Virus record (IMG/VR): IMGVR_UViG_3300045988_092438
Direction: 5' to 3' (one strand)
Source: a virus
DNA length: 64,000 bases
Positions within the stretch are counted from its first letter, which is position 1, and the number at the start of each line of letters is the position of its first letter. The position numbers and the translations under genes were made by a program. Shown in pieces: positions 1 through 64,000 of the stretch. The notes beneath the pieces are model-generated. The model did not search any database, was not told the origin of the DNA, and worked only from the letters and a program-made list of their open reading frames with translations.

Positions 1-132
1 ATACTCTGGAAAATATCTGCCATAGAATGATTTACTGTATGGTCTAATCACAACATTAAATTCTTCCACTGGCAGTCTCAGCTTTTGCAGGTCAGAGACT
101 AACCTGTGCTGTAACTCTTCCTCACTAAGCAT
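1..132 (-). CDS. hypothetical protein, N-terminal part only (gene runs off left edge)
   Basis: ATG at 132-130 lies 9 nt after GGAGG (rc of 142-146). The frame is open to nt 1 (MLSEEELQHRLVSDLQKLRLPVEEF...). Too short in-window to appear in the track. Confidence 0.45.
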   Translation of the reverse strand, partial: MLSEEELQHRLVSDLQKLRLPVEEFNVVIRPYSKSFYGRYFPEY

Positions 133-193
133 ATTAAACAACCTCCTAACTCTGTAAGAAAGAGTATAACACAGGTTACTCTCACTGTCCACT

Positions 194-1261
194 TTATGCA
201 ACTAACAACATTCCTCCGGCAATTCTCTCAAGCTCAATTCTTCTCTCAAGAGTGAAGTCCTGTGCAACTTGAGTAATAGAATTGATAAGACCCCATCTGT
301 TTCTGTTGTAAGTACCATCCTGCATAAGCTGAATAACTTTACCAGTACTTTCATCAGACATATTTGTGGAGTTCTTAATACTCTCAATAAGCTCCTTTAA
401 GGAATCTTCATCTTTAAAAGCGTCCTCAAGTGAAACTGTGGCTGTGTTCTTAATACTTTCTACCACCTTTGCAACAATAGGCTCTACTAAATCAAGAGCT
501 TCCTGCAAATTACTCTGGAACGCTTCTGTTGTGATACCTCTGTGTACTTGGTGGAATAACACACCGAATTTCTTCGGCACAATCAAACCATTGGTACACA
601 CTTTCTTCCAGATAAAGAAGTTCACTGTCAAGTTACTTCTACCAACATCACTTGAGTCAATGGAAAAGCCCGGATAAAGGTCTTCGTTATCAATAGGAAG
701 TCTTGTAGGTGACACCATTCTCATGTGCAATCTCTCTTCATTTAAGAAGAAACCTTTAATATTGTAGTCATCTACAGGGAAAGAGTCCTGCATACTCTGT
801 AAAATGGTAGGTGTATCGCACACTGAATATCTTGGTGTTAAAACACCTCTAATCTTTCCATTGTACTCACGGATAAACAGGTCTTTGTTAAAATCACTCA
901 GCCATGAGTTCATGTTATCTTGTGCAAGTTCAATTCTGCCAGAACTGATACACTTCTTCATATACTCATGTGGAACACCCACTTTGTTACACAACTGACC
1001 CATAGCGTGTCTGGAAATGCTAGGTCTTCTCACTTCACCACTTTCAGTAGTGTATGTGATACCTGCAAGGTCATTTAATCTCAGTCTTTCATCAGTGACA
1101 TTCCTCACTGTAAAATCTTCACATAAACTCTGAATGTTATGTGATTTATCCAGTATCATTTTAAATGATACTTTACCCATATCAAGTAACTCTCTTGTGT
1201 CTTCTGTTGGAGTAACAACCTGTGGTGTAATAATCTCCGTTGGTCTTTTCATCAGCTTCAT
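194..1261 (-). CDS. DUF932-like phage/plasmid protein (family call by eye)
   Basis: The track ORF starts at GTG 1294. ATG at 1261 follows AGGAGA (MKLMKRPTEI...). Long uninterrupted ORF. Confidence 0.5.
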   Translation of the reverse strand: MKLMKRPTEIITPQVVTPTEDTRELLDMGKVSFKMILDKSHNIQSLCEDFTVRNVTDERLRLNDLAGITYTTESGEVRRPSISRHAMGQLCNKVGVPHEYMKKCISSGRIELAQDNMNSWLSDFNKDLFIREYNGKIRGVLTPRYSVCDTPTILQSMQDSFPVDDYNIKGFFLNEERLHMRMVSPTRLPIDNEDLYPGFSIDSSDVGRSNLTVNFFIWKKVCTNGLIVPKKFGVLFHQVHRGITTEAFQSNLQEALDLVEPIVAKVVESIKNTATVSLEDAFKDEDSLKELIESIKNSTNMSDESTGKVIQLMQDGTYNRNRWGLINSITQVAQDFTLERRIELERIAGGMLLVA

Positions 1262-1367
1262 GTTATATCTCCTTTCTATAACTGCTTCATTCACTCAGCT
1301 TGTACACTCATTATAGAATAAAAAGAAAAAGAGGTCAAAACACCACTGTGTCTCAACCTCTTCACTA

Positions 1368-1910
1368 TTATACATCTTCTTCTAATAATACCCTCTTAAA
1401 GAGCTTCATTACTTTACCCGGCATTGCATGAGTTCTCACATACTTCTTTGCTTCTTCCGGTTCATCAAATGGCACCCAGTTAGAAAGATAGTTACCAAGT
1501 GCTTCATTATAACGTGGAACACCACATACATAATCTCTCATAAAGACTTTACTCTCAGCACCTTCTAAGTCAAGGTCTCTAATAGGACTGTCCTTTCTCT
1601 GTCTCAATTCATTCATAAGCTGTTCCGTAGAAATACTGGACACTTGGAAATTGATACTCTCAACTCTCTCAAATCTATGTGTCTGACCTGTCTGGTTATC
1701 CCATCTTTCAGAAATAGTACCTTTATCAGTCTCAATACTGTTCCACTCTTCTACAGGTCTCACAAATACTCCGTATTCTGGGTGACACACATTAAAGTAG
1801 TAGCATACCCAAATGTCTCTCACTGCGTCTTTTGCGATATTCTGTACAAAATAGTACTCACCTTTAAAGTGTCTGTACAACCCCTGCTTTACTGTAATAG
1901 ATTCATTCAT
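1368..1910 (-). CDS. DUF1653-like domain protein
   Basis: GLYRHFKGEYYFV..W motif at the N-terminus. GGAGG RBS before the ATG. Confidence 0.5.
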   Translation of the reverse strand: MNESITVKQGLYRHFKGEYYFVQNIAKDAVRDIWVCYYFNVCHPEYGVFVRPVEEWNSIETDKGTISERWDNQTGQTHRFERVESINFQVSSISTEQLMNELRQRKDSPIRDLDLEGAESKVFMRDYVCGVPRYNEALGNYLSNWVPFDEPEEAKKYVRTHAMPGKVMKLFKRVLLEEDV

Positions 1911-2564
1911 TTAGTAGTCCTCCTTACTTTCATAAGCAAATACAGTTCCATCAACTGTGTCATAAACAGGTAACTTATTCACCCAATTTTCAGTAACACT
2001 ATCACTGTAGAAATAACACACATACTCTGGTAAATCTGTGCCATGTACAATTACCTTATACACATTTGCTAAGGTCTCTGGCTCAACTACTATATCATCC
2101 ATCATTCCATTGTATGCTACTGAAAATTGAGGACACCCATTATTCTTCTCATAGATGACTTCTTCAACACTGCTAGGAAATTTACCACTATGTAGTCTGT
2201 TTAAGATTACTTGACACACATACTGTTGACTCAGTTCATGTCCTTTATAACTACCTGCTTCTGCTTCAACACATTGAGCAATCAAATAAACCTCTGCTTC
2301 TGTAAAATAGTAGTCAGCTATTTCTACTTCCTTCAACTCGTCATTTTCTTTTAACAACTTTCCATAGTCAATCTGTAATTCTTCATAACTCTCTTGCCAT
2401 GAATTGACTATTTTCTCATTATCACTTCTCTGCTTGTCTATTAAAGCTGTCTGCTCGTCATTCACCTCCAACAAGTCCATATAATCATCATTGGTCTTTA
2501 TAAAGAAGACAAGAAATAGCACAAGCAATACAAGGATAATTCCTTGATAAACATGTTCCTTCAC
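1911..2564 (-). CDS. membrane-anchored SleB/CwlJ-type cell wall hydrolase
   Basis: AQCVEAEAG...QVILNRL...FPSSVEEVI motif, N-terminal TM helix and coiled coil. AGGAGG sits 9 nt before GTG at 2564. Confidence 0.65.
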   Translation of the reverse strand: MKEHVYQGIILVLLVLFLVFFIKTNDDYMDLLEVNDEQTALIDKQRSDNEKIVNSWQESYEELQIDYGKLLKENDELKEVEIADYYFTEAEVYLIAQCVEAEAGSYKGHELSQQYVCQVILNRLHSGKFPSSVEEVIYEKNNGCPQFSVAYNGMMDDIVVEPETLANVYKVIVHGTDLPEYVCYFYSDSVTENWVNKLPVYDTVDGTVFAYESKEDY

Positions 2565-2627
2565 TTTTATAAACCTCCTAACTAAAAAAATAGCTTGCAT
2601 GATTTCTCACACAAGCTATTCTATCAT

Positions 2628-4310
2628 TTATTTTCGTGTTGGTAAAGTTTCCACAATAGAGTCAATAACCTTTCTCACATCACTTGCACCTGTACCAATA
2701 GAACTATACACATTGATAACATCAATCACTCTTTCAGAAAAACCAGTGATAAGGTTCTTTCTGTAGTCATCAATATTAGCAATAGCAAAGTTATTACCTA
2801 AAAGGTTATCAATGTAAAGTTTCTTAATGACCTTGTTTTTAAAGAGTTTATTCAACTCAGCGTCAGTATCATAACTTCTACCACCCCAACTATAACCCCT
2901 TCTTAAAACAAAGGTCTTTCCACTTAAACTGTAGCAATCATTATCAGAAAGTACAATCAGATTATCATACTTAGTGTCCTGCTGATTAAGAGTGTAAAGT
3001 GCTACATCAAGAGAAGTTCCACCTCCAACATTATGTCTCTGAATCTCTTTCATAATGTCCATGACTGTAGACTTTCTGGAAATGTTAGTTACCTGTTCAC
3101 ACTTAGTAGCAAATACATACACATCTGCAATACCTTTCTTAAAGCAGATAGCACCTAACATACAAGCTACAATGTCAGCGGTCACATCAGAAGCACCAGA
3201 AACAGGATGTCTCATACTTCCACTTCTATCAATAAGGATAGCACTGTAACCCTCAATGTCCTGTAAGTTATCAATAGACAGGTCAAGTGCTTCTATTAAA
3301 GCGTCCATGACTCTTCTCTTTCCGGCAGAATTACTCAGATTGGAAACTTCCATATATGCACTGTAGAATCTGAATGGTAACAGTCTGGACTTCTCAACCT
3401 CTTTCTTATTGGTGAGTTTAGCCACAATACTATCAACTGCTTCTTTATCACTAAACATACCTGCTCTGTCAAGGGCTACAAGGTTTTTCACAATAGCCAT
3501 TACAGAAGAGGTGTCAATAGACTTCTTAACATCAGCCTTAGTAGACTTGCTGTTGCTGTTCTTAGATTTAGAAAGCTCACTCTGCACCTGCTTCACTTCT
3601 TCACTGCCACCAAACTCTACATTACCCTCGATAATCTGCTTAAAGAAGTCTCTGCTGACTCTGGACTTAGCCGGATTAGGTCTCAACAGCTTTACACAAT
3701 CTGCCATAGACACTTCTCTGTTTTCTCCAAGTGCTTTAGATAACTGATACTCATTAAAGGACTCCAACTTGTGCTGTAAAGCCTTTCTCAACTGCATTGG
3801 AAGTGGCTGATTTCTGTGACTGGATTTATTCTTACCACGACCTTTTGTAGTCACTTCAAAACCAAACACATTCATCTGCATTGCCATAATGTCAGTAATG
3901 TCTTTACCTCTTCTCACAATATAGTCACTGTAAGTCTGTAACTTATTCTTACCAGTCACTTCATCAAGAAAGTCCTCACCCTTAAATCTTGGGTCATTAA
4001 AACAAGCTGTGAGTACTGCCAGAGGGTACTGAATCATATTGTATTCTCTACCAATTCTGGCTACCTTGAGTGCATACTCAACGTCCTCGTCTGGGATTTC
4101 TGCAATCAATCTCTGGATTTCTTTAAAATCACTCTCAGCAGTCTTGCCCTTCTCATAGAAAGTCTTCTCACCAAAGAAGCTACCTAACACTTTACTAAAC
4201 AGTGTTTCAAGAGTGTTCAGCTTATGTACCACACTTCCCTCGTGGTTCACTGTCTTTCTAGTGTCTGGTTTCATGTTTACACTACCACGTTTGTTGTTCA
4301 TTGTTGCCAT
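2628..4310 (-). CDS. rsr: Ro60-related protein (TROVE domain + vWA/MIDAS)
   Basis: Collinear by-eye similarity to Ro60: RLLPFRFYSAY, ILIDRSGSM (MIDAS DxSxS), GGGTS, IVLSDND, ITGFSERVIDVI. GGAGGA RBS before ATG 4310. Confidence 0.8.
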   Translation of the reverse strand: MATMNNKRGSVNMKPDTRKTVNHEGSVVHKLNTLETLFSKVLGSFFGEKTFYEKGKTAESDFKEIQRLIAEIPDEDVEYALKVARIGREYNMIQYPLAVLTACFNDPRFKGEDFLDEVTGKNKLQTYSDYIVRRGKDITDIMAMQMNVFGFEVTTKGRGKNKSSHRNQPLPMQLRKALQHKLESFNEYQLSKALGENREVSMADCVKLLRPNPAKSRVSRDFFKQIIEGNVEFGGSEEVKQVQSELSKSKNSNSKSTKADVKKSIDTSSVMAIVKNLVALDRAGMFSDKEAVDSIVAKLTNKKEVEKSRLLPFRFYSAYMEVSNLSNSAGKRRVMDALIEALDLSIDNLQDIEGYSAILIDRSGSMRHPVSGASDVTADIVACMLGAICFKKGIADVYVFATKCEQVTNISRKSTVMDIMKEIQRHNVGGGTSLDVALYTLNQQDTKYDNLIVLSDNDCYSLSGKTFVLRRGYSWGGRSYDTDAELNKLFKNKVIKKLYIDNLLGNNFAIANIDDYRKNLITGFSERVIDVINVYSSIGTGASDVRKVIDSIVETLPTRK

Positions 4311-4343
4311 AATAAATTCCTCCATTCTTTCATGTGTTTATAT

Positions 4344-4378
4344 AATAAAAGACCTCACAATCGGGGAATTGTGAAGTC
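4344..4378 (-). terminator. rho-independent terminator closing the RNA operon
   Basis: 11-bp stem 4351-4361/4368-4378. Its single non-Watson-Crick pair is G-U only on the minus strand, and TTTTATTATA follows. Confidence 0.7.
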
Positions 4379-4398
4379 CTTTAATCTTAACTCAAAAT

Positions 4399-4545
4399 AG
4401 CAAGAAGAAAACCATTATTGTGTGAAATCTTTGTGCTTCATTAGCAGTGAAGTGCCTTACCATTAGGCTATCTGTCAAATTTTTGGCTGACGGAGTAGGA
4501 GTCGAACCTACAAAATGATGTAAACAATAACTACACAATCCTGCT
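4399..4545 (-). ncRNA. stalk module 1: circularly permuted tRNA-like RNA (anticodon-type loop CUGCUAA, GCU), Y RNA/YrlA-like candidate
   Basis: Minus-sense order: outer helix AGCAGGA, loop TTGTGTA, inner helix GTTATTGT, T-arm GTAGG-TTCGACT-CCTAC. Then acceptor hairpin TCCGTCA-GCCAAAAATT-TGACAGA, D-arm GCCT-AATGGTA-AGGC and hairpin CTTCA-CUGCUAA-TGAAG. It closes with ACAATAAT, loop GGTTTTCT and TCTTGCT. Confidence 0.6.
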
Positions 4546-4564
4546 ACAATTATTTCTTCGTTAA

Positions 4565-4714
4565 AATTAGGAGTAAAGCCATTTAGCTGAATTTCATATA
4601 ATGAAAGTTTTCAAGACTTTTGCGTATTCCAATTTCGCCAAATTGCTTTTACAGAGCAATTATCGGATTTGAACCGATATATTATGATGTAAGCTAAATG
4701 TACACAACCCAATT
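4565..4714 (-). ncRNA. stalk module 2: circularly permuted tRNA-like RNA (anticodon-type loop CUUGAAA, UGA), Y RNA/YrlA-like candidate
   Basis: Outer helix AATTGGG/CCTAATT, inner helix CATTTAGCT/AGCTAAATG (9 bp perfect), third helix TCATA/TATGA. T-arm ATCGG-TTCAAAT-CCGAT. Perfect 7-bp acceptor hairpin AATTGCT-CTGTAAA-AGCAATT. D-arm GCG..CGC. Hairpin AAAGT-CTTGAAA-ACTTT. Confidence 0.65.
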
Positions 4715-4728
4715 ATTATTCTCTCATA

Positions 4729-4854
4729 AAGTGGAGTAAAACGATAAAGTCTGTTTGTTTATCATAATGGGATTTGAACCCATATTCGTTCTGTGTTAGA
4801 AAACTGTCTTAACCATTTGACTATATGATGTAAACTTTATCTGCACAACCACTT
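4729..4854 (-). ncRNA. stalk module 3 (leader-trailer stalk enclosing the tRNA at 4759..4830)
   Basis: Outer helix AAGTGG/CCACTT, inner helix GATAAAGT/ACTTTATC, internal loop TTGTGCA x GTTTTACT. Confidence 0.6.
4759..4830 (-). tRNA. cloverleaf tRNA with anticodon loop CUAACAC (reads AAC, nominally Val); atypical
   Basis: Hand fold: acceptor CATCATA/TATGATA with a C1-A72 mismatch, D-arm GTC..GAC with a GG loop, anticodon stem GTTTT/AGAAC, T-arm ATGGG-TTCAAAT-CCCAT. Confidence 0.55.
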
Positions 4855-4868
4855 AATTTACTTTTCAT

Positions 4869-5002
4869 CAATAAGGAAGAAAAACGTGAAAGACTTCTTT
4901 TTCATATTGTTGGAATTGAACCAACTACACTTATTTCCCAAAAATAATGCTCTACCGATTGAGCTAAACATGATGTAATCTTTCACTACACATTCCTTAT
5001 TG
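4869..5002 (-). ncRNA. stalk module 4 (leader-trailer stalk enclosing tRNA-Pro)
   Basis: Outer helix CAATAAGGAA/TTCCTTATTG (10 bp perfect), inner helix GTGAAAGA/TCTTTCAC, internal loop TGTGTA x GTTTTTC. Confidence 0.65.
4901..4973 (-). tRNA. tRNA-Pro (UGG)
   Basis: Acceptor TCATGTT/AATATGA, D-arm GCTC-AATCGGTA-GAGC, anticodon arm TTATT-TTTGGGA-AATAA, T-arm GTTGG-TTCAATT-CCAAC. Confidence 0.8.
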
Positions 5003-5059
5003 TTTTAACACTGCTTTCAGCGTGTTTACACTATAACACACATTCTGAAAGCTGTCAAA

Positions 5060-5132
5060 CTGCCCTTACTGGATTTGAACCAGTGAAATGCAGGAGTCAA
5101 AGTCCTGTGCCTTACCACTTGGCGAAAGGGCA
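5060..5132 (-). tRNA. tRNA-Gln (UUG)
   Basis: TGCCCTT-TC-GCCAAGTGGTAAGGC-A-CAGGA-CTTTGAC-TCCTG..ACTGG-TTCAAAT-CCAGT-AAGGGCA-G. The U1-A72 pair and D-arm resemble bacterial tRNA-Gln. Confidence 0.8.
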
Positions 5133-5292
5133 TTAAAGCTGACATTTTCTCACGCATTTACCTTCCACCAGTGACACTTCTTAGTCATCACCAATGGTAC
5201 AGTCGAGTGGAGGGGCTGTCAGCTCACCTACTTTGGCTTATCTCTAACACATGAAAGTGAGAGTGTTTCTCCGGCACATTACCTCCGAAGAG

Positions 5293-5365
5293 TCGGAATG
5301 ACACGACTTGAACGTGCGACAAATAGATTAAAAGTCTACTGCTCTACCAACTGAGCTACATTCCG
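5293..5365 (-). tRNA. tRNA-Lys (UUU)
   Basis: CGGAATG-TA-GCTCAGTTGGTAGAGC-A-GTAGA-CTTTTAA-TCTAT-TTGTC-GCACG-TTCAAGT-CGTGT-CATTCCG-A. Confidence 0.85.
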
Positions 5366-5590
5366 TTAAGTCACTGTGGTAGGAGAGTCCGTCTATTATA
5401 CTCTCTGTTCACACTTCATTGGATAGACTAAAGTGATTTCGGCTACTACCTCCTTGTCTGCTACTCATACATATCCGTCTTGTCTATCAAGACCTTTCGC
5501 TTTGGCAATCAACAAGTTTGTGACTATCAGCATTTTTATGTAAGTCCTCCACTCCTGGAATACCTTACTTAGTCGGCTGACAAGACTAAA

Positions 5591-5678
5591 CTGACTCAGA
5601 GGACTCGAACCTGTGCTACGCATATAGCGTACTAAAAGATTAGCAATCTCTCCTCTTCACCAACTTGAGTAACACTCC
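5591..5678 (-). tRNA. class II tRNA-Ser(GCU)-like element whose acceptor strands do not pair (pseudo-tRNA or tRNA-like RNA)
   Basis: D-arm CTC..GAG, anticodon arm AGAGA-TTGCTAA-TCTTT, long variable arm TACGC-TATAT-GCGTA, T-arm ACAGG-TTCGAGT-CCTCT with one C-C mismatch. The 5' strand GGAGTGT cannot pair with the 3' strand GAGTCAG. Confidence 0.4.
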
Positions 5679-5771
5679 ATTACAGACAGTGTGATTTTAA
5701 CACCCCTGCTCACTTATTTACACCAAAGGGCTTTGGCTGTAAACTGTCTGCGTCTCTTGAAGACATTTCAG

Positions 5772-5800
5772 AGTATATCACAGCTTAAAACTGCTGTCAA
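5772..5800 (-). promoter_or_regulatory. sigma70-type promoter for the RNA operon
   Basis: Minus-sense TTGACA (5800-5795), 17 nt, then TATACT (5777-5772) with a TG at the extended -10 position. It lies directly after the stop of the upstream CDS. Confidence 0.65.
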
Positions 5801-6145
5801 CTACTCCAAAAGCTGATTATCGTCTAACACCTGTAAGATACAGTTATTCATCTTTCTCCACACCTTCATGTAAAAGATAGCAACCTTCTCTTCGGTGTCA
5901 TCATCTAAATCAAGTCCGGCTTCATTTGCAAAAGCATGGAACATTTCATGTGCCACTATCTCACAAGTCCTAACATCACGTTCTGTCTCACTACACCCAT
6001 TTTCTTTAGAGTGTAAGCAGTACAGCTCTTTGTCATACATTCGACACTCACCCATGTTACCTTCGGAAAGTCTCTTTAACTCTTTTCTCTTTCCAACTTG
6101 AACATCATAGTCAGTACCTAACACGTTTACAATAGTGTGTTTCAT
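5801..6145 (-). CDS. small putative zinc metallopeptidase (HExxH)
   Basis: HEMFH motif. GGAGG RBS before ATG 6145, with an ATGA overlap onto the upstream stop. Confidence 0.55.
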   Translation of the reverse strand: MKHTIVNVLGTDYDVQVGKRKELKRLSEGNMGECRMYDKELYCLHSKENGCSETERDVRTCEIVAHEMFHAFANEAGLDLDDDTEEKVAIFYMKVWRKMNNCILQVLDDNQLLE

Positions 6146-6357
6146 AACCTCACACCTCCAAGGAACATAAAGTAAAACAATCCTGCAATCATCACTGTCA
6201 ACACAATGAAGAGTGCTAAGTAGAACCATTTCAGCTTGTAATCCACAATCACGTTTGGTAACTGTGATTTCTTACTGTCATTTGCCATCATGTACACTAA
6301 ACAGGCAAACCAACATAACACTAAAAACACTAAAATGGCGGTTAAAATAAATCTCAT
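6142..6357 (-). CDS. small membrane protein (two TM helices)
   Basis: Hydrophobic 71-aa ORF with a GAGGAAG RBS. Confidence 0.55.
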   Translation of the reverse strand: MRFILTAILVFLVLCWFACLVYMMANDSKKSQLPNVIVDYKLKWFYLALFIVLTVMIAGLFYFMFLGGVRL

Positions 6358-6457
6358 GTACCTTCTTCCTCACTTTCTAAATTTCTTGTCTTTTCTTTGA
6401 CTGGCTCTATTATATCATACTCACTAAATCAGTCAAACGTCCTTCTCGGCTCTTCCT

Positions 6458-6539
6458 GCATTACGTCTTTAACAATAAATTATTTAATTATTTATATATT
6501 ATATATTATATTAAAGACTTATTGTTAATGATGTAATGC
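6458..6539. repeat. imperfect 21-nt inverted repeat flanking an extremely AT-rich core
   Basis: gcattacgtctttaacaataa (6458-6478) matches the rc of ttattgttaatgatgtaatgc (6519-6539) at 19/21 positions. The core is attatttaattatttatatattatatattatattaaagac. Confidence 0.7.
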
Positions 6540-6602
6540 CAGTTCCACTCATTCTTCGGACCATTCTTTAACACTGCTATATTCAGTGTTTAACACACAT
6601 TT

Positions 6603-7342
6603 ACCTCACATATACAGTGTTTTATGGACCACTTACCACACTCACAAAATACCTCACAGAATTTTAACACCTCACTTTCTCACCTTTCTCTCACAACACC
6701 TCACACATACAGGGGTATGGGGTTATTTTATACACATACCTTACCAAAATCTCGCCCAGTTCTAAGATACTAGGTGCAGTCTCGGCAGTCCACAGACCAT
6801 TTAAGGGTGGGGTGGACATATAAATTTTGGAAAATCAGTGTGTTTTCTCATAAAATCTTCACCAATTTTCAAACCATGTTGTTTTCTTCAATAATTTCTT
6901 GTGTTATGAATGAAATCATAAAATTTTTATTCAAAAGAATTTATATTTATACATTGTGTGTATAGTATTGTATATCACTTGTGTTATGTGTTGTGTATAC
7001 TATATGTAGTGTGTATCATGTGTATATAGTGTATGTATATACTATATGTAGTGTATGGGTGTACAATAAAATAAATGAATAATTATTACTTATTTACAGT
7101 GATTATACATATAATATACATAGAACTATTAAAAGACCACATATAGTATATTCAAATATATCACCAATTTTTATGCGGATATAGAGATATACTACCTACC
7201 ATATATTTCTTTATATATGTCTTTATTATAGCCTTCCACCCTCACCTCTTCTCACATCACAAATTTTTCTCACAGAATATTTTCATTTCAGTGACTTTCC
7301 AGAACCTCACTCACCTCTTTTAGTGTTTTTATATAACCTCAC
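6603..7342. repeat. dispersed ACCTCAC / TTCTCAC motif copies in a 1.1-kb non-coding region
   Basis: Exact ACCTCAC at 6603, 6651, 6669, 6698, 7304 and 7336, plus several CCCTCAC/TTCTCAC variants. Confidence 0.6.
6996..7054. repeat. 17-nt direct repeat tatactatatgtagtgt (x2) inside a TG/TA-rich low-complexity stretch
   Basis: Copies at 6996-7012 and 7038-7054. Confidence 0.7.
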
Positions 7343-7444
7343 AAAAAAATCACTAAATACTCTTTCGGGCTTTTCTCACTTACAACACACCAACACCTTT
7401 TAATCACCTTCTGGCACACCCTCGCTACACACTGGCACATAACC

Positions 7445-7476
7445 AAAAAAGAAGAGGAGCATATCTCAGCTCCTCT
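7445..7476 (-). terminator. rho-independent terminator
   Basis: AGAGGAGC/GCTCCTCT stem followed by TCTTTTTTGG on the minus strand, just after the stop at 7495. Confidence 0.7.
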
Positions 7477-7494
7477 CCTATCATGTACAAACTC

Positions 7495-7890
7495 TTAATA
7501 CTCTATGTGCCTTTCCTCACATTCATCACTTGCGTCCTGCAACTTCTCAATCACATCTGTGAACATTCCAATCGGGAAGTGAACTGTCTTACCTTTTAAA
7601 TATCCAGTGTAGGCTTCTGACTCTCTGTACATAGTCATAAAACAACAAGCAGGTGCTTCATCATCATCCCACCGCTTTACACTGACTTCAATGTAATCTT
7701 TCACAACCTTTGTTGGGTCTTTAAAAGAAGGATATTCACGCACCAGAAATCTCACTGGTGGAAACATAGGATTGTAACCGTCTGGTGGGAGTTTGTTAGG
7801 TTTCTTCTCCCTCTTTTTAGGTTCTTCTGGTGTCTGCTGTACTTCTACAGACTTCTTGAGTTCCTTCCTCTTGATTGGTTTCAGTTTCAT
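7495..7890 (-). CDS. hypothetical protein
   Basis: AGGAG RBS before ATG 7890 (MKLKPIKRKE...). Confidence 0.55.
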   Translation of the reverse strand: MKLKPIKRKELKKSVEVQQTPEEPKKREKKPNKLPPDGYNPMFPPVRFLVREYPSFKDPTKVVKDYIEVSVKRWDDDEAPACCFMTMYRESEAYTGYLKGKTVHFPIGMFTDVIEKLQDASDECEERHIEY

Positions 7891-8002
7891 GCTAAAACAC
7901 ACTCCTTTCTTCACATTCACACTTATTGTTAGTTAGAGCTTAAACCACTCTATAGAACACTGGACACTTGTGGTGTCCAATGCTCAAACAATGGTTTAAT
8001 GT

Positions 8003-8185
8003 TTAGATACCGAGAATACTATTCATAGTGTTAACCAGAAACATCTTTCTGGCAAGCTCTTTAGCAGTCATACCTTCCTTATGAGCTTCTTCATCAATAG
8101 TCTTCTTGATACTGTCCTTACCAGAGTCATTGATATGTAACATGGTGTTGATACTCTTTAAAGCGTCCTGCATTTCATCAGTCAT
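8003..8185 (-). CDS. hypothetical small protein
   Basis: The track start is TTG and the first ATG is at 8185. No strong RBS. Confidence 0.4.
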   Translation of the reverse strand: MTDEMQDALKSINTMLHINDSGKDSIKKTIDEEAHKEGMTAKELARKMFLVNTMNSILGI

Positions 8186-8191
8186 GTACAA

Positions 8192-8470
8192 TCACTGAAC
8201 CTGTGCATAAGGACTACTGTTTGCCAGTTTAAATGCAAAGGACTCTGCACTGCTTCTTTCTCCAAGCGTTTTCTTTGCTTCGATAATCAGCTTTCTTGCT
8301 TCAACCAGTTTCTTCAATGCTTCTGCCGGAATAACACTGTCTGGAATTTCCTCACAGGTCAGTGGAGGATTGTCATAATCGAACTTCTCCTCCTCACTGG
8401 TTAAATCAGTCGGGGAAATTCCTAACATTCTTTTCAGTTCCTCTGGCATTTCATCAAACATTCTTGACAT
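8192..8470 (-). CDS. hypothetical acidic protein
   Basis: GGAGAG RBS, 92 aa. Confidence 0.55.
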   Translation of the reverse strand: MSRMFDEMPEELKRMLGISPTDLTSEEEKFDYDNPPLTCEEIPDSVIPAEALKKLVEARKLIIEAKKTLGERSSAESFAFKLANSSPYAQVQ

Positions 8471-8609
8471 AATAACACTCTCCTTTTCTTTTCACTCTTA
8501 TGTGTGTTTAGTTACTGAGCCTGTAATGGACTCACTCTCACCGACAAGTATTTCTCTTGTCGGCAAGGTCAGCTCACTACCTAAGTGTGTTTTGGGAGTG
8601 TGTTATTTA

Positions 8610-8840
8610 TTAGTAAGGAGTCTTATGTGTTGCCACACAAGTTCCTGTACTATCATAGACATTAGTGATAAGTTCATCACCTTCTCTGTAGCTTCTTATC
8701 TTGAAAGCTGTCTCAATCTCACCTGCATTTCTCTGAGTGATTTCAACAGTCATGCTACCATCATGTCTTGCAGGTCCACCTGCAAGTGGAGTTCTTCTCC
8801 CTTCAACATCAGCACTTAAATAAAATGGTCTTACTGCCAT
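8610..8840 (-). CDS. hypothetical protein
   Basis: GGAGAC RBS, 76 aa. Confidence 0.5.
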   Translation of the reverse strand: MAVRPFYLSADVEGRRTPLAGGPARHDGSMTVEITQRNAGEIETAFKIRSYREGDELITNVYDSTGTCVATHKTPY

Positions 8841-8946
8841 AGCTTTTGTCTCCTTTCACTAAACACTGCTCACATTCTGTGTGAAGAGTACCTTTAGTAC
8901 TCATTACTGCACACCACTCTGTATAGTGATGTACAGTGTATCAATA

Positions 8947-9387
8947 CTAAGGTATTGCCTGTAAGTATTGGTCATACAACTGAATACCAATCTCATTATG
9001 AATATCAAAGTCCTCACGCATGAGTCTTCTTATACACATTGAGATTGTTTTCAGTGTGTTCCATTTCATGTCCTGTATCATTTCTAATGTCTGGACATAT
9101 GTTTCCGGGGTCATTTCAAGTCTTCTACGTTTAGTGTCCTGCTCGTCTTTGTCTAACTGGCAGTACTCTTTCACCCTGTAATCAAGTCTGGCATTGAGAT
9201 ATGTCTCCTTGTCTACATAGGCTATAGCATACACACTAAATCCATTGGACTTATACTGTGCAAGCTCTAAAAGTCTGTAAGCCTTTCTTCTCAGAATTTC
9301 ATCAGTGTCTTTCTCCGGCAGGTAGAATAATGTCTCTTCTCTGCCCTCATTGTCTACTAAACGATAAATCATGTAATTTCCTTTCAT
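8947..9387 (-). CDS. hypothetical protein
   Basis: GGAG RBS, 146 aa. Confidence 0.55.
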   Translation of the reverse strand: MKGNYMIYRLVDNEGREETLFYLPEKDTDEILRRKAYRLLELAQYKSNGFSVYAIAYVDKETYLNARLDYRVKEYCQLDKDEQDTKRRRLEMTPETYVQTLEMIQDMKWNTLKTISMCIRRLMREDFDIHNEIGIQLYDQYLQAIP

Positions 9388-9505
9388 AGTTACACACTCC
9401 TTTACACTTTTACTTCACACACTTATTAGAGAACTTTTCAGCACTCATTCTTACACACCACCCCTTTCGGGGTGATATGCAAGGTCAGTGTTGAAACACT
9501 GAATG

Positions 9506-10276
9506 TTATTCCACAGCGTCAGTCAGTCTGTACAGTTCAAATTCCATGTTGCTTGTGTAGCGGAATCCATCTTCTGTGATAGTCATATCCTTCGGCTGAA
9601 TGATGTATGGCATATCAGTGTAGCTTGAGATACCTACAGCGAGTTTGTCCTCGTCTGACAGGTAGATACAAGACACTAAATCCAAGTCATTCGGGAAGTT
9701 TTTAGGCTTTTTCACTGTCTCAATAGTTCCCACATAGTCGAACTGTCTCAGAAGTCTCTCAGTCCAGTAGATTGCGAAGTAAATTTCCTCTTCATTCTCA
9801 AGGGCTTTTCTGAGGTCTGCAAAGGTCTTAATATCCTGTGCTTTAGTGAGTGTACCAATCTCAGTAGTGATAGTTTCTTCAAACATACCTGCTAAATCGA
9901 AGTTAGTACCCTTCTGCTCTGACTTCTGCACCGCTGACTTCTTTTCGGACTTTTTGGCTACAGGCTTCTTAGCCGGAGCTTTTTTCTCTTCCTTCGGAGC
10001 TGTCTCTTCTGTCTTAGGCTCTTCCTTCTTAGAAGACTTTTTGAGGGTCTTTTTAGTAGAATTTGCCGGAGCAGGTTTGGACTCTTCCTCTGGTAACAGA
10101 GCTTCAACCTCTTTCACTAAAGGTCTGAGGTCTGACAGCTTTACACTGTCATGGTCTTTCTTCCAAGCGTTAGCAGTATAAGTGATTCTTTCCTGCAAGT
10201 TCTTGTCAGTCACCCCATTGAAATGCTCGTCTAAAAACTGTACCATCTGTTCCTTGTTCATTTTTGCTGTTGTCAT
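9506..10276 (-). CDS. hypothetical protein with a central Lys/Glu/Pro-rich linker
   Basis: AGGAG RBS, 256 aa. Confidence 0.6.
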   Translation of the reverse strand: MTTAKMNKEQMVQFLDEHFNGVTDKNLQERITYTANAWKKDHDSVKLSDLRPLVKEVEALLPEEESKPAPANSTKKTLKKSSKKEEPKTEETAPKEEKKAPAKKPVAKKSEKKSAVQKSEQKGTNFDLAGMFEETITTEIGTLTKAQDIKTFADLRKALENEEEIYFAIYWTERLLRQFDYVGTIETVKKPKNFPNDLDLVSCIYLSDEDKLAVGISSYTDMPYIIQPKDMTITEDGFRYTSNMEFELYRLTDAVE

Positions 10277-10362
10277 AATAACACTCTCCTTTTCTTATTT
10301 TAATGTAATGTGTTTTGGATAAGCCTATCCACTCACTACACTTTTCAGTGTAGAGAGCCATC

Positions 10363-10575
10363 TTAGTTGAGAATGAGGAAGTAATCTTCCACAGGGTACT
10401 CATGGCACACATATTCTTTTTCCGGCTTTAAAAGCTCAAGTTCCTCGTCAGTGTAGTCTTTTATCACATAGAACTTATCACCTCTGTGGTTCTTGCATAC
10501 TCTCATATCACCTGTGAATACGCTTTCCTGTGTCATGGTCTTCTTATTCATTACCACTACTGTCATTTCTCTCAT
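10363..10575 (-). CDS. hypothetical small protein
   Basis: AGGAGG sits 8 nt before ATG 10575 (MREMTVVVMNKK...). The track N-terminal extension lacks an RBS. Confidence 0.5.
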   Translation of the reverse strand: MREMTVVVMNKKTMTQESVFTGDMRVCKNHRGDKFYVIKDYTDEELELLKPEKEYVCHEYPVEDYFLILN

Positions 10576-10811
10576 GTTATGCTCCTCCTTAAAATATAGT
10601 GAGTGCATAGGCTTATGCAAGTGCCGGACACTAAATAAGCTGTCTGGCACTCACACCTACAATAAGAGTGTGAGTTTGTGTTTTCACTTTCTCTACCAGT
10701 ATACTATTGACAACTTTTGAGGTCGCATAATGCGTAACTCTCTCCGGCTGTCTCAAGTACTTAATAAAGCACTTATTCAATTATCAATGTGCAATGCTAT
10801 GACTTTGCTCC

Positions 10812-10874
10812 GTTTCTGTCACTCGGCAACTTGTCACGTTATCTGGTTACTCACTCAAGCGTTTCTGTCACTCG
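10812..10874. repeat. 14-nt direct repeat gtttctgtcactcg (x2)
   Basis: Copies at 10812-10825 and 10861-10874. Confidence 0.65.
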
Positions 10875-10966
10875 CTCTTGAGCTTGTCTATACTTTATCA
10901 CAGGTAAAGTCACTTGTCAATACTTTTTTATGACTTTTCATAAATTTCTTTTTGACGCTGTATTTT

Positions 10967-11187
10967 GCGTTTCTAGGGGCTTTTTGTGTCTAGGGTACAA
11001 ATTAGTGCATAAAGGCATAAAATCGCTCTGAGGGGCATTTAAAGCGTTTCTAGGGCTATTCTAGGGGCTTGCGTTGTCTCTTGTCTGAGGTGTACAGGGC
11101 TTTTCAACGCTGTACAGGGCTTTTCTAGGGGTTTTCAGTGTGTCGTGTAATATTGCACAAAAGGCTTGATTTTAGGGGCTTTTTGGC
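10967..11187. repeat. cluster of G-rich iteron-like repeats (TCTAGGGGCTTTT / GTACAGGGCTTTTC)
   Basis: TAGGGG(C) at 10974, 11062, 11126 and 11173. tacagggcttttc at 11093 and 11112. GCGTTTCT at 10967 and 11044. Confidence 0.65.
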
Positions 11188-11430
11188 GTGTTTTCGGACG
11201 TTCTGGGAGGGTGTTTTTGAGGGAATCAAAACACTCTGAAAAAAGATTATGCAAGTTGCACAAAGATTTTTATGACTTTATGCAATATGTACAGAAAAGC
11301 TGATTTTACTTGTGCATATTGCTATTTTATGATTTTATGACTATTTTCTAACACAAAACACTTGACAAGTGATTAAAAGTGTGATATTTAAAGAGCTTTC
11401 CAGTGTTATACACACTTTCCTATATAGACA

Positions 11431-11467
11431 ATAAAAAGAACACTCCCACATTACTAAGAGTGTTCTT
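11431..11467 (-). terminator. rho-independent terminator
   Basis: 10-bp stem AAGAACACTC/GAGTGTTCTT followed by TTTATTG, after the stop at 11508. Confidence 0.7.
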
Positions 11468-11507
11468 TATCACGTTCATTGGCTTATCCTTACACATTAC
11501 ATGAGTG

Positions 11508-12158
11508 TTATTTCTTTCCGAGTTTCTTAATCTTCTTGAGCTTCACACCACTACTCACTGGCTTCTGTGTTTGTGGTGTTTCCACTACTTCTTCCTCTTC
11601 CTGCACACTTACTGGTTTTGGGAGTTTCTTGTGTCTTTTCATTCCTTTGTTAAAAGGCTTATCTTCTTTAATTGCCCGGTATGCAGAATCTTCTGCTTCT
11701 TCAATCAAAGCACTATAGTAATCACCATACTCATTAAACACTTCATCCTCAAGTGCTTTCTGTATAGGTGACACTCTAGGACACCTTCCCTCTGCTTTCT
11801 TACTTCTCTGTTCTGGTGTGAGTGGTGTTCTTCCTAAGTAGTGTGTTTCATAGTAATCCTCACTTGTTACTCTACACACATAATGGAAATAGTGTTTCCG
11901 TGTCTTGTGATGTTTAATCATTTTCTCCACACACTCAACTGCACTGTCTAAATCACTACCACAATAAACACAGTGGTGTGTGATATTGTCCATTACTCTG
12001 TACCACTCTACTGTCTCTTCATCATCTGGGTCATAACCTCCAATATAACTCACATCACCAGTGACTTTATTTACAAAGGTTGGTGCTTTCTTTCTGTACT
12101 GTCCTTTCACTATATAGAAAAGACCTCTTAAACTTTCTTCGGGTGTTATATGTGCCAT
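11508..12158 (-). CDS. hypothetical protein (His/Cys-rich centre, basic tail)
   Basis: GGAGAA RBS 8 nt before ATG 12158 (MAHITPEE...). The gene sits isolated between two large non-coding regions. Confidence 0.6.
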   Translation of the reverse strand: MAHITPEESLRGLFYIVKGQYRKKAPTFVNKVTGDVSYIGGYDPDDEETVEWYRVMDNITHHCVYCGSDLDSAVECVEKMIKHHKTRKHYFHYVCRVTSEDYYETHYLGRTPLTPEQRSKKAEGRCPRVSPIQKALEDEVFNEYGDYYSALIEEAEDSAYRAIKEDKPFNKGMKRHKKLPKPVSVQEEEEVVETPQTQKPVSSGVKLKKIKKLGKK

Positions 12159-12249
12159 ACTATGTTCTCCTCTCTGTTTCATGTGTTTTCTATGTCATTC
12201 ACTAAACACAGTATAGCACACTATCACTCTCACCACAATCACTGTCACA

Positions 12250-12378
12250 TCACTTGGATTTCCGGGTGTTTGGTGTTTGTGGTTTAAAAGGTGTTCCACA
12301 CTTAGGACACTCAGTAACACCTTTCATAGTGATTTTAGTCACCTTACCACACTTACTGCAAGTTCTTGTTTTATTCAT
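12250..12378 (-). CDS. 42-aa zinc-ribbon peptide (CxxC-13-CxxC), absent from the ORF track
   Basis: MNKTRTCSKCGKVTKITMKGVTECPKCGTPFKPQTPNTRKSK. GGAGAG lies 6 nt upstream of ATG 12378. Confidence 0.5.
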   Translation of the reverse strand: MNKTRTCSKCGKVTKITMKGVTECPKCGTPFKPQTPNTRKSK

Positions 12379-12394
12379 GTTTGTCTCTCCTTCT

Positions 12395-12610
12395 CTCTAT
12401 ATAGAGTAATAGTAATAGAATAATCCTTCCCTCCCTCTCTATATAGAGAAGGGAGTAATACTTCCTCTTGTCTATATAGGGGAAATTGGTATCAACCACC
12501 TGTCCAATCACACACTCTAAATCACCTGTAACACTTGAAAAATCAAGTGTTTGAGTGTTCTTAGGTAGTCCTCAAACCTAAGTGTTGTTACCATTCCCTC
12601 TATATAGAGG
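12395..12610. repeat. four copies of the palindrome (C)TCTATATAGAG(G)
   Basis: 12395-12406, 12437-12448, 12471-12481 (tctataTAGGG variant) and 12597-12610 (perfect 14-bp CCTCTATATAGAGG). Confidence 0.7.
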
Positions 12611-12770
12611 AAGAGGAAAGCCGGAAGTGATTTTCTATAAGAATATTGTAACATATAACACTAAAGACAACAACTATAACACCTTTAAAACACGTCTTTT
12701 ACCAGTCATCACATCACCTTCGACCACACCTAAACACTGATTTTACCGCCTTTGCGGAGGAAACCTGCCG

Positions 12771-12824
12771 AGGTGCAGATAGGAAAGGTATTTTAGGTGC
12801 AGATAGGAAAGGCACTATAGTGCC
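12771..12824. repeat. 18-nt tandem-type direct repeat AGGTGCAGATAGGAAAGG (x2, period 24) followed by the 14-bp palindrome GGCACTATAGTGCC
   Basis: Copies at 12771-12788 and 12795-12812. Palindrome at 12811-12824. Confidence 0.7.
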
Positions 12825-12987
12825 ACTATATTGTGACTTTAAAGACAGTCTCTTACTACTATCTATTACTATATCTATATGGTCTATATAGTCTCTTTAC
12901 TGTTTCACTTTAGCGTCCGGCTTTTTCTCTATAGTTATTTCTTACCCGGATTATTTGGTAAAGGTTTCCTTTACTGCGGAATTTCTT

Positions 12988-13170
12988 TTACATGAGTAAC
13001 ATCATTCCTACTCTCATTAAAACACTTACTACTATTACTCCTATAGTTACTCCTATTACTATCTTCACTACTCTCCGCAACTTTCTATGCTTACTTTTCA
13101 TTTCCGCACGTTTCTCATTATACTTGCGTATAAATTCCATCTGTTCTTCATCATCACTTCTATAACACAT
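12988..13170 (-). CDS. small membrane protein
   Basis: C-terminal TM helix, GGAGAC RBS. Confidence 0.5.
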   Translation of the reverse strand: MCYRSDDEEQMEFIRKYNEKRAEMKSKHRKLRRVVKIVIGVTIGVIVVSVLMRVGMMLLM

Positions 13171-13171
13171 A

Positions 13172-13471
13172 TCATGGTCTCCTTGTCAATGTTGCTTTTC
13201 TTACTTTGAGTCCTAAAAGAAAATTAAGTACATCTTCTAATTCATCTACATACACTTCTTCTCCAAAATCAAGACCCACAGCTTTCTTATCCGTAACTTC
13301 ATTCACAGTATAAACACGAATGTCTTCACCCATACCCATATTGTGTGCTTGAGCAAGAACACTATTTCTCCGACTAACTGTTGTGGTAATGATAGGTGTT
13401 CCTGTGAAATAAGCGTCCATAATTAAAGAAGTTGTCTTACCTTTACCTCTGTTATCTACATCAATCTGCAT
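13172..13471 (-). CDS. hypothetical protein with a P-loop-like GKGKT motif
   Basis: NRGKGKTTSL motif, GGAGGAAG RBS. Confidence 0.5.
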   Translation of the reverse strand: MQIDVDNRGKGKTTSLIMDAYFTGTPIITTTVSRRNSVLAQAHNMGMGEDIRVYTVNEVTDKKAVGLDFGEEVYVDELEDVLNFLLGLKVRKATLTRRP

Positions 13472-13491
13472 AACTTATACTTCCTCCTCTT

Positions 13492-13989
13492 TTAAAGTCC
13501 TGTCTGTACTGAAAAGAATGTTAGACTTCTGTTAGTATTCATATTCTTACCTGTTCCTATCACTCTTACGTCACTATCAAACGTGGATTTACCTCCGACA
13601 TTAGAAATAACTACTTCTCCTTCAAAGTCTTTAATGACTGTATAACAATGTTCACTATATCCTCCATCTTCTTTTAAATTAAAGAAAGTAGGGTTAAATT
13701 TCTTTGCGTCCTCTACTGTCATAACACAAACAAGTCCTGCGTCAGCACAAAACTTTCCAAGTTTCTTACCTTTAGACTTTACACCTGCATAAACAGTACA
13801 AGACCAATCACCATAGATAGTATCTGAAACAATAGCATTAACTCCAAACACTTCTGGGAATACTGATTCATTTCCTAAAGTCTCATTTCTGTTTAAGCTA
13901 AACCATTTGTTAATAAATTTCTTGTCATAATCATCACCCTCAAGAATATAACAAGGGTCTGTGATTACAATATCTCCTTTAAATTTCAT
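13492..13989 (-). CDS. hypothetical protein (possibly DUF4241-like)
   Basis: 165-aa ORF with an RBS. The family guess is weak. Confidence 0.5.
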   Translation of the reverse strand: MKFKGDIVITDPCYILEGDDYDKKFINKWFSLNRNETLGNESVFPEVFGVNAIVSDTIYGDWSCTVYAGVKSKGKKLGKFCADAGLVCVMTVEDAKKFNPTFFNLKEDGGYSEHCYTVIKDFEGEVVISNVGGKSTFDSDVRVIGTGKNMNTNRSLTFFSVQTGL

Positions 13990-13992
13990 TTC

Positions 13993-14244
13993 TTACCTCC
14001 GATTTGAATATAAATTGTATATGTTTATGTGTTTGACATGACCTCGGATAAAAGGATTGTCCGTCATGTCACTTATAAACCGAGTGTATGTTTCATTACT
14101 AACATGAGTATAATATATCTCACCCTTTACCAGTGCTTCTGTCAACTGTCTCTTAGTGGTTATTCTGTTAAATACTTCTCTGTCACCACCTTTTAGAGCG
14201 TCTCTTTTCAGTATAATAAACCCATCATTTGTATCTTTGTACAT
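13993..14244 (-). CDS. hypothetical protein
   Basis: 83 aa, GAGGAAG RBS. Confidence 0.5.
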   Translation of the reverse strand: MYKDTNDGFIILKRDALKGGDREVFNRITTKRQLTEALVKGEIYYTHVSNETYTRFISDMTDNPFIRGHVKHINIYNLYSNRR

Positions 14245-14246
14245 AC

Positions 14247-14408
14247 TTAACCTACTTCCTCACATTCAGACGCTTTTACATACTGGAACTCTTTCTTGCC
14301 GGATTTAAACACACTCTGCTTCTCCGCATAAATCAAGAACTGTAATATTGGTCTTGGCTCTACATGATATACTGTGTATATCTTACCCTTATATCTCACT
14401 TTAAACAT
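14247..14408 (-). CDS. 53-aa hypothetical protein, absent from the ORF track
   Basis: MFKVRYKGKIYTVYHVEPRPILQFLIYAEKQ... GAAGGTGAAG lies before ATG 14408. The ORF exactly fills the gap between its neighbours. Confidence 0.45.
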   Translation of the reverse strand: MFKVRYKGKIYTVYHVEPRPILQFLIYAEKQSVFKSGKKEFQYVKASECEEVG

Positions 14409-14649
14409 TGTCTTCACCTTCTTTCCTCATAATATATTCAGTTAAAACTCTTATCTCACACCGCAATCTTTTATTTTCGGCTGTGAGTTTAACAACACCA
14501 TTAACAAGTCTGTCATCAACCTCTTTCATTTTGTGATACTCCTTGTCTTTCATGCAACAAGTAATTTCACGAAATTTATCAATGTCCTTTTCATCTTTAA
14601 TGAATCCACTAGATACTATCTTGTCAGCAAATTCTTCAATGAGAGTCAT
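14401..14649 (-). CDS. hypothetical protein
   Basis: 82 aa, AAGGGG RBS. Confidence 0.5.
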   Translation of the reverse strand: MTLIEEFADKIVSSGFIKDEKDIDKFREITCCMKDKEYHKMKEVDDRLVNGVVKLTAENKRLRCEIRVLTEYIMRKEGEDNV

Positions 14650-14912
14650 TTATTACACCCCTTTCATGTATTTATTACTCTTACATTATAATAGGACGTT
14701 CAACTTTCGTCAAACGTCCTTTCTTCTCAAACCTCGCTGTCAGCAGGTTTATCTACTTTTCATTCCTTACTTCTTTCAGAACTTTTGCTCTCAGTACATC
14801 ACACATTGGTTCACCACTTTCAGCACACTTGATAAGGTCATCTGTAATTCCATACATACATTCATTAGTAAAACCAGTATTATTGTCACAGCTAACAATA
14901 TTACACTTAATA

Positions 14913-15461
14913 TTACTCACAATGAAGTACCACCTTTCCTTCTTTTAAAGACTTCTGTACATCAATCACTCTCTGGTTACTACTTCCTCTCCACTTGAGA
15001 TTAACGTCTCTGAGGTCTTTCTTATATTCACCGTCTACAAGTACATCAATCAAAGGAAGAATCTTTGCAACCCCTTCATCATAAGTACTGTATCTTCCAA
15101 CTCCTGTGTGTGTCCAAGATACACACTCTTCTAACTCTTCAAAAGTATAACCTGTATACACCCAAATTGTCTTGTCGGGAAAATGTTTTTTAATCTGTTC
15201 CATGAGGTTAAAAACAGAATGAATATTAAATACAGCAAGTGGGTCTCCACCACTAAAGGTTATTCCAAAAACATAGTCTTTAGACAGCTCATTAAAAATC
15301 TCCCTCTTTGCTTCTTCATCAAACTCAATCCCACTGTTAGGAGACCAAGTTTCGGGATTCTGACACTCTTCACAATGATGTGGACACCCAGACACCCAAA
15401 GTACTACTCTGATTCCATCACCATTTAACATATCTTCATGGGTAATGTTGTGATAATTCAT
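14913..15461 (-). CDS. nrdG: anaerobic ribonucleotide reductase activating protein (radical SAM)
   Basis: DGIRVVLWVSGCPHHCEECQNPETW motif; size is typical. Confidence 0.8.
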   Translation of the reverse strand: MNYHNITHEDMLNGDGIRVVLWVSGCPHHCEECQNPETWSPNSGIEFDEEAKREIFNELSKDYVFGITFSGGDPLAVFNIHSVFNLMEQIKKHFPDKTIWVYTGYTFEELEECVSWTHTGVGRYSTYDEGVAKILPLIDVLVDGEYKKDLRDVNLKWRGSSNQRVIDVQKSLKEGKVVLHCE

Positions 15462-15463
15462 AC

Positions 15464-16144
15464 TTATTCCTCCTCTAATAAATCAGCTAACTTGACTTCC
15501 CGGAAGTAGTTGATAAAAGCAAATGTAAACTGGTCTCTTGCTGTAGCAAACAACCCTTTATAAAGACCTTCTTTTAATTCATCTAAATAGTATTCAGACA
15601 CTATCTTATCATGACAGAACCTCAAAGACTGCAACTTTCTCATATCAATCCTCTGAGTATGATACTTAACAGGTTGAAGCTCCTCACCTTCATTAAAAGG
15701 TTTCAATGGTTCATCATTCACACAAACTTTAAATACTGGAAGTCCTTCACTCACATACTGAAACTTTCCATCTGGCATTTTAATACCAATGTTAGTCATG
15801 TGTGCAGTGATATGTAACTCATGCAGATGACTGTCCATAACTACATACAGCTTATTGAGTCTGTCACCTTTCTTGTGATAGTAACACTCATTTACCATAT
15901 CAGTGTGTTCTACATTAAACTCTAAAGTGGCACTTATACAGCCCGACTCAAATTTTGAAGGTGGAATTGTGACTGGAACTCCATTCCGCATTACATCATT
16001 AAAACTATATTTTTCTATTATATTTAATTTATATAATATATTATATATTAAAGAGGTAATGGAGTCCTTCACCCTTCTCAGAAAAAGTCGGGTCTTTCTA
16101 AATGGAATAGGTTTTGTCATGGAGTAAAATTTAGCTTTGCTCAT
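15464..16144 (-). CDS. hypothetical protein
   Basis: GAGGAGG RBS before ATG 16144 (MSKAKFYS...). The 5' region contains an AT-rich repeat copy. Confidence 0.55.
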   Translation of the reverse strand: MSKAKFYSMTKPIPFRKTRLFLRRVKDSITSLIYNILYKLNIIEKYSFNDVMRNGVPVTIPPSKFESGCISATLEFNVEHTDMVNECYYHKKGDRLNKLYVVMDSHLHELHITAHMTNIGIKMPDGKFQYVSEGLPVFKVCVNDEPLKPFNEGEELQPVKYHTQRIDMRKLQSLRFCHDKIVSEYYLDELKEGLYKGLFATARDQFTFAFINYFREVKLADLLEEE

Positions 16145-16262
16145 TATATTCCTCCTCAATCACTTTAAAGAAGAACTCTTCCGGTTTAGGGTTTATCATG
16201 TTATCAATAACCTCTCTTACTGGAATACTTCCAACTTCTTTTTTAACTGGTTCTAACTTCAT
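16131..16262 (-). CDS. 43-aa hypothetical peptide, absent from the ORF track
   Basis: AAGGAG lies 7 nt before ATG 16262 (MKLEPVKKEVGSIPVREVIDNM...). It overlaps the next start by 14 nt. Confidence 0.4.
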   Translation of the reverse strand: MKLEPVKKEVGSIPVREVIDNMINPKPEEFFFKVIEEEYNEQS

Positions 16263-16284
16263 AGAAACACTCCTTTCTTTAAAT

Positions 16285-16327
16285 CAAAAAATCTATGCTA
16301 CATGATTATAACACATAGCATAGATTT
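16285..16327 (-). terminator. rho-independent terminator
   Basis: 12-bp stem AAATCTATGCTA/TAGCATAGATTT followed by TTTTTGATTT. Confidence 0.7.
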
Positions 16328-16338
16328 ATCAAATCGAC

Positions 16339-18417
16339 CTAAATATCAGCGTCCACTATATCTTCTTTTTTATCTTCATCACTCTTACCTAAGTCACCGA
16401 AAATTTTCTCTAAAATTCCTCCACGTTGTGGGTTCGTGACTTGAGTAGTCATTTCCTGTGTACCATCACTTCTGAGAATTTTGGTTTGTCTGAGAACTTC
16501 TGTACTTCCATTCTCATACATAGCTTTAAGCTGTCCTAAATATCTCATAGACTGGTCCATCATAGCAGACACATTCGGGTCTGGCAGTCCACCTTCAAGC
16601 ATTTCAAACATCATGGTTCTTTGTAATCTTCCCAGTGAGAAGTCCACAATACCCTGCATAGCTTGAATAATATCACCCATATCCCTTGTGTCAAACTTAT
16701 CAAAGATTTTGTTATAAGCACAAGCAAATCCGGCTTTATATTCTGGACATTTCTGAGCCGCATAACAGGTATCACAAGCCAGTTTAGGAAACTTCTTTGA
16801 GTACATCTTTTTTGGCTTCAACACTTGTCTCTGACCTTTAAGGAAGTGTCCATGTTCATCACGGATAGGTGTAATTCCCTCTTCTGCAAAGATTTCATCA
16901 TCTAAAGAATCAATCTCTGGTGCTTCACCATCAGTACTCTCTGGCAGGTATTTTGAAAGGACATTAAGGACTTCCATTTCAGAAACGTCCTCAGTGTCAT
17001 ATTCATCATCTGTGATATAAGTCTCACGCTCTTTCACTACCCTGTCAAAATTCGTGCCGAGAAGTAAGAGTTTATCATTCTCACCTAAAAGGTTCTCTTT
17101 GTAGAACTGAATAAGGTCAGTGACCCTTTCTTCATCACTCTGGACAATCCTGTTGATATAGAGGTCATGGATTTCTTTAATCACCTCTGGTGTATAAACC
17201 CGATTGATAAAGTCTGCATAATCTGGGTTATCCCAGTTCATAAAACAGGTCATATCAATAACACAGTTTAAAGCCTGTACTCTGTCCTCTTTAGAGACAT
17301 TAAAGAGTTCTGCATAGTGTTCCCATGTAGCGTCCTGCTCTTCTGGATTGTCTAACCACTCTGGTGTAGGGTATTCAATAGAGTCAAGGTCTGCTTCTGT
17401 TCTCTTCTCTCCCTTTGGTCTTAACCAGTACATTCTGGCTCTACACTGCTTCTGAATATATTCCTCTGCTTCAATAAAAGCATGAACATTTACCCTAATC
17501 ATTTCTGTGCTGTCTTCATCAAGTAACTTCTGTTCATCAAAGCCCAGAGAAACAAGTTTCGGGAGCATATTACCCTTCCACTTGTCTTTCTTTAAACGTG
17601 TCATCTTCTTACCAGTCCAGTAGTTGACTTCACCATACTGCAATCCTACCATCCACGTTGTAGAGTCTACTGTGTAAAATGGGAGGGAAGTTAAAAGAGA
17701 AGTCTTTGTCATAGCCATTCCATGTACAACAGTATTATATTTCTCTGTAATTCTAAGTCGGTCTCTGCAAATTCTCTCTCCGTCATCAGAGTCAAACTCC
17801 CAAGGCATACCAATATAGGGATAACGCTGTGCATATTGTTCCCAAGTTCTTGCTGTCTGCCCTTCATGGTAAATGAAACACACTGGAATACCTGTCTCAA
17901 GCATAAAAGGCTCAAAGTACTTTTCATTCCACTGCTGAACAATCTCTGGGTCAACATGACCTTCAATATCAAGATTGGCAATAGCAAAGATAATGTCCTT
18001 GTGCTTTTTAGCCCATTTTAAATATCTATCAATCTGTTTCTCCCAGTCTTCAATAGTGAACTCGGCATACTTAGAGTCATTCCGGTAAGTGTAAGCACCA
18101 GAGTCAACAAAGAATTTGATACCAAGACCACTAAACTTATCAACATTCATGTGTTTATTCTGCACATACTGATAGGACACCAGAAAGTTTCTGATACCCA
18201 TATCATACAGAATGTCGAAGTTTCTTTCATCTTCAACACCAGAGTATAACATATGAAAGTCCTGTTCATGGTCTACAATATCCCACAATGTCTTTGGCTT
18301 CTCTTGTACTGCTTCACCAGAATGGTCTTCTTTATTCGTAATTTGATTAAATTTGGACTTTCCAGAAGACTCTGGGGTATTTGTAGGCATTGCCTTTTTG
18401 AGCTTTAATTTAGGCAT
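16339..18417 (-). CDS. dpdA: DpdA-like (TGT-fold) 7-deazaguanine DNA transglycosylase with a ~350-aa C-terminal extension
   Basis: FFVDSGAYTYR, VVHGMAMTK and YTVDSTTWM motifs in the N-terminal half. Sits next to folE/queC/queE/queD. The C-terminal part carries CDTCYAAQKCPEYKAGFAC. Confidence 0.6.
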   Translation of the reverse strand: MPKLKLKKAMPTNTPESSGKSKFNQITNKEDHSGEAVQEKPKTLWDIVDHEQDFHMLYSGVEDERNFDILYDMGIRNFLVSYQYVQNKHMNVDKFSGLGIKFFVDSGAYTYRNDSKYAEFTIEDWEKQIDRYLKWAKKHKDIIFAIANLDIEGHVDPEIVQQWNEKYFEPFMLETGIPVCFIYHEGQTARTWEQYAQRYPYIGMPWEFDSDDGERICRDRLRITEKYNTVVHGMAMTKTSLLTSLPFYTVDSTTWMVGLQYGEVNYWTGKKMTRLKKDKWKGNMLPKLVSLGFDEQKLLDEDSTEMIRVNVHAFIEAEEYIQKQCRARMYWLRPKGEKRTEADLDSIEYPTPEWLDNPEEQDATWEHYAELFNVSKEDRVQALNCVIDMTCFMNWDNPDYADFINRVYTPEVIKEIHDLYINRIVQSDEERVTDLIQFYKENLLGENDKLLLLGTNFDRVVKERETYITDDEYDTEDVSEMEVLNVLSKYLPESTDGEAPEIDSLDDEIFAEEGITPIRDEHGHFLKGQRQVLKPKKMYSKKFPKLACDTCYAAQKCPEYKAGFACAYNKIFDKFDTRDMGDIIQAMQGIVDFSLGRLQRTMMFEMLEGGLPDPNVSAMMDQSMRYLGQLKAMYENGSTEVLRQTKILRSDGTQEMTTQVTNPQRGGILEKIFGDLGKSDEDKKEDIVDADI

Positions 18418-18422
18418 ATCTC

Positions 18423-18992
18423 TTACCCCTTTCTTCTCTCTTTAAATTCCTCATAACTGTCTTCAAATCCCGGATGTGTTCTTTTAAAGTATGTGATAGT
18501 ACTGCAATCACTCTCAGCACCACGACACTTCACACACTGGTGTGTTGCTTCTACCTCTACAAAGAGTGCATGAGGTTCAAGCATATTAAACAGGAACTCT
18601 CCAATCTCTGTAGTCAGCTTCTCCTGTAACTGTGGTCTCTTACTAAAGTACTTCACCACTCTTGGAAGTTTTGACAGTCCAATGATTGTGTCACTCGGAA
18701 CATAACCAATAGTGACTTTGCCGGAGAAAGGTAAGAAGTGGTGTTCACAAGTAGAGTTAAATTCAATATCCCTTACAATCACCATTTCACTCTCATACTC
18801 ATTCGGAAAGGTAGTCATGGTCTCCTTTAACTCCTTCATGTGAGCGTCATTCACATTTGCAAATAACTCATTCACCCACATCTTAGCCACTCTGAGGGGA
18901 GTGTTCTTATTGCTCTCTGTCTTTGGGATTTCAAGAATTCTCATAATCTCTTCAAGATGTTCCTTAATTGCTTCTACTTTGTTATTTATCAT
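18423..18992 (-). CDS. folE: GTP cyclohydrolase I
   Basis: CEHHFLPF, GLSKLPR and HQC..RG motifs. Confidence 0.85.
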   Translation of the reverse strand: MINNKVEAIKEHLEEIMRILEIPKTESNKNTPLRVAKMWVNELFANVNDAHMKELKETMTTFPNEYESEMVIVRDIEFNSTCEHHFLPFSGKVTIGYVPSDTIIGLSKLPRVVKYFSKRPQLQEKLTTEIGEFLFNMLEPHALFVEVEATHQCVKCRGAESDCSTITYFKRTHPGFEDSYEEFKERRKG

Positions 18993-19032
18993 AGTATATA
19001 CCTCCTTTATCTTGTAATCTTCATTATAACAT

Positions 19033-19069
19033 AAAAAAGCACTGGGTCAACCTATTGTCAACCCAATGC
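19033..19069 (-). terminator. rho-independent terminator
   Basis: 9-bp stem (with a G-U pair on the minus strand only) followed by TTTTTT. Confidence 0.6.
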
Positions 19070-19095
19070 TCTCTTACTTTTTGGCTGTGTGACGA

Positions 19096-19242
19096 TTATC
19101 GACCACGAACACGGTTTACTACGTTGGAAATACCATTACGGATAGCTCTTCCTGCTCTCTGAATAGCATTACCACCTCTACCGCTACGAGTAGAATTACC
19201 ACCACTACGTCCATTGCTAGGACCTGCGTATGCTTTCATCAT
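19096..19242 (-). CDS. 48-aa Gly/Arg/Asn-rich peptide, absent from the ORF track
   Basis: MMKAYAGPSNGRSGGNSTRSGRGGNAIQRAGRAIRNGISNVVNRVRGR. GGAGGA lies 7 nt upstream. Confidence 0.45.
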   Translation of the reverse strand: MMKAYAGPSNGRSGGNSTRSGRGGNAIQRAGRAIRNGISNVVNRVRGR

Positions 19243-19365
19243 AGTTTCGTCCTCCTTTTTGTATATTTGATTAAGGGTGTTCTTATAACAGGGGAATATA
19301 CATAAACACCTGTTAAAGTACGTTTTCTTAATCTTCTCTTACTATACCAGAGGAGCTTATCAAAG

Positions 19366-19983
19366 TCAATATGTTTCGCCATAAATTTCTTCAAGTGCAA
19401 GACAATCTGGACACTTCCCACAAGGGAAAATTTTCAGTGTTGGCTCGTTACATGAAAAGAAATCTGCCGGAGTAATATTGTGCTGTCTGGCTATGTCTTT
19501 AAAATCCCATTTATCCATATCTATGAATGGTGTTTCAATCTTTATATCAGAGTCTTTCAACACCTGCTCAAGATTATTAAAGAACTCACCAGTACAGTCA
19601 ATATATTCATGCCCCGGAATTGATTTAATTACAGCTACATAGATTTTCTTACTACCAATTCCTTGTGCTAAAGAAGAAGCATAAGCCATGAAGATAAGAT
19701 TGCGGTACTCTAAATACTGAGCGTCACCATCTAGGTCTGAGTGTTTTCTACCATAGAGAGTACTTGCTGTCCATCTAATAGGGTCAAGTCTCACATTATG
19801 ATAAATCATGTTCAGTTTCTTACACACCTTCTTAGCACAATGAGTTTCCATGAGTCGATTTCTGTTTCCATATTCAAAATGAAGGGAGTGAATTTCTGCG
19901 TCTGGGTGTTGGTCTCTTACATAGTGGCACAAACACACACTATCAAAACCACCACTGTTAAGTACAACAATCTTTTCTTTCAT
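19366..19983 (-). CDS. queC: 7-cyano-7-deazaguanine (preQ0) synthase
   Basis: VVLNSGGFDS PP-loop motif and C-terminal Cys cluster CGKCPDC. Confidence 0.85.
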   Translation of the reverse strand: MKEKIVVLNSGGFDSVCLCHYVRDQHPDAEIHSLHFEYGNRNRLMETHCAKKVCKKLNMIYHNVRLDPIRWTASTLYGRKHSDLDGDAQYLEYRNLIFMAYASSLAQGIGSKKIYVAVIKSIPGHEYIDCTGEFFNNLEQVLKDSDIKIETPFIDMDKWDFKDIARQHNITPADFFSCNEPTLKIFPCGKCPDCLALEEIYGETY

Positions 19984-19986
19984 AAA

Positions 19987-20313
19987 CTACCTCCGAAACA
20001 CATCTGGAATATCAGCCGGAAGAGAACTTCTTGAAGGTTTAGCTTTATTCACCGGATTGTGATAAAGAGGTTGACCCACGTTTCTCTGCTGTTTCTTCTC
20101 TTCTGGCTGTGATGTTCTAACAGGTTTTCTTCCTGCTACTTTATTCAGTCCATTGAGTCTTGCTGTCTCTTCATCTAAAATCTCTTTAGCTCCAATTTTA
20201 GCTCCATCATATCTTTCTTTGTCTGCCTTGATTTCTTCGGCTCTTGCTAAAGTGCGAGCGTCATCACGTCTCTGCCACTTTAACTCTTCTGGGTCTACTG
20301 GTCTTCTAATCAT
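19987..20313 (-). CDS. hypothetical charged protein
   Basis: 108 aa, GGAGGTAGGAAG RBS. Confidence 0.5.
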   Translation of the reverse strand: MIRRPVDPEELKWQRRDDARTLARAEEIKADKERYDGAKIGAKEILDEETARLNGLNKVAGRKPVRTSQPEEKKQQRNVGQPLYHNPVNKAKPSRSSLPADIPDVFRR

Positions 20314-20582
20314 CTTCCTACCTCCTCATAAGTCTTTTCAAAAATGTCTGGTTTGCATGGATAATATTCTCCGTTGACACCCTTGATGATATAATCTCCC
20401 ACACTTGCGTTCATAACACCTTCAAGTGTCTCAATCTTGAGTACAGGATTTTCTGGGTCTTCATAATTAACCCTTAAATCTTGAGTAGTGATAAACTCCG
20501 AAAGCTCACAAAGTCTTTCTGGGTTATCCAGAAATTGCACTGCTTCAATCACTACTGGTTTCTTTCTATATTGCTTTGCCAT
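20310..20582 (-). CDS. hypothetical phage protein
   Basis: 90 aa, GGAGG RBS. Confidence 0.55.
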   Translation of the reverse strand: MAKQYRKKPVVIEAVQFLDNPERLCELSEFITTQDLRVNYEDPENPVLKIETLEGVMNASVGDYIIKGVNGEYYPCKPDIFEKTYEEVGR

Positions 20583-20583
20583 A

Positions 20584-21225
20584 TTACTTTACCTCCAAAA
20601 TCTTATGAAGCTGTATCTGCACACGAACATCTAAATGGTCTTCCAGAATCCAATCAACTAATTCATGTCCAATGTATGCTTTTCCATCTGGGTTAAACAT
20701 AGGACTGACAAGAATTTTTGCGGAAGTAGGATATTTCTTCATTACTCCCTTCATAAACTCATAGTCTTCTCTGTCCTTGATGACATACTTAACCTCGTCA
20801 GTGTTTTGGAGTTTTAAAAGATTCTCATAAATGTTCTTGTGTTTCACTCCACTGGAAGGACCTTTAATGTCCATCACATATTTGTAACTTCGTCTGTAGC
20901 TTGGTTCTTCAAGTGGTACACACCCACTTGTCTCAATGGAGACTTTAAATCCCAGTGATTGTAATTCATATACCAGTGGTAATGCTTCATCATAGATTAA
21001 AGGTTCTCCACCAGTCAAGCAGATGTTCTTACACCACTTGTAGTCTTTGAGTACTGTCTGGACTATGTTACCCACAGAAATTCTCTTTCTGTCCTCTTTC
21101 TTCTGAGGTTGGTCGCAATAAGAACAACCAACAGGACACCCAAACAGACGGATAAAGACACAAGGAAGACCTGTATCACTTGACTCTCCCTGTATGCTAC
21201 AGAAAATTTCATCATAGTATAACAT
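20584..21225 (-). CDS. queE: 7-carboxy-7-deazaguanine synthase (radical SAM)
   Basis: SIQGES..G.PCVFIRLFGCPVGCSYCD motif. Confidence 0.85.
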   Translation of the reverse strand: MLYYDEIFCSIQGESSDTGLPCVFIRLFGCPVGCSYCDQPQKKEDRKRISVGNIVQTVLKDYKWCKNICLTGGEPLIYDEALPLVYELQSLGFKVSIETSGCVPLEEPSYRRSYKYVMDIKGPSSGVKHKNIYENLLKLQNTDEVKYVIKDREDYEFMKGVMKKYPTSAKILVSPMFNPDGKAYIGHELVDWILEDHLDVRVQIQLHKILEVK

Positions 21226-21237
21226 AGTCTTACCTCC

Positions 21238-21618
21238 TTATGACTCTAAAATAGAGTACTCTGCATAACTATCTGCTGTCTCCCACAGCTTCACACTTAC
21301 AAGGTGAACACCCTCTGGCAATCTGGAAATAATGTCGGAAGAAATAACCGAAACCATATTCTCTGCTGTCGGGTTAGGGAAATAGTCATTGAGATTGCAG
21401 TGGTCGTATTTATCCACAGCTACCTCTTTAACAATACGTTTCAAATCTTTAAAGTCAATAATCATTCCGCACTTTGGATTGTTCGTGTCTTTAATGATGT
21501 TGCCACCAACTGTCACACTGAGTTTGTAGGAGTGTCCATGAAGATTGTGACAAGCTCCTACATAGTGTGGCAGGTGGTGACACGCTTCAAAGCTAAAGTT
21601 CTTTGTTACTGTAATCAT
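21238..21618 (-). CDS. queD: 6-carboxytetrahydropterin synthase
   Basis: FSFEACHHLP..HNLHGHSY motif. GGAGG RBS before ATG 21618. The track's 48-aa N-terminal extension overlaps the upstream gene and was rejected. Confidence 0.85.
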   Translation of the reverse strand: MITVTKNFSFEACHHLPHYVGACHNLHGHSYKLSVTVGGNIIKDTNNPKCGMIIDFKDLKRIVKEVAVDKYDHCNLNDYFPNPTAENMVSVISSDIISRLPEGVHLVSVKLWETADSYAEYSILES

Positions 21619-21631
21619 CACCTGCACCTCC

Positions 21632-22159
21632 TTACATTGTTGATAACTCTGCAAAACACCAGTCATCTGCAAGCATATCTGCTTGAGAAGCAAGCCAACC
21701 CATCTGTACACCAGAAGTGCCAACAAATGCGATTGCTTGATTTCCGATTGCTTTATGCTCACAGTTTGCTACATGACCAGAAGGTGTTTTGTAGCTGATG
21801 TTACTTGCAAGTTCAATGTACTGGTCTTTACCATTCCAACCTTTACGCTTTACTCTAAAGCCACGTTTCATATACTTGATTGCTTCACCAAATGAGAATG
21901 TGGCAATACCACCAAGTAAAGGTGTATTGTGTTCATCAGCAATAACCCATTCATCACTGAGAACATTGGAAAGTGTGTACTCAACTCTTTGAGTCTCACG
22001 AATGTCCAGTGGAGATTTCTGTCCATTGTCAACATCATCTTGTCTACAGTACATCATAATGGTCTGTTTGTTGTTATCCCAACACCAGTAACCACCCCAT
22101 GATGGAAGTTTGACTTTGTGACCCTGTTTCATAGCTTCTAATGCTTCTTTAAAATACAT
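21632..22159 (-). CDS. tandem DUF2829 (Tad2-like) protein
   Basis: Two repeats: FKEALEAMKQGHKVKLPSWGG and FGEAIKYMKRGFRVKRKGWNGKDQYI. Confidence 0.65.
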   Translation of the reverse strand: MYFKEALEAMKQGHKVKLPSWGGYWCWDNNKQTIMMYCRQDDVDNGQKSPLDIRETQRVEYTLSNVLSDEWVIADEHNTPLLGGIATFSFGEAIKYMKRGFRVKRKGWNGKDQYIELASNISYKTPSGHVANCEHKAIGNQAIAFVGTSGVQMGWLASQADMLADDWCFAELSTM

Positions 22160-22175
22160 AATAAATTCTCCTTTC

Positions 22176-22454
22176 TTATTCTACAATCAGTCTTGCGATT
22201 AACACAGTCTTATCACCGTCAATGTCTGCAACATCATAACCCGGTCTGAAAGATAAGACTTTACCTTTTTGAGCAAAGATACTACTGGCAGTAGCCATAG
22301 CTTTAAACATCTGGTTTACACTAGAAGCTCCAATAGCTCTTAACTCAATATCAGTATATCCTGCTTCATAAGTCTTAACAATACTTCCGGCAGTCTCTTT
22401 TGTAGGAGAAGAGCCGGACACTCTAAGTACTTTTGTTTTATTAGGTACACCCAT
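22176..22454 (-). CDS. SpoVS-like protein
   Basis: Collinear with B. subtilis SpoVS (LRVSG.S....AG.I......G....L.AIGA..VNQ..KA.A.A...........DG.....I.L.VE). Confidence 0.7.
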   Translation of the reverse strand: MGVPNKTKVLRVSGSSPTKETAGSIVKTYEAGYTDIELRAIGASSVNQMFKAMATASSIFAQKGKVLSFRPGYDVADIDGDKTVLIARLIVE

Positions 22455-22480
22455 TGTTGCTACCTTCCTTTCTTCAATAA

Positions 22481-24622
22481 TTACATTGATTTTCTTTCTG
22501 CAATTTCAGCCATTTTAGCTGAGTTCAATCTTGTGTCACCTTTCACTCTTGAGTAACTGAGATAACCATTCATGCGGTCAATCTTTGTGAGATTCTTACT
22601 ACCACATACAGGGCAAACATCCATTTCAAGCTCTTGGTGTCCACAGTCATCACAATATGCTAAAGACAAGTTCACACCTTCATAGAATCCCATTTTCATA
22701 GCTCTTCTTACAAGTGTTCTGATTGCTTCAACATTGTAACCCAGTGGGTATCTGACATACTGGATTTTTCCACCATTCGCTAAATCCCAGAATCTCTTTT
22801 CAAGGTCTTGTTTCTGAATAGGAGTAATGTCCTCTGTAACATGACAGTGGAAAGAGTTTGACACATAAGGTCTGTCACTTACCTTCTCAATCACTCCGAA
22901 CTCTTTTCGGAACTGTTCAATCTGTAAGCCACACAGACTCTCAGCAGGTGTTCCATAGATAGCATACAAGATACCATCTTCTGACTTGTACTGCTGAATT
23001 TTGGTGTTGATATGTTTCATAACCTCTAAAGCAAATTCTCCGTCTTCGACAAGAGACTTTTTATTGTAAAGCTCTTGAAGTTCATTCAAGGCTGTGAAAC
23101 CAAATGAAGCCGTCATAGGCTTTAACAGTGGTTTGATTTTGTCGGAAGGTTTTAAATGACCTCCATAGAAGCCACCTTCACAGTAAGCTACTGGATTAAC
23201 ACTTGCTCTCATTTCTCCCAGATAATCAAAGGTTCTCTTATGAATACCTCTAATCATTTCAAGGTAATAGTCAAGTACTTCATAGAAGTCCTTGCTTTCT
23301 CTTCGGGCTTTTGCAAGTATCATAGGCAGGTGAAGTGAAACAGCTCCAATGTTAAATCTTCCAACAAACACTGGCTTGTCATCTTCATCAGCAGGTGTCA
23401 TTCCTCCACGCTCATACCACGGAGATAAGAAAGCTCTGCACCCCATAGGACTGACAACTCTCTTATACTTCTTATACATTTCAGCTACATATCCCTCACC
23501 AGTCAGTGATAACCAGTCTGGGTACATAGTCTTTGAAGAACAGTCAATACCTGCTTCAAACACATCTTCATTGATACACCCTTCACCATGAAGTTCTTCA
23601 TCATACAGAAATACAATTTTTGGGAAGAGTACAGGTTTCTTAAATCCCGGCTTACCTTGACCCTCTTTGTGTACTCTGAGGAAAGTGATAGAAGCAAGTT
23701 TTTCAAAACGTGCTGTGCCAAGTCCTAAAGTCATAGTGATGAATGGATAGTCACCTCTGGAACTTCCAACAGTGTTGAGCTTCATTTCAATACCTTGGAA
23801 TCCCTGTTCATAGTCTCTTTCTACTTTTCTGAAAGCCCAGTCAGTACACTCTTTAGTCACTGTCTGCTGACCTCTAATCTCAAGATACTCCTCAATGTAC
23901 TTCTTGTAACTCTTTTCTGCATATGGAGCTAAAACCTTATCCACCTCTGGCACAGTGAAACCTCCATACTGTTGTGAAGCACAAGACAGAATAATGTCTC
24001 CCAGAACATCAAAAGCAGTGTCAAGAGTTTTCGGTTCATTGTACCACTGATTACCCATTTCAAAACCACCAGTCATAACACTGGCAATATCAAACAGGCA
24101 ACAATTCATGGTGTCCAGTCTGGCTGACTGGTCGTGAATATAAATGTAACCTTCTTTACACGCTTGGAGTTCATCTTTTGTCATAAAGAACCTGCGGTAA
24201 AGTCTTTTGTTTAACTCGTTAAATATCAGACACCTCTTAGTGGCAACAAGTGTACTGTCTGTATTACTGTTCTCCTTATCACCGATATGTCTGATACTCT
24301 GAGACTTCACATACACTTGGTCCATCATGTGTACAAAGTCATGTTTGTAATTCCTGTAGTCTCTGTAACTCTTTGCAATCATAGGGTCAATCTTATCCAA
24401 TGCAAGCTCCACATAGTTGTGCATTTTTGGAACAGGAATTTCTTTCACACCTGCTCTCTCAATGGCTTCTTCAACTTCTCTGACAATATCCCATTTTTTC
24501 TCTTCACTGAGATTCACCATAACTCTGTTTGAAGATTTAGTAACAGCGTTGACAATCTTCTCCGGGTTAAAAGGTTCAAGAGTTCCATCTTTCTTAATGA
24601 TTGTGTAATCACTCAAATTCAT
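22481..24622 (-). CDS. nrdD: anaerobic ribonucleoside-triphosphate reductase (class III) with N-terminal ATP-cone
   Basis: C-terminal Zn ribbon CDDCG..CPVCG followed by the glycyl-radical-type RMNGYLSY motif; 713 aa. Confidence 0.85.
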   Translation of the reverse strand: MNLSDYTIIKKDGTLEPFNPEKIVNAVTKSSNRVMVNLSEEKKWDIVREVEEAIERAGVKEIPVPKMHNYVELALDKIDPMIAKSYRDYRNYKHDFVHMMDQVYVKSQSIRHIGDKENSNTDSTLVATKRCLIFNELNKRLYRRFFMTKDELQACKEGYIYIHDQSARLDTMNCCLFDIASVMTGGFEMGNQWYNEPKTLDTAFDVLGDIILSCASQQYGGFTVPEVDKVLAPYAEKSYKKYIEEYLEIRGQQTVTKECTDWAFRKVERDYEQGFQGIEMKLNTVGSSRGDYPFITMTLGLGTARFEKLASITFLRVHKEGQGKPGFKKPVLFPKIVFLYDEELHGEGCINEDVFEAGIDCSSKTMYPDWLSLTGEGYVAEMYKKYKRVVSPMGCRAFLSPWYERGGMTPADEDDKPVFVGRFNIGAVSLHLPMILAKARRESKDFYEVLDYYLEMIRGIHKRTFDYLGEMRASVNPVAYCEGGFYGGHLKPSDKIKPLLKPMTASFGFTALNELQELYNKKSLVEDGEFALEVMKHINTKIQQYKSEDGILYAIYGTPAESLCGLQIEQFRKEFGVIEKVSDRPYVSNSFHCHVTEDITPIQKQDLEKRFWDLANGGKIQYVRYPLGYNVEAIRTLVRRAMKMGFYEGVNLSLAYCDDCGHQELEMDVCPVCGSKNLTKIDRMNGYLSYSRVKGDTRLNSAKMAEIAERKSM

Positions 24623-25005
24623 AATGAATAGTCCTCCTTCTTTCTTCTTGGTTTAATGACTTTTGAAACAAGGTCTTCAACCAATACATAACCGAAATTT
24701 CTGCTGTCATAACTGTCTGGGGCATTATCACCTAAGAAGTATATGGACTGAACTTCACCTTTCTTGTCTCTGAATACCTCGCTTACTCTCTTGATTAAAA
24801 GTCTATTCTTCACTGTAGGGTGTTTAAACACCATAACGTCTCCCGGCTTGATTTTATTCTTTCTGAATATTCTTCTGGAAAGAATAATTTCCCCATCATG
24901 GTAAGTGGGGAACATACTGTTACCACACACATTGACAAGTGGGAAAACAAAGTGTTCAGCTACAGCTCCTACTGCAATAAAAAACAGCCACTTCAAAACT
25001 ATCAT
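24619..25005 (-). CDS. S26-family signal peptidase I-like protein
   Basis: GNSMFPT, LIKRV and GDNAPDSYDSR motifs; N-terminal TM helix. Confidence 0.65.
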   Translation of the reverse strand: MIVLKWLFFIAVGAVAEHFVFPLVNVCGNSMFPTYHDGEIILSRRIFRKNKIKPGDVMVFKHPTVKNRLLIKRVSEVFRDKKGEVQSIYFLGDNAPDSYDSRNFGYVLVEDLVSKVIKPRRKKEDYSL

Positions 25006-25472
25006 TTCTTAAATGTCCTCCTTCCGACTACTTTCTCTTTCGGAACAAGGTTCAAGAAATCCTCTAATTTCAAAGTGACATAATCATTTGAGGTATTGTG
25101 TTCATGAAACACCACGATTGGCACACGACCTTCTGGACAGTCACTTTCTGCTTGCCTTATCCACTTTGGAAGAGACCACTGCTTTTGATTCTTACACTCT
25201 ATGTGTAACAGTAACATCTGCTTAGTGTCCACAATGGTAATATCTCCTCGGTAGTCATCAGCTTTATCTGACTTCTTAGCAAATCCACCAGACTGAGGTG
25301 TTCTCTTTAATTCAACACCATATTTACTCTGGAACTTCTTTGCTATGTCTCGCTCAAATTGACCGCCTTTTCTCTTAGCATTTCTACCCTGTCTTGAAAG
25401 AGCTTCGTGTTTCGTTTCTTCTTGTTTTGGTTCTTGACCTAATGTTTCTGTTTTCTTCTTTAACTTCATCAT
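25002..25472 (-). CDS. PD-(D/E)XK nuclease, Holliday-junction-resolvase-like
   Basis: GD..IVD...HIECK motif with a basic N-terminus. Confidence 0.5.
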   Translation of the reverse strand: MMKLKKKTETLGQEPKQEETKHEALSRQGRNAKRKGGQFERDIAKKFQSKYGVELKRTPQSGGFAKKSDKADDYRGDITIVDTKQMLLLHIECKNQKQWSLPKWIRQAESDCPEGRVPIVVFHEHNTSNDYVTLKLEDFLNLVPKEKVVGRRTFKK

Positions 25473-25554
25473 TAAATTCTCCTTTACTTGTTACGATATA
25501 TTCAACAAAATGCTATAACCCCATTATAGTCCAGAGACTTCTTTTCGTCAACAA

Positions 25555-25586
25555 TAAAAAATAGGAGCAGATTTTACTCTGCTCCT
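25555..25586 (-). terminator. rho-independent terminator
   Basis: AGGAGCAG/CTGCTCCT stem followed by ATTTTTTATTG. Confidence 0.7.
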
Positions 25587-25593
25587 TAAAGTT

Positions 25594-25971
25594 TTACCTG
25601 TATTCAAAAGAACCATTGGTGTTGTCGATTCTATCATATATTACCATGTGCATAGCTTCTTTTGTTTCATCACTTATAGTAAGTTTCATCATTCCACAGG
25701 GTAGTTCTAGATCTACCACTTCTTCTATAGTGTTGGGATAGTCAGAACTCCATACTCTATTCAATGCAACAATGATGTTATAGGCTCTGTCTTCTACAGT
25801 TCCTCCTTTATTTTCTGCCATAAGCATTAAATACTTGCTATCTTCTGCACTCCAATCTATTGAGTACTTATCTTGAAACTTAGTGTGCGTCTCTTCTTTT
25901 GCAGAACACCCACTTAACAGAAAGCAAACAGCACACAAAATTATAAGTTTTCTTTTCATCTTACACCTCAT
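25594..25971 (-). CDS. lipoprotein with a SleB-like hydrolase-domain remnant
   Basis: Lipobox LLSGC, and IVALNRVWSSDYPNTIEEVV. The start could instead be ATG 25959. Confidence 0.55.
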   Translation of the reverse strand: MRCKMKRKLIILCAVCFLLSGCSAKEETHTKFQDKYSIDWSAEDSKYLMLMAENKGGTVEDRAYNIIVALNRVWSSDYPNTIEEVVDLELPCGMMKLTISDETKEAMHMVIYDRIDNTNGSFEYR

Positions 25972-26291
25972 AATCCTTCATTTGCGATTTTGTCTGTAAT
26001 GTCAATATATAGGTCATTTAACCTATAATACATTTTGTGAGTTTCATCTGGAACATGGTCTCCATCACGTTCAATGTCATGCTCTACATAACTCAGATAC
26101 CATTTAGCTTTATCAATGTCTTCTGCACCATTCTTGTTTTTGTATCTCCACAGATACTTAAAAGCATTACACAGGCAGAAGTCATACACTGCTTTTGCTC
26201 CAAAAGCTACCCTCATACACTCAATACACTCTAAAGAGGTGTTACCCTCATAGTGTGATGGGTGATTTACATTGTCTACTTCCTTACTCAT
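25968..26291 (-). CDS. DUF3310 family phage protein
   Basis: NHPSHY..ECIE...FCLCNAFKYLWRYKNKNG..DIDKAKWYL. Confidence 0.7.
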   Translation of the reverse strand: MSKEVDNVNHPSHYEGNTSLECIECMRVAFGAKAVYDFCLCNAFKYLWRYKNKNGAEDIDKAKWYLSYVEHDIERDGDHVPDETHKMYYRLNDLYIDITDKIANEGL

Positions 26292-26655
26292 ACTTAAATA
26301 CCTCCCTTACTACTTTGCAGAATTTCTTGAAATCCCTCTTACTCATATAGAACTTGTGAATATTCTTAGTCTTACCCACTTTCTTTTTAGTGAGTGTAAC
26401 AAGAACTCCATCAGTGTCACAATCAACAAAGGACAGAGAATATGTACCCATTGTAACAGGGTGTTCAAGAGGTGGATTGAGCTTGACAACACCACTAAAG
26501 GTAGTCTTGCAGGATAACAACTGCTTAGTCATTTCCTTATTCAGCTTGAAGGTAGAATCTACCTTCTTACTGAATATCAGAACATTTACTCTTTCACTTC
26601 TCTTCTCAACAGTCAACTTTAATCTGTCCGGCAGTCTGAATGTGAATTTGTCCAT
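26284..26655 (-). CDS. hypothetical protein
   Basis: 123 aa with an RBS. Confidence 0.5.
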   Translation of the reverse strand: MDKFTFRLPDRLKLTVEKRSERVNVLIFSKKVDSTFKLNKEMTKQLLSCKTTFSGVVKLNPPLEHPVTMGTYSLSFVDCDTDGVLVTLTKKKVGKTKNIHKFYMSKRDFKKFCKVVREVFKYE

Positions 26656-27680
26656 TACTTAATTCTCCCTTCTGATAACTCAATCAGTTCTTCATACCAA
26701 GGTTGCATGATTTCTTTCATCTGAGGGTGTGGAGCACCTGTAGTTCCTTTTGCTCTCAGATTAACAATGTGTTGCCACTCTGTCTCATTACAGGTCATAA
26801 TGATTTCCGTCTTTAAAGAGTTTGGCAGAACACTTCTTGCTTCTTGTGGTGTTGAACCATAACCTAAAAGCTCAAAGTACTTTCTCTCAGCAACTTCACA
26901 AGAAGTCTTCCATGCTTCATACACTCTGCTGTTATCATGTCCAGTATCAAAGAAGAATGGAAGGATAAATGTAATATCTCCTCCAAATTTGTCTTTAGAA
27001 TAATTGCAGTAACGAGTACTCTCCTGTGCAAAACTACAAGGTCTGTGTCTTACAAGCTCATGGGAAACACCTCTGTCACATACAAACAGAACAGTGTGAG
27101 TCCTGTGTTTCATAATCTCCTGCTCTCTGAGATTCTTTGGACTGTCATAAAGCTCATTGTACAAGTCATCACAGAAATCTTCCTCTGGCATAATCTGGAA
27201 GTGTCTTGTATTCCTGTAGGAAAAACACTGAGGAAAAATCTCTGGGAAGTAGTTACCAACACAAGACAGCATTTCATCAACCACAGAAGGAGTAACATTC
27301 AAATCACAAGCTCCTATGCTTAACACCATATCAAAGAACACTCTTAAAGGTGCTGAGATATAAGTATCACCATGTTCCGTGATGTAAACGTGTCTAAGAA
27401 TATCTGTAGCTTCTCCCAATGAACCACAATCCACTTTGGCAAACATACTGAGACCTTTCATTAAGTCTTCATACAGACCTGTATATCTCATGTGTACCCA
27501 GTAATGCTCAATCATTGCATAATGCTTTCTGCTACACAGTCCTTTCACAAACTTCACTGCACTGTCATCAGTGATTTTATCCTCTGACTTGTAGCAGGTT
27601 CTACCAATCTTCTCAATAAACTGGTAAGGTGTCATTCCCTCTTTGGAAATGTGTTCATGGTAAGGTTTAATTACCTTCAT
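26655..27680 (-). CDS. thyX: FAD-dependent thymidylate synthase
   Basis: SHELVRHRPCSFAQESTRY (the RHR..S....S.R ThyX motif). Confidence 0.85.
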   Translation of the reverse strand: MKVIKPYHEHISKEGMTPYQFIEKIGRTCYKSEDKITDDSAVKFVKGLCSRKHYAMIEHYWVHMRYTGLYEDLMKGLSMFAKVDCGSLGEATDILRHVYITEHGDTYISAPLRVFFDMVLSIGACDLNVTPSVVDEMLSCVGNYFPEIFPQCFSYRNTRHFQIMPEEDFCDDLYNELYDSPKNLREQEIMKHRTHTVLFVCDRGVSHELVRHRPCSFAQESTRYCNYSKDKFGGDITFILPFFFDTGHDNSRVYEAWKTSCEVAERKYFELLGYGSTPQEARSVLPNSLKTEIIMTCNETEWQHIVNLRAKGTTGAPHPQMKEIMQPWYEELIELSEGRIK

Positions 27681-27695
27681 GATGTTATCCTCCTT

Positions 27696-28445
27696 TTATT
27701 CAAGCCATCTATTATCAATGTAATAGAAAGCAAATATTATTAAAGCTGTTACAATAAACCAGACAATCCAGAATATGATATTAACTGTGTTTATGTCTGT
27801 CATATAAGAATCAACAGTGTCCTTTAAAGCTGTTTCACTAAACACTGAATTTTCACTTATAGTGCCATCTTTTAATTTAGTGAATATTGTTCCCTTCATT
27901 TTTGAGGAAACACCATAATACACATGACGAAGATGATACCCGGCACTAACTGTATCAATGTGGTGTGATGAAAAATCAAACCTATCATAACTAAAAGACT
28001 CTCCTAAAAACGTGATACTCTGAGTATGTTTTGAATCATTACCTATATTATCCCAAGTCCAATAAACTTCTGTTCTTGTATGTGTTTGTCTTGTTTTTCC
28101 AGAACCAGTCGTATATGTTACTACTCTTGTGTGCCTAGTGTATCTCTCTGTTTCCTGTCGAATATATGTATATTCTCCTTTAACATCATCATAAGATACT
28201 GGTGTGTCTGCTGAAAGGTCTCCATACACAAAAGCATTACCAAAATTGGTCTGCATAGCTTGTTTAAATAAAGACTCTTCCGCATTTATTTTTAGTGCCT
28301 TTCCATACATATCATTCTTCTGAATAAAATGGTCAGTCAAGGCACTATTTGAAACCACACCTATGATAAGCATAACAAAGAAGATAATTACACTAAACAG
28401 AACCTCACGTTTAGTTATCTCAAAATCATATCTTCTATAATACAT
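27696..28445 (-). CDS. membrane protein (TM helices at both ends)
   Basis: 249 aa, paired with the LemA gene. Confidence 0.55.
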   Translation of the reverse strand: MYYRRYDFEITKREVLFSVIIFFVMLIIGVVSNSALTDHFIQKNDMYGKALKINAEESLFKQAMQTNFGNAFVYGDLSADTPVSYDDVKGEYTYIRQETERYTRHTRVVTYTTGSGKTRQTHTRTEVYWTWDNIGNDSKHTQSITFLGESFSYDRFDFSSHHIDTVSAGYHLRHVYYGVSSKMKGTIFTKLKDGTISENSVFSETALKDTVDSYMTDINTVNIIFWIVWFIVTALIIFAFYYIDNRWLE

Positions 28446-28459
28446 AGGTTATTCCTCCA

Positions 28460-29014
28460 TCAGTCTCCGAAAAGGTTTGTGGGAGCATCTGATGATACAT
28501 CAAAATTAAGTCTCTGATAATCTTTCACTTCATAACCCATCATAGACAAGATAAACTTCTGTGGAAATCTCCGGCAGTATGTTCTGTAGGTCTCAACGTG
28601 TTTATTATATGTCTCCCTGTACTCTGCAATCGTTCTTTCAGTAAGTGTGAGAGTGTCCATAAACTTCTGATAATTACCATCACTCTTTAACTCTGGATAA
28701 CTGTAAGTAACTGCACTAAGTACTGTCTGTACATCTTCCACTGTAGATTTACCTGCACTCATACTCTCAGCTAAATTCTCCAATGTCTCTGCTTCGTGTT
28801 TGTCATAGTTCTTTACACAATCCGCAAGATTATACACTGTGTCATATCGAGCTTTCTCCTGCACCTTAATGTCACTCATAGCTGACTGCACTTTTTCATC
28901 AAGTGCAATAGCCTTGTTAGGGAAACTGTTAAACATGAACACTGTTCCCAAGATGACTGCAATTATAATTCCAATCACAATCAAAACAACTTTGTAACTA
29001 CTCGTCTTCTTCAT
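28460..29014 (-). CDS. LemA family protein
   Basis: N-terminal TM helix with LemA-type helical repeats (ALDEKVQSAMSDI..RY.....L). Confidence 0.65.
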   Translation of the reverse strand: MKKTSSYKVVLIVIGIIIAVILGTVFMFNSFPNKAIALDEKVQSAMSDIKVQEKARYDTVYNLADCVKNYDKHEAETLENLAESMSAGKSTVEDVQTVLSAVTYSYPELKSDGNYQKFMDTLTLTERTIAEYRETYNKHVETYRTYCRRFPQKFILSMMGYEVKDYQRLNFDVSSDAPTNLFGD

Positions 29015-29077
29015 AGAAAAGAACCTCTTTAAATTTTAATAATTGATACTTTATCATAAAACTGACCTCTTGTAAAA

Positions 29078-30457
29078 TCAGTTCATAATAACTAAATTCT
29101 CTTTAGCTCTGGTTACTGCAACATACATAACCTTTCTCTCTTCCTCGTCCTTCATATAGTTAGGACACTTTACAGGGAAATTTCCATACAGAAGAACATT
29201 CTTCACTTCAAGACCTTTTGATACATGAACAGTTAAAATTTTCACTCTATTAGAGTCCATATGTCTCTTCAAGTCTGCAAGTGACATACCCTCTCTTTTA
29301 AAGGTGGTGAATGGTACTTCATTCTCCTCACAAATCTCCTGCATTTTAAAGAGGTCTTTATTGGTCCGCACAAGGATAAAATAATCTCGGAAGTTTCCAT
29401 CCTTCTTAATAGAATCAAGAACTACTGGAATTGTTCTCTTGGAAAGAAGCTGTACAGAACCCTCTTCCTGTGACATTGGAACAATGGTCTTATCAATTTT
29501 ACTGTACACCTGTGAAATAATAGTGTCTGCAATCTCCAACACTGCCCGACTGTTTCTATAATTGTTGGTGAGGTAGTACACTGAGAACAATCCATCCTCA
29601 ATCAGCTTCATAAAGATTTTAACATTACCACCTTTAAAGCTGTAAATACTCTGCCAGTCATCACCTACTAAGAAATAGTTGTCAGCTTGCAATGAGTCAA
29701 TGAAATTAAATTCAAGTGAACCTACATCTTGGAACTCGTCTACCAGAACGTGTTCAATCTCAGCATTGATACTTCTAAAATATGCTTCTGCCCTTTTCAG
29801 TAACTCCTCAAAGGTAATTACATTTCTTGCCTTACATAAGGTATCAATGCTTTCTGGGAACTGAGTACTTCCGGCAACACTAATCTCATAGTCAATGTCA
29901 GCCTGTGTTCTTTCAATGAGTCTTAACTCACCCTGTTCACTTGGAATTAAGAAATCATTCAGTTCTTTCTCAGTGATTTTACCCATCATTTCTTGTGTCT
30001 TCATATCCTTGTATTCAAGGTATCTGTCAAAAGTTAAAGACTTACAGTACTTTGTAATAAGCTCCCTGTGGAAGTCATTATCAATTCCATCATCATAAAT
30101 TCTGTAGTTCTCACCAGACAACTTCATAACTCTGTTTGCAAAGGAGTGGATAGTTCCAATAAAAGCGTCTCCAATACCTTCTACATCATAAAGTCTTTCT
30201 TTCATTTCCTCTGCCGCCATATTGGTGAATGTGATTGCTACAATATTACAAGGTGGAACACCTTCTTCTAAGAGGAATTTAATTCTCTCAGTAAGTACTC
30301 TTGTCTTTCCTGAACCTGCTCCGGCAACTACTAAAACATTGTTATCTCTGGCATGAACAGCTAAATCCTGCTGTTGGTCTAATGTAATGGGAGCTTCTTT
30401 CTCCCTCTTCTCAAATCCTCTCTTAAACATGGATTTTCTTTTGAGTTTTACTGCCAC
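29078..30457 (-). CDS. UvrD/PcrA-like SF1 helicase
   Basis: VVAGAGSGKTRVLTERI and VDEFQD motifs. GTG start 7 nt after AGGAG. Confidence 0.8.
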   Translation of the reverse strand: MAVKLKRKSMFKRGFEKREKEAPITLDQQQDLAVHARDNNVLVVAGAGSGKTRVLTERIKFLLEEGVPPCNIVAITFTNMAAEEMKERLYDVEGIGDAFIGTIHSFANRVMKLSGENYRIYDDGIDNDFHRELITKYCKSLTFDRYLEYKDMKTQEMMGKITEKELNDFLIPSEQGELRLIERTQADIDYEISVAGSTQFPESIDTLCKARNVITFEELLKRAEAYFRSINAEIEHVLVDEFQDVGSLEFNFIDSLQADNYFLVGDDWQSIYSFKGGNVKIFMKLIEDGLFSVYYLTNNYRNSRAVLEIADTIISQVYSKIDKTIVPMSQEEGSVQLLSKRTIPVVLDSIKKDGNFRDYFILVRTNKDLFKMQEICEENEVPFTTFKREGMSLADLKRHMDSNRVKILTVHVSKGLEVKNVLLYGNFPVKCPNYMKDEEERKVMYVAVTRAKENLVIMN

Positions 30458-30511
30458 TGTTATTCTCCTTTCTTCTTTTAGGAATTTATTACTTTATGAT
30501 TATTATACAAT

Positions 30512-30540
30512 AAAAGACAGGCATTGTAAAACACCTGTCT
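30512..30540 (-). terminator. rho-independent terminator
   Basis: AGACAGG/CCTGTCT stem followed by TTTATTG. Confidence 0.55.
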
Positions 30541-30547
30541 TCTAATG

Positions 30548-31099
30548 CTACCTGTTTACATTGTAGTTTCTGTTCTCATTGTTAAAGTCACCTGTTCTTC
30601 GGCTCACCTCTCGGCTTATCATAAAGATAGCGTCCTCAATGTTTGAGATATTCAGTTCTAACAGCATACACTTCTTCTTGTAATCCATGTACTTTTCATA
30701 ATATGGAAAGATTTCCGGGTCTGTGTTGAGTTCTCTCTCTTTTGCTTTCTCAGACATTTTGGTTTCCGATAACTTCTTGTAGAGGTGCTGACTCTCCTGC
30801 AAGTACTCTCTCTGAGCTTCTTCAAGATAACACTCAGCCCACCCTAAAAGAGTTCTCATATACATTTTCTGTTGAGTAAATGCGTTTAAATACTCTCCTA
30901 AATCTTTAGCAGGACATTCTGTGATATTAGCCGGAAGAGATAAGTAATCTGTATCAATATTCAATGAGCCATTAGGGTCAAAGAAGTCAACACCCTTATC
31001 TTCTAACTCTTCTTGCATAGAGTCCACATAACTCTTTCTCTCTTTCAGAGCTTTCATAGGACTAACCTTCTCCGGCTGAGTCTTTTTCTTTAATTTCAT
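30548..31099 (-). CDS. hypothetical protein
   Basis: 183 aa, GGAGG RBS. Confidence 0.55.
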   Translation of the reverse strand: MKLKKKTQPEKVSPMKALKERKSYVDSMQEELEDKGVDFFDPNGSLNIDTDYLSLPANITECPAKDLGEYLNAFTQQKMYMRTLLGWAECYLEEAQREYLQESQHLYKKLSETKMSEKAKERELNTDPEIFPYYEKYMDYKKKCMLLELNISNIEDAIFMISREVSRRTGDFNNENRNYNVNR

Positions 31100-31102
31100 A
31101 GA

Positions 31103-31993
31103 CTACCTCCAACATTCAAGTTTAAAATCACACCAACGACAGGTCTGGCAAGACTTACTTGTACCTTCTCTCGGTGGTAATTCATCTTCCTCACAATACT
31201 CATTTAAGGCTTGATACTCATTCAGAACACCAGTAAGAAGGTGTTCTGTGACTGTGCTTCTCTCCACACAATACTCTTTCATATCCTGTGTGTTCTTATT
31301 CTCATACAAGAAGATAACCTTTGTGATAGGCTTTTCAGTTCTAAAGAGAATGTCATCACAGATTAAATTGAGGTCAACCTCATGTTGTATCTTCTGTTCT
31401 CTTGTGAACTTTCTTCCACCCTTCATGTGCTGATACTTAGAATGATAATACTCTGCACGTTCCTCTTGTGAAGCATAAAACTCCTCAAGAGTCTTGTACT
31501 TATTCCTTAACTGCTGTCTTCTCTCTTCTGCACAATACAGATAAATAAGACCCTGCTTCTTATGCTCTTCTTTAGCGTCCTTTAACTGATTAAACTGGTT
31601 ATCATTGATACTCTTGATTTCCAGAATTGCAACTTCATCTTCTGGCAGGTCTAAGAACCCATCAGTGTGACCTTGAATGTTGTACTCTTCATTTAAAAGT
31701 GGTACTTCATCACAGATAAGCAAGTTCATTTCCAGAAGATAGTTCTGTATTCTCTCATGTGTGTTTGTACCATTATCGAAGATACGCTGAGTTCTTGCAC
31801 CAATGTCACCATCAGAGTCATACTGCTTTCTCATGTAGTAGTTATGTCTCATACACTGACCTGCTTGTGATGGAGCATTTACATCTACTGCCCTGTCATT
31901 ATCTGCATTTGCTTGTTTCTCTAAAAAGAAGTCGAGGGGCTTGATGATATACCCCTCCTGCTTCACCGACTGGAATAAATTGTTTAGACTCAT
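31103..31993 (-). CDS. Cas4/RecB-like PD-(D/E)XK exonuclease with a C-terminal Cys cluster
   Basis: GHTDG..D...EIKS core and C-terminal CQTCRWCDFKLEC. Confidence 0.65.
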   Translation of the reverse strand: MSLNNLFQSVKQEGYIIKPLDFFLEKQANADNDRAVDVNAPSQAGQCMRHNYYMRKQYDSDGDIGARTQRIFDNGTNTHERIQNYLLEMNLLICDEVPLLNEEYNIQGHTDGFLDLPEDEVAILEIKSINDNQFNQLKDAKEEHKKQGLIYLYCAEERRQQLRNKYKTLEEFYASQEERAEYYHSKYQHMKGGRKFTREQKIQHEVDLNLICDDILFRTEKPITKVIFLYENKNTQDMKEYCVERSTVTEHLLTGVLNEYQALNEYCEEDELPPREGTSKSCQTCRWCDFKLECWR

Positions 31994-32488
31994 TTATCCT
32001 AATTCCTCCTCAAAGTGTTTTCTGAAATCTGCATACTTCATCACCATAAGTATATGGTTCTTCTTATTCATTTTAACAGGTGTCAAGCTAAAGAGCAAAG
32101 GAAGTTCCTCTTCTGTATATCCTTTAAAACGATAAGACTTACAGCCACCATGAACATGAGGTACAATCTCATAAGTGTTCACCTGTACAGAAAAGTCATT
32201 CGGATTGAATATCACATATCTGTCTGTATCTCTCAAGTCTACAAACAGAAGAGGTATTCTCATTCCGTCTTTATCTGCTTCAAGGGAAATCTTCTCCCAT
32301 ACTTTTGTGGTGATAGAATAGAAACCCTTTTCAGTAGTCTTACACTCAATAAGGAACTTGTCATTTCTTACATCAGCAGAAGCAAACCATAAAGCCCCAC
32401 TTGCAATAACTGTTTTAGCGTTCATCTGCTTTGCTACAGATTTTTCCTGTTTGTTACTCTTAAATTTAGTAGTTCCTTTTTTAGCCAT
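31994..32488 (-). CDS. PD-(D/E)XK nuclease, resolvase-like
   Basis: SGALWFASADV..FLIECKTT motif. Paralogous to 25002..25472. Confidence 0.5.
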   Translation of the reverse strand: MAKKGTTKFKSNKQEKSVAKQMNAKTVIASGALWFASADVRNDKFLIECKTTEKGFYSITTKVWEKISLEADKDGMRIPLLFVDLRDTDRYVIFNPNDFSVQVNTYEIVPHVHGGCKSYRFKGYTEEELPLLFSLTPVKMNKKNHILMVMKYADFRKHFEEELG

Positions 32489-33053
32489 TGTTAATCACCT
32501 CATTTAAAATAGCAAACTCTCCAAAATATTTTAAGGCTAATTCATTGTAAGCTAATCCTGCTTCATCTTCATCATAGAAATAACCTCCATGTATTTTCTT
32601 GTTATTAACTTTTATAGAAACTTTCCATCTTTCTAACTGTTTATCAAAATTGACACCTCTATATTTTGAGGTTTTCTTAACATTCATAACCCTATTAGAT
32701 TGATTTTCACTCCTTGAACAACATCTAAGATTAGATTTTGAATAATTATGTGTATTTCTGTCTCTATGGTCTACAAGTACCTTTGGGTCTGTAACACCTA
32801 ATAATAATCTACCAAGTGTTACAGATTTTCTAATACCATTATACATAGGTTCTCTTGCAATAACATACCTGTTATCACTAGACATTTTTAAATAATACCT
32901 AGAAAGTAAAGGAAGGTCTTCTTTATCAACAACAATATCATCACATGAACCTACAGTTATACACATAGCTCCACTGGCAACTACTGTCTTAGCTCCCATG
33001 TCTTTTGCAACACTCTTCTCCTGTATCTGGGAGCGTTTCTTTACTGTTTTCAT
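32481..33053 (-). CDS. HNH + AP2-domain homing endonuclease
   Basis: VDHRDRNTHNYSKSNLRCCSRSENQSN (HNH) and YRGV...RWKV....N.K..HGGYF.DEDEA..AYN (AP2). The N-terminal 30 aa duplicate the start of the downstream gene. Confidence 0.75.
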   Translation of the reverse strand: MKTVKKRSQIQEKSVAKDMGAKTVVASGAMCITVGSCDDIVVDKEDLPLLSRYYLKMSSDNRYVIAREPMYNGIRKSVTLGRLLLGVTDPKVLVDHRDRNTHNYSKSNLRCCSRSENQSNRVMNVKKTSKYRGVNFDKQLERWKVSIKVNNKKIHGGYFYDEDEAGLAYNELALKYFGEFAILNEVINNG

Positions 33054-33310
33054 ATTACTCTATTCCTTCCTGTGCCACCTTTAAACAATGAATCTTCACT
33101 GCTCTTTCTTTCACTCTGTCTCCAATAACAGCAGTAAATATTATTCTCGTCCGTCACAAGGTCAAACTGTGTGACATTCGGATTCTGGCACACCTCTTCT
33201 TTATCACTCATGGTTTTAAAGTAGAAATCACAGTTAAAACATGACCTTGTGAACTTGGCACTCTTCTTTACTTTCTCTCGACTTTCTTTGTAGCCACGAT
33301 TGAACTTCAT
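33050..33310 (-). CDS. small Cys-rich protein
   Basis: CFNCDFY..CQNP..YCCYW. Confidence 0.5.
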   Translation of the reverse strand: MKFNRGYKESREKVKKSAKFTRSCFNCDFYFKTMSDKEEVCQNPNVTQFDLVTDENNIYCCYWRQSERKSSEDSLFKGGTGRNRVI

Positions 33311-34464
33311 TACATACCCACCTTTTTATTAGCAATAGAAAGAATTTCATCTTTCATACTCTCAATAATATCTGGATTGTCCATGAGGTAATCAATAAGT
33401 TTTTCCTGTCCTTGGAACTTGTTAGTTGGGTCACTGGAAAGATAGAAATAACTTCCGGCACGTTCAATAAGACCAAAAGACTTAGCTTCAAGGATAATGG
33501 ACATATAAATATCACAAAATCCTTTCTTAACACCTGCACTGTTCTCCTCTGTGTACATATCAAACTCACCCTGCTTACCAGATGGAAATGTCTTGTTCTT
33601 CTCTACTTTAAACTTGACTGTCTGACCTACAGCAACTTTATTCTCACCTGTTCCCTCAGTGATTGTATCACCCTTTCGGAACTTGATACATAAGGACTGT
33701 GCAAAGTCTTTTGCTTTTCCTCCCGGGGCAAACTCACCACCATAAAGAGAAATCTTATCTTTCAACTGGTTAATACCAATAAGTGTGAAAGGCATTTCAC
33801 CCTGTCTTCTGAGCTTGTTATTCTTTGCTTGAAACTTTCTAAAGAACTCAGCCAGTAACTTAGGTTTAATACCCATCTGAACAGTATCATCCATTCCACT
33901 CTCATACTCTTTTGTAGGTACAAGTGCTTCAATGGAATCAATTACTCCCAGTTTTACTTCTGGATTGTCCATAGTATCAAGAATCAACTGTGTGGTCTCT
34001 TCAAGACCGGAACTTGGATTAAACATGAAAAGGTCTCCATCAATCTCAAGCTGTGTAAGGTATTTATCACTATCTGTAGTAGTACCCTCTGCGTCACATA
34101 AGAGAACAGTCTTACCAAATTTCTTCTGGAACTCCCTCATACAATGAAGTGTAACAGTGGTTTTAAAGGAAGAAAACGCTCCTTGAATTTCAGTATAACG
34201 TCCAATAGGAATACCACCACCAACAGCAATGTCTAAAGACGGAATAGAAGTTCCGAATCTCTGGATAGTGTACCAATCATCTTCATCTTCTGTAATCTTT
34301 TTAGGGAATCCCCTCATTACAGCATTAGTACCATACTTCTTGTTAATGTCATCTACCAGTTTATTGAGTCTGGAATCTCTGGCAGAATCACTCTTCTGTG
34401 AAACTGTCTTTGTAACCTGTGCCTTTGCAGGAGTCTTAACTGCTGTCTTCTTTTTAATTGCCAT
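33310..34464 (-). CDS. RecA/UvsX-like recombinase with a non-canonical Walker A motif
   Basis: [26 protein letters not shown] versus RecA GGLP.GRI.EIYGPESSGKTTL. GGAGGA RBS before ATG 34464. Confidence 0.65.
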
Positions 34465-34660
34465 TTTCTTCTTCCTCCAACAACATACTTCTAATCTCAA
34501 TATCACCCTCACGCTCTAACTGATTAACTAAAGCTCTGGAAACGAAATTAGTCTGATTATCTCCATTCTTTGCTACATGGACGCTAATTCTATCCAACAG
34601 TGTTTTACTGGCTACCACTGTTGTTCGTTCTTTTTTCGGAACTAAGGTATCTCTTGCCAT
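34454..34660 (-). CDS. ribbon-helix-helix (Arc/CopG-like) DNA-binding protein
   Basis: AGGAG RBS before ATG 34660. The [20 protein letters not shown] pattern fits a strand-helix-helix fold. Confidence 0.45.
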
Positions 34661-34740
34661 GCTTACATTCTCCTTTCTACATAAATTCATACTTTTTAGA
34701 TTGTATGACTTTATTATATATCATAACCAAAAGATTGTCA

Positions 34741-34773
34741 AAAAGAAAGGGTAGTCATATTTCAGACTACCCT
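34741..34773 (-). terminator. rho-independent terminator
   Basis: AGGGTAGTC/GACTACCCT stem followed by TTCTTTT. Confidence 0.65.
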
Positions 34774-34779
34774 ATAAGT

Positions 34780-35436
34780 TTATTTACTGGTAGAACCAAA
34801 TCCACCATTTCTCTGCTCAGTCACTTCGTCTTCTTCTGCATAGAAGTGTTCAACAATAATACCTTGACAGAACGCTTCACCCTGCTTCACTTCTAAAATC
34901 TGCTGACCTTCATTAGTAATCTTGATGAAGATGTGACCTTCATTATCAGACTTGTAATAGTCACTATCAATGATTCCAACTGTGTTATCAAGTCTTACTC
35001 TGTACTTAAATCCAAGACCACTTCTCGGATATTCTTTCAGTACAAATCCCTCTTTAAGAATACATCTGATACCTGTAGGAATTTTGATTGTTGCACCCGG
35101 CACTAAAGAGAAATCAAAAGGTGTAAAGAAATCATATCCGGCAGAACCAGTAGTAGCACGTTTAGGAATTTTAATATTATCATACTCCTGTGCATAAGGT
35201 TCAGTGAAAACATTAGCAGGGTCACAACCTCTACCTGCACAGTATTGACCCCATGTAACTTTCTCAAACTTAGCAACTACTTTAGGAGGGTTCTGCATAC
35301 CCTTCTCAATTACTTCTCTTATACGAAGGTCTTTACCCTCTTGAATTTCATAGCCACGTTTTAAAATAGCGTCTTTTGTCTCTGTGTCGAGCCATGCAAC
35401 AAGCTCACCATCTGTCTTAAATACTTGATACTGCAT
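34780..35436 (-). CDS. dut: dUTPase with a ~70-aa N-terminal extension
   Basis: GSAGYDFF, PRSGLG, GIIDSDY and RNGGFGST motifs. Confidence 0.85.
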   Translation of the reverse strand: MQYQVFKTDGELVAWLDTETKDAILKRGYEIQEGKDLRIREVIEKGMQNPPKVVAKFEKVTWGQYCAGRGCDPANVFTEPYAQEYDNIKIPKRATTGSAGYDFFTPFDFSLVPGATIKIPTGIRCILKEGFVLKEYPRSGLGFKYRVRLDNTVGIIDSDYYKSDNEGHIFIKITNEGQQILEVKQGEAFCQGIIVEHFYAEEDEVTEQRNGGFGSTSK

Positions 35437-35439
35437 ATC

Positions 35440-36225
35440 TTATACCTCGCTTCTCTTAAACATGGACTGTCTCTTTGCTCTGGTTGCTTTTACCTGCTTT
35501 TCTTTCTCAGCAAGTTCCTGCTCCTGTCTCTTTAATTCTCTGTCAATTTTCTTTTTCTCAGCCTTCTGCTGTTTTGCTCTTCTGGCTTCTTTCTCTGTCA
35601 AAATCTTTTTCTGTTCCTTCTCAGAGTGCTGTCTGAGTTCATGCTCAAACTTAGCTTTCTCAGTGCTACCAAAAAGTTTCTTAACTACTGCCTGTGCAAA
35701 AGCACTATAAGCGTCATAAGGCATATCTTCCGCTTTCTTAACAGAAGTCTTGCTGTCATCAGCCCAAATAATGTGTGTGTAGTCTCCACTATGGATAATC
35801 TTCTTGATTTCTGGTAACTGTTTCATGTTTTCTTCCTCCTTAATTTTACCTGCTTTTTTGAGTTCACAATAAACCATGCTGACTGGTTCTGTTAATAAAC
35901 ACTTAAATTGTATATCAGTAATATTAAAAGGGCAAGCACAACCAATAAGCTGTTGTAATGCCTGTTGTTTAAATCTAAGCAGAATATGATTAAGAATATG
36001 GACTTCTGACTTAGATACCGTAAAGCATACTATAATACTAAACGCATTGTTATAATAAGTCTCCTCAATAGACGCTTCCGTAAGATTAAAGGTCCTTAAA
36101 TGTGACTCGTCTGCAATGTCTTGAAGTGTATTCTTAATCCAGTTTGTAATACCTTCTCTTGTATGCAGTTTAATCATCTTTTCATTTCTACTTACACCTG
36201 TAGCTGTTATTCTTGGGTATTCCAT
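35440..36225 (-). CDS. hypothetical protein with a Lys/Glu-rich C-terminus
   Basis: GGAGG RBS before ATG 36225. Confidence 0.55.
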   Translation of the reverse strand: MEYPRITATGVSRNEKMIKLHTREGITNWIKNTLQDIADESHLRTFNLTEASIEETYYNNAFSIIVCFTVSKSEVHILNHILLRFKQQALQQLIGCACPFNITDIQFKCLLTEPVSMVYCELKKAGKIKEEENMKQLPEIKKIIHSGDYTHIIWADDSKTSVKKAEDMPYDAYSAFAQAVVKKLFGSTEKAKFEHELRQHSEKEQKKILTEKEARRAKQQKAEKKKIDRELKRQEQELAEKEKQVKATRAKRQSMFKRSEV

Positions 36226-36235
36226 ATTAACCTCC

Positions 36236-38605
36236 TTATTTTGCGTCTTGATAACTGTCACCAGTATCATAGTCGGCTCTTAAAAATGAAACTTGTCTTG
36301 ACTCACTATTTCCAAATGGGTGTTCCATATAGTCTTTAATGATTGGAATAGCTTCTTCCAGATATTCTTCTGGACATTCAAATACAAGCTCATCATGCAC
36401 CTGTATCATCATGTTACAGCCCATTTCTTTAAGTCTCTTGTCAGCGTCTACTCTAATCTGAGCATTGATAGTAATATCTCCGGCAGTTCCTTGAATAGCA
36501 CTGTTTACTGCTAAACGTTCACAGTAACTTGACACCTTTCTGTCATGTGAGTTTATATCTGGCAGTCTTCTCTTTCTTCCAAGAATTGTGTACACACACT
36601 TATTTCTATGTGCATACTTCTTCTGACCGGAAATGAATTTTGCGACTCCACTATAGGAATCAAAGTACTTGTCAATGAACTGCTGTGCTACATCAACACC
36701 ATTCTTACAATGGTATAAATCAAGATACTCTTTCGCACCTAAATCAAGTGGTGAGTAGTGGTCTGACTTCAAACTCTCATAAAGTTTACCTGCTCCACCA
36801 CCATACATCAGCATGAAGTTGATAGTCTTAGCCGCCTGTCTCAAGTGAGGATAAAGTTTCTTTGCTTCAACTGGTGTACAATCAAGGTTAAACATATTCA
36901 CTGCTGTAGAACCATGAGCGTCATCATCATTTGCAAACATTTCAGTCAAGTTCTTATCCTTACTAAAGTAAGTCAGACACACCATTTCAAGGTTGTGGTA
37001 GTCAAGTGCGATAATCTTCTTTCTCTTACCAGTGTTAGGGTCTATACTTCCAATAAATACAGAACGAATCTGGTATTTATCATCCTCATTTGCTTTAGGT
37101 AACTGTTGCAAGTTTGGTTTGCTACATGAAAGTCTTCCAGAATCAGTACCAATCTGATTGAATGAAGGGTGAGCTTTTCCATCTTCATACAACTTTTCAA
37201 GAATACCATCAACAAAGGCAGTTTTCAGTTTTGCTAACTTAGAATACTCCAACATCAGCTTACACATTTCAACTCCCTGTTGCTTTCTCTTGTTGGTCTT
37301 AAAAGTCAACTGAGATATTCTCCAAATTGTATCACTGTCAGTACTAGGATTTCCTGTACCAGTCTCACTCTGCACTCTAAATCCAAATGCTTTATCAAGA
37401 ATAGCTTGATTCTTATTAGACTCTTTAAAGATATTACCTTTCTCGTCAAAGTAGTAACCTTTGTTATTCAATGCTTTCTGTGTCTCCGACAATGTAGCTT
37501 CTTTGTTCTTGTAACTCTGTACAATCTTCATTACTTGTGCCGGAACTTTATCTCTCTTGACTGGTGTATCTGGTTTCTCCCAACCAAACAGGATTTCAGC
37601 TTTCTGCTGACTAGACCCGATATTAAACTCAACACCTGCAATCTCATAAATCCTGTAGGTCAGTTCATCAAGGTCATTCTGCATATCAACACCCATCTGT
37701 CTCAGCTTGTCTACATCAACAGTAACACCCTGTTCCTCCATTCTAAATAATGCTTGCAGGAATGGAATATACATCTTGTAATAGATTTTATCCATCTGTT
37801 CATCAACAAGTTCTTGAGTGAAACCAAGATACAGACAGTATGTGTAAAATGCATCTGCGATTGCATAAGGAGCACCATCTTCAATCAATACTAAATCAAA
37901 GGTTACTCTGGAATTAGCTTTAAATCCAAACTGCTTCTTCACCTCATTCGGCACTGTTGCTGTTGCTTCTGCAAAGTGAGTCTGTTTCAGACCCATCTTC
38001 TCAAGTGAGTTGTCTTTCAAACCATTTGAAGTATTCTCATTACACAGCCATGAAGCTAACATTGTATCAAAAAGGTCTGTAGTCTTAATCTCAATACCAA
38101 TACGTTTCATAACGTGCATATCGAATTTAAGGTTATGACCAATAATTCTAACGTCTGTACGCTCAAATACTGGTTTTAAGTAATCTACCACAATATCAAG
38201 GTCAATCTGATTATCAATGTCCTCTTCTCTTATGTGACCTACTGGTATGTAATAGTTGTAATTTTCGCCCCATGAAATACTGATACCAACACACTTAAAA
38301 TTCTTATTCGGACCTAAAACATCAAGTGTATTAGTCTCTGTATCGAAAGCAAACTCTGGAATATCCATCATCACATCAGACAGCCATTCAAGTCTCTCTT
38401 CATCTGTGATAATTTCATAATCTTTCATTTCCGGCTCAAAAGGGAAGTTGCCTTTATATTCACCTGTGTATGCTTCACTTAAAACATCACCCAGAGACTT
38501 ATCAATGTACTCCTTTGAGTATGGTGCTTTAAGTTTCGGCTTCTTTTTAGGAATAGGCTTTAATCTCTTCTTCCCTTCAATGGGCTTTACTCTTTTCAGC
38601 TTCAT
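36236..38605 (-). CDS. family A DNA polymerase with a 3'-5' exonuclease domain
   Basis: FDTETN exo motif; DYHNLEM, RQAAKTINFMLMYG and QVHDELVFE pol motifs. ATG 38605 lies 7 nt after AGGAG. Confidence 0.9.
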   Translation of the reverse strand: MKLKRVKPIEGKKRLKPIPKKKPKLKAPYSKEYIDKSLGDVLSEAYTGEYKGNFPFEPEMKDYEIITDEERLEWLSDVMMDIPEFAFDTETNTLDVLGPNKNFKCVGISISWGENYNYYIPVGHIREEDIDNQIDLDIVVDYLKPVFERTDVRIIGHNLKFDMHVMKRIGIEIKTTDLFDTMLASWLCNENTSNGLKDNSLEKMGLKQTHFAEATATVPNEVKKQFGFKANSRVTFDLVLIEDGAPYAIADAFYTYCLYLGFTQELVDEQMDKIYYKMYIPFLQALFRMEEQGVTVDVDKLRQMGVDMQNDLDELTYRIYEIAGVEFNIGSSQQKAEILFGWEKPDTPVKRDKVPAQVMKIVQSYKNKEATLSETQKALNNKGYYFDEKGNIFKESNKNQAILDKAFGFRVQSETGTGNPSTDSDTIWRISQLTFKTNKRKQQGVEMCKLMLEYSKLAKLKTAFVDGILEKLYEDGKAHPSFNQIGTDSGRLSCSKPNLQQLPKANEDDKYQIRSVFIGSIDPNTGKRKKIIALDYHNLEMVCLTYFSKDKNLTEMFANDDDAHGSTAVNMFNLDCTPVEAKKLYPHLRQAAKTINFMLMYGGGAGKLYESLKSDHYSPLDLGAKEYLDLYHCKNGVDVAQQFIDKYFDSYSGVAKFISGQKKYAHRNKCVYTILGRKRRLPDINSHDRKVSSYCERLAVNSAIQGTAGDITINAQIRVDADKRLKEMGCNMMIQVHDELVFECPEEYLEEAIPIIKDYMEHPFGNSESRQVSFLRADYDTGDSYQDAK

Positions 38606-38688
38606 CTGCACTCTCCTTTCTTATAAAATAATGAGTAGTTCATACTCTGTTATAAGTATAAACTACTCACTAAATTACTGCAAATGCC

Positions 38689-38958
38689 TTATTGGTTAAG
38701 CTCCTGCTCTAAATCAGCTCCTACTGTCAGCTTTAAGCTGTTCTTATCTTCTGTAGTGTATTCATGTCCATTACACTTACCAGAACGACCTTTCTTAACA
38801 ACTTTCTTGAGGGTGAACATTCCCTTAAAGGAAACACCTCCTGCTTTCAGCTTGTCTTTCAGTACATCAAGAAAAGCTCTTACTTCCTGTTCTGCTTGAA
38901 CTTTACTGATACCACGCTTCATAGCGTATGCTTCAATGAAATCTTTTAATCCAGACAT
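38689..38958 (-). CDS. HU/IHF-type DNA-binding protein
   Basis: 89 aa; F..F.......R.GRNP-like arm (FTLKKVVKKGRSGK). Confidence 0.7.
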   Translation of the reverse strand: MSGLKDFIEAYAMKRGISKVQAEQEVRAFLDVLKDKLKAGGVSFKGMFTLKKVVKKGRSGKCNGHEYTTEDKNSLKLTVGADLEQELNQ

Positions 38959-38978
38959 TTCACTTGTCCTCCTTGTTT

Positions 38979-39839
38979 TTATTTGCTAACACTCTTTCTA
39001 ATAAGTGACTTAGCCTTGTTCTGTGGTTTCTTAACACTGTTCTCCGCAGGTTTCTTAAAGAGTGTTTTCTTCTTCTTTGTGGAGTTCAGTTTCTTACCAG
39101 AGGATAACTTTCTGGCAGGTTTCTCACCTGTTTCTTCGTCATCATCAACACCCATTACTGCGTCTCTTCCGTCATAACTCTCGTCTTCTTCATCAGAGTC
39201 ATCATTACTCTCACCATTATAGCCCTTAACATTCATTTCAAGCTGTCTCTCAATGATTGCATACAGACTCTCTTCTGTACCATCATACTCTTCACGAAGT
39301 TTCTCCGGCAACATATTAGTGATTTCTTTCTCTGTTAAAGAAACTTTGTCACCACGCTCAAATGTGTAGTTAGTAGATGTACCAGAACCAAGTCTAACCA
39401 TTGTGATTTCTCTTCCGGCAAGACCATATTTAGAACTAATACGGTCAAGCTGAGAAATGACTTTAGTTCCATAGACGAACAGCTTCAAGCTACCTTCTGC
39501 TTTCTGCTTCTTACCATTCTTGTCTGTGTACTCAAATGGTCTTCCATCCCACACAAGGAAAGCACCTTTGAAGGAAGGTCTGTCACCATCATTACACAGT
39601 TCACAGTTGTCATCACCTGTGCAAGTAAACTGGTTAAACACTTCCTTACCATTTCTTGAGCCTTTTACATTATGCTCTTGAAAATTGATTGGCTCTTCTG
39701 TTAAGAAAATAAGGTCAGCTTCATCACCGTCTTTTGCTAAAAAGAAACGGAACAACTTCTTACCTCTGTTTTCTGCCATCTTCTCTTGTCTTGCTTTTTC
39801 TTGTCTGTTGGCTTCAAAGCCTTTTTTGAACATACCCAT
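38979..39839 (-). CDS. putative ssDNA-binding protein (Zn-type Cys motif, acidic tail region)
   Basis: FTCTGDDNCELCNDG, a DDSDEEDESYD..DDDEE stretch, and position between HU and primase. Confidence 0.4.
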   Translation of the reverse strand: MGMFKKGFEANRQEKARQEKMAENRGKKLFRFFLAKDGDEADLIFLTEEPINFQEHNVKGSRNGKEVFNQFTCTGDDNCELCNDGDRPSFKGAFLVWDGRPFEYTDKNGKKQKAEGSLKLFVYGTKVISQLDRISSKYGLAGREITMVRLGSGTSTNYTFERGDKVSLTEKEITNMLPEKLREEYDGTEESLYAIIERQLEMNVKGYNGESNDDSDEEDESYDGRDAVMGVDDDEETGEKPARKLSSGKKLNSTKKKKTLFKKPAENSVKKPQNKAKSLIRKSVSK

Positions 39840-39903
39840 AATTCTCTGTCTCCTTTCATACATAAACTCATAAATTCTATATAAATTATGGTACTTTCAC
39901 AGT

Positions 39904-40119
39904 CTAGCACACACCATGCTTATTGTCAAACTTCTTTTTAGCTGACAAAAGCTCCAAATGCCTGTTTGTATACTGCAACTGGTTCTCAATGTAAGGGTCA
40001 TTCAAATCCCCTCCACTCTCAACCCAATCAGCTACTCTTCTGATAACATCACCCTGTACTTCTGGCTCACACTGAGCCAGATTGATAAATAACTGCTTTG
40101 CAACATCCTTCTGTTTCAT
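39904..40119 (-). CDS. hypothetical protein
   Basis: GGAGGA RBS; the second ATG is preferred. Confidence 0.5.
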   Translation of the reverse strand: MKQKDVAKQLFINLAQCEPEVQGDVIRRVADWVESGGDLNDPYIENQLQYTNRHLELLSAKKKFDNKHGVC

Positions 40120-40121
40120 AA

Positions 40122-41150
40122 TCATATCCTCCTAATTTTTCTATTCATAATGCTATGTGCATTATCAATCATATTATGAAGTTCCATATCAGACCAATCA
40201 CAAGGGTCTTTTCCATGCTTCGGGAAGTCTACAATAAGGAAGTCTACTCTACCCTTTAAAATCTCTCTGTTCTTCTCTCTTGCTTCGAGTCCTCGGTCAT
40301 CATTATCACCAATATAAATGACTCTGGAACAGTTATTCTCTATGAAGTTAGCCTGTTCTTCACTGAGATAGTCAGTCATAATTGCAAGGGCATTTACAAT
40401 GTCAGCCTTATGACACCTTATAGCATCAAACTGTCCTTCAACTAACACTATGGTGCTATTCACTACTTTAAAATGCTGTAAAGGATATAAGAAATTACTC
40501 CTGTTAAAATGGTCGTAAATCTTATACCTCTGGTTCTTCTTTCTATTCTTACTGATATATCTACCAATCACTCCGACAAGTTTATTCTCTTGATTAAAAA
40601 CTGGGATAGTGATTGTTTTATTAACATCATCATACCCAATCATAAACTTCTTCATATCAGACTTATCAAATCCCCTATCAAAGAAGTACTTGTATGTACT
40701 CTTGCCGGATTGATAAGGTGCAATCTTCCACAAAGGTATAGTCTTCTCTGACTCTTCAAGCTCAATCACATTAGAGTGGAGGTCTTCAAACCTTTTGGTT
40801 CGTCTTACTTTACCTCCAAGCTCTCTGTACTCAAGTTCATACCTGTCTTTTAAAAACTGTCGTGCTTTTCGGTCAGCTTTAAACCAAGTCTTTTTAATAG
40901 TGTCTTCTGTACTAGGGTCATATCCAAATTCGTCTGGCAGTGACAAATACAAAAACTTTGAAAAGTTGCCACTTGCACCACAAGCGAAACAGTGAAATAT
41001 CTGCTTCTCAGCAGATACTCCACATGAAGGATTAGACTCACCATGTACAGGACAACAGATTAACATATCTTCGTCTCTCCACTGTGTAGGTTTAGAACCA
41101 CAGTATTGTACAAGGTCTTCAATCTGCTCTTTTGTTAATGTCATTCCCAT
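40122..41150 (-). CDS. DnaG-like DNA primase (CHC2 zinc finger + TOPRIM)
   Basis: CCPVHGESNPSC...FHCFACG and VLVEGQFD...IGDND. Confidence 0.8.
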   Translation of the reverse strand: MGMTLTKEQIEDLVQYCGSKPTQWRDEDMLICCPVHGESNPSCGVSAEKQIFHCFACGASGNFSKFLYLSLPDEFGYDPSTEDTIKKTWFKADRKARQFLKDRYELEYRELGGKVRRTKRFEDLHSNVIELEESEKTIPLWKIAPYQSGKSTYKYFFDRGFDKSDMKKFMIGYDDVNKTITIPVFNQENKLVGVIGRYISKNRKKNQRYKIYDHFNRSNFLYPLQHFKVVNSTIVLVEGQFDAIRCHKADIVNALAIMTDYLSEEQANFIENNCSRVIYIGDNDDRGLEAREKNREILKGRVDFLIVDFPKHGKDPCDWSDMELHNMIDNAHSIMNRKIRRI

Positions 41151-41153
41151 AAG

Positions 41154-41594
41154 CTAACACCATTCCTTGCAACAATATTCTTCTGGGTCATTGATATACA
41201 CACCATCATCAACTTCATCTGCAAGGTGATTTTGGTAACACCTGTCAATAGTGTTATCCAGTTCGTCTTTATGGTCTAACACCCACTGGTCATAACACTG
41301 TTTAAAGAGGTCGTTAAATTCCTTAATTCTCTTCTCACTGACTTTCCACTCTCTGAGCTTATACTCTAACTCTCTAAACTCTTCAAGTTTAACACTTCCG
41401 AAAAACTCTTCTAAAGTCTCACTCAAATGACCCTCTTCTGCGACTTTCCACACAGGAGCAGTCTCTTCTATGGAAACATTGTCTTTAATGCACTTCCCAT
41501 TCTCATAGTAATGACACCATCTACAACACTTCTGCCAGTCATCTTTAGTTCGGTCTACTCTCTTGAGCTTCACATAAATCATCTCAATCCACAC
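41154..41594 (-). CDS. Cys-rich hypothetical protein
   Basis: CCRWCHYYENGKC ... YCCKEWC. Confidence 0.5.
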   Translation of the reverse strand: MWIEMIYVKLKRVDRTKDDWQKCCRWCHYYENGKCIKDNVSIEETAPVWKVAEEGHLSETLEEFFGSVKLEEFRELEYKLREWKVSEKRIKEFNDLFKQCYDQWVLDHKDELDNTIDRCYQNHLADEVDDGVYINDPEEYCCKEWC

Positions 41595-42936
41595 TCATAA
41601 TATTTTGTTCATACTCTTCATTTGAATATCCATCATCTGAATTTGAATTACCAGTATCTTCACTGTAAATACTGTCAAAATTCATTCTATGGAAATCCCA
41701 CTGAATAAGTACTTTACCCAGAACACCTTCACGCTGTTTCAACACTTTAACTCCCATTTCTTTGTCATTTATCATAACTTCATCACGAAACAGAGCTAAA
41801 ACATTGTCACTATCTTGACCTACAGCTTGAGAGTACATAATACTTCCCAACTCTGGTCCGGTCTTCTTACTTGTGTTCTTATCTGCCTGTGTGTTTACCA
41901 TGATAGGAATATGCCAGTTCTTTGCAACTTTCTTTAAATCTCTGGTGATATGTGTTACTCTCAACCAGTCATCTTTTGCTCCCTGTTCATCTTCCATAAG
42001 GTAAACACCATCAATGAGAACTAAATCGGGCTTTTCTCTTTCTACTACAGAAACAACACTTGATACTCCTGTTGCAGACTCAATCACCAAAGGTTCAAGT
42101 TTAGGTAAATCATCTTCCAGAAATTCAAAGTACTGATTTTCTACATCAAGTGGAAGAGTACCAGACTTGAAGTTGTTATAATCAAAGTCTCCATACATCA
42201 TACCAAAAAGCATAGCTTCAAATCTATCACGCATGAGGTCCGTACTCATTTCTGTAATGAAGATACATACCTTATAGTTATTGAGCTGTGCATAAGCTCC
42301 AACTAAAACAAGAAACCAAGTTTTACCTACACCAGACGTTGCAATCAGTGTAGTAAGTGTTTCTTTAATCAAACCTTTCAGAATGTAATCAAGGTGAGGA
42401 ATACCCATAGGAATACCCACCATACCTTTCTTCTCTTTTCTCTCTAAATAGGCTTGCTTTCTGGACTCTGTATCTTTTGTAATATCCACTGATGAAGAAA
42501 TCACTACTTCATCTTCAATCTTCCACACACCCTGCTTTAATAAGGCAAAGGCTTCTTCTGACTCACCCTCTTCAAGTTTCTCTGCAACTTCTTCCACCAC
42601 ATCAGCAGTTCTGTTGTGCATTGACTTAATATGTAACTGGTTACACCAATACAGAAGAGTTTCATCAGTACCAACTACTTCTGTACCTTCAACGATATGT
42701 GTTTCTAACTCATAGTTAGGAAATTTTTGAGCCAACACTCTTGGTGTAGGAATCTCACCAGTGTCTTTAAACTGTGACTGAATAAAAGAAAACACTCTTC
42801 TATTTTCACCAGTCAAGAAAGAAGGTTTTATCTGTTGGTCTTTCAGTAACTTCATGTCCTTATCTTCAACCAACTTAGACATGAACCCTCTTTCTACATT
42901 GTAATTCTTATTCTTCTTGCTATTTTTTAACTTCAT
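41584..42936 (-). CDS. DnaB-like replicative helicase
   Basis: Walker A SGVGKT, DGVYLM, and an overall DnaB layout. Confidence 0.8.
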   Translation of the reverse strand: MKLKNSKKNKNYNVERGFMSKLVEDKDMKLLKDQQIKPSFLTGENRRVFSFIQSQFKDTGEIPTPRVLAQKFPNYELETHIVEGTEVVGTDETLLYWCNQLHIKSMHNRTADVVEEVAEKLEEGESEEAFALLKQGVWKIEDEVVISSSVDITKDTESRKQAYLERKEKKGMVGIPMGIPHLDYILKGLIKETLTTLIATSGVGKTWFLVLVGAYAQLNNYKVCIFITEMSTDLMRDRFEAMLFGMMYGDFDYNNFKSGTLPLDVENQYFEFLEDDLPKLEPLVIESATGVSSVVSVVEREKPDLVLIDGVYLMEDEQGAKDDWLRVTHITRDLKKVAKNWHIPIMVNTQADKNTSKKTGPELGSIMYSQAVGQDSDNVLALFRDEVMINDKEMGVKVLKQREGVLGKVLIQWDFHRMNFDSIYSEDTGNSNSDDGYSNEEYEQNIMSVD

Positions 42937-43378
42937 AATGTCTCACCTTTCTTCTCAGCATGGTATTGAAGGTGTCCACATCTACCGCATACTGACTGTT
43001 TACTAATGCTCGTCTATTATAGCATGAGTCAACATACAATGACAACTCTCCTGTATTCAACATCATTGTCACCTCTGAGATATTGGTGAGTACAAGACCT
43101 ACTTGGTTAAAAGGAACATTCATCTGCTCTAAAGCGTCCTTTAATTCATCAGTGTAATTCTCCTTGTCCACAATAAGGCTCACTGTATAATCTGTGTTCT
43201 CGTAAATATAACGCATGAGAGACAAGACCTGCTTATCTACTTCGGCATTGTGGGATTTGCCTTTCCATAAGTTTAGGAACTTGTCTTTCACACCTTTATT
43301 CTTAAACTTGAGGAGACAGTCTTCACAGCGAACACCAATCACAAAACTTCTCTTGTTTGATATGTCTCCGTGTAACAT
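42920..43378 (-). CDS. hypothetical protein
   Basis: 152 aa, GGAGGAG RBS. Confidence 0.5.
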   Translation of the reverse strand: MLHGDISNKRSFVIGVRCEDCLLKFKNKGVKDKFLNLWKGKSHNAEVDKQVLSLMRYIYENTDYTVSLIVDKENYTDELKDALEQMNVPFNQVGLVLTNISEVTMMLNTGELSLYVDSCYNRRALVNSQYAVDVDTFNTMLRRKVRHYEVKK

Positions 43379-43381
43379 TGT

Positions 43382-43738
43382 CTACTCCTCCACAGGTTTA
43401 AGATAATCACTATATGTTTTTCCGGGAATAGGAGTTAAACTGAAATGTCTTCCAGATAACTCTCCGTTATTATTTACAGGTCTGAGATAAAGAATACCTC
43501 TTTCATTCTCAATCAAACACTTCCGTACTTTTAAGAATTTTCCGGCACGGACTTCTGCCATGCAGTAGTCACCTACTTTAAAAGGCTTAATCTTGATTTC
43601 AAGAAGCTCTTTCTGTAACTCTGTCTTCTCAAGACTCAGTTTGTAAACCTCTGAGTTAATATCAGTGATACGACTCAGAATCTCCAACACTCTGTCTTCT
43701 TGTGGTGGTGTAACAGGTTTCTTTTTCTTCAATGCCAT
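43382..43738 (-). CDS. hypothetical protein
   Basis: 118 aa. Confidence 0.5.
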   Translation of the reverse strand: MALKKKKPVTPPQEDRVLEILSRITDINSEVYKLSLEKTELQKELLEIKIKPFKVGDYCMAEVRAGKFLKVRKCLIENERGILYLRPVNNNGELSGRHFSLTPIPGKTYSDYLKPVEE

Positions 43739-43740
43739 AA

Positions 43741-44124
43741 TTACTGCCCTACCTTTCTGTCAAATGACAGGTCAATATTAAAATCACCCGGAGCATACAC
43801 TTCAATAAACTGACCTTCTTTTACTGCTTTCTGTCCATAGTAATCACCTTTATTTAAGTGACTCAGCACTCTCTGAACTGTTGTACTTCTGCTTGCTCTT
43901 TCCTCAAAAGCAAGATAACCAGTATCAAGATTGACTAATGAGCAGTAAGTAAGTGTAGTCTGACCTTTGTAATCTCCTTTGGAGTCTCTAAAGGAAGTCA
44001 CCATGTACACTCCCAGTACATCACCCATCTTGTTATAGTGAACTACTAATGAACCATTGTTCAGCTTGACAGGCATTTCTCCGTCTCTTTCATACTTCTT
44101 TCCATTGATTGTTACATTTTTCAT
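43741..44124 (-). CDS. hypothetical protein
   Basis: 127 aa, GGAGGA RBS. Confidence 0.5.
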   Translation of the reverse strand: MKNVTINGKKYERDGEMPVKLNNGSLVVHYNKMGDVLGVYMVTSFRDSKGDYKGQTTLTYCSLVNLDTGYLAFEERASRSTTVQRVLSHLNKGDYYGQKAVKEGQFIEVYAPGDFNIDLSFDRKVGQ

Positions 44125-44142
44125 TTTATTATCCTCCTTTTA

Positions 44143-44973
44143 TTATTTCCAATTTGTTGCTATCTTACCATCTGGGTGAATGATAATATTTGAATACCCA
44201 TTCTGGTAATTGTTATGTGTCTGTTGGTACATATCACCTAATGTGATACGAACATGAACACCTTGATAATCAAAGGTGGCATATACAAAGAAATCACCTA
44301 CACGAAAAGTACTAACACTTATTTCCGGGTCTTTTTCCAGTTCATTAAATATAGACACATCATAATCATGCTTCTCAAGACCACTAAGATACCGAAATGA
44401 AAAGGAATGATTCTTTGGACTATCGCTGTTTCTTATAAAGTCCTTGATAAAATCAAGAGACATTTGTTCATCTGTCAACACCGTTTGAATCGTAGAACCG
44501 GGAAATAATTCTGGATTCGGGGAAACATAGTCATTAACTGATAAATTTATATGAGCCAGATTACTAATACTTGGGTCATACCCAGAGGTGTTTACACTGA
44601 TAAAAGTACCAACACTGTATTTCTTATAAATATCAATCAGTTCCTTTAAATGTTCAGGATATAGGCTTGGCTCTCCACCTGTAATACTTAATCTGGCTGT
44701 TGGGTGTTCTTTAAGAACCTTTACCAGTGCTTCTTTCTGACGCTCTGAATCAAACAGACCTTTCATTGGATTCTGTCTTTCTAAACAGAAAGGACAATGA
44801 TAAGGACATTCCTGTGTCATTATAAGCTGAACATTTATCCTGTAATATAAAGGTCTTCCTAAAGAGGTTAAATCATTTCTGGTTTCTAACCTGTACTTTA
44901 GGTCTTCTTTCATCTGTTCACGAATCCATTTATAATCTGGAATGTGTGGTATAAAATTCATCTTCCGGCTCAC
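44143..44973 (-). CDS. radical SAM protein of unknown function
   Basis: CPYHCPFC (CxxxCxxC) and ITGGEPSL. GTG 44973 overlaps the upstream TGA (GTGA), 7 nt after GGAGGT. ATG 44961 is the alternative start. Confidence 0.65.
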   Translation of the reverse strand: MSRKMNFIPHIPDYKWIREQMKEDLKYRLETRNDLTSLGRPLYYRINVQLIMTQECPYHCPFCLERQNPMKGLFDSERQKEALVKVLKEHPTARLSITGGEPSLYPEHLKELIDIYKKYSVGTFISVNTSGYDPSISNLAHINLSVNDYVSPNPELFPGSTIQTVLTDEQMSLDFIKDFIRNSDSPKNHSFSFRYLSGLEKHDYDVSIFNELEKDPEISVSTFRVGDFFVYATFDYQGVHVRITLGDMYQQTHNNYQNGYSNIIIHPDGKIATNWK

Positions 44974-45224
44974 TTTTCTACCTCCTTGTTTTCTACATAA
45001 TAAGAACAGTAATAACCCAACTCTGCGTTGCAATTATGATATTCATATTCTGCAATAATTCTATCAAAAGTATCTGTTTTCTGCAACAAGAATGGCTTCA
45101 CCCATTCATTATTGTACCTTACTTTACAGGGCAACACATACACTTTCATTCCGGCTCTAAAATATCTTCTTGCTACAGCTTTGTTTACTTTATGAACAAC
45201 ACCATTATCAAAGTCATTCATCAT
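44970..45224 (-). CDS. hypothetical protein
   Basis: 84 aa, GGAGG RBS. Confidence 0.5.
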   Translation of the reverse strand: MMNDFDNGVVHKVNKAVARRYFRAGMKVYVLPCKVRYNNEWVKPFLLQKTDTFDRIIAEYEYHNCNAELGYYCSYYVENKEVEK

Positions 45225-45835
45225 TTAGTGTACCTCCTGTCTGCACCTTTAATGGTAATTGGAGTCATGTGACCTTTGCAGAGACTTGCAATAGAAGGTC
45301 CATAAGTCTCTTCAATCACCTTCATAGTGATATTACTACAGATAATAGTAACAAGACCATGTTCTTCTCTGTATCTTAAAAGGTCTTCCAGAATAGGCTT
45401 TGCAATCTTACTGTCAATCTCTTTACCGATTTCTTCAAGCACAAGAAACTCAACACCTTTGTACTGCTCATAGAAATCTGACTCTAAAGCGTCTTTCTCT
45501 TTTTTGTCTCTAACATTCCACGCTTCTGTGTAATAACCAATGTACTGACTAAAAGTTACTCTCCGGCAAGTGTATCTTCTTCGATATGCTTCTTTTAAAA
45601 TAATGGAAGACAACATACTCTTTCCAACACCATTTGAGCCACAGAAGAAAATTCCTCTGTTCTCTTCAAAATTATCATACAGGTTATCAATATACTCCTG
45701 CACAAACTTCTTTACTTTCTCAAGACCTTCACTATTATATGTATGAAAGTCTTCAAGTGATTTACCACAGAAGTGCTTTGGCACTCCCATGATAATCAAA
45801 CTTGACTCTGATACAAAACTTCTCATTGGTCTCAT
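45221..45835 (-). CDS. DnaC/IstB-like AAA+ helicase loader
   Basis: Walker A GSNGVGKS and Walker B LVLEEIG. ATG 45835 lies 8 nt after GGAGAG. Confidence 0.7.
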   Translation of the reverse strand: MRPMRSFVSESSLIIMGVPKHFCGKSLEDFHTYNSEGLEKVKKFVQEYIDNLYDNFEENRGIFFCGSNGVGKSMLSSIILKEAYRRRYTCRRVTFSQYIGYYTEAWNVRDKKEKDALESDFYEQYKGVEFLVLEEIGKEIDSKIAKPILEDLLRYREEHGLVTIICSNITMKVIEETYGPSIASLCKGHMTPITIKGADRRYTK

Positions 45836-46389
45836 TATTCCCACTCTCCAATCTTTGTTTCGGTGTTCTCTTCATCTACAGGCTGAGTCCACTCTTTCTT
45901 CTGGTACTTCTTCTTTGACTTAGGAACATATTCATCATCTACCCACAACTTAAAATCTGCATACACTGTATTTACCCATCTGCTTGCTAAAATATTCGGG
46001 CTGAGTCTTTCTTTATCAAGATAGTCCTGTTCACTGTTATACAGGAACTCAATCATTCCGCAAATTTCTCTGGTGTCATAACTCTGCATAAGGACTTTAA
46101 AGATGTGCATATCCTTCTGGATATTACTGATGACATATTTGCAACCTGCGTCTTCTGCAACCTTCTTGAAATAGTACACTAAATCTCTTGTCTTAAAGGA
46201 ATCAATGTACTTATCCAAGTCTGCATACTTCATAAGGAACTGCTCATACATTCCTCCACTCTTCTGAGTTTTTCTTTTTGGAGTCTCTGGCTCTCTAACT
46301 GCCTGTTGTCTCATTGTTGTCTGACCTCTTCTCTGTCTCATAATAGAAACAAGGTCATTGTCACCCACTTTGGTTGTGATACGTTTCAT
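45835..46389 (-). CDS. hypothetical replication-module protein
   Basis: 184 aa, GGAGG RBS. Confidence 0.5.
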   Translation of the reverse strand: MKRITTKVGDNDLVSIMRQRRGQTTMRQQAVREPETPKRKTQKSGGMYEQFLMKYADLDKYIDSFKTRDLVYYFKKVAEDAGCKYVISNIQKDMHIFKVLMQSYDTREICGMIEFLYNSEQDYLDKERLSPNILASRWVNTVYADFKLWVDDEYVPKSKKKYQKKEWTQPVDEENTETKIGEWE

Positions 46390-46409
46390 GTGCTGATAAA
46401 CCTCCTATT

Positions 46410-46439
46410 TAAAAGAAGACCTATGTTTCAAGGTCTTCT
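46410..46439 (-). terminator. rho-independent terminator
   Basis: AGAAGACCT/AGGTCTTCT stem followed by TTTAAAT. Confidence 0.6.
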
Positions 46440-46445
46440 AGTTTC

Positions 46446-46760
46446 TTACTCTATATAAGATTGTACAGTATCTTGCAATACACTGTCAACGACACCAATA
46501 AGACGCTCATAAGCCTGTTCCATTGTTTCTCCCGGCTGAACTACATCTGTTCCCCAACAATCAACTCTTAAAGACTCATAGTTGTCCATATTCTTAGTAA
46601 TACCCAGATTTACTCCCACTGTCTGAGCAGATGACTCTTGCTTTCTGTGGTGGTCATTAGGTACACCTTGTTTAAGTGTCTGCTGATTACTCTTTGTTCC
46701 CTTTGTTACTGTAGTGTTCTCTTCTACCTGCTGTTTCAATGATTTCTTCTTTAATGCCAT
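46446..46760 (-). CDS. hypothetical protein
   Basis: 104 aa. Confidence 0.5.
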   Translation of the reverse strand: MALKKKSLKQQVEENTTVTKGTKSNQQTLKQGVPNDHHRKQESSAQTVGVNLGITKNMDNYESLRVDCWGTDVVQPGETMEQAYERLIGVVDSVLQDTVQSYIE

Positions 46761-46782
46761 GATAATTGCTCCTTTCTACAGA

Positions 46783-47124
46783 TTACTCTTCAAACACTAA
46801 ACCATGTCTGGCAGAGTCTTTCACTTTAACAGACAGAACAAAATCCTTATTCTCTAAAGTGAGGTCAATGGTCTTTCCACCATCTTTAAAGTTTGTCACT
46901 GCATAGTTGTCATCAAGATTGAACTTGCCAGAAACAAGTGCAGTAACTTTCTCCAACTTCTTAGTGGACGCTCCTGCTTCTTTGTCTTTCTCCTGCTGTG
47001 CAATGATAGCTTCACTCTCTTCTTTTGTCACATTCTTCTCTTCCGCAACAGCTTTTGTCTCTTCTACAGCCTGTTTTGTCTGCTCAATTTTTGTTTCGTC
47101 TTTCACTTTCTTTCTAAGTGCCAT
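46783..47124 (-). CDS. hypothetical protein
   Basis: 113 aa. Confidence 0.5.
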   Translation of the reverse strand: MALRKKVKDETKIEQTKQAVEETKAVAEEKNVTKEESEAIIAQQEKDKEAGASTKKLEKVTALVSGKFNLDDNYAVTNFKDGGKTIDLTLENKDFVLSVKVKDSARHGLVFEE

Positions 47125-47126
47125 GA

Positions 47127-47471
47127 TTATTCCTCCTGTTCATTACCAAATATTTCTGTAAAAAGTTTATTCCAACGCAACTGTACATTGCGAGTGAAAT
47201 TGGTTTGAGAGATTTTCTTACCTGTGGAGATTTTAGCTTTCTCAGCACACTCCACAAGTATCTCAATCTGTTCTGTACAATATAATCTTCTTCCTTGAAT
47301 AGAAAAAGGTGTCTTGGGAATTGTTCCGGCTATCTCCCACTTTCTTACAGTCTGTGAAGTTCTCCCTAAATGAGTAGCAACTACATTGATATTGTACAGT
47401 GTGGTAGAATAGCCAGTCTTTTTATTAGTATATGGAACTGTTCTATCCCACGGAGATAACTCTAAACTCAT
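47127..47471 (-). CDS. helix-turn-helix (MerR/excisionase-like) DNA-binding protein
   Basis: VVATHLGRTSQTVRKWEIAGTIPK. Confidence 0.55.
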   Translation of the reverse strand: MSLELSPWDRTVPYTNKKTGYSTTLYNINVVATHLGRTSQTVRKWEIAGTIPKTPFSIQGRRLYCTEQIEILVECAEKAKISTGKKISQTNFTRNVQLRWNKLFTEIFGNEQEE

Positions 47472-47484
47472 TCAGACTACCTCC

Positions 47485-47976
47485 TTACTTCTTTCTTGAA
47501 GCCGCTTTTAAACACTGTGAGGTGTCAACCTCTGGCATTTCTTCAACCTTCTGTACAGATACAGAATAAGTGGTCTTAACATCACAGAGAGCTTCAAACT
47601 CTTCCTGTGTAATAGTGCCATCTTTAACTGAGTCTTCAAGTGCTTTCTCATTGATAACCTCAACTTTCTGCACTTCAACACACTTCTTATAGAGACCCTT
47701 CTCTTTTAAGAGTTTAATGGTGTCCTCCTGCTTTAAAGATACAGACTTCTTAGCAACTTTCCCCACCATGAAATCTCCTGCGTCATAATAGAAACTGCCC
47801 TTACTGTCTTTAACACCAATAAGCTCTGATGCTTCTTTCAGTCGGTCAGCAAGTGTTTTCTTTGTGGTGTCCAGTAACTTCATCCGAGCAGACACCTCAG
47901 AATACTCTTGTGCCATCTGAGCTACTTCTTTAGCAGAATACTTCTGCTTTTTACCTTTGACTACTTTAAGTGCCAT
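47485..47976 (-). CDS. hypothetical coiled-coil protein (Gp157/Gam-like position)
   Basis: GGAGGA RBS before ATG 47976 (MALKVVKGKK...). Confidence 0.5.
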   Translation of the reverse strand: MALKVVKGKKQKYSAKEVAQMAQEYSEVSARMKLLDTTKKTLADRLKEASELIGVKDSKGSFYYDAGDFMVGKVAKKSVSLKQEDTIKLLKEKGLYKKCVEVQKVEVINEKALEDSVKDGTITQEEFEALCDVKTTYSVSVQKVEEMPEVDTSQCLKAASRKK

Positions 47977-48043
47977 GATAATTCCTCCTTTAGTTTTACT
48001 TGGTAAAAGTGTATCATTTTTCTGGTAATCTGTCAACAAAGAA

Positions 48044-49606
48044 TTACTTGTAGCCACGACTAAATAAGCCTTTACTCTCTTTCTTCTTTGATTTCTTACC
48101 AGTAATACTAAATTTCAGCTTTCTATATACTTTATCTCTTGTACTTCCATGACTGGATATAGAATAACTCTCCGAAAATCTGTAATCATATAGTCTGGCA
48201 GGACTAATCTTTCCCTCTTTTCGTCTTCTGATACGTCCTACTGCCTGTTCAACATTCTTCTCGCTATTCACTGAGGACACAAGGAAACCACACTCCCATG
48301 ACTTAACATTAGTACCCTCTGTAGCTTTTGCATAAGTAGCAAGTGTAATTAAACACTTTCTTGACTCAGCTTTCTCCATCATTACATCTGACTTCTCTTT
48401 ATTGTCACCATAGTAAAGAAGAATAGTTTCCTCCGGCACAAAAAGTTTCAGATATTTATAGTAGGAAACAATGTGTTCTTTCTGAGTGAAAAATGCAATA
48501 CAGCTATGACCTTCTTTATACTCTCTGATAATGTCCTTACACACACCTATCATGTGTTTCTTATTACTCACTAAAATGTCATCAATCACCAGAAATGGAA
48601 CTCTTGGTCTCTCTTCATAAGAAAGTTCTTGCAACATCACTAATTTATCCGGCAACTCTTCCTCAGTGAAGTCTCTCTTATTAAAGACTTGATTCTCATA
48701 TAGAAAAGGTTCATACACTGCCTTTGACTCTTTTACTCTCACCTCTACGGGAAGAATATCTGCGTCCTCTGCTGTGTACTCACTCTTAAACACAATACCT
48801 CCAAAAAACAGGTCAAACACAAAGTCTAATTTATCACCTCTTGTTGGTGTGGCAGTAAGACCTAATTTATAATGACTGTTGAACTTGTCAATGATATTAA
48901 AAATGTTGAGTCCTACATGATGACATTCATCTTGAATGACTAAACCAAATTGGTCTAAATAAGAACTCAGCTCTTCCTCACTCATTCTACTTAGTGTCTG
49001 TACTGTAGCAATTGTTATCTGCTTACCCACAGTTCTCTTCTTAGCTTTAATCAGCCCCGACTCTAATTTACCTCCAAAACAGTCTTCAATATCATTCTGC
49101 CACCCAGTCACAAGGTCATCTTTATGAACTAACACAAGAGTCCTCTGCTTGAGTGTGTAAGCTATATTTAAAGCAAGAATAGTCTTACCCTTACCTGTTG
49201 GTAACTGGATAAGACTTTTCGGATATTGCTCTTTCTTCTGACTATAAAGATATGCCCCTTTTGCTTTTTCTTGGTCTCCCCTCAATGTAAAAATAAAAGG
49301 TGGATATTCAACATTCTTTAAAACACGATTGTCCTTTATATCTTTAAATGGAACATTCACATTCAACAATTTTGACACATCAACACCTATTGGAACAGTG
49401 AGAACTTTCTTTTTGCCACTTTGGTCTCTTTGTGTCCTTTCACTAAAATATTCAAGGTATGGTGGAATGGTAATGTACTTACACCGAGAATATCTTTTCG
49501 CTGATTGGTAAGCAGGATTATCATAAGTGAGTGAGTCCTTTAATGTTCTAATCTGGTCTTCACTTAAACCAGTTATTTCCTGCTGACTGTTTCTTACTAT
49601 CTGCAT
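48044..49606 (-). CDS. SF2 DEAD/DEAH-box helicase
   Basis: PTGKGKT, QDECHH, and helicase C-terminal motifs (QAVGRIRR). Confidence 0.8.
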   Translation of the reverse strand: MQIVRNSQQEITGLSEDQIRTLKDSLTYDNPAYQSAKRYSRCKYITIPPYLEYFSERTQRDQSGKKKVLTVPIGVDVSKLLNVNVPFKDIKDNRVLKNVEYPPFIFTLRGDQEKAKGAYLYSQKKEQYPKSLIQLPTGKGKTILALNIAYTLKQRTLVLVHKDDLVTGWQNDIEDCFGGKLESGLIKAKKRTVGKQITIATVQTLSRMSEEELSSYLDQFGLVIQDECHHVGLNIFNIIDKFNSHYKLGLTATPTRGDKLDFVFDLFFGGIVFKSEYTAEDADILPVEVRVKESKAVYEPFLYENQVFNKRDFTEEELPDKLVMLQELSYEERPRVPFLVIDDILVSNKKHMIGVCKDIIREYKEGHSCIAFFTQKEHIVSYYKYLKLFVPEETILLYYGDNKEKSDVMMEKAESRKCLITLATYAKATEGTNVKSWECGFLVSSVNSEKNVEQAVGRIRRRKEGKISPARLYDYRFSESYSISSHGSTRDKVYRKLKFSITGKKSKKKESKGLFSRGYK

Positions 49607-50135
49607 TTCTCTGTCTTCTCCTTTCTCTTCGCTTTCTATTTATTTCTTCTTTGTTTGCTTCATAACGAGCTTTCTCACGTTCCCTCTTCAACTGTGCTTC
49701 TGGTGTATCAATAACCTGTTTAGGGTGGGGAACATAATTTTCTTTCCGAGACTTTAAAATCTCTTCTTTGTGTTCTTCATAATATGCTTTCTTCTGGTTA
49801 AGAAGTGTTTCCTTATTCTCAGAATAATACCTTCTCATTGTAGCTTTTCTGGTTTCTCTATGCTTATAGTAATTTTCTCTACCTTGTTCTCTGGACTTAT
49901 CCACGTCTTTATAATAATTCTTCCGGCTGAAATATCTGGCTTGAGATTTACTAAAGTTATGAGGTCTCACCTTATAAGGTCTACAACCCCTTGTTGGTAT
50001 ATACACTGGAACTCTAGCTTCTAAAATCTCTGTGTCGGTCCTATTTGAAATTTCCCTCTCATGGGAAGAAATTATATCACTGTCGTTAATACAATCACTA
50101 AACTTACAATGAAGACAGTCCATATCACATATCAC
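49560..50135 (-). CDS. Cys-rich N-terminus / highly basic protein
   Basis: CDMDCLHCKFSDC. GTG start 7 nt after GAGGTG. Confidence 0.5.
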   Translation of the reverse strand: MICDMDCLHCKFSDCINDSDIISSHEREISNRTDTEILEARVPVYIPTRGCRPYKVRPHNFSKSQARYFSRKNYYKDVDKSREQGRENYYKHRETRKATMRRYYSENKETLLNQKKAYYEEHKEEILKSRKENYVPHPKQVIDTPEAQLKREREKARYEANKEEINRKRRERRRQRNADSKKQSAGNNWFK

Positions 50136-50189
50136 TTAATTACACCTCACTTTCTTTAACACTGTGCATATTATATCATAATTCGGACT

Positions 50190-50231
50190 AAAAGACAAAA
50201 GACGCTACAGACTTCCACAGTCCATAACGTC
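50190..50231 (-). terminator. rho-independent terminator after the lysis cassette
   Basis: 12-bp stem whose three non-Watson-Crick pairs are all G-U on the minus strand (A-C on plus), followed by TTTTGTCTTTT. Confidence 0.7.
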
Positions 50232-50307
50232 TTTAATATAAATAACTATTTAATTATATAATATATTAAATAACTATTATTACAGAAGTAATGCAGAGCC
50301 ACACTCC

Positions 50308-51747
50308 TTATTTAACTCTGAGTTTCTGACCTACATAAATGAGATTCTTATTAGCAATACCATTTAAACTAACAAGTCTATCAACTGTAGTGCCATACTT
50401 TTTAGCAATCTTAGTAAGATTGTCTCCCGGCTTTACAGTGTAGTACTTAACAGAAGTGCCACTACTCTTTAACTGTCTATTTACTTCTGCCTGTACTTTA
50501 TCTGGGTCATAACCCTCAGAAGCAAGTTTCTTTCTTCTGTCAGTTCCATTGCCATATTCACCTGCGATTACTTTCTTTGCTACTTCTGCAATACTGAATG
50601 AAGGTTTTGGAGTATTACCCTTTAAAAGCTCATTGACTTTAGCTTGCACTTTGTCTGGGTCATAACCTAATGCTTTTAAAGCATTTCTACGAGCGTCACC
50701 ATTACTGTAAACACCTTTGATAACCTCTTGAGCAATTTCTTCAAGAGACTTAGTTGGTGCAGGTGTTGGAGTAGGTGTGACAGGAGAACTACCAGAAGCA
50801 TATTTAGGTCTTGCATAACCTCTAATGAAGCCCCAACCTACAGGGATTTCACGTCTTGCAACTGCTTCACCCTTGTTACCTTCAATAGCAATGATAGTGT
50901 TACTGGAAACGGATTCTACAAAACCAATGTGGTCTGAATAACCATCATTAGGCTGAGTATTGTCATCCCAGTTATAAACAATAATATCTCTCGGCTGTGG
51001 AGTGATAGTACCATCTTCAATCCAAATCCCCTTTGCTTTAAAGATTTTAACGTGTTCTTCAACACCACACTCTCTACCAATTAAATCAGAACAACCTGCT
51101 TTAATTCCTGCGGCTGAAACTGTTGTGTCACACCACTCGTCTTTATACTGTACTGCATAACCTCTTGGAAGTGGTTTTACACTGTTGTACAGGTCAATAA
51201 TCTGCTTGAATTTACCATTTGCTTCACTAAATCCAAGCCAACTTCTCATTACGTCCAAAACATCTGGCTTACTCATATCACTACCTCCTTCTGTGTCATA
51301 CTGAGTTAATTTATACTGTTCTATCAGTTTGTAAGTGTTAGTTACATAAGAACTACTCGTTGCATATCCATCAGCCTTGATTGTCTCAAGATACTTTTTC
51401 GGGTTAGTAATACCTTTAAGATTCTGGTATCTTGCTAACTGAATGAACTCAAAGTAACCCTTAACACCCTCTTCCATGTTATCATATACACGGAAATTGT
51501 CTTTGATTGTGGTGAGTGTTCCCGGTTGATACTCTTCTTGAGTAGTCATGTTCACACTCTTACCAGTCCACTTAGTACCACACTTTAAACCAAAGTAGTT
51601 ATGGTACTGAGAAGCAAGTCTACTCTCACCCCAACCACTCTCTAAAATTGCCTGTGCAATAATAGGACTGTGTACCTTGATTCCATAGGAGTTAGCATAC
51701 TTTTTGACATACTTTGCAATCTTAGTAATAAATTCTTGTTTATTCAT
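50308..51747 (-). CDS. modular endolysin: glucosaminidase + CHAP/NlpC-like + 2x CW_7 + LysM
   Basis: [18 protein letters not shown]; EWCDT..H.GFV; two [25 protein letters not shown] repeats; C-terminal [17 protein letters not shown]. Confidence 0.85.
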
Positions 51748-51770
51748 TTCTATTACCTCCTTTTAAGTTA

Positions 51771-51800
51771 AAAGGGCAACACTATTTATGTGTTACCCTT
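51771..51800 (-). other. hairpin between holin and endolysin (weak T-tail; possible attenuator)
   Basis: 11-bp stem with a G-U pair on the minus strand only. Confidence 0.35.
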
Positions 51801-51811
51801 TCCTGCCTGTA

Positions 51812-52141
51812 TTATTTAATATCTTTCTTGTAAAATCGTTTCCAAATGTCAATAAGGTAATCCCAACCTTTAGTACAAATAATTGCGACAAGGAAACTTG
51901 CAAGAATAACAGCAACTAAATAGTACCACACAAATGCGATTTTTGCATAAGACAGATACATGAAAAGTGCCACAACACACACAATGAGTGAAAGCACAAG
52001 TACCTGTAAAGAAGTAGGAATCTTTTTAAGGAATCCAATCTCTTTTGTGAACTCTGTAATCACTGAAATCACAGTGCAGAGTACAGCCACTACAATCATT
52101 ACGATTGAAAGGTTTGCCATAATAGTTTCTACAGTAATCAT
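51812..52141 (-). CDS. holin
   Basis: 109 aa, three hydrophobic helices and a basic C-terminus, directly upstream of the endolysin. Confidence 0.7.
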   Translation of the reverse strand: MITVETIMANLSIVMIVVAVLCTVISVITEFTKEIGFLKKIPTSLQVLVLSLIVCVVALFMYLSYAKIAFVWYYLVAVILASFLVAIICTKGWDYLIDIWKRFYKKDIK

Positions 52142-52163
52142 TATACATTACCTCCTTAAATTA

Positions 52164-52778
52164 TTATAAAGAGTCATTAGAACTCTTTATTTCATTTATA
52201 ACGTGCCATGAATACATTTCCTTTTGTACAGTACTATGGACGAAAGAGTTATCTCCTCCATGCTTTTCATATTGGTCGATAAGCTCTTTCAAGGTCTCCA
52301 ACTGCATATCAGTACAAGTCATTGCAGGGTGACACTCCCTGTAAATACGCTCAATCTTCTCTTTGATTTCTGCCCTTTTTGTTTCTGAATTTTTCTTTTG
52401 AATACCGAGGGTAATGTTCTTTAATTCCTCAATCTGTTCAGACTGTTTTTCAATCTGTGCTGACTGTTTGTTCATTACCTTATACATTTCTTCACGAATT
52501 TTTCTTGAGTCCTCTCTGTCGTGAGTTCTCTCATTTTCTCTTTCGGTACGATTTTCCTCAATCTTCTTCCCCAACTCTATCATAGAGTTTTTCAATCCAT
52601 AAACCAGAGCATGAAAGTCTTCTTCTTCGTTTTTAGTCTTTCTCCACTTGTTTAAATACTTCAATAGTTTCTGCTTTTGTGTCATAGCCAGAACAATAAG
52701 AGCAATAATAAAGAGAAGAGCCATAATGAATTGAACACCAGTAACTTCTTGAGCAAGTTCTAAAATTGACTTATCCAT
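52164..52778 (-). CDS. membrane-anchored coiled-coil protein
   Basis: One TM helix followed by a charged helical region. Confidence 0.55.
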   Translation of the reverse strand: MDKSILELAQEVTGVQFIMALLFIIALIVLAMTQKQKLLKYLNKWRKTKNEEEDFHALVYGLKNSMIELGKKIEENRTERENERTHDREDSRKIREEMYKVMNKQSAQIEKQSEQIEELKNITLGIQKKNSETKRAEIKEKIERIYRECHPAMTCTDMQLETLKELIDQYEKHGGDNSFVHSTVQKEMYSWHVINEIKSSNDSL

Positions 52779-52844
52779 TAGGTTCTCCTTTCCCTTTTAT
52801 TATGCTTACTAAATAATACCACATTGAAAATGTTGTGTCTATAC

Positions 52845-52881
52845 TAAAAAGACCTCTGAACCATTAAAATTCAAAGGTCTT
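52845..52881 (-). terminator. rho-independent terminator
   Basis: 12-bp stem (G-U on the minus strand only) followed by TTTTTAG. Confidence 0.65.
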
Positions 52882-52892
52882 TGTGTTAGGCT

Positions 52893-53027
52893 CTATTTAG
52901 CAAGTTTAGGATAACCCTTCTCTTTTAAAGCCTGTTTTACTTCGTCTTTGAGCTGTGCAGGAACTTCTGCATAAGTCTTATCTCCTGCGATAATCTTATC
53001 AGCCCAAAGTTGTGAAATTTTCTTCAT
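52893..53027 (-). CDS. XkdX-like 44-aa peptide, absent from the ORF track
   Basis: MKKISQLWADKIIAGDKTYAEVPAQLKDEVKQALKEKGYPKLAK. GGAGG RBS. Paralogous to 53055..53201. Confidence 0.55.
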   Translation of the reverse strand: MKKISQLWADKIIAGDKTYAEVPAQLKDEVKQALKEKGYPKLAK

Positions 53028-53054
53028 GAGTGTTTACCTCCTTATGCAGTTTTC

Positions 53055-53201
53055 TTACTGTTGTGCAGGTGTTTCTGTAACAAGAAACTCTACACCACTC
53101 TCAATGAGAATTTCCTTGACCTGCTCTTTGAGAAGTCTCGGAACATCATTGTAAGTCTTCTTACCATTCATAATTCTCTGTGCCCAAAGCATTGCAATCA
53201 T
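53055..53201 (-). CDS. XkdX-like 48-aa peptide
   Basis: AGGAGG RBS before ATG 53201: MIAMLWAQRIMNGKKTYNDVPRLLKEQVKEILIESG... Confidence 0.55.
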   Translation of the reverse strand: MIAMLWAQRIMNGKKTYNDVPRLLKEQVKEILIESGVEFLVTETPAQQ

Positions 53202-53253
53202 GGTGTCTCCCTCCTTTCCAAAAGTTATGAAAAGGCGAAGTTGGTCTAAAACA

Positions 53254-53565
53254 TTAAGCATAGACAACCTCACTCATTTCCAGAATCATATCTTCCAGGG
53301 AAGTAGCTCTTTCATTAAGAGTAACCTGCCCTGTAGACAAAGCGGTTAAAAATTCGTCTTTCTCATACTCCTTCACAGTGTAAGAGTACAGAGGAACTAA
53401 TTCTTGACCTTCTGCTAACTGTCCTTTTTCAGCCACACGTTCACTCTCTGGAACTTCTTTAATGTTGGTATTCACATACACATGACTACCATCATATTCA
53501 ACTTCCTTCGGCTTTACTGTTGACTGAACATTTTCCATTGTTTTCATTGGCTTTCTTTCCTCCAT
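53254..53565 (-). CDS. hypothetical acidic protein (XkdW position)
   Basis: Overlaps the 3' end of the RT ORF. The likely start is ATG 53547, after GGAGG. Confidence 0.45.
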   Translation of the reverse strand: MEERKPMKTMENVQSTVKPKEVEYDGSHVYVNTNIKEVPESERVAEKGQLAEGQELVPLYSYTVKEYEKDEFLTALSTGQVTLNERATSLEDMILEMSEVVYA

Positions 53566-54679
53566 TCTTTAAATGATTTATATAATACTCCTCCACAGGT
53601 TTCTCTAAAGGTTTGAAGTACTTCTTATACAGTCTGTAACTGTTACAGTAAGATAGCCAACCCTTGTAGGAGTTAATACAACAGTAGTCGGAGTAAGACA
53701 TTTCTACACCACTCTCCACCTTCAAGCGAATTTTCGTCATCTTTGACTTCATTCTCTTTGAAGTAGAAGCTCTTAATAAAACAAAATCCGGGAATACTCT
53801 ATACCCGACAAAATCTACTCCTCTGTCTGCTACTGGGAACACTTGATAATTACTCTTGATAGTCAAGTGTCTCTCCACTCGCATATATTCTATAATCTCC
53901 CATTTCAACTTATATAAGTACTCTTTGGAGTGGTGGAGGATAACAATATCATCCATGTATCTGTAATAGTACTTAATACCTTTGACTTCTTTTATCCAGT
54001 GGTCGAAAGGTGATAAGTAAAAGTTTCCGCTAAACTGAGAAAGGTAGTTGCCTATTGGAATACCTGTATCGGAAGACATTGTGATGTTTAATTCTAAATA
54101 CCACAGAAGACCTTCATCTTTGAAAATTCTTCTGTAGTCATTCAAAAGGATTTCTCTGTCAATAGATGGATAGTATTTCTTAACGTCCATCTTTAAACAG
54201 TATTGAGTACCTTCAACATCATTTTGTATGTCATTTCTTACCCTTTCAAAAGCTAAATGAATACCTCTGTCTGGAATTGCGGAGTAGGTATCATATATGA
54301 ACTGCCTTAAAAGGATTGGAGCTATCACCTGTAGGACAGCCCACTGTATAACTCTTTCTGGGAAGTAACGTGACTTATAAATAACCCTTTCCTTCTCACG
54401 TTCTTTTCTTAGGAATTTCTCATAAGGTAGTGGAACATAAGTCCTTAACACTAACATATTCTGTATAGCTTTAAGGTGTTTCTCTGGGTCTTTATTGAAG
54501 TCACGAACTTCTTTGTACCAGTGTTTACCTTTACTAGCGTTTTTGTGTGCAAGTTTAAGATTTTCAATGGAACAAATCTTTTCCCATATAGTAAGCGTCT
54601 TATCTTCTTTCCCAGTTACAGGGTCTATAGGATATAAATGACGCTTCATAAACCATGTACTCCAAAGCCTAATCTTCAA
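53498..54679 (-). CDS. DGR-type reverse transcriptase
   Basis: IPIGNYLSQFSGNFYL and YYRYMDDIVIL motifs, with adjacent TR/VR. The likely true start is ATG 54649 (MKRHLYPID...). Confidence 0.9.
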   Translation of the reverse strand: MKIRLWSTWFMKRHLYPIDPVTGKEDKTLTIWEKICSIENLKLAHKNASKGKHWYKEVRDFNKDPEKHLKAIQNMLVLRTYVPLPYEKFLRKEREKERVIYKSRYFPERVIQWAVLQVIAPILLRQFIYDTYSAIPDRGIHLAFERVRNDIQNDVEGTQYCLKMDVKKYYPSIDREILLNDYRRIFKDEGLLWYLELNITMSSDTGIPIGNYLSQFSGNFYLSPFDHWIKEVKGIKYYYRYMDDIVILHHSKEYLYKLKWEIIEYMRVERHLTIKSNYQVFPVADRGVDFVGYRVFPDFVLLRASTSKRMKSKMTKIRLKVESGVEMSYSDYCCINSYKGWLSYCNSYRLYKKYFKPLEKPVEEYYINHLKNGGKKANENNGKCSVNSKAEGS

Positions 54680-54881
54680 ACGCTTTGTAAAGGTGTACCT
54701 TCTTTACTCAGCTACCAACAAGACTATCTGCTGTCAATGAAACACTATATGTTCTACCATCATACTTGTGTCATTTAACACTGATGACCTAACCCATGTT
54801 AGAGAGGTAGGGTAAAGAAGTTACACGGATTTTTAATTTATTTCAAAAGTAAACACTTCCGAAACTGAGTACAGTGCCGTG

Positions 54882-54987
54882 AAGTGGTCGCTGATATTAC
54901 AATTACGATTAGAAGCCACATTATTCAGATTCCAATAGAACAGCTCAGATTTCGTACCATTATTCCAATTCGTACCCAATAGGGTAA
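54882..54987 (-). repeat. DGR template repeat (TR)
   Basis: 106-nt repeat of 55241..55346. The sense strand is rich in AAT codons (..NWNNGTKSELFYWNLNNVASNRNCNISDH). Confidence 0.9.
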
Positions 54988-55200
54988 ATACTTGGAACAC
55001 TCATATTACTGAGCGTCCAAGTATTTCATGTGTACTGTTGGTGGCAAGAAATTCTGTAATTCTTGACCGCTTATAACCCAAATCATTACCCGATTTAGTG
55101 AAGTGGTGTTTCGTCACAATCACTGTTAATATTATAACCTTAATTCAAGCGTTTGTAAAGAAGATAGGCTTCTCCTTTCTTCAAAATTTTTTCTTTAGTT

Positions 55201-57123
55201 TTATGCTACTGCAATAGTGACTGTCTTTGATTTTCTGCACAAGCGGCCGCCGACAGTACAATCACGAACAGAAGCCACAAAATCCAGACCCCAACAGAAC
55301 AGCCCAGAATCCGTAACAACATCCCAATCCGCACCCAATAGGGCAATGTAGATGCTATTGTTACTCATATTGACATAGTAGTAATCACCTACAGGTCTGT
55401 TACTGTCTCCACCGACTTTAGAGGTCATATACATGAAATCACAATCTTCGGAGTAACCAAAGGCTTTAATATAACCCTCTTTTGTAGCACAGCTAAATCC
55501 AGTAGCAATATAGTCTGCGATTGTGTCAGAGAAGTCTTTACTTCCGTCCTGCCAGTATGCTTCATTACAGTCACTACTTGCGGAATGTTTTCTGAGGAAT
55601 CCATCAATGAATTTCCAGATGTTTCCGAAAGGATTCTTAACACCTCTGTAAACAGGAACATCAACATTGTAAGCAGTACCATTAGAGTGTGTATAATTAA
55701 CAGTAATCTTACCACTGCCATTTCCTAAAGTGGTGTTTGCCGGATTAGGTACAGAGTTGTTAATGTTATCTACCCAAGGAAGATTTGTAACACCACTACC
55801 GAAGACACTTACTGCTTGAATGTTAAATGTTGCATACTCTACCACAAATAACATCTGCTCTGCACTTGCAATAGTAACGTCTTCTTGAATCCAGTCTACA
55901 CCTCTGTTAGCACACAGTTTTCTAACTGCGTCTCTTGTAAGGTTCTTGTTACCAGTAGCACTTACTCCGGCAACAGTAGCTCCACTTGCAGGTTTAGCTC
56001 TGGCAATAGAACTGAACTTCTGTCCAGTGTAAGGACTTGCAGAGAGTGTGCCACTATCAGTGAGGTCATAAGTTCCACGGGTTTCAATACAACCATCATT
56101 CTCACCAATAAAGTAGTAATCAAGCTCTACATCACCTTTCTTAAATGCCGGGTGAAGTTTAAATCCGTCTCTTGCTGTAGGACTGATAAGGTCAATCCAC
56201 TTGGTCATGTGATAGCCCTTTACTTGATAGGTGTCATCAACCTGCTTCTCAAGTCTGACAGGGATTCTCTTGTAATAGAACTTAGGTTGCATAACCATAC
56301 ACTGTACTTTAGTTCCTACAGCTACGTCACCTACTGCTACAGTTAAAGCTCCTGTCTCTGTATAGGCTTCATCACCATAGAAAGCAACAACTTTTCCGTC
56401 ATCAGTTACATTGCATCTTCGTCTGTTACCATATACAGGAGACTTGTCATAATCTTCACCTGCACTCCAATACTGGTTATCACCCATTCTCTTAACACTG
56501 TTGTTGTCAAGGTCTACTTCTACACCCATAACACCTTCTCCAAGAGTTCCGAGCTGAACTTGAAGGTCAATAACTGTGTTAGAGAGGTTGCTAAAGCTAA
56601 TCTCCTTACACAGTCTTGTCATAACACCATCAGCAACTTTAGCAATAGCAAGATTATGTCTTGCCGAATCTGTTGTAGTTGCAAGAGTGTATTTAACCAC
56701 TTTACGTCTGGAAGTCTCTGTATCAGAACGATTGTCTTTAAACCAGTTAGTTACAGTAGTACTGTCCTGCTGATTTCCCTCTTCTTTCAGTGTTTCACTG
56801 TAAGTAGCTGTATCTTCCCACACTTGAAGGTAAACAGTTCCACTTGAAGCTGTAAGAGAGAGTCCAGTGCTTTCAACCATGTAACCACCAACTGCTAAAG
56901 CACAACCCTCTTTTACTTTTACTGCCCCACCTTCATACACAATCTTACTGAGGTCAGTGACACCATCACCAATGATGTTTTTGATAGCTCTTCTAAGCAT
57001 ACTCTTCTGAATTTCCTGCACTTCATTCATTTCTACTTCAAGAAGTGGTTTTTCAGCACCAAAGACAACACCGGAAACTCCTGCGTTGTCTCTATGATTT
57101 GTGTATTTATCAAAACTTGCCAT
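55201..57123 (-). CDS. tail fibre / receptor-binding protein, DGR target (C-terminal CLec-type variable region)
   Basis: 640 aa. The VR encodes ALLGADWDVVTDSGLFCWGLDFVASVRDCTVGGRLC, 13 codons before the stop. Confidence 0.85.
   Translation of the reverse strand: MASFDKYTNHRDNAGVSGVVFGAEKPLLEVEMNEVQEIQKSMLRRAIKNIIGDGVTDLSKIVYEGGAVKVKEGCALAVGGYMVESTGLSLTASSGTVYLQVWEDTATYSETLKEEGNQQDSTTVTNWFKDNRSDTETSRRKVVKYTLATTTDSARHNLAIAKVADGVMTRLCKEISFSNLSNTVIDLQVQLGTLGEGVMGVEVDLDNNSVKRMGDNQYWSAGEDYDKSPVYGNRRRCNVTDDGKVVAFYGDEAYTETGALTVAVGDVAVGTKVQCMVMQPKFYYKRIPVRLEKQVDDTYQVKGYHMTKWIDLISPTARDGFKLHPAFKKGDVELDYYFIGENDGCIETRGTYDLTDSGTLSASPYTGQKFSSIARAKPASGATVAGVSATGNKNLTRDAVRKLCANRGVDWIQEDVTIASAEQMLFVVEYATFNIQAVSVFGSGVTNLPWVDNINNSVPNPANTTLGNGSGKITVNYTHSNGTAYNVDVPVYRGVKNPFGNIWKFIDGFLRKHSASSDCNEAYWQDGSKDFSDTIADYIATGFSCATKEGYIKAFGYSEDCDFMYMTSKVGGDSNRPVGDYYYVNMSNNSIYIALLGADWDVVTDSGLFCWGLDFVASVRDCTVGGRLCRKSKTVTIAVA
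55241..55346 (-). repeat. DGR variable repeat (VR) inside the fibre gene
   Basis: Hand alignment at offset 359 gives 24 mismatches. 23 of these lie where the TR sense strand has A. Confidence 0.9.
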
Positions 57124-57142
57124 TCTTTAAATCCTCCTTTAA

Positions 57143-57727
57143 TTATACTAAGTTCAGAGTGAACCGCATGGTTCTCTCAATAGTCATTTCCTCAGTTTTT
57201 GTAACAACTGCATGGTGACGTTTGTTAATCATGATTCCAGAGTCTTTTGCTGTTGTAGCATTACCTCCAAAGATACCAAACTCTCTCCAAACACCATTAC
57301 AATCACTAGGACCGAAAGTGTGAGAAATTTGCAGAATGTTGGTAGGTGTGCTTACCTCATTATAATCAGAGTTAAGGAACTTAATCTCTCCTGCTCCGAT
57401 TGCAACTCTTCCTAACTCAGCAGTGAGTTTGGTGGAGTTAATGTCTGGATTTGGCATACTACCATCCCAACTAGAAGCACCACTTCCAACAGCCCAGTAC
57501 TGAATACCTTTGTAACCACTCTGCTGTTTTAACAGACTCATTACAAGGTTCAAGAAGTTGTTGACTACAAGATTGTGTCCAACTCTCTCTTCAATGTGTC
57601 CATCTGCATAATGGATTCTGTCAATAATCTCACCTGTCATGTGAACATCATGACCATCTTTAGACATAGTTTTTAAATTCATGATTTCTTTGTCCTCCTG
57701 TTTAAAATTTGTATTATCATTAAACAT
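57143..57727 (-). CDS. hypothetical tail-fibre-module protein
   Basis: 194 aa, GGAGG RBS. Confidence 0.55.
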   Translation of the reverse strand: MFNDNTNFKQEDKEIMNLKTMSKDGHDVHMTGEIIDRIHYADGHIEERVGHNLVVNNFLNLVMSLLKQQSGYKGIQYWAVGSGASSWDGSMPNPDINSTKLTAELGRVAIGAGEIKFLNSDYNEVSTPTNILQISHTFGPSDCNGVWREFGIFGGNATTAKDSGIMINKRHHAVVTKTEEMTIERTMRFTLNLV

Positions 57728-57746
57728 AGTTTAATTGATACCTCCT

Positions 57747-59276
57747 TTATGTGAGTAATAAATTTCCAGATTCTAAAGTAAATGACCCTGCAAGAGAGGT
57801 ATAGATGTTGCCTTTACCTATTCTACTCTTACCTGATATACCATTTACTGATAAACCTTTACAAATATTATCCACTAAAAATATGTCAGTAATTGACGTA
57901 TAGATTTTAGTCAGTTCTATATCAAAGACATTTCCTTTAATAGTAGGGGTATAGTCCTCATAAGAAATGCTTGGGTCTTTTGTAAAGTTACAAAATAAAT
58001 TTGAAATACTTACTCCCTCTAAGATATGGTTGCCCACAATACTCTTGGGGTTTTGAATGAGGTTTATCACTTTACACTTTTCTATAGTACAATTTTCTAT
58101 TGTACACCTAATAAATCCATAGTATTGTGCTAAATCATCATTGATTACAATTTTAGAGTTTTTAACAGTCGATTCTGCAAAAATATAAGTAGAAAATTCA
58201 TTAGGAATAGTACCATATATAGCACACTCTGCCAAAGTACAATTTACAAAATAATTATACTTAGTTAAACTGTTTCCCATATCAATGTAACACCTTAAAA
58301 AATTACTGTGAGAACCTATTCTACCAACACAGCTTTTTGGAACTTTAATAATACAGTCAATTAAAAAAATTCCGTCTGAACTTTCTGTTGTTCCATCATA
58401 AAAGATGTTATCATTACAAGATTCCACTAAAAAATCACAATCCTTGATAAGAATTTTACCGTGTGATTTCAAATTAGAATCTGTATATATAGACACCATT
58501 CTATCAGTATTACTATCTGAGAAAATAGTTTTAAATGTACAATTCTGAATCTTAATTGTACCTACTGATTTATTAGAGTGTCTTGCGTCCACATAAAGAA
58601 TTTCGTCCGTATTCTTTTTTTCAAAATAACAGGATTCAAATAAGGTGTTGTAGCTATCCTTAATTGAATCAAAGTTATATATACAGATACCTCCTCCACC
58701 TTCTGCATTTTGAGAATCTAAAAACTTACATCTTATAAAAGAAGTATTATAGTTATCACCTCTAAGGTGAATTGGTTCTATTCGGTCTGAAACCTTATCC
58801 ATTTTAAAGGTACAATCTTCCAGAGTAACACCATCTGTTCTACGAAATCCAATCATAACTTTTTGAGAGGTCATTTCTCCTATTTTTTTAGAAGTTAAAG
58901 TAATTCCATGAAGGGATATGTTACTATCAATTTCTGAGGAATCATCATAATAAGAGGAATTTATAATATAAAAAGCGTCAGTAAACCTCTCAAAATTATC
59001 CGAAAAAATTATTGTAGAATCATATCCAAAAATATGAGTATTGGAAGGTAAAATTAAAAAAGAAGATATTAAATATGTTCCTCTTAACAAAATAATTTTA
59101 TTTTTACACTTTAAAGCTCTTTTAATTGCTTCTGTGTCATCATGTACACCATCACCTACTGCTCCGAACATCTCTGGTGTTATACCTCGCTCTTCAATAC
59201 CATCTTGCAGGTTATCATAAAGGTCTTTATTCATAACAGTAACACCATCAGTGGTGTTTCTTCTTGTATATGCCAT
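57747..59276 (-). CDS. beta-helix (pectate-lyase-3-like) tail fibre / depolymerase
   Basis: FGAVGDGVHDDTEAIKRAL N-terminal motif, with repetitive beta-helix-type sequence rich in N/I/C. Confidence 0.65.
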   Translation of the reverse strand: MAYTRRNTTDGVTVMNKDLYDNLQDGIEERGITPEMFGAVGDGVHDDTEAIKRALKCKNKIILLRGTYLISSFLILPSNTHIFGYDSTIIFSDNFERFTDAFYIINSSYYDDSSEIDSNISLHGITLTSKKIGEMTSQKVMIGFRRTDGVTLEDCTFKMDKVSDRIEPIHLRGDNYNTSFIRCKFLDSQNAEGGGGICIYNFDSIKDSYNTLFESCYFEKKNTDEILYVDARHSNKSVGTIKIQNCTFKTIFSDSNTDRMVSIYTDSNLKSHGKILIKDCDFLVESCNDNIFYDGTTESSDGIFLIDCIIKVPKSCVGRIGSHSNFLRCYIDMGNSLTKYNYFVNCTLAECAIYGTIPNEFSTYIFAESTVKNSKIVINDDLAQYYGFIRCTIENCTIEKCKVINLIQNPKSIVGNHILEGVSISNLFCNFTKDPSISYEDYTPTIKGNVFDIELTKIYTSITDIFLVDNICKGLSVNGISGKSRIGKGNIYTSLAGSFTLESGNLLLT

Positions 59277-59288
59277 TTTCTTACCTCC

Positions 59289-60908
59289 TTACATTAACCC
59301 AAACATTGTTGGATATTTTACTTGTGTCTCGCCATTTACCGTTATCTTAACACACTCTGGGATATTATTCAATATCATAGTGTTAAGAACACATACAGAG
59401 GTGTTTAAAAATGCCATGATTTCAGTGTCATGTTCATTCTGCACCCTTGCTGTCTCTTGTACAGTATTCTTTACAGTGTATTCCTCTAAATCTTCTCCTG
59501 CAAGATTTCCTATATCAACATGACCCTCATTAGTGAGTAAGTCTTTATTGAAAGTAAATCCAGTGTTAAGAGAAGCATAAAATCTCTGCTCACCAATTAC
59601 AAGACTTTCTTTTCTGTGAGTATCTTCTGAGCCAAGGCTTGTATTATCAGCAAGACCAACAGTGTCAATAGTTTCGTCAGTGTCAACACCTTCATTGAGA
59701 TAGAGATTATCATTCAATCTTACCACAAAATTATTTAAAACACCTTTGTAAATCTCAGTAGACTTATCAGACCTAATTGTGGCAATTTCGGACTGTAAAT
59801 AAACTACCTTATCAGAGTGTTCTTCTGTCTTTGAGATAAAGTCATCATTAGCAAAAACAGCACTGCCAAAAGTGTCTCCAATATTAAATCTTGAGTTACC
59901 TTCATCAGTAATACCAATAGAAGGAAGTGTTGCCTGTTCTTCAAAGATACTCTTCATGGTATTCACAACAACTTCAAGCACCTTTAATCTTCCAGTGTCT
60001 AACATTGGTGTTGTCTTGATATTTGTTGCCACAAGTTCATCTGTATCAATGTAGTCATTTAACACCAAATCATCATTCAATAACTTAAATGGATTATTCA
60101 GTGTGGGTCTTAAATACTGATTAGATTTCCTCCGGTCAAGATTTCCTGTCTCTTGAAGAATATATTTTATCTTATCCCAGAACTTGTCAACCTCTACATT
60201 ATAGTAATAAGACTCATTCAGATAAATACTCTTGTTGAGTCCTAAATCAAAGTTATTGAGAGTAGGGAACAGTCCTTCTCTATTGCCACTAAGAAGTCTG
60301 CTATGCTCACTTCTCACTTCTGTAACAAAGTCCTCAAGTCTCTCCCTTGCTTGCAACTTCGCTGTCTCATAAAACAGGTACACAAAGATAATAGTAACCT
60401 CAATAAAGAATGGCAAAAACTCCTTAATAATTCTAAGGAGTTGTTCTCTATCTGGTAAGTCTCTTGCACCTGTCTGGTCATAGTCCATTTCCAGTCTAAG
60501 GTCAACATGATAGTCATTCAAAAAATCTGGACTAATTACAATGTCCGTTTTTACATCAGAGATAATAGAGGTAAGGTATTCAATAACTGTAGTAGCACCT
60601 TTTCTGGCATAAAGGTCTCCAAGGATAGGAAGTAACTTTCTCAGATATACTTCTGGAATACCATTAAACAGAGGTAAACCATACTGCTCAAAGAGAACAC
60701 CTAACACTTCGGAAGGAGTTCTCTCTGGGTCATTCAGATTTAAGATACCATTCAATTCATCTACTACAAAGGAATATCCTCCATCAGATAACACCTGTAA
60801 ATATCTCTTGAGGGCATAGTCAACCATACTGTCAGCATTGTGGTACATAACAGGAAGTGTATTATACAATTTTTCACTGAATGTTTTGCTGTCCATTACT
60901 TTTGACAT
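59289..60908 (-). CDS. baseplate/tail protein (XkdU / gpI-like N-terminus)
   Basis: Position after the baseplate J gene; N-terminal YLQVLSDG..LNDPERTP..LFEQYGLP. Confidence 0.5.
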   Translation of the reverse strand: MSKVMDSKTFSEKLYNTLPVMYHNADSMVDYALKRYLQVLSDGGYSFVVDELNGILNLNDPERTPSEVLGVLFEQYGLPLFNGIPEVYLRKLLPILGDLYARKGATTVIEYLTSIISDVKTDIVISPDFLNDYHVDLRLEMDYDQTGARDLPDREQLLRIIKEFLPFFIEVTIIFVYLFYETAKLQARERLEDFVTEVRSEHSRLLSGNREGLFPTLNNFDLGLNKSIYLNESYYYNVEVDKFWDKIKYILQETGNLDRRKSNQYLRPTLNNPFKLLNDDLVLNDYIDTDELVATNIKTTPMLDTGRLKVLEVVVNTMKSIFEEQATLPSIGITDEGNSRFNIGDTFGSAVFANDDFISKTEEHSDKVVYLQSEIATIRSDKSTEIYKGVLNNFVVRLNDNLYLNEGVDTDETIDTVGLADNTSLGSEDTHRKESLVIGEQRFYASLNTGFTFNKDLLTNEGHVDIGNLAGEDLEEYTVKNTVQETARVQNEHDTEIMAFLNTSVCVLNTMILNNIPECVKITVNGETQVKYPTMFGLM

Positions 60909-60911
60909 ATA

Positions 60912-62390
60912 TTACACCTCCTTCACTTTACCACCTGTTACATTTAATGTGAATGTTCCTAAAGTAATAATCTTACTTTCACTGTCTGGTGAGATTATGT
61001 CACTGTCTGGTGAGATTATTCTAAAGGACTCAACTCCGGCAAAAGTTTCTCTCACTTGACTCTCCAATTCAGACTTTGCAAACTTAGTGTCAAACTTCAT
61101 GTTACCATAAGCAAAGAAAGTGTTCTTCACATAGTCTTCCACATAGTCTGTGATAGTAGCCTTATCATAGTCATCATCAATGATAAGGTTAGCAGTAAGA
61201 TTAACTTTATACTCCTCATGTTCTTTAAACTGATAAGAAGTTCCCGGAATAATTCTTGAGTCAAAGAACATTGCAATCTTTTTCAGAAGTTCCTCTGTCA
61301 TTTCATAACCCTGTCTCATAAGATAGAACACATTCATTTTCAGTTTTGTGGTTTCATCTGGAACACTTTTAGCAGATAACACCTCATAGAAGTTGATTCT
61401 TAAAAGGTCTGCATAGTCCTGTGCTGTGATTGCTCTGTCTTGAGTCCTAAAAGTGGCAGGAGCATTTTCTCTAATCTCCTCAATACTTTCTTTTTCATGA
61501 CCGAGTACTAAAGGTTGGTGAGGATTAAAAGTCTTCTCTACATAAGCTACACTCTCTGAAATTTCAGTGATAGTGTTTGCTTTAACATTACCAATTTCTC
61601 CACCACCAGTTCTGTATGAAGCAATAATACCATTATCAAAGACAGCAGGAATTTTACCTCTTGCACCACTACCAAATTCAACATAACAGTTATCAAACTC
61701 GTCCACTGTCACAGTGTAGTGTTTGCTTGTCTCGTCACTGTCAATAAAGGTGTTCACTTGAGTCCATAACTCAAATCCATTACCTTCATCAATCATCAAC
61801 TGAATAGAATCTGTAAGCACTTCTTGATAATTCAGTTTAAAGGACTGATAGGGCTGTCCGTTTGAAGTACCTAAAAGGTCTTCATTAACAGAAGTTCCTT
61901 GTTGTACATTAACCATGTACTTATACTCACCTGCTTCTGTCTTTTCATCACCAAGTTCTCCGGCAGGAATGATAAGGTCATCTGTAGTCTCAAAATAAAC
62001 AACAACCATATCAGTACTTTCGGCTGTGTGAACAACACTACCCTTAGGAATGATAATGTCTCTATCCATCACATTACCTAAAACAAATATCTGTTGGATA
62101 ACACTGGCTGTTTGGTTCTTTGCAATATATCTTAACTGTCTTGCTAACAACACCGCAATTCTTCTATCCTGTGTGGTAGGCAAAAAACAGTCATTTGCAA
62201 TTACATCACTGTATAAACTACAAATATCCAGACCATTTGCAAGGCACTCAATAATGACAATACCTGCATCAGTCTGGCTTGTATCAGTGTACTCCGGCAT
62301 ACGTTTCTGTAACTCCTGTATTAAAAGAGTTCTGTATGCTTCATAATCTCTACTTGTATAATCAATACCTTGTGTTGGTTTTCTACTCAT
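60912..62390 (-). CDS. baseplate J-like protein
   Basis: DYEAYRTLLI...TDTSQTDAGIVIIE..A..LD N-terminal pattern, size and synteny. Confidence 0.75.
   Translation of the reverse strand: MSRKPTQGIDYTSRDYEAYRTLLIQELQKRMPEYTDTSQTDAGIVIIECLANGLDICSLYSDVIANDCFLPTTQDRRIAVLLARQLRYIAKNQTASVIQQIFVLGNVMDRDIIIPKGSVVHTAESTDMVVVYFETTDDLIIPAGELGDEKTEAGEYKYMVNVQQGTSVNEDLLGTSNGQPYQSFKLNYQEVLTDSIQLMIDEGNGFELWTQVNTFIDSDETSKHYTVTVDEFDNCYVEFGSGARGKIPAVFDNGIIASYRTGGGEIGNVKANTITEISESVAYVEKTFNPHQPLVLGHEKESIEEIRENAPATFRTQDRAITAQDYADLLRINFYEVLSAKSVPDETTKLKMNVFYLMRQGYEMTEELLKKIAMFFDSRIIPGTSYQFKEHEEYKVNLTANLIIDDDYDKATITDYVEDYVKNTFFAYGNMKFDTKFAKSELESQVRETFAGVESFRIISPDSDIISPDSESKIITLGTFTLNVTGGKVKEV
60980..61021 (-). repeat. 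in-frame 21-nt tandem duplication
   Basis: cactgtctggtgagattat occurs at 60980 and 61001. It encodes IISPDS(D/E) twice. Confidence 0.8.
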
Positions 62391-62796
62391 TGTTTACTTC
62401 ACCTACCTCAAATTTTGCTGTGTACCAAGTCTCATACTTGATAATTTTAAAAGTTATGGTAGCAAAGAGAAAGCTACCTTTGTCTGTTGTTTCTACTGTG
62501 AACTCAATATTATCCTCAGAAGATTCTACTCTATCCTCAAGTCTTTCAATAGCGTCCATGATTCTTGTCTTCGCTATTGCTTGTAGTGTTTCATCATTCG
62601 GTTCAAACACCACATTGATAAGCTCTGAATAAATGTCAGCTTCCATTACTCTCTGTAAATAATGAGTTCCGAATATCTGTCTAAGACTTTCCACAATATG
62701 TGTCGGGTCTGTAGCACTTGTGGTTGACATTACTACACCACCTTGAGGTCCAATTCTAAAAGGATAACTGATACCTCTAAAACCACTTTTAGGCAT
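62383..62796 (-). CDS. gp25/GPW-like baseplate wedge protein
   Basis: GISYPF......G.......I.ESLRQIFGT....RVM....YS.L pattern and synteny. Confidence 0.65.
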   Translation of the reverse strand: MPKSGFRGISYPFRIGPQGGVVMSTTSATDPTHIVESLRQIFGTHYLQRVMEADIYSELINVVFEPNDETLQAIAKTRIMDAIERLEDRVESSEDNIEFTVETTDKGSFLFATITFKIIKYETWYTAKFEVGEVNNE

Positions 62797-62810
62797 AACT
62801 GATTCCTCCT

Positions 62811-63359
62811 TTATACATTAGGTGCGTCAACTCTTGTATCAGCATGAACGATACCTCCACCATTCTTACCGACATAAGCATTGACATTTCCTGCATTAAG
62901 ATTGTAACAACTAACATTACCTTTCACTTCTAAAGAACCATCAACTGTTACTTTATTGTGAACGATTTTTAAGTCACATACACCTGCTCCAACATTTATT
63001 ACAATCTCACCATTTTTCATAGTGATAGTACAGTCTGCATAGTTGATAATTCTAACCTTGTTTTTAGAAGAACCATAGCTCTTTCCTAAAGGAGTGGTCT
63101 CTTTTTGCCACCAGTTACCTAAATACACAGGAAAATTTGGGTCTCCTTTTTCAAAGGCAATCCAAATCGTCTCTTTTGGTTGAGGGAGACAGAAATCTCC
63201 ACCTGTGTCATAAGCTACTGGAACACAAGGCTCACACCATGCACTTTCTATTTTATCACCAAGAACATCTGGTATCAAACACTTTATTCTACCCCTTTTT
63301 TCTGGGTCATTGGTATTACTAACAATACCTTTATAAAATCCTGCATACGTTGTGGACAT
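62811..63359 (-). CDS. baseplate hub/spike protein (gpV / gp5 OB-fold-like)
   Basis: GIVSNTNDPEKRGRIKCLIPDVLG...SAWCEP......GG.F.LP...E.IWIAFEKGDPNFPVYLG. Confidence 0.7.
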   Translation of the reverse strand: MSTTYAGFYKGIVSNTNDPEKRGRIKCLIPDVLGDKIESAWCEPCVPVAYDTGGDFCLPQPKETIWIAFEKGDPNFPVYLGNWWQKETTPLGKSYGSSKNKVRIINYADCTITMKNGEIVINVGAGVCDLKIVHNKVTVDGSLEVKGNVSCYNLNAGNVNAYVGKNGGGIVHADTRVDAPNV

Positions 63360-63374
63360 TTCTATTTCACCTCC

Positions 63375-64000
63375 TTATGGAATAATAAGTTTCAGACCAA
63401 TAGGAAGTCTCCTATACTGTGATGGACTGATATTATTTGCTTTTGCAATCTTAGGATATTGTGCCCCATTTCCATAATACTTTCTAGCAACACTCCACAA
63501 ACACTCTCCGGCTTTGAGATAATGAATACGCTGTGAAGTCTTTTTAGGTTTTTTAGCAGGTTGAGTACCCTTTTTCTTTCCGGGTTTTTTCTTCTTTGGA
63601 ACTTTCTTGTCCACAGTACTTGTAGAGGTCTTCTTTAAAGAGTTTCCAAAGTCCGTCTTAATAACTGTGGCTGAATGAGAATATCCTTCTTTACTTATCT
63701 GTCTTGTTACATCTTGCACAAAATATAAACCAGACAGATACTTACCTAATCCATTTAACTTTACAGTGTCTCCGGCAGTGAGTTTAATGGTCTCTTTTGT
63801 TGCAATAAACTTTAGTTGACCTGTGAGAATATTGTACTCAATCGTGTTATATTTCTTCTCCGCACTACCTGTTGAAGAGTTCGGGTTAGAATTACTTGAA
63901 GTCATGTTTCCACCACTACTTGAGGAAGGTTTTGTATTACCACCACTACTTGAGGAAGGTTTTGTATTACCACTTCCAGAAGAGGGTTGTTTATTACCAC
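63375..64000 (-). CDS. XkdP-like tail protein with C-terminal LysM (gene continues past right edge)
   Basis: C-terminal HYLKAGECLWSVARKYYGNG..IAKANNI. The frame stays open upstream of the track's Met through to nt 64000. Confidence 0.7.
   Translation of the reverse strand, partial: GNKQPSSGSGNTKPSSSSGGNTKPSSSSGGNMTSSNSNPNSSTGSAEKKYNTIEYNILTGQLKFIATKETIKLTAGDTVKLNGLGKYLSGLYFVQDVTRQISKEGYSHSATVIKTDFGNSLKKTSTSTVDKKVPKKKKPGKKKGTQPAKKPKKTSQRIHYLKAGECLWSVARKYYGNGAQYPKIAKANNISPSQYRRLPIGLKLIIP
63911..64000 (-). repeat. 30-nt in-frame tandem repeat (two perfect copies + one degenerate)
   Basis: 63911-63940 is identical to 63941-63970. It encodes GNTKPSSSSG units. Confidence 0.8.

Follow-up and report, generated by a model that had tools for sequence, protein, structure and literature searches.

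The window analysed here, a 64,000-nucleotide stretch of DNA from a gut phage (IMG/VR record IMGVR_UViG_3300045988_092438), encodes on its minus strand a Ro60 ortholog (2628..4325) with TROVE (PF05731, 5.7e-15) and Ro60 vWA (PF25045, 9.7e-9) domains and, just upstream of this gene and on the same strand, an array of four small RNAs that have one stalk in common. The structural matches of the protein are to the Ro60 of phage phiLo (9KOP, 6.5e-16, the best solved structure), to Rsr (2NVO) and to Xenopus Ro60 (1YVP). Of the two possible starts of the reading frame, 4325 and 4310, the latter is probably the real one: its ATG is preceded by a GGAGGAA ribosome-binding site, and the protein then has 560 aa, as in relatives. 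The nearest GenBank phages by Ro60 protein share at most 26% identity over most of its length, and when the whole RNA region was compared with GenBank phages at the DNA level, generic tRNA matches were all that was returned, with no relative among them. The array spans 5002–4398 (−), which places modules 1–4 some 73–680 nt upstream of the Ro60/TROVE gene and thus within the ~4 kb of a Ro60 ortholog, on the same strand, that is used to define Y RNAs (PMC4201824).

Directly 5′ of module 4 lies a promoter-like site (5030..5058, −; TTGACA-17-TATAGT with an extended −10 TG), recognised by its consensus match alone (11/12 positions), which is likely the start of a four-module transcript; its −10 element is kept in the relatives L003 and L004. 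At the other end of the array, between module 1 and the Ro60 gene, a terminator-like hairpin (GACUUCACAAU / AUUGUGAGGUC, then UUUUAUU; 4344..4378, −) was read from the sequence; it is conserved in relatives and absent from the list given by our promoter/terminator scan.

All modules are on the minus strand. Module 4 (4869..5002) consists of the stalk around a tRNA-Pro(UGG) (4901..4973). Its 5′ arm (4979..5002) is made up of the outer helix (5002–4993), the conserved loop (A)UGUGUA (4993–4987) and the inner helix GUGAAAGA (4986–4979), and is followed by the junction UUACAUCAU (4970..4978), in which UUAC is the counterpart of the YUAY of YrlA RNAs and the final four bases are acceptor positions 1–4. 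The 3′ arm (4869..4900) comprises the unpaired linker AAAGAAG (4900–4894), the inner helix UCUUUCAC (4893–4886), the conserved loop GUUUUUCU (4885–4878) and the outer helix (4877–4869), such that CAAUAAGGAA pairs with UUCCUUAUUG and GUGAAAGA with UCUUUCAC. At minimum energy, this module folds into the stalk plus a full cloverleaf (−36.4 kcal mol–1, z −4.66), and the leader/trailer duplex by itself has −24.4 kcal mol–1 (z −4.5). Module 3 (4729..4854) has the same plan around an AAC-anticodon tRNA (4759..4830) annotated as tRNA-Val: a 5′ arm (4831..4854) with the outer helix AAGUGG (4854–4849), the loop UUGUGCA (4848–4842) and the inner helix GAUAAAGU (4841–4834), then UUA; the junction UUACAUCAU (4833–4825); and a 3′ arm (4729..4758) with the linker ACAAACAG (4758–4751), the inner helix ACUUUAUC (4750–4743), the loop GUUUUACU (4742–4735) and the outer helix CCACUU (4734–4729). 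Here, AAGUGG pairs with CCACUU and GAUAAAGU with ACUUUAUC, and the duplex recovered by folding has −18.5 kcal mol–1 (z −2.6). An earlier sequence-only reading of this DNA had singled out positions 4729–5002, which coincide exactly with modules 3 (4854–4729) and 4 (5002–4869), and had described a junction running into the first acceptor nucleotides; indeed, tRNA-Pro begins at the sixth base of the motif (T4973) and the AAC tRNA at the fourth (C4830).

Modules 2 (4565..4714) and 1 (4398..4546) carry on the same stalk complete tRNAs that are circularly permuted and opened at the variable region. The order in module 2 is T arm, closed 7-bp acceptor hairpin, D arm and anticodon arm (UGA), and module 1, with the anticodon GCU, has a 7-bp acceptor stem, G-CCA in the acceptor loop and a weak match to the Rfam YrlA family. 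The T arm–closed acceptor-like hairpin–D arm order is found in modules 1 and 2 and is absent from the ordinary cloverleaves of modules 3 and 4. The tRNA cluster that ends with modules 3 and 4 further contains Lys, Gln and a Ser/Asn remnant, and a deletion-fused tRNA lies near the array within the window. The other tRNAs of the same clusters are not wrapped, and those of the present window have z ~0 and no conserved leader–trailer stalk. This includes tRNA-Lys (5292–5365), for which a wrap of its own was considered (duplex z −2.5) and rejected, as it folds without a leader–trailer stalk (z −0.13).

The stalk forms in 4/4 modules upon folding, in the order outer helix, conserved 7×8 internal loop, 8-bp helix and near-invariant junction UUACAUCAU. 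There are 6 copies of the motif TTACATCAT in the window, where 1.28 would be expected, and 0/100 shuffles have as many; four of the copies are evenly spaced (4978, 4833, 4692 and 4523); the composite TTGTGYR-N8-TTACATCAT gives 3 matches against 0.00 expected, module 4 having ATGTGTA instead. Across 24 distinct copies from relatives, 95.1% of the cells assigned to stalk pairs are paired (62% in shuffles, 46–56% with slid partners), and double-sided changes are seen at 15/16 stalk pairs; the G·U pairs of the stalk occur on the module strand only. The sequence-only reading had named a lack of conserved flanking complementarity in relatives among the grounds for its refutation; this complementarity is conserved with compensatory changes, so that the reading is not refuted on this ground. 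The consensus of the internal loop is UUGUGYA on the 5′ side and GNUUUWCU on the 3′ side, and that of the junction is UUAC-AUCAU. That the loops and UUACAUCAU are near-invariant while the helices covary points to sequence-specific recognition. The acceptor stem is flanked by unpaired nucleotides, with a 5′ linker of 3–5 nt and a 3′ linker of 8–9 nt including the discriminator.

These features bear on whether Ro60 is involved at all. Leader–trailer stems are a known device of rRNA and some tRNA precursors, and the helices could on this general ground serve in processing, by RNase III-type or other enzymes, or in stabilising a polycistronic tRNA transcript, with the neighbouring Ro60 gene being meaningless synteny. 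The canonical CGAA motif is missing, which would agree with such an account: GNCGAA(N0-1)G or CGAA, the proposed Ro60 contact, is present in none of the stalks of this family. However, the stalk is not a long duplex but two 8-bp helices split by a 7×8 loop, its longest uninterrupted helices being 8–10 bp and thus short of the roughly two turns of near-continuous duplex of RNase III-type sites, and an account of this kind leaves the near-invariant loops and UUACAUCAU amid covarying helices unexplained. The same plan in phage YrlA-type RNAs, the absence of the stalk from neighbouring tRNAs of the same clusters, and its recurrence beside Ro60 in three lineages with ~24% Ro60 identity likewise argue against it, and we consider it improbable.

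Both ordinary tRNAs are called by ARAGORN and by Rfam, tRNA-Pro(UGG) (4901–4973) with 61.1 bits and tRNA-Val(AAC) (4759–4830) with 57.6 bits against a gathering score of 29, and both have U8, A14, G18, G19 and the T loop UUCAA. Together with the folds, these calls bear out the description of modules 3 and 4 as normal cloverleaves attached to the stalk by their acceptor stem, just as the ARAGORN tRNA calls obtained for both modules 1 and 2 after rejoining in silico support a permuted core placed at the variable position. The 7-bp acceptor stem of tRNA-Pro is fully paired (7/7, U1-A72, one G·U), with G37 and discriminator A. The AAC tRNA also has discriminator A, and has a C1·A72 mismatch in the Rfam alignment, which recurs in the wrapped tRNAs of the phages cr111_1 and csAssE-Sib, that is, in three lineages. 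CCA is not encoded in either of them, nor in any tRNA of the cluster, as expected for a host with RNase Z and CCA-adding enzyme.

The two slots behave differently in relatives. In the Pro slot, UGG is retained on two diverged tRNA bodies; the wrapped tRNA is the sole tRNA-Pro of its clade, and clades with a non-Pro wrapped slot have a free tRNA-Pro. The copy in relative L004 is 95.9% identical, compared to 81.9% for the Ro60 DNA and 98.6% for tRNA-Gln, from which we conclude that tRNA-Pro is under strong purifying selection, a degree of conservation that would suit a plain pre-tRNA equally well. On a single body, the AAC slot instead carries UCC, AAC, GCA, UUU or an 8-nt loop, and the anticodons GCU and GUA are found in relatives on class I bodies. 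Anticodon turnover is not peculiar to wrapped tRNAs, as the unwrapped slot that is Lys(UUU) here is Pro(UGG) on the same acceptor and T arms in relatives; since this slot has also been remoulded, turnover alone is no mark of a mimic. The phage's own diversity-generating retroelement was considered as the driver of the anticodon changes and dropped, since its template/variable repeat pair is directed at a tail protein and has adenine-specific mismatches, whereas the tRNA changes are not adenine-specific.

Across relatives, the same stalk carries at least 10 anticodons (UGG, AAC, GCA, UCC, GUU, GUC, UUU, GCU, GUA and GAU) and cargoes in three permutation topologies, the third being broken between the D and anticodon arms. 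Other stalks hold a tRNA with an 8-nt anticodon loop, in one relative (L141) a non-tRNA cargo of 57 nt, or, in the csAssE lineage, nothing at all, the tRNA body having been deleted. The claim that the stalk is independent of its cargo is therefore upheld by this variety. The cassette is not of an unrecognised kind, its layout being that of the stem of a YrlA-type Y RNA.

The sequence-only reading had proposed a search of other Ro60-encoding phages for stalk-flanked tRNAs, and this search was positive in two distant, mutually unrelated lineages of gut phages: csAssE-Sib (OR575929) and its relatives, and the crAss-like phage cr111_1 (MT774387), which have a Ro60 ~24% identical to the present one and ordinary tRNAs in a matching stalk beside it, with folds that agree with the stalk of our modules. 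A first pattern scan of IMG/VR gave mostly single chance matches, which were filtered by requiring a complementary 8-bp helix downstream. Our survey of csAssE-Sib-like phages in IMG/VR comprises at least 120 contigs; among those listed, an ARAGORN tRNA starts inside the junction after 164 of 211 stalk sites, and a same-strand Ro60 gene lies downstream in 104/120 contigs, at a median of 187 nt. Linkage to Ro60 inside each lineage is partly inherited synteny. We note that Ro60-adjacent tRNAs are unwrapped in five phages, namely Bacillus phage G, Rhizobium RHph_Y65, Streptomyces Satis, a Desulfovibrio phage and crAss001, so that wrapping is not a general, let alone universal, property of Ro60 loci. 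Individually stalk-wrapped tRNAs are not rare either; public gut viromes contain them in abundance, and GenBank records label them plain tRNAs.

The empty stalks of the csAssE lineage, the deletion-fused tRNA in our window and the odd loops of some cargoes could be taken to suggest relics, left by the accidental recombination of tRNA genes into Y RNA genes and now decaying, with no function. With Ro60 divergence down to 60%, however, relics would hardly have retained the cloverleaf and the elbow nucleotides, or a stalk that shows compensatory changes, nor would the arrangement be expected to recur in independent lineages, and the strong purifying selection on tRNA-Pro points the same way. Decay without function is, in our estimate, very improbable.

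Taking these observations together, we consider modules 3 and 4 to be Ro60-bound YrlA-class Y RNAs whose tRNA domain is unpermuted, in a four-unit array, with a probability of about 0.6. Each unit folds independently into the same stalk, which would serve as the handle for the phage Ro60 protein, and at its far end bears a tRNA-shaped domain, permuted in modules 1 and 2 and unpermuted in modules 3 and 4, where the acceptor stem emerges from the junction. As unpaired linkers flank the acceptor stem, host RNase P, RNase Z and CCA-adding enzyme could cut the tRNA free at these open positions. We estimate that the stalked, Ro60-bound RNA would be a functional species for all four modules. As for whether a working tRNA is released in addition, the chances appear to be about even in the case of tRNA-Pro, because it is canonical, 95.9% conserved, keeps UGG and is its clade's only tRNA-Pro. 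The AAC-slot tRNA looks more like mainly a tethered tRNA mimic, because C1·A72 recurs, the anticodon changes on one body, and GCU and GUA sit on class I bodies; its release as a decoder is doubtful.

The same evidence can be read as that of a pure precursor, in which Ro60, perhaps together with a 3′ exonuclease, would be recruited through the stalk as a leader–trailer handle so that AU-rich phage pre-tRNAs are protected, folded or trimmed, and the sole functional products of modules 3 and 4 would be free mature tRNAs. The near-free level of conservation of tRNA-Pro (95.9% vs 98.6% for tRNA-Gln), its being unique of its kind in the clade, the open linkers around the acceptor stem and the lack of an encoded CCA all agree with this, as do the RNase P processing of the Mycobacterium smegmatis YrlA and the reported role of Rsr in aiding exonucleases during 23S rRNA maturation (PMC4201824). 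However, the same stalk also carries cargoes from which no tRNA is possible, such as the closed acceptor hairpin of module 2 and the non-tRNA cargo of L141, and several features argue against decoding: the C1·A72 mismatch, the acceptor stem of the csAssE “tRNA-Lys” with 4–5 of 7 positions paired as read from the sequence, the Ser/Tyr anticodons on class I bodies, and the 8-nt anticodon loops. We therefore regard a purely precursor role as unlikely.

The tethered domains may, on the other hand, be decoys, that is, Ro60-tethered tRNA look-alikes that lure or sequester anticodon nucleases of the host, or other defences aimed at tRNAs, with an anticodon loop that tracks the host weapon. Anticodon triplets turn over fast, with U33, R37 and the structure of the arm kept, in permuted and ordinary cargo, and the commonest tethered loop is CUUUUAA, the loop of tRNA-Lys(UUU), a known anticodon nuclease target. 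This loop is found in 96/164 wrapped tRNAs among the listed csAssE contigs and also in module 1 of most relatives. The unwrapped tRNA slot switches its anticodon too, however, and decoying as the explanation of the array seems a long shot to us.

Returning to the Y RNA reading, a broader and more speculative version of it, which we think rather doubtful, would make the stalk a tag that puts whole tRNAs under Ro60 control. Phage Ro60 particles would then be tRNA-handling machines, perhaps holding protected or gated precursors or baiting host tRNA-targeting defences, and bacterial Y RNAs would have arisen from stalked pre-tRNAs, not from dimeric tRNA transcripts, with the unpermuted modules being ancestral or intermediate. 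Even without this extension, a stalk of the Ro60 type can hold an entire tRNA, in normal order and with a genuine anticodon loop, whereas the known bacterial Y RNAs carry a rearranged look-alike; it is for this link of Ro60 to real tRNAs that we found no description, the stalk layout being already known from YrlA. The arrangement is common in gut phages, including an abundant ~85-kb family that infects Gram-positive anaerobes, the csAssE-Sib-like phages and one crAss-like phage. Some of the “tRNA genes” annotated in phages sit within Y RNAs and are perhaps not decoders, which affects inferences on phage codon adaptation and host range. In addition, these loci provide simple test substrates for the competition of Ro60 with RNase P at the junction, for tRNA release and charging, and for the role of the displayed anticodon.

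Among known systems, the closest is YrlA (RF02553; Salmonella Typhimurium, other bacteria and phages), which like our modules lies beside Ro60 on the same strand, has a long end-paired stem with an internal loop, and bears a tRNA-like effector domain with T arm, D arm and acceptor-like stem. The YUAY conserved right after the YrlA stem (PMC4201824; bioRxiv 10.1101/312249) has its equivalent in the nearly invariant UUAC that follows the inner helix, with AUAC, CUAC and GUAC as variants. In place of the GNCGAA motif of YrlA, the array stalks have UUGUGYA, and in the csAssE and cr111 lineages CGAA is placed in the junction instead. YrlA is circularly permuted, with a closed acceptor stem, no anticodon loop, and the stalk joined via the anticodon stem (10.1101/312249); in modules 1 and 2, in contrast, an anticodon arm is present and the stalk is attached at the variable region, and modules 3 and 4 are complete cloverleaves without any permutation, attached via the acceptor stem. 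The Rfam YrlA model scores module 1 at 28.7 bits (E 0.0012), far short of the gathering score of 69, and finds no match to modules 3 and 4. Two phage YrlAs, from Bacillus phage G and from Rhizobium phage RHph_Y65, are likewise sub-threshold (34–37 bits), and share the layout of outer helix, 7-nt 5′ loop, inner helix, UUACUUCGA and tRNA-like domain, with RHph_Y65 having the loop UUGCGAA where the array has UUGUGUA, and an inner helix of 8 bp.

Other parallels are more partial. As in our window, Thermus phage phiLo encodes a Ro60 with Y-like RNAs just upstream, Yrl1 and Yrl2, which have a stem-bulge-stem and the CGAA motif and for which no tRNA or tRNA-like cargo is described (PMC12135203). The permuted tRNA genes of Cyanidioschyzon merolae, as far as they are summarised in a later account (Soma 2007, cited in 10.1101/312249), resemble modules 1 and 2 in placing the 3′ half before the 5′ half and in leader–trailer pairing, and differ from modules 3 and 4, which are not permuted. 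Their precursors have a bulge-helix-bulge and are processed by splicing endonuclease and circularised. Permuted-tRNA splicing is rejected here, because the stalk, with 8-bp helices around a 7×8 loop, has no bulge-helix-bulge motif, and no RtcB-type RNA ligase or splicing endonuclease was found among the ORFs scanned, in which small ORFs were covered in part. Modules 3 and 4 score as normal tRNAs, as in ordinary phage tRNA clusters, but differ from these in sharing a junction that fixes the acceptor 5′ strand. We found no description of whole tRNAs in a Ro60-type stalk in the full-text literature searched, in which Ro60 reviews were covered incompletely. [quoted passage not shown] The acceptor stem of module 1 likewise has 7 bp, with G-CCA in its loop. 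As the M. smegmatis RNA is permuted, its tRNA-like part stays on the stalk after cleavage, whereas RNase P and RNase Z, by cutting modules 3 and 4, would release the tRNA entirely.

The Ro60 ortholog of the window is a 565-codon ORF on the minus strand (2628–4325) that carries TROVE (5.7e-15) and Ro60 vWA (9.7e-9) domains by profile match, and its matches among solved structures are the Ro60 of Thermus phage phiLo (9KOP, 6.5e-16), Deinococcus Rsr (2NVO) and Xenopus Ro60 (1YVP). We note that its start is listed at 4325, but translation probably begins at an ATG at 4310 (minus strand) preceded by GGAGGAA, which yields a 560-aa protein and agrees with the start in all relatives (MATMNNKRG). All RNA genes lie upstream of this gene on the same strand, among them four tRNAs on which ARAGORN and Rfam agree: tRNA-Lys(UUU) (5292–5365), tRNA-Gln(UUG) (5060–5132), tRNA-Pro(UGG) (4901–4973) and a tRNA-'Val'(AAC) (4759–4830), none of which encodes CCA. 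The window contains six copies of the nonamer TTACATCAT where 1.28 would be expected; four of them are regularly spaced from 4978 to 4515, each preceded by WTGTGYA and eight further bases, which defines four tandem minus-strand modules: module 4 with tRNA-Pro (5002–4869), module 3 with the AAC tRNA (4854–4729), module 2 (4714–4565) and module 1 (4546–4398), separated by spacers of 14–18 nt. These modules fold independently, with a strong promoter-like site (TTGACA-17-TATAGT with TG, 11 of 12 consensus matches; 5058–5030, minus strand) directly upstream of module 4 and a terminator-like hairpin with a U-run (4378–4344, minus strand) directly downstream of module 1.

Other elements of the region were also observed. 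The spacer between tRNA-Lys and tRNA-Gln (5133–5240, minus strand) folds strongly (-35.7 kcal/mol, z -4.24) and may be a further small RNA; it is kept in relatives, with compensatory changes in its inner hairpin from CCA/UGG to CUG/CAG, and contains UUGGUGAU, similar to the 5' loop of the csAssE-type stalks discussed below. At 5598–5680 (minus strand), a chimeric tRNA remnant (no ARAGORN call; Rfam 24 bits) begins as a class II tRNA-Ser(GCU) and, from a fusion point at the T arm, continues as the tRNA-Asn 3' end; comparison with a relative (L002) shows a deletion of ~450 nt between the two homologous T arms. A possible origin or regulatory region is the ~1.1 kb of non-coding DNA at 6360–7500 (minus strand), where AT-rich tandem repeats of ~20–22 nt each lie at 6963–7054 and a long hairpin (~6455–6545) contains a further, fifth minus-strand TTACATCAT, one that has no stalk. 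Judging from its genes, which include an anaerobic ribonucleotide reductase, an endolysin (CW_7, LysM, CHAP and glucosaminidase domains), a family A polymerase, DnaB, primase and RecA, the window is part of an ~85-kb tailed phage of a Gram-positive anaerobe; the larger ORFs yielded neither an RNA ligase nor a CCA-adding enzyme. A diversity-generating retroelement (53498–55346, minus strand; reverse transcriptase ORF 53498–54679) has a 106-nt template repeat (54882–54987) matching a variable repeat (55241–55346) at the C-terminal end of a 640-aa tail-region protein (55201–57123), with 23 of 24 mismatches at template adenines.

The stalk is the same in all four modules: beyond the outer helix comes an asymmetric internal loop (5' UUGUGYA, 3' GNUUUWCU), followed by an inner helix of 8 bp that leads into UUACAUCAU. 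The helix sequences vary among the modules, and every one is perfectly complementary to its own partner (GUGAAAGA/UCUUUCAC, GAUAAAGU/ACUUUAUC, CAUUUAGC/GCUAAAUG and GUUAUUGU/ACAAUAAU); the minimum-energy fold of module 4 is precisely the stalk plus cloverleaf (z -4.66). The sequence-only reading had made its case for wrapped tRNAs, enclosed in a leader–trailer stalk, depend in part on flanking complementarity being conserved, and in relatives gathered from IMG/VR and ENA/Logan assemblies through the Ro60 protein and a DNA motif (Ro60 97% down to 60% identical to that of the window) it is kept, with compensatory changes. Across 24 distinct stalks, standard pairs fill 95.1% of cells, compared to 62% when shuffled and 46–56% with slid partners, double-sided changes occur at 15 of 16 stalk pairs, and the covariation score is 0.825 versus 0.225, while little or no variation is seen in the loop bases or in UUACAUCAU. 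G·U pairs are present on the minus strand, indicating that the structured RNA is the minus-strand transcript. This conservation contradicts the idea that the modules are decay relics, which we consider highly improbable, and a pure processing stem independent of Ro60 is unlikely in view of the short helices and invariant loops, as well as the YrlA-like layout and recurrence beside Ro60 described below. Family-wide, the leader/trailer duplex of wrapped tRNAs reaches about -15 to -24 kcal/mol (z about -1.6 to -4.5); for most unwrapped tRNAs z is near 0. The tRNA-Lys of the window was rejected as a wrapped tRNA: its duplex energy is borderline, but its fold shows no stalk.

The tRNA-shaped cargo of this stalk comes in several topologies. 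As had been read from the sequence, modules 3 and 4 hold ordinary cloverleaves joined to the stalk at the acceptor stem, and modules 1 and 2 hold a permuted core from which the stalk exits at the variable region. The order in that core is T arm, closed 7-bp acceptor hairpin, D arm and anticodon arm. The overlap of junction motif and acceptor also holds: the first nucleotide of tRNA-Pro is motif base 6 and that of the AAC tRNA is motif base 4, such that the motif supplies their first acceptor nucleotides. When modules 1 and 2 are re-joined in silico in normal order, ARAGORN calls both as complete tRNAs, that of module 1 ending in the G-CCA found in the loop of its acceptor hairpin. Among relatives, the anticodon of module 1 is GCU, UUU (the commonest), GUU, ACG, UGA or AUU.

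The proposal that the stalk is a cassette independent of its cargo is borne out in the relatives. Their stalks enclose ordinary tRNAs (Pro-UGG, Gly-UCC, Cys-GCA, Asn-GUU, Asp-GUC, Lys-UUU and Ile-GAU, with Asp-GUC a single base from the GUU of a sister contig) and GCU or GUA anticodons on class I bodies, unlikely substrates for bacterial SerRS and TyrRS given what is established on class II identity. A non-tRNA cargo of 57 nt that forms two hairpins (L141, 190–310) also occurs in this stalk, as does a third permutation (L137, 3105–3260), which is broken between the anticodon arm and the D arm and runs anticodon arm, T arm, closed acceptor, D arm. In the most distant relative, a wrapped tRNA-Gly lies 1.2 kb from the other modules, with five unwrapped tRNAs between. 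It is doubtful that modules 3 and 4 serve only as tRNA precursors, which accounts for tRNA-Pro but leaves closed-acceptor or non-tRNA cargo in the same stalk unexplained.

Linkage of such RNAs to Ro60 recurs in three lineages, and the search of other Ro60 phages that had been suggested uncovered stalk-wrapped tRNAs in csAssE-Sib and cr111_1. In csAssE-Sib (OR575929), whose Ro60 is 24.6% identical to that of the window, the Ro60 gene is immediately preceded by the annotated tRNA-Tyr and tRNA-Lys, which come after a permuted YrlA-like RNA and each occupy a stalk with an outer helix, UGGUGAK loop, 8–9-bp helix, UUACUUCGAA and a 3' loop NGCUUUUC. The annotated tRNA-Gln of the crAss-like phage cr111_1 (MT774387) is wrapped likewise (UAGUGAC loop, UUUCAUCGAA junction; duplex -23.7 kcal/mol, z -3.5), with a second, nearly cargo-free stalk nearby. 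Scanning IMG/VR for TGGTGA-N9-TTACTTCGAA returned at least 120 contigs; those listed hold 211 sites, mostly two per contig and ~146 nt apart, and 104 of the 120 have a Ro60 gene downstream on the same strand (median distance 187 nt). Among the matches listed, ARAGORN finds a tRNA at 164 of the 211 sites, its 5' end 5–6 nt inside the junction, with anticodons Lys-UUU (96), Tyr-GUA (56), GGUA (4), Cys (3), Glu (2), Asn (2) and Thr (1), and some sites keep the stalk and have lost the tRNA body. The GGUA cases (csAssE lineage, L153–L272) have an 8-nt anticodon loop, as does a wrapped tRNA in L136 (3160–3260; CUUUCCAC), a shape that may signify either frameshift-suppressor tRNAs or relaxed constraint. 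The tRNAs near Ro60 are unwrapped in Bacillus phage G, RHph_Y65, Streptomyces phage Satis, a Desulfovibrio phage and crAss001. In the last (a Bacteroides phage, MH675552), the TROVE gene is followed downstream by a 900-nt unannotated gap (5811–6715) that contains UUACUUCAA four times, together with a tRNA-like RNA (6084–6227; Rfam tRNA 46.6 bits) with a ~70-nt insert at the anticodon position bearing UUACUUCAA, which looks like an alternative attachment of stalk to tRNA.

We propose that the phage Ro60 binds the stalk, with the invariant loop and junction bases as candidate contacts, and would thereby carry the tRNA-shaped module, by analogy with what has been proposed for YrlA. The acceptor stems of modules 3 and 4 continue into the stalk through unpaired linkers (3–5 nt 5'; 8–9 nt 3', discriminator included), so that host RNase P, RNase Z and CCA-adding enzyme could free the tRNA; as the RNase P site falls within the invariant junction, Ro60 binding and cleavage may compete. 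Release of tRNA-Pro from module 4 is plausible, since this tRNA is canonical (U1-A72, G37), highly conserved (95.9% identical between genomes whose Ro60 DNA is 81.9% identical, matching the free tRNA-Gln), retains UGG on two diverged bodies, and is the sole tRNA-Pro of its clade, a free tRNA-Pro being found in clades with another anticodon in that stalk. The AAC slot is more likely a tethered mimic, given its C1·A72 mismatch, an acceptor 5' strand set by the junction motif irrespective of anticodon, and repeated anticodon changes on one body, for which UCC appears ancestral. The mismatch, also present in the wrapped tRNAs of cr111_1 and csAssE-Sib, is in bacteria an initiator mark that disfavours EF-Tu binding. 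Such anticodon turnover, together with the frequent CUUUUAA (tRNA-Lys) loop, would suit a decoy against anticodon nucleases, which we nevertheless judge improbable; an unwrapped slot likewise swaps Lys and Pro. On a shared acceptor stem and T arm, that slot reads Lys(UUU) in the window (5292–5365) and Pro(UGG) in relatives (L133, 2175–2250; L134, 2849–2924; L136, 2560–2634; L139, 2990–3063), pointing to frequent anticodon remoulding in this phage family.

YrlA RNAs, as defined by Chen et al. 2014 (PMC4201824) and Wang et al. 2018 (bioRxiv 10.1101/312249), are encoded near Ro60 on the same strand and have an end-to-end stem, with GNCGAA in the 5' strand and a conserved YUAY past the stem; their cargo mimics a tRNA in circularly permuted order, keeps its acceptor stem closed and lacks an anticodon loop. 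Rfam YrlA scores RNAs of Bacillus phage G and Rhizobium phage RHph_Y65, both of which show this layout, at 34–37 bits, and module 1 matches it weakly (28.7 bits, E 0.0012). The RHph_Y65 RNA, with its outer helix, 7-nt 5' loop UUGCGAA, 8-bp inner helix, UUACUUCGA and tRNA-like domain, has the plan of the window stalk, which has UUGUGYA in place of UUGCGAA and UUAC-AUCAU in place of UUAC-UUCGA; the literal CGAA motif is absent from the window stalk. From this common layout we conclude that the window stalk is a diverged YrlA-type stalk. [quoted passage not shown] The literature searched in full text, with partial coverage of reviews, describes only permuted tRNA mimics as Y RNA cargo, and the crAss-like phage papers mention the TROVE protein and no more. 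Y RNAs carrying unpermuted or variable-arm-opened tRNAs are widespread in gut phages, where they are annotated today as plain tRNA genes. Known YrlAs are opened at the anticodon loop, whereas in modules 1 and 2 the opening lies in the variable region; what is known here is the YrlA-type Y RNA, and what is new is its cargo of tRNAs that are unpermuted or opened at the variable arm.

Follow-up and report, generated by a model that had tools for sequence, protein, structure and literature searches.

An Avd-less diversity-generating retroelement at the tail-fibre gene of an uncultivated low-GC phage

Results

The locus described here lies in a 64,000-nucleotide stretch of viral DNA (the window) and is very probably a functional diversity-generating retroelement (DGR) of the Avd-less 'Architecture A1' (target - TR - RT), situated in the tail module of an uncultivated low-GC phage of ~86 kb. 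DGRs of this kind are already well known, a tail-fibre DGR is a textbook case, and the locus is one further member. Comparisons between genomes, rather than within one population, indicate that the element is recently active. No DNA similarity to the locus was found among GenBank phage records, and no close relative among 185,579 representative genomes; the lineage itself recurs across many public metagenome assemblies. The features of the locus are collected in Table 1.

Table 1 Features of the DGR locus, in positions of the 64-kb window.
Feature	Position	Strand	Basis
Small acidic ORF, 97 aa from Met7, pI 4.5, overlapping the RT 3' end	53254..53547	minus	PHROG 18126, unknown function
DGR reverse transcriptase (RT), 383 aa	53498..54649	minus	Pfam RVT_1, PDB 8ub7, motifs, PHROG 1423
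Spacer from TR to RT start, conserved structured non-coding RNA	54650..54881	minus	Conserved blocks, hairpins
Long-range helix A, 3' strand GUGUUUC, in spacer downstream of TR	54739..54745	minus	Covariation
Long-range helix B, 3' strand, in spacer downstream of TR	54810..54818	minus	Covariation
Hairpin of TR end (CACUUC.CGG) and spacer (UCG.GAAGUG), candidate template:primer duplex	54854..54886	minus	Consensus fold
TR, 106 nt, 31 adenines, not translated	54882..54987	minus	Repeat search and mismatch count
Long-range helix B, 5' strand, inner 8 bp GGGUAAUGA	55083..55091	minus	Pairs with 54810-54818
Long-range helix A, 5' strand GAAACAC, upstream of TR	55106..55112	minus	Pairs with 54739-54745
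Predicted sigma70-type promoter, TTTACA-17 nt-TATAAT	55131..55159	minus	Consensus scan, 11/12
Target, 640-aa tail-fibre-like protein; 12 codons and stop after VR	55201..57123	minus	ORF, PHROG 5302 'tail protein' (E = 3e-76)
CLec (C-type-lectin-fold) domain, residues 385-640, with YRGVKNPFGNIWKFIDG motif and VR	55204..55971	minus	AlphaFold2 model
VR, 106 nt, codons 593-628 of the target	55241..55346	minus	Repeat search and mismatch count
Candidate IMH, GC-only VR 3' end GGCGGCCGC; TR counterpart AGCGACCAC as IMH*	55243..55251	minus	Inference from BPP-1 model (PMC5758913)
Hypervariable VR core, codons 595-624	55252..55341	minus	Column entropy, 86 homologs

Adenine-specific differences between TR and VR

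The TR/VR pair of the original prediction was recovered by an independent repeat search, with a spacing of 359 and 77% identity over 106 nt, and the homology ends abruptly on both sides. A base-by-base count on the sense (minus) strand returned the predicted numbers exactly, such that 23 of the 24 mismatches fall at the 31 TR adenines (Fisher exact p = 1.5e-15) and the single non-adenine mismatch is a G>T change in codon 603. The substitutions, described beforehand as mostly A to G, resolve on recount into 17 A>G, 5 A>T and 1 A>C, and the TR, described as rich in AAT codons, contains nine of them. The window holds a single VR, which matches the TR at 74 of 75 non-adenine positions, compared with 37 of 75 at the runner-up site. 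The adenine-specific mutagenic homing signature that had been proposed is seen again in 81 of 139 related loci, where TR adenines take 1511 of 1594 mismatches. Moreover, the VRs of 15 related genomes place 303 of 329 mismatches at A, with substitution at 65% of A sites and 2.3% of non-A sites.

Substitutions lean towards G (A.41, G.36, T.15, C.08), whereas misincorporation by bRT, the RT of the Bordetella phage BPP-1 DGR, is dATP-biased in vitro; selection may be the cause of this difference. The adenines at TR positions 3, 15, 43 and 100 are G in all VRs of the 15 genomes, position 43 lying between hypervariable sites; this fixation points either to strong purifying selection following every homing event or to a bias particular to the site. 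The VR 3' end is a 9-nt run of G and C in a genome of 37% GC, and the differences from the TR within it are G in 13-15 of the 15 VRs, that is, fixed or nearly so. By analogy with the BPP-1 model (PMC5758913), this run is a candidate IMH and its TR counterpart a candidate IMH*. The IMH of BPP-1, at 34 bp, is far longer. The 120 nt that follow the VR contain no significant GC-rich hairpin or inverted repeat (z = -0.02 for the DNA fold); a GC-rich inverted repeat follows the IMH in only 34% of DGRs (PMC5758913).

The variable tip of the target protein

Homologs of the target protein number 711, the close ones are found on ~86-kb phage contigs, and the gene sits between those for a baseplate wedge and a pectate-lyase-like tailspike on one side and a lysis cassette on the other. 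PHROG, BFVD and gene position all agree with the tail-fibre label given in the original prediction; this agreement is at the level of annotation, and we retain the label as an annotation. The lectin-like C-terminal tip that had also been predicted is returned by a confident AlphaFold2 model (pLDDT 90, pTM 0.87), whose significant PDB matches are DGR variable proteins only. Foldseek places TaqVP first (5vf4, prob 1.00, E 9e-4, TMq 0.52) and Mtd next (1yu4, prob 0.84), with weaker C-type-lectin matches ranking below both, and a sequence profile of the domain searched against 177,635 PDB sequences finds only 5vf4 (7e-4) and 1yu4 (0.02). No PDB entries other than TaqVP and Mtd (1yu0-1yu4) come up in both the sequence-profile and the fold search; the C-terminal VRs of these proteins align with the VR here, and a GNxWEW-like motif is common to all. 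Sequence identity to these proteins is nevertheless 10-14% and TM only 0.34-0.52, whereas tail-fibre tips predicted for uncultured gut phages, crAss-like phages among them, are much closer (TM ~0.8), as are phage tail collar fibre proteins in BFVD (TM ~0.8). The VR-bearing domain has no match to Pfam FGE-sulfatase or DUF1566. The model supports a C-type-lectin fold like that of DGR variable proteins for this domain.

A predicted promoter and long-range RNA helices around the TR

The predicted promoter is positioned between the target gene and the TR, and in seq­uences from 5 lineages (n = 7) both hexamers and their spacing are invariant while the flanks vary. It would drive a TR-spacer-RT transcript with a predicted start near 55124. 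Two long-range helices appear to enclose the TR in this RNA. Compensatory changes are seen in 5 of the 7 pairs of helix A, whose four variants are all perfectly complementary, and in 3 of the 8 inner pairs of helix B, where 100% of cells are paired; a weaker extension of helix B to 55067 is 81-88% paired. Overall, there are 11 covarying pairs, and 97.1% of cells are paired versus 39-47% in slid controls. As shown by this covariation among related sequences, sequence upstream of the TR pairs with sequence downstream of it in the RNA. Helices A and B may be equivalent to the 'cPRT Stop' element of BPP-1. The BPP-1 scaffold also has a stem-loop immediately after its TR that binds Avd (10.1101/2023.10.23.563531), a feature with no meaning in an element that lacks Avd.

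The hairpin formed by the TR end and the spacer keeps 9 of 9 pairs in 13 sequences, and since these pairs are almost invariant in base it yields no covariation evidence. It is a candidate duplex for cis-primed cDNA synthesis, by analogy with TR117-129:Sp47-56 of BPP-1 (10.1101/2023.10.23.563531). Elsewhere in the spacer, one hairpin has 3 covarying pairs; the spacer has no Rfam match and carries no gene calls in 4 independent assemblies. In the literature examined we found no report of an RNA structure for the Avd-less class of DGR, and Handa et al., in surveying RNA elements, dealt with Avd-containing DGRs only (10.1101/2023.10.23.563531).

Absence of Avd and the question of an accessory protein

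The absence of Avd is a point that the original prediction had missed. No Avd lies between VR and TR, where the gap of 213 nt accommodates no ORF. None of 59 small ORFs in the window, which covers 64 kb of the ~86-kb genome, matches Pfam bAvd or 23S_rRNA_IVP, and none of the window's 10 basic Avd-sized ORFs does so at E<=1; as a positive control, the Avd of a distant locus (L138) was detected at 1.7e-21. The element is a DGR without Avd, of 'Architecture A' (target-TR-RT), and its placement in 'Architecture A1' is by gene arrangement rather than by RT lineage. Avd is found in 74% of DGRs and defines Architecture B, while Architecture A, from which it is absent, accounts for 29% of 372 DGRs and led Wu et al. 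(2018) to suggest Avd-independent homing (PMC5758913).

One alternative is that an accessory is present in a form that escapes recognition, either as a divergent Avd encoded in the other ~22 kb of the genome or by the host, or as the small acidic ORF that overlaps the RT stop. The rationale for this alternative is that bRT is strictly Avd-dependent (PMC6182149, 10.1101/2023.10.23.563531) and that a homolog of the small ORF directly follows the RT in every context examined: in all close relatives, in DGR loci whose RTs are as little as 49% identical (49-57%), and in a second phage group of 62-67 kb. The protein family is also rare, with 37 clusters in 5.8e9 proteins. However, the whole tail-lysis module is syntenic in the phages that carry the small ORF, and for this reason its linkage to the RT is not specific evidence. 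Avd is basic, whereas this protein is acidic; it has no match in Pfam or PDB and no detectable similarity otherwise; and in genomes with Architecture A, Wu et al. detected no avd at a distance from the DGR (PMC5758913). We consider an unrecognised accessory unlikely, and the small ORF may encode an accessory or may be a tail-module gene that adjoins the RT. A related and quite improbable idea is that this clade may assemble its RT complex without Avd by means of the covarying RNA scaffold, with the small acidic protein, translationally coupled to the RT 3' end, as accessory factor instead; if true, this would represent a second solution to DGR RNP assembly.

Variation among related genomes

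Variation of the VR, on which the original prediction depended, is evident both among genomes and among proteins. The 15 related phage genomes carry 15 distinct VRs, and their TR is 96-100% conserved. The VR is 13-21% divergent between genomes while the remaining 3.4 kb of the locus differs by 1.3-5%, and the TR shows 0-3 changes per 106 nt versus 14-22 differences in the VR. Among 86 close homologs of the target protein (each of at least 88% identity), column entropy is 0.16 bits outside the VR versus 1.12 bits inside. The variability is concentrated at 12 codons at TR adenines (599, 601, 602, 605, 610, 612, 614, 615, 619, 621, 623 and 624), with column entropies of 1.7-3.65 bits beside neighbouring codons at ~0. 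These codons correspond to AAT (nine times), AAA, TAT and ATC in the TR and can encode about 1.2e13 protein variants.

Could these differences be inherited alleles, shuffled by recombination, of a DGR that was active in an ancestor and is inert now? The evidence is all between genomes, and the four TR adenines fixed as G show that the TR/VR difference is in part ancient and stable, both of which fit such a history. However, even between genomes that share one TR and have RTs 99-100% and flanks 98-99% identical, 14-22 of the 106 VR positions are different, nearly all of them TR-adenine sites. Moreover, the RT ORF is intact, and purifying selection clearly acts on the TR, promoter and RNA helices; relatives with up to 18% difference in flanking DNA keep a TR that is 96-100% identical, and lineages 18% diverged show only 3 changes in it. 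We regard an inert element as very improbable and favour the reading of a functional, recently active DGR.

A DGR-type reverse transcriptase

The RT is of the DGR type by motif and by closest solved relative, in agreement with the original prediction. The ORF list begins it at TTG 54679, but translation probably starts at ATG 54649, which is preceded by GGAG at 10 nt. Numbered from this ATG, the protein carries IGNYLSQ at residues 199-205 and YMDD at 231-234, the former conforming to the DGR signature [I/V/L]GxxxSQ that replaces QGxxxSP of group II and retroviral RTs (PMC7826257). Equivalents of bRT R74, I181 and Q187 are kept in an alignment to 8ub7 (PMC7826257). In PDB the top match is bRT itself, from the bRT-Avd-RNA complex of BPP-1 (8ub7, E = 2.4e-32), followed by group II intron RT (4e-12), retron-type RT (1.8e-10) and Drt3a (2.4e-5). 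The protein falls in PHROG 1423, reverse transcriptase (6e-114), matches only the generic RVT_1 in Pfam, and has sub-threshold matches in NCBIfam to group II intron RT/maturase (88 bits, cut-off 300), Drt3a and a retron RT. The compared kin are gut and Firmicutes phage DGRs (crAss-like cr55_1 and others, Psychrobacillus phage Perkons, Hankyphage and GuFi phages); the RT is 52% identical to that of Perkons and 40-42% identical to those of crAss-like phages. The generic Pfam and sub-threshold NCBIfam matches would suit an RT of another class (group II intron, retron or Abi/DRT defence) beside a drifted partial duplication of the fibre gene, but this reading is effectively refuted, as the BPP-1 RT outranks every other solved relative by 20 orders of magnitude, IGNYLSQ stands where group II and retroviral RTs have QGxxxSP, and drift can neither place 23 of 24 differences on one base nor hold one copy invariant while the other is unique to each genome.

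Discussion

The BPP-1 DGR (mtd - avd - TR - brt) is the reference to which the locus is best compared. The two have homologous RTs with a common signature motif and common dNTP-contacting residues, a TR upstream of the RT, a tail-fibre gene with the VR at its 3' end, and variable residues presented on a CLec fold. In both, the VR end is GC-rich and unlike the end of the TR, and RNA duplexes form between sequences upstream and downstream of the TR (Handa et al., 10.1101/2023.10.23.563531); the putative hairpin of TR end and spacer would correspond to the template:primer duplex of BPP-1. Unlike BPP-1, the locus has no avd, with only 213 nt from VR to TR, and no GC-rich hairpin after the VR; its diversifying codon is AAT rather than AAC, in keeping with a low-GC genome; its TR/VR homology stops only ~5 nt past the putative priming duplex; its RT is 55 aa longer; and its spectrum is G-biased. 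With 'Architecture A1' (Wu et al. 2018, PMC5758913) it shares the TR-RT core, the target directly upstream and the lack of an accessory gene.

A model for the locus would begin with a TR-spacer-RT RNA transcribed from the dedicated promoter (55159-55131). Helices A and B, whose pairing is shown by covariation, would bring the TR flanks together and leave the TR looped out, and pairing between the spacer and the 3' end of the TR would prime synthesis, much as in BPP-1. The RT would then copy the TR into cDNA with misincorporation opposite adenines, an enzymology that we infer from the signature motif and the conserved equivalents of bRT R74 and I181, and whose adenine-specific outcome is seen in the VRs. 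In homing, of which the outcome is likewise seen, this cDNA would take the place of the VR in the tail-fibre gene, with the GC-rich VR end serving as IMH and the TR end as IMH*, which would spare the TR from overwriting. [quoted passage not shown] The phage presumably tracks changes in the host receptor in this way.

How is cDNA synthesis primed and controlled in Avd-independent DGRs? This is the question on which the covariation-backed cassette bears. It is compact and well delimited, consisting of the predicted promoter, ~135 nt of RNA ahead of the TR, the TR itself (106 nt), a 232-nt spacer and a 383-aa RT. Small self-contained DGRs are wanted as programmable mutagenesis tools, and an Avd-less cassette of this kind is a reasonable candidate for reconstitution. 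For the phage itself, the DGR marks the receptor-binding tip of an uncultivated ~86-kb lineage, a tip that the comparison of genomes suggests is under diversification now.

A repeat pair that differs at adenines

An independent repeat search of the window recovered the template repeat (TR) and variable repeat (VR) of a diversity-generating retroelement (DGR) as a 106-nt pair with 77% identity, in which similarity stops sharply at either end (see table for coordinates). On the sense strand the two repeats differ at 24 positions, 23 of which fall at one of the 31 TR adenines, an enrichment significant at p = 1.5e-15 (Fisher's exact test). The substitutions at these adenines comprise 17 A>G, 5 A>T and 1 A>C, and the sole remaining mismatch is a G>T change in codon 603. 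Nine AAT codons were counted in the TR. Repeat search and base count thereby reproduce every coordinate and count of the original prediction, as well as its description of the changes as mostly A to G and of the TR as rich in AAT codons; mismatches unbiased toward TR adenines, which it had named as evidence against a DGR, are not what is observed. The window holds no further copy of the VR, which matches the TR at 74 of 75 non-A positions compared with 37 of 75 at the runner-up site. The VR end and a segment upstream of the TR form a 15-nt inverted repeat, judged a chance occurrence because hypervariable VR positions take part in it.

Coordinates of the retroelement and of other features of the window
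Feature	Coordinates	Strand	Description
Target gene	55201..57123	minus	640 codons
VR	55241-55346	minus	Codons 593-628 of target
Palindrome	55243-55250		8 bp, VR 3' end
Purine-rich block	55170-55184	minus	Just upstream of -35 hexamer
Promoter	55159-55131	minus	sigma70-type, TTTACA-17-TATAAT; 11/12 consensus positions; between target stop codon and TR
Helix A	55112-55106 with 54745-54739	minus	Four sequence variants, all perfectly complementary
Helix B	55091-55083 with 54818-54810	minus	Three covarying pairs
TR	54882-54987	minus	
TR-end/spacer hairpin	54886-54854	minus	Last TR bases with spacer; invariant
Reverse transcriptase (RT)	53498-54649	minus	383 aa
Small acidic ORF	53254..53565	minus	97-103 aa; overlaps RT 3' end and stop
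XkdX/CD1375-like ORFs	53055-53273, 52893-53027	minus	Paralogous pair
SpoVS homolog	22176-22454	minus	1.5e-12
Tad2-like protein	21632-22159	minus	1.6e-25; anti-Thoeris domain
preQ0 gene set	18423-21762	minus	18423..18992, 19366..19983, 20584..21225, 21238..21762
Fer4_12/radical-SAM protein	14913-15461	minus	1.3e-48

Variation among related phages

Homologs of the target number in the hundreds, with the close ones on 82-89 kb contigs, and the predicted variability of the VR at adenine sites was borne out by comparison between genomes. Across 86 homologs at 88% identity or more, the columns of residues 593-627 average 1.12 bits of entropy, compared with 0.16 bits for residues 1-592 and 0.04 bits for residues 628-640. 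Ranked over the entire protein, the twelve columns of highest variability (599, 601, 602, 605, 610, 612, 614, 615, 619, 621, 623 and 624) are exactly those with TR codons AAT (nine), AAA, TAT and ATC, and these twelve codons could encode 1.2e13 proteins. Fifteen related loci carry 15 different VRs and TRs that are 96-100% identical, with VR substitution at 65% of A sites and 2.3% of non-A sites. Relatives that diverge from the window by 1.3-5% over the other 3.4 kb have VRs that are 13-21% different and TRs with 0-1 base changed; even relatives 18% divergent overall show only 3 TR changes. As judged from these sequence comparisons, the pattern is that expected when a conserved donor keeps rewriting its recipient. 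The A-biased signature extends to 81 of 139 fetched related loci, in which 1511 of 1594 mismatches lie at TR adenines.

Not all adenine sites vary freely. At variable sites the spectrum is G-biased (A.41, G.36, T.15, C.08), and TR adenines 3, 15, 43 and 100 are G in 15/15 VRs, with 96 and 103 nearly always G. Position 43 corresponds to Gly607, which is invariant in 121 proteins and has hypervariable sites on either side; its constant G could reflect either selection that purges non-G outcomes after each event or a site-specific bias. The 3' group of fixed-G sites lies within a GC-only VR end, GGCGGCCGC, as compared with AGCGACCAC in the TR, and this fits a candidate IMH/IMH* pair, with the VR end as IMH and its TR counterpart as IMH*. 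Also at the VR 3' end, fixed A-to-G differences create a perfect 8-bp palindrome, GCGGCCGC, kept in 13/15 VRs and absent from the TR (GCGACCAC). No hairpin or cruciform was found after the VR, an element that is missing from two thirds of DGRs (PMC5758913).

The variable tip and its phage

The target matches PHROG 5302 'tail protein' (3e-76) and neighbors a baseplate wedge subunit and a pectate-lyase-like tailspike; downstream of it lie XkdX/CD1375-like ORFs, a holin-like ORF and a LysM endolysin. Neither the full target nor a profile of its close homologs matched Pfam lectin families or the PDB, and Pfam, NCBIfam and PDB searches with the complete protein or only its C-terminus gave no useful result. 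A profile built from 17 diverse C-termini of related DGR loci found exactly two matches in 177,635 PDB sequences, TaqVP of Thermus aquaticus (5vf4, E 7e-4) and Mtd of the Bordetella phage BPP-1 (1yu4, E 0.02). Both are DGR variable proteins, and the match spans the GNxWxF motif region and the VR. The likeness extends to the predicted fold. A first AlphaFold model of the full-length target from a shallow alignment was unusable in its C-terminal half (pLDDT ~23), and residues 385-640 modeled with 70 homologs reached pLDDT 90 and pTM 0.87. Foldseek ranked TaqVP first among PDB entries for this model (prob 1.00), followed by Mtd (prob 0.84) and weak C-type-lectin matches; among predicted viral structures it resembles tail-fibre proteins of uncultured gut phages, including crAss-like phages (TM about 0.8). 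The lectin-like tip proposed at the outset is thus supported by the model and the profile as the form of the VR-bearing C-terminus.

All genes of the 64-kb window lie on the minus strand, and its composition and gene content are those of one large phage. A near-identity DNA search with the locus found no match among GenBank phages, and representative bacterial genomes, searched for a host, contained no close relative. The host may be a Firmicutes bacterium, to judge from SpoVS, the CD1375-like proteins and the LysM endolysin; an anaerobic host would agree with the Fer4_12/radical-SAM protein, which is of the type that activates anaerobic ribonucleotide reductase. Genes for preQ0 (7-deazaguanine) encoding GTP cyclohydrolase I (3e-50), QueC (6e-32), a radical-SAM QueE-like protein and PTPS/QueD (4e-31) suggest that the phage modifies guanines in its own DNA. 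These Que genes adjoin the SpoVS homolog and the Tad2-like ORF, which overlaps the QueD ORF in a different frame, so that its assigned start is provisional.

Reverse transcriptase and absence of Avd

The ORF listing begins the RT at TTG 54679; ATG 54649, with GGAG 10 nt upstream, gives a protein of 383 aa. Pfam identified RVT_1 only, and the NCBIfam matches, to models for group II introns, retrons and Drt3a, all fell below threshold. In a search of all PDB sequences, 8ub7 came first (E = 2.4e-32) and a group II intron RT second (4e-12). The 8ub7 record names its molecule merely 'Reverse transcriptase', and we identify it as the BPP-1 enzyme, bRT, because residues in the aligned chain are numbered like the bRT residues in the cited papers. 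IGNYLSQ, which fits the DGR signature [I/V/L]GxxxSQ, and YMDD are both present, as the original prediction had it. The equivalents of bRT Arg74, Ile181 and Gln187 are retained in the alignment with 8ub7; Arg74 and Ile181 promote adenine mutagenesis (PMC7826257), and all three contact the incoming dNTP in a cryo-EM structure (10.1101/2023.10.23.563531). Among deposited RTs, the one from Psychrobacillus phage Perkons is nearest (52%), ahead of those from crAss-like phages (40-42%).

Where is the usual accessory protein, Avd? Only 213 nt separate VR and TR, and four independent assemblies of other lineages show no gene call between target and RT. The Pfam bAvd model, which detected the Avd of a distant relative (L138, 1.7e-21), matched none of 59 small minus-strand ORFs in the window, which covers all but about 22 kb of the genome, and none of ten basic Avd-sized window ORFs even at E <= 1. 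A 40-aa ORF (55001..55123) and a 55-aa ORF over the TR were rejected as genes, having no family matches, frames broken by indels in relatives and no call in the 4 assemblies. The VR-to-TR gap is at most 252 nt in 66 of 81 loci of the RT clade. The arrangement is that of Architecture A of Wu et al. (TR-RT without an accessory gene), which accounts for 29% of 372 DGRs and for which Avd-independent homing was proposed (PMC5758913); since Avd-less DGRs are already known, the absence of Avd is a feature of the class and not a novelty. Seven distant DGR relatives (L026, L075, L071, L082, L132, L035 and L133), with VR-TR gaps of 369-392 nt, carry at the usual avd position a conserved ~95-aa ORF (KFSEF...DGEKMSI...INRYYTLT) that does not match Pfam Avd models and may be another, non-Avd accessory family.

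The small acidic ORF after the RT is also not Avd, being acidic and without a bAvd match in its 103-aa form. Searches of Pfam, PDB and GenBank phages found nothing similar to it, and a proposed likeness to XkdW was confirmed by neither Pfam nor PDB. Homologs (for example L034:7104-7346, L061:4028-4252 and L145:5001-5270) directly follow the RT in all close relatives, in DGR loci with 49-57% RT identity and in a second group of 62-67-kb phages. Either a new DGR accessory gene or a mere syntenic neighbor would fit, since synteny in these phages takes in the whole tail-lysis module. The paralogous pair of XkdX/CD1375-like ORFs, which separates the DGR from the holin/endolysin genes, is kept in all related phages.

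A covarying RNA scaffold around the TR

In five lineages the hexamers of the predicted promoter and the distance between them stay constant amid flanking bases that vary, and the transcript is predicted to begin near 55124. The purine-rich block TTGARGRAAGGAGAA, conserved in all lineages, resembles a ribosome-binding site without a start codon after it; it may serve as a regulator site or belong to the target recognition region that follows the VR.

A consensus fold that takes in the sequence preceding the TR joins this sequence to the spacer on the downstream side of the TR. Helix A occurs as GAAACAC/GUGUUUC, AAGGUAC/GUACCUU, AGAGUAC/GUACUCU and AAGAUAC/GUAUCUU. In 13 sequences from about five independent lineages, pairing holds in 97.1% of cells, as compared with 39-47% in controls with slid partners; compensatory changes occur at eleven pairs, and the covariation score was reached by 0/500 shuffles. 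A local pairing, GUGUAACUUCUUUAC/GUAAAGAAGGUACAC, and the first, spacer-only consensus fold were superseded once upstream sequence was added, as covariation favors the long-range pairing. Rfam contains no family that matches the TR region. Applied across the clade to flanking duplexes of distant DGRs, a crude RNAduplex energy test was not discriminating (mean z -1.0), and for this reason the scaffold claim is limited to lineages whose RT identity is 79% or higher.

In BPP-1, the TR 3' end and spacer form a cis-priming duplex, and a duplex of upstream and downstream RNA halts reverse transcription (10.1101/2023.10.23.563531). Both have candidate counterparts here; the RNA-element survey in that work covered Avd-containing DGRs only. 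By analogy, we infer that the TR-end hairpin and the upstream/downstream helices may be functional equivalents of the BPP-1 elements. A DGR acting on the tail-fibre tip was correct both as observation and as interpretation, and its added interest lies in a delimited, Avd-less cassette with an RNA scaffold backed by covariation.
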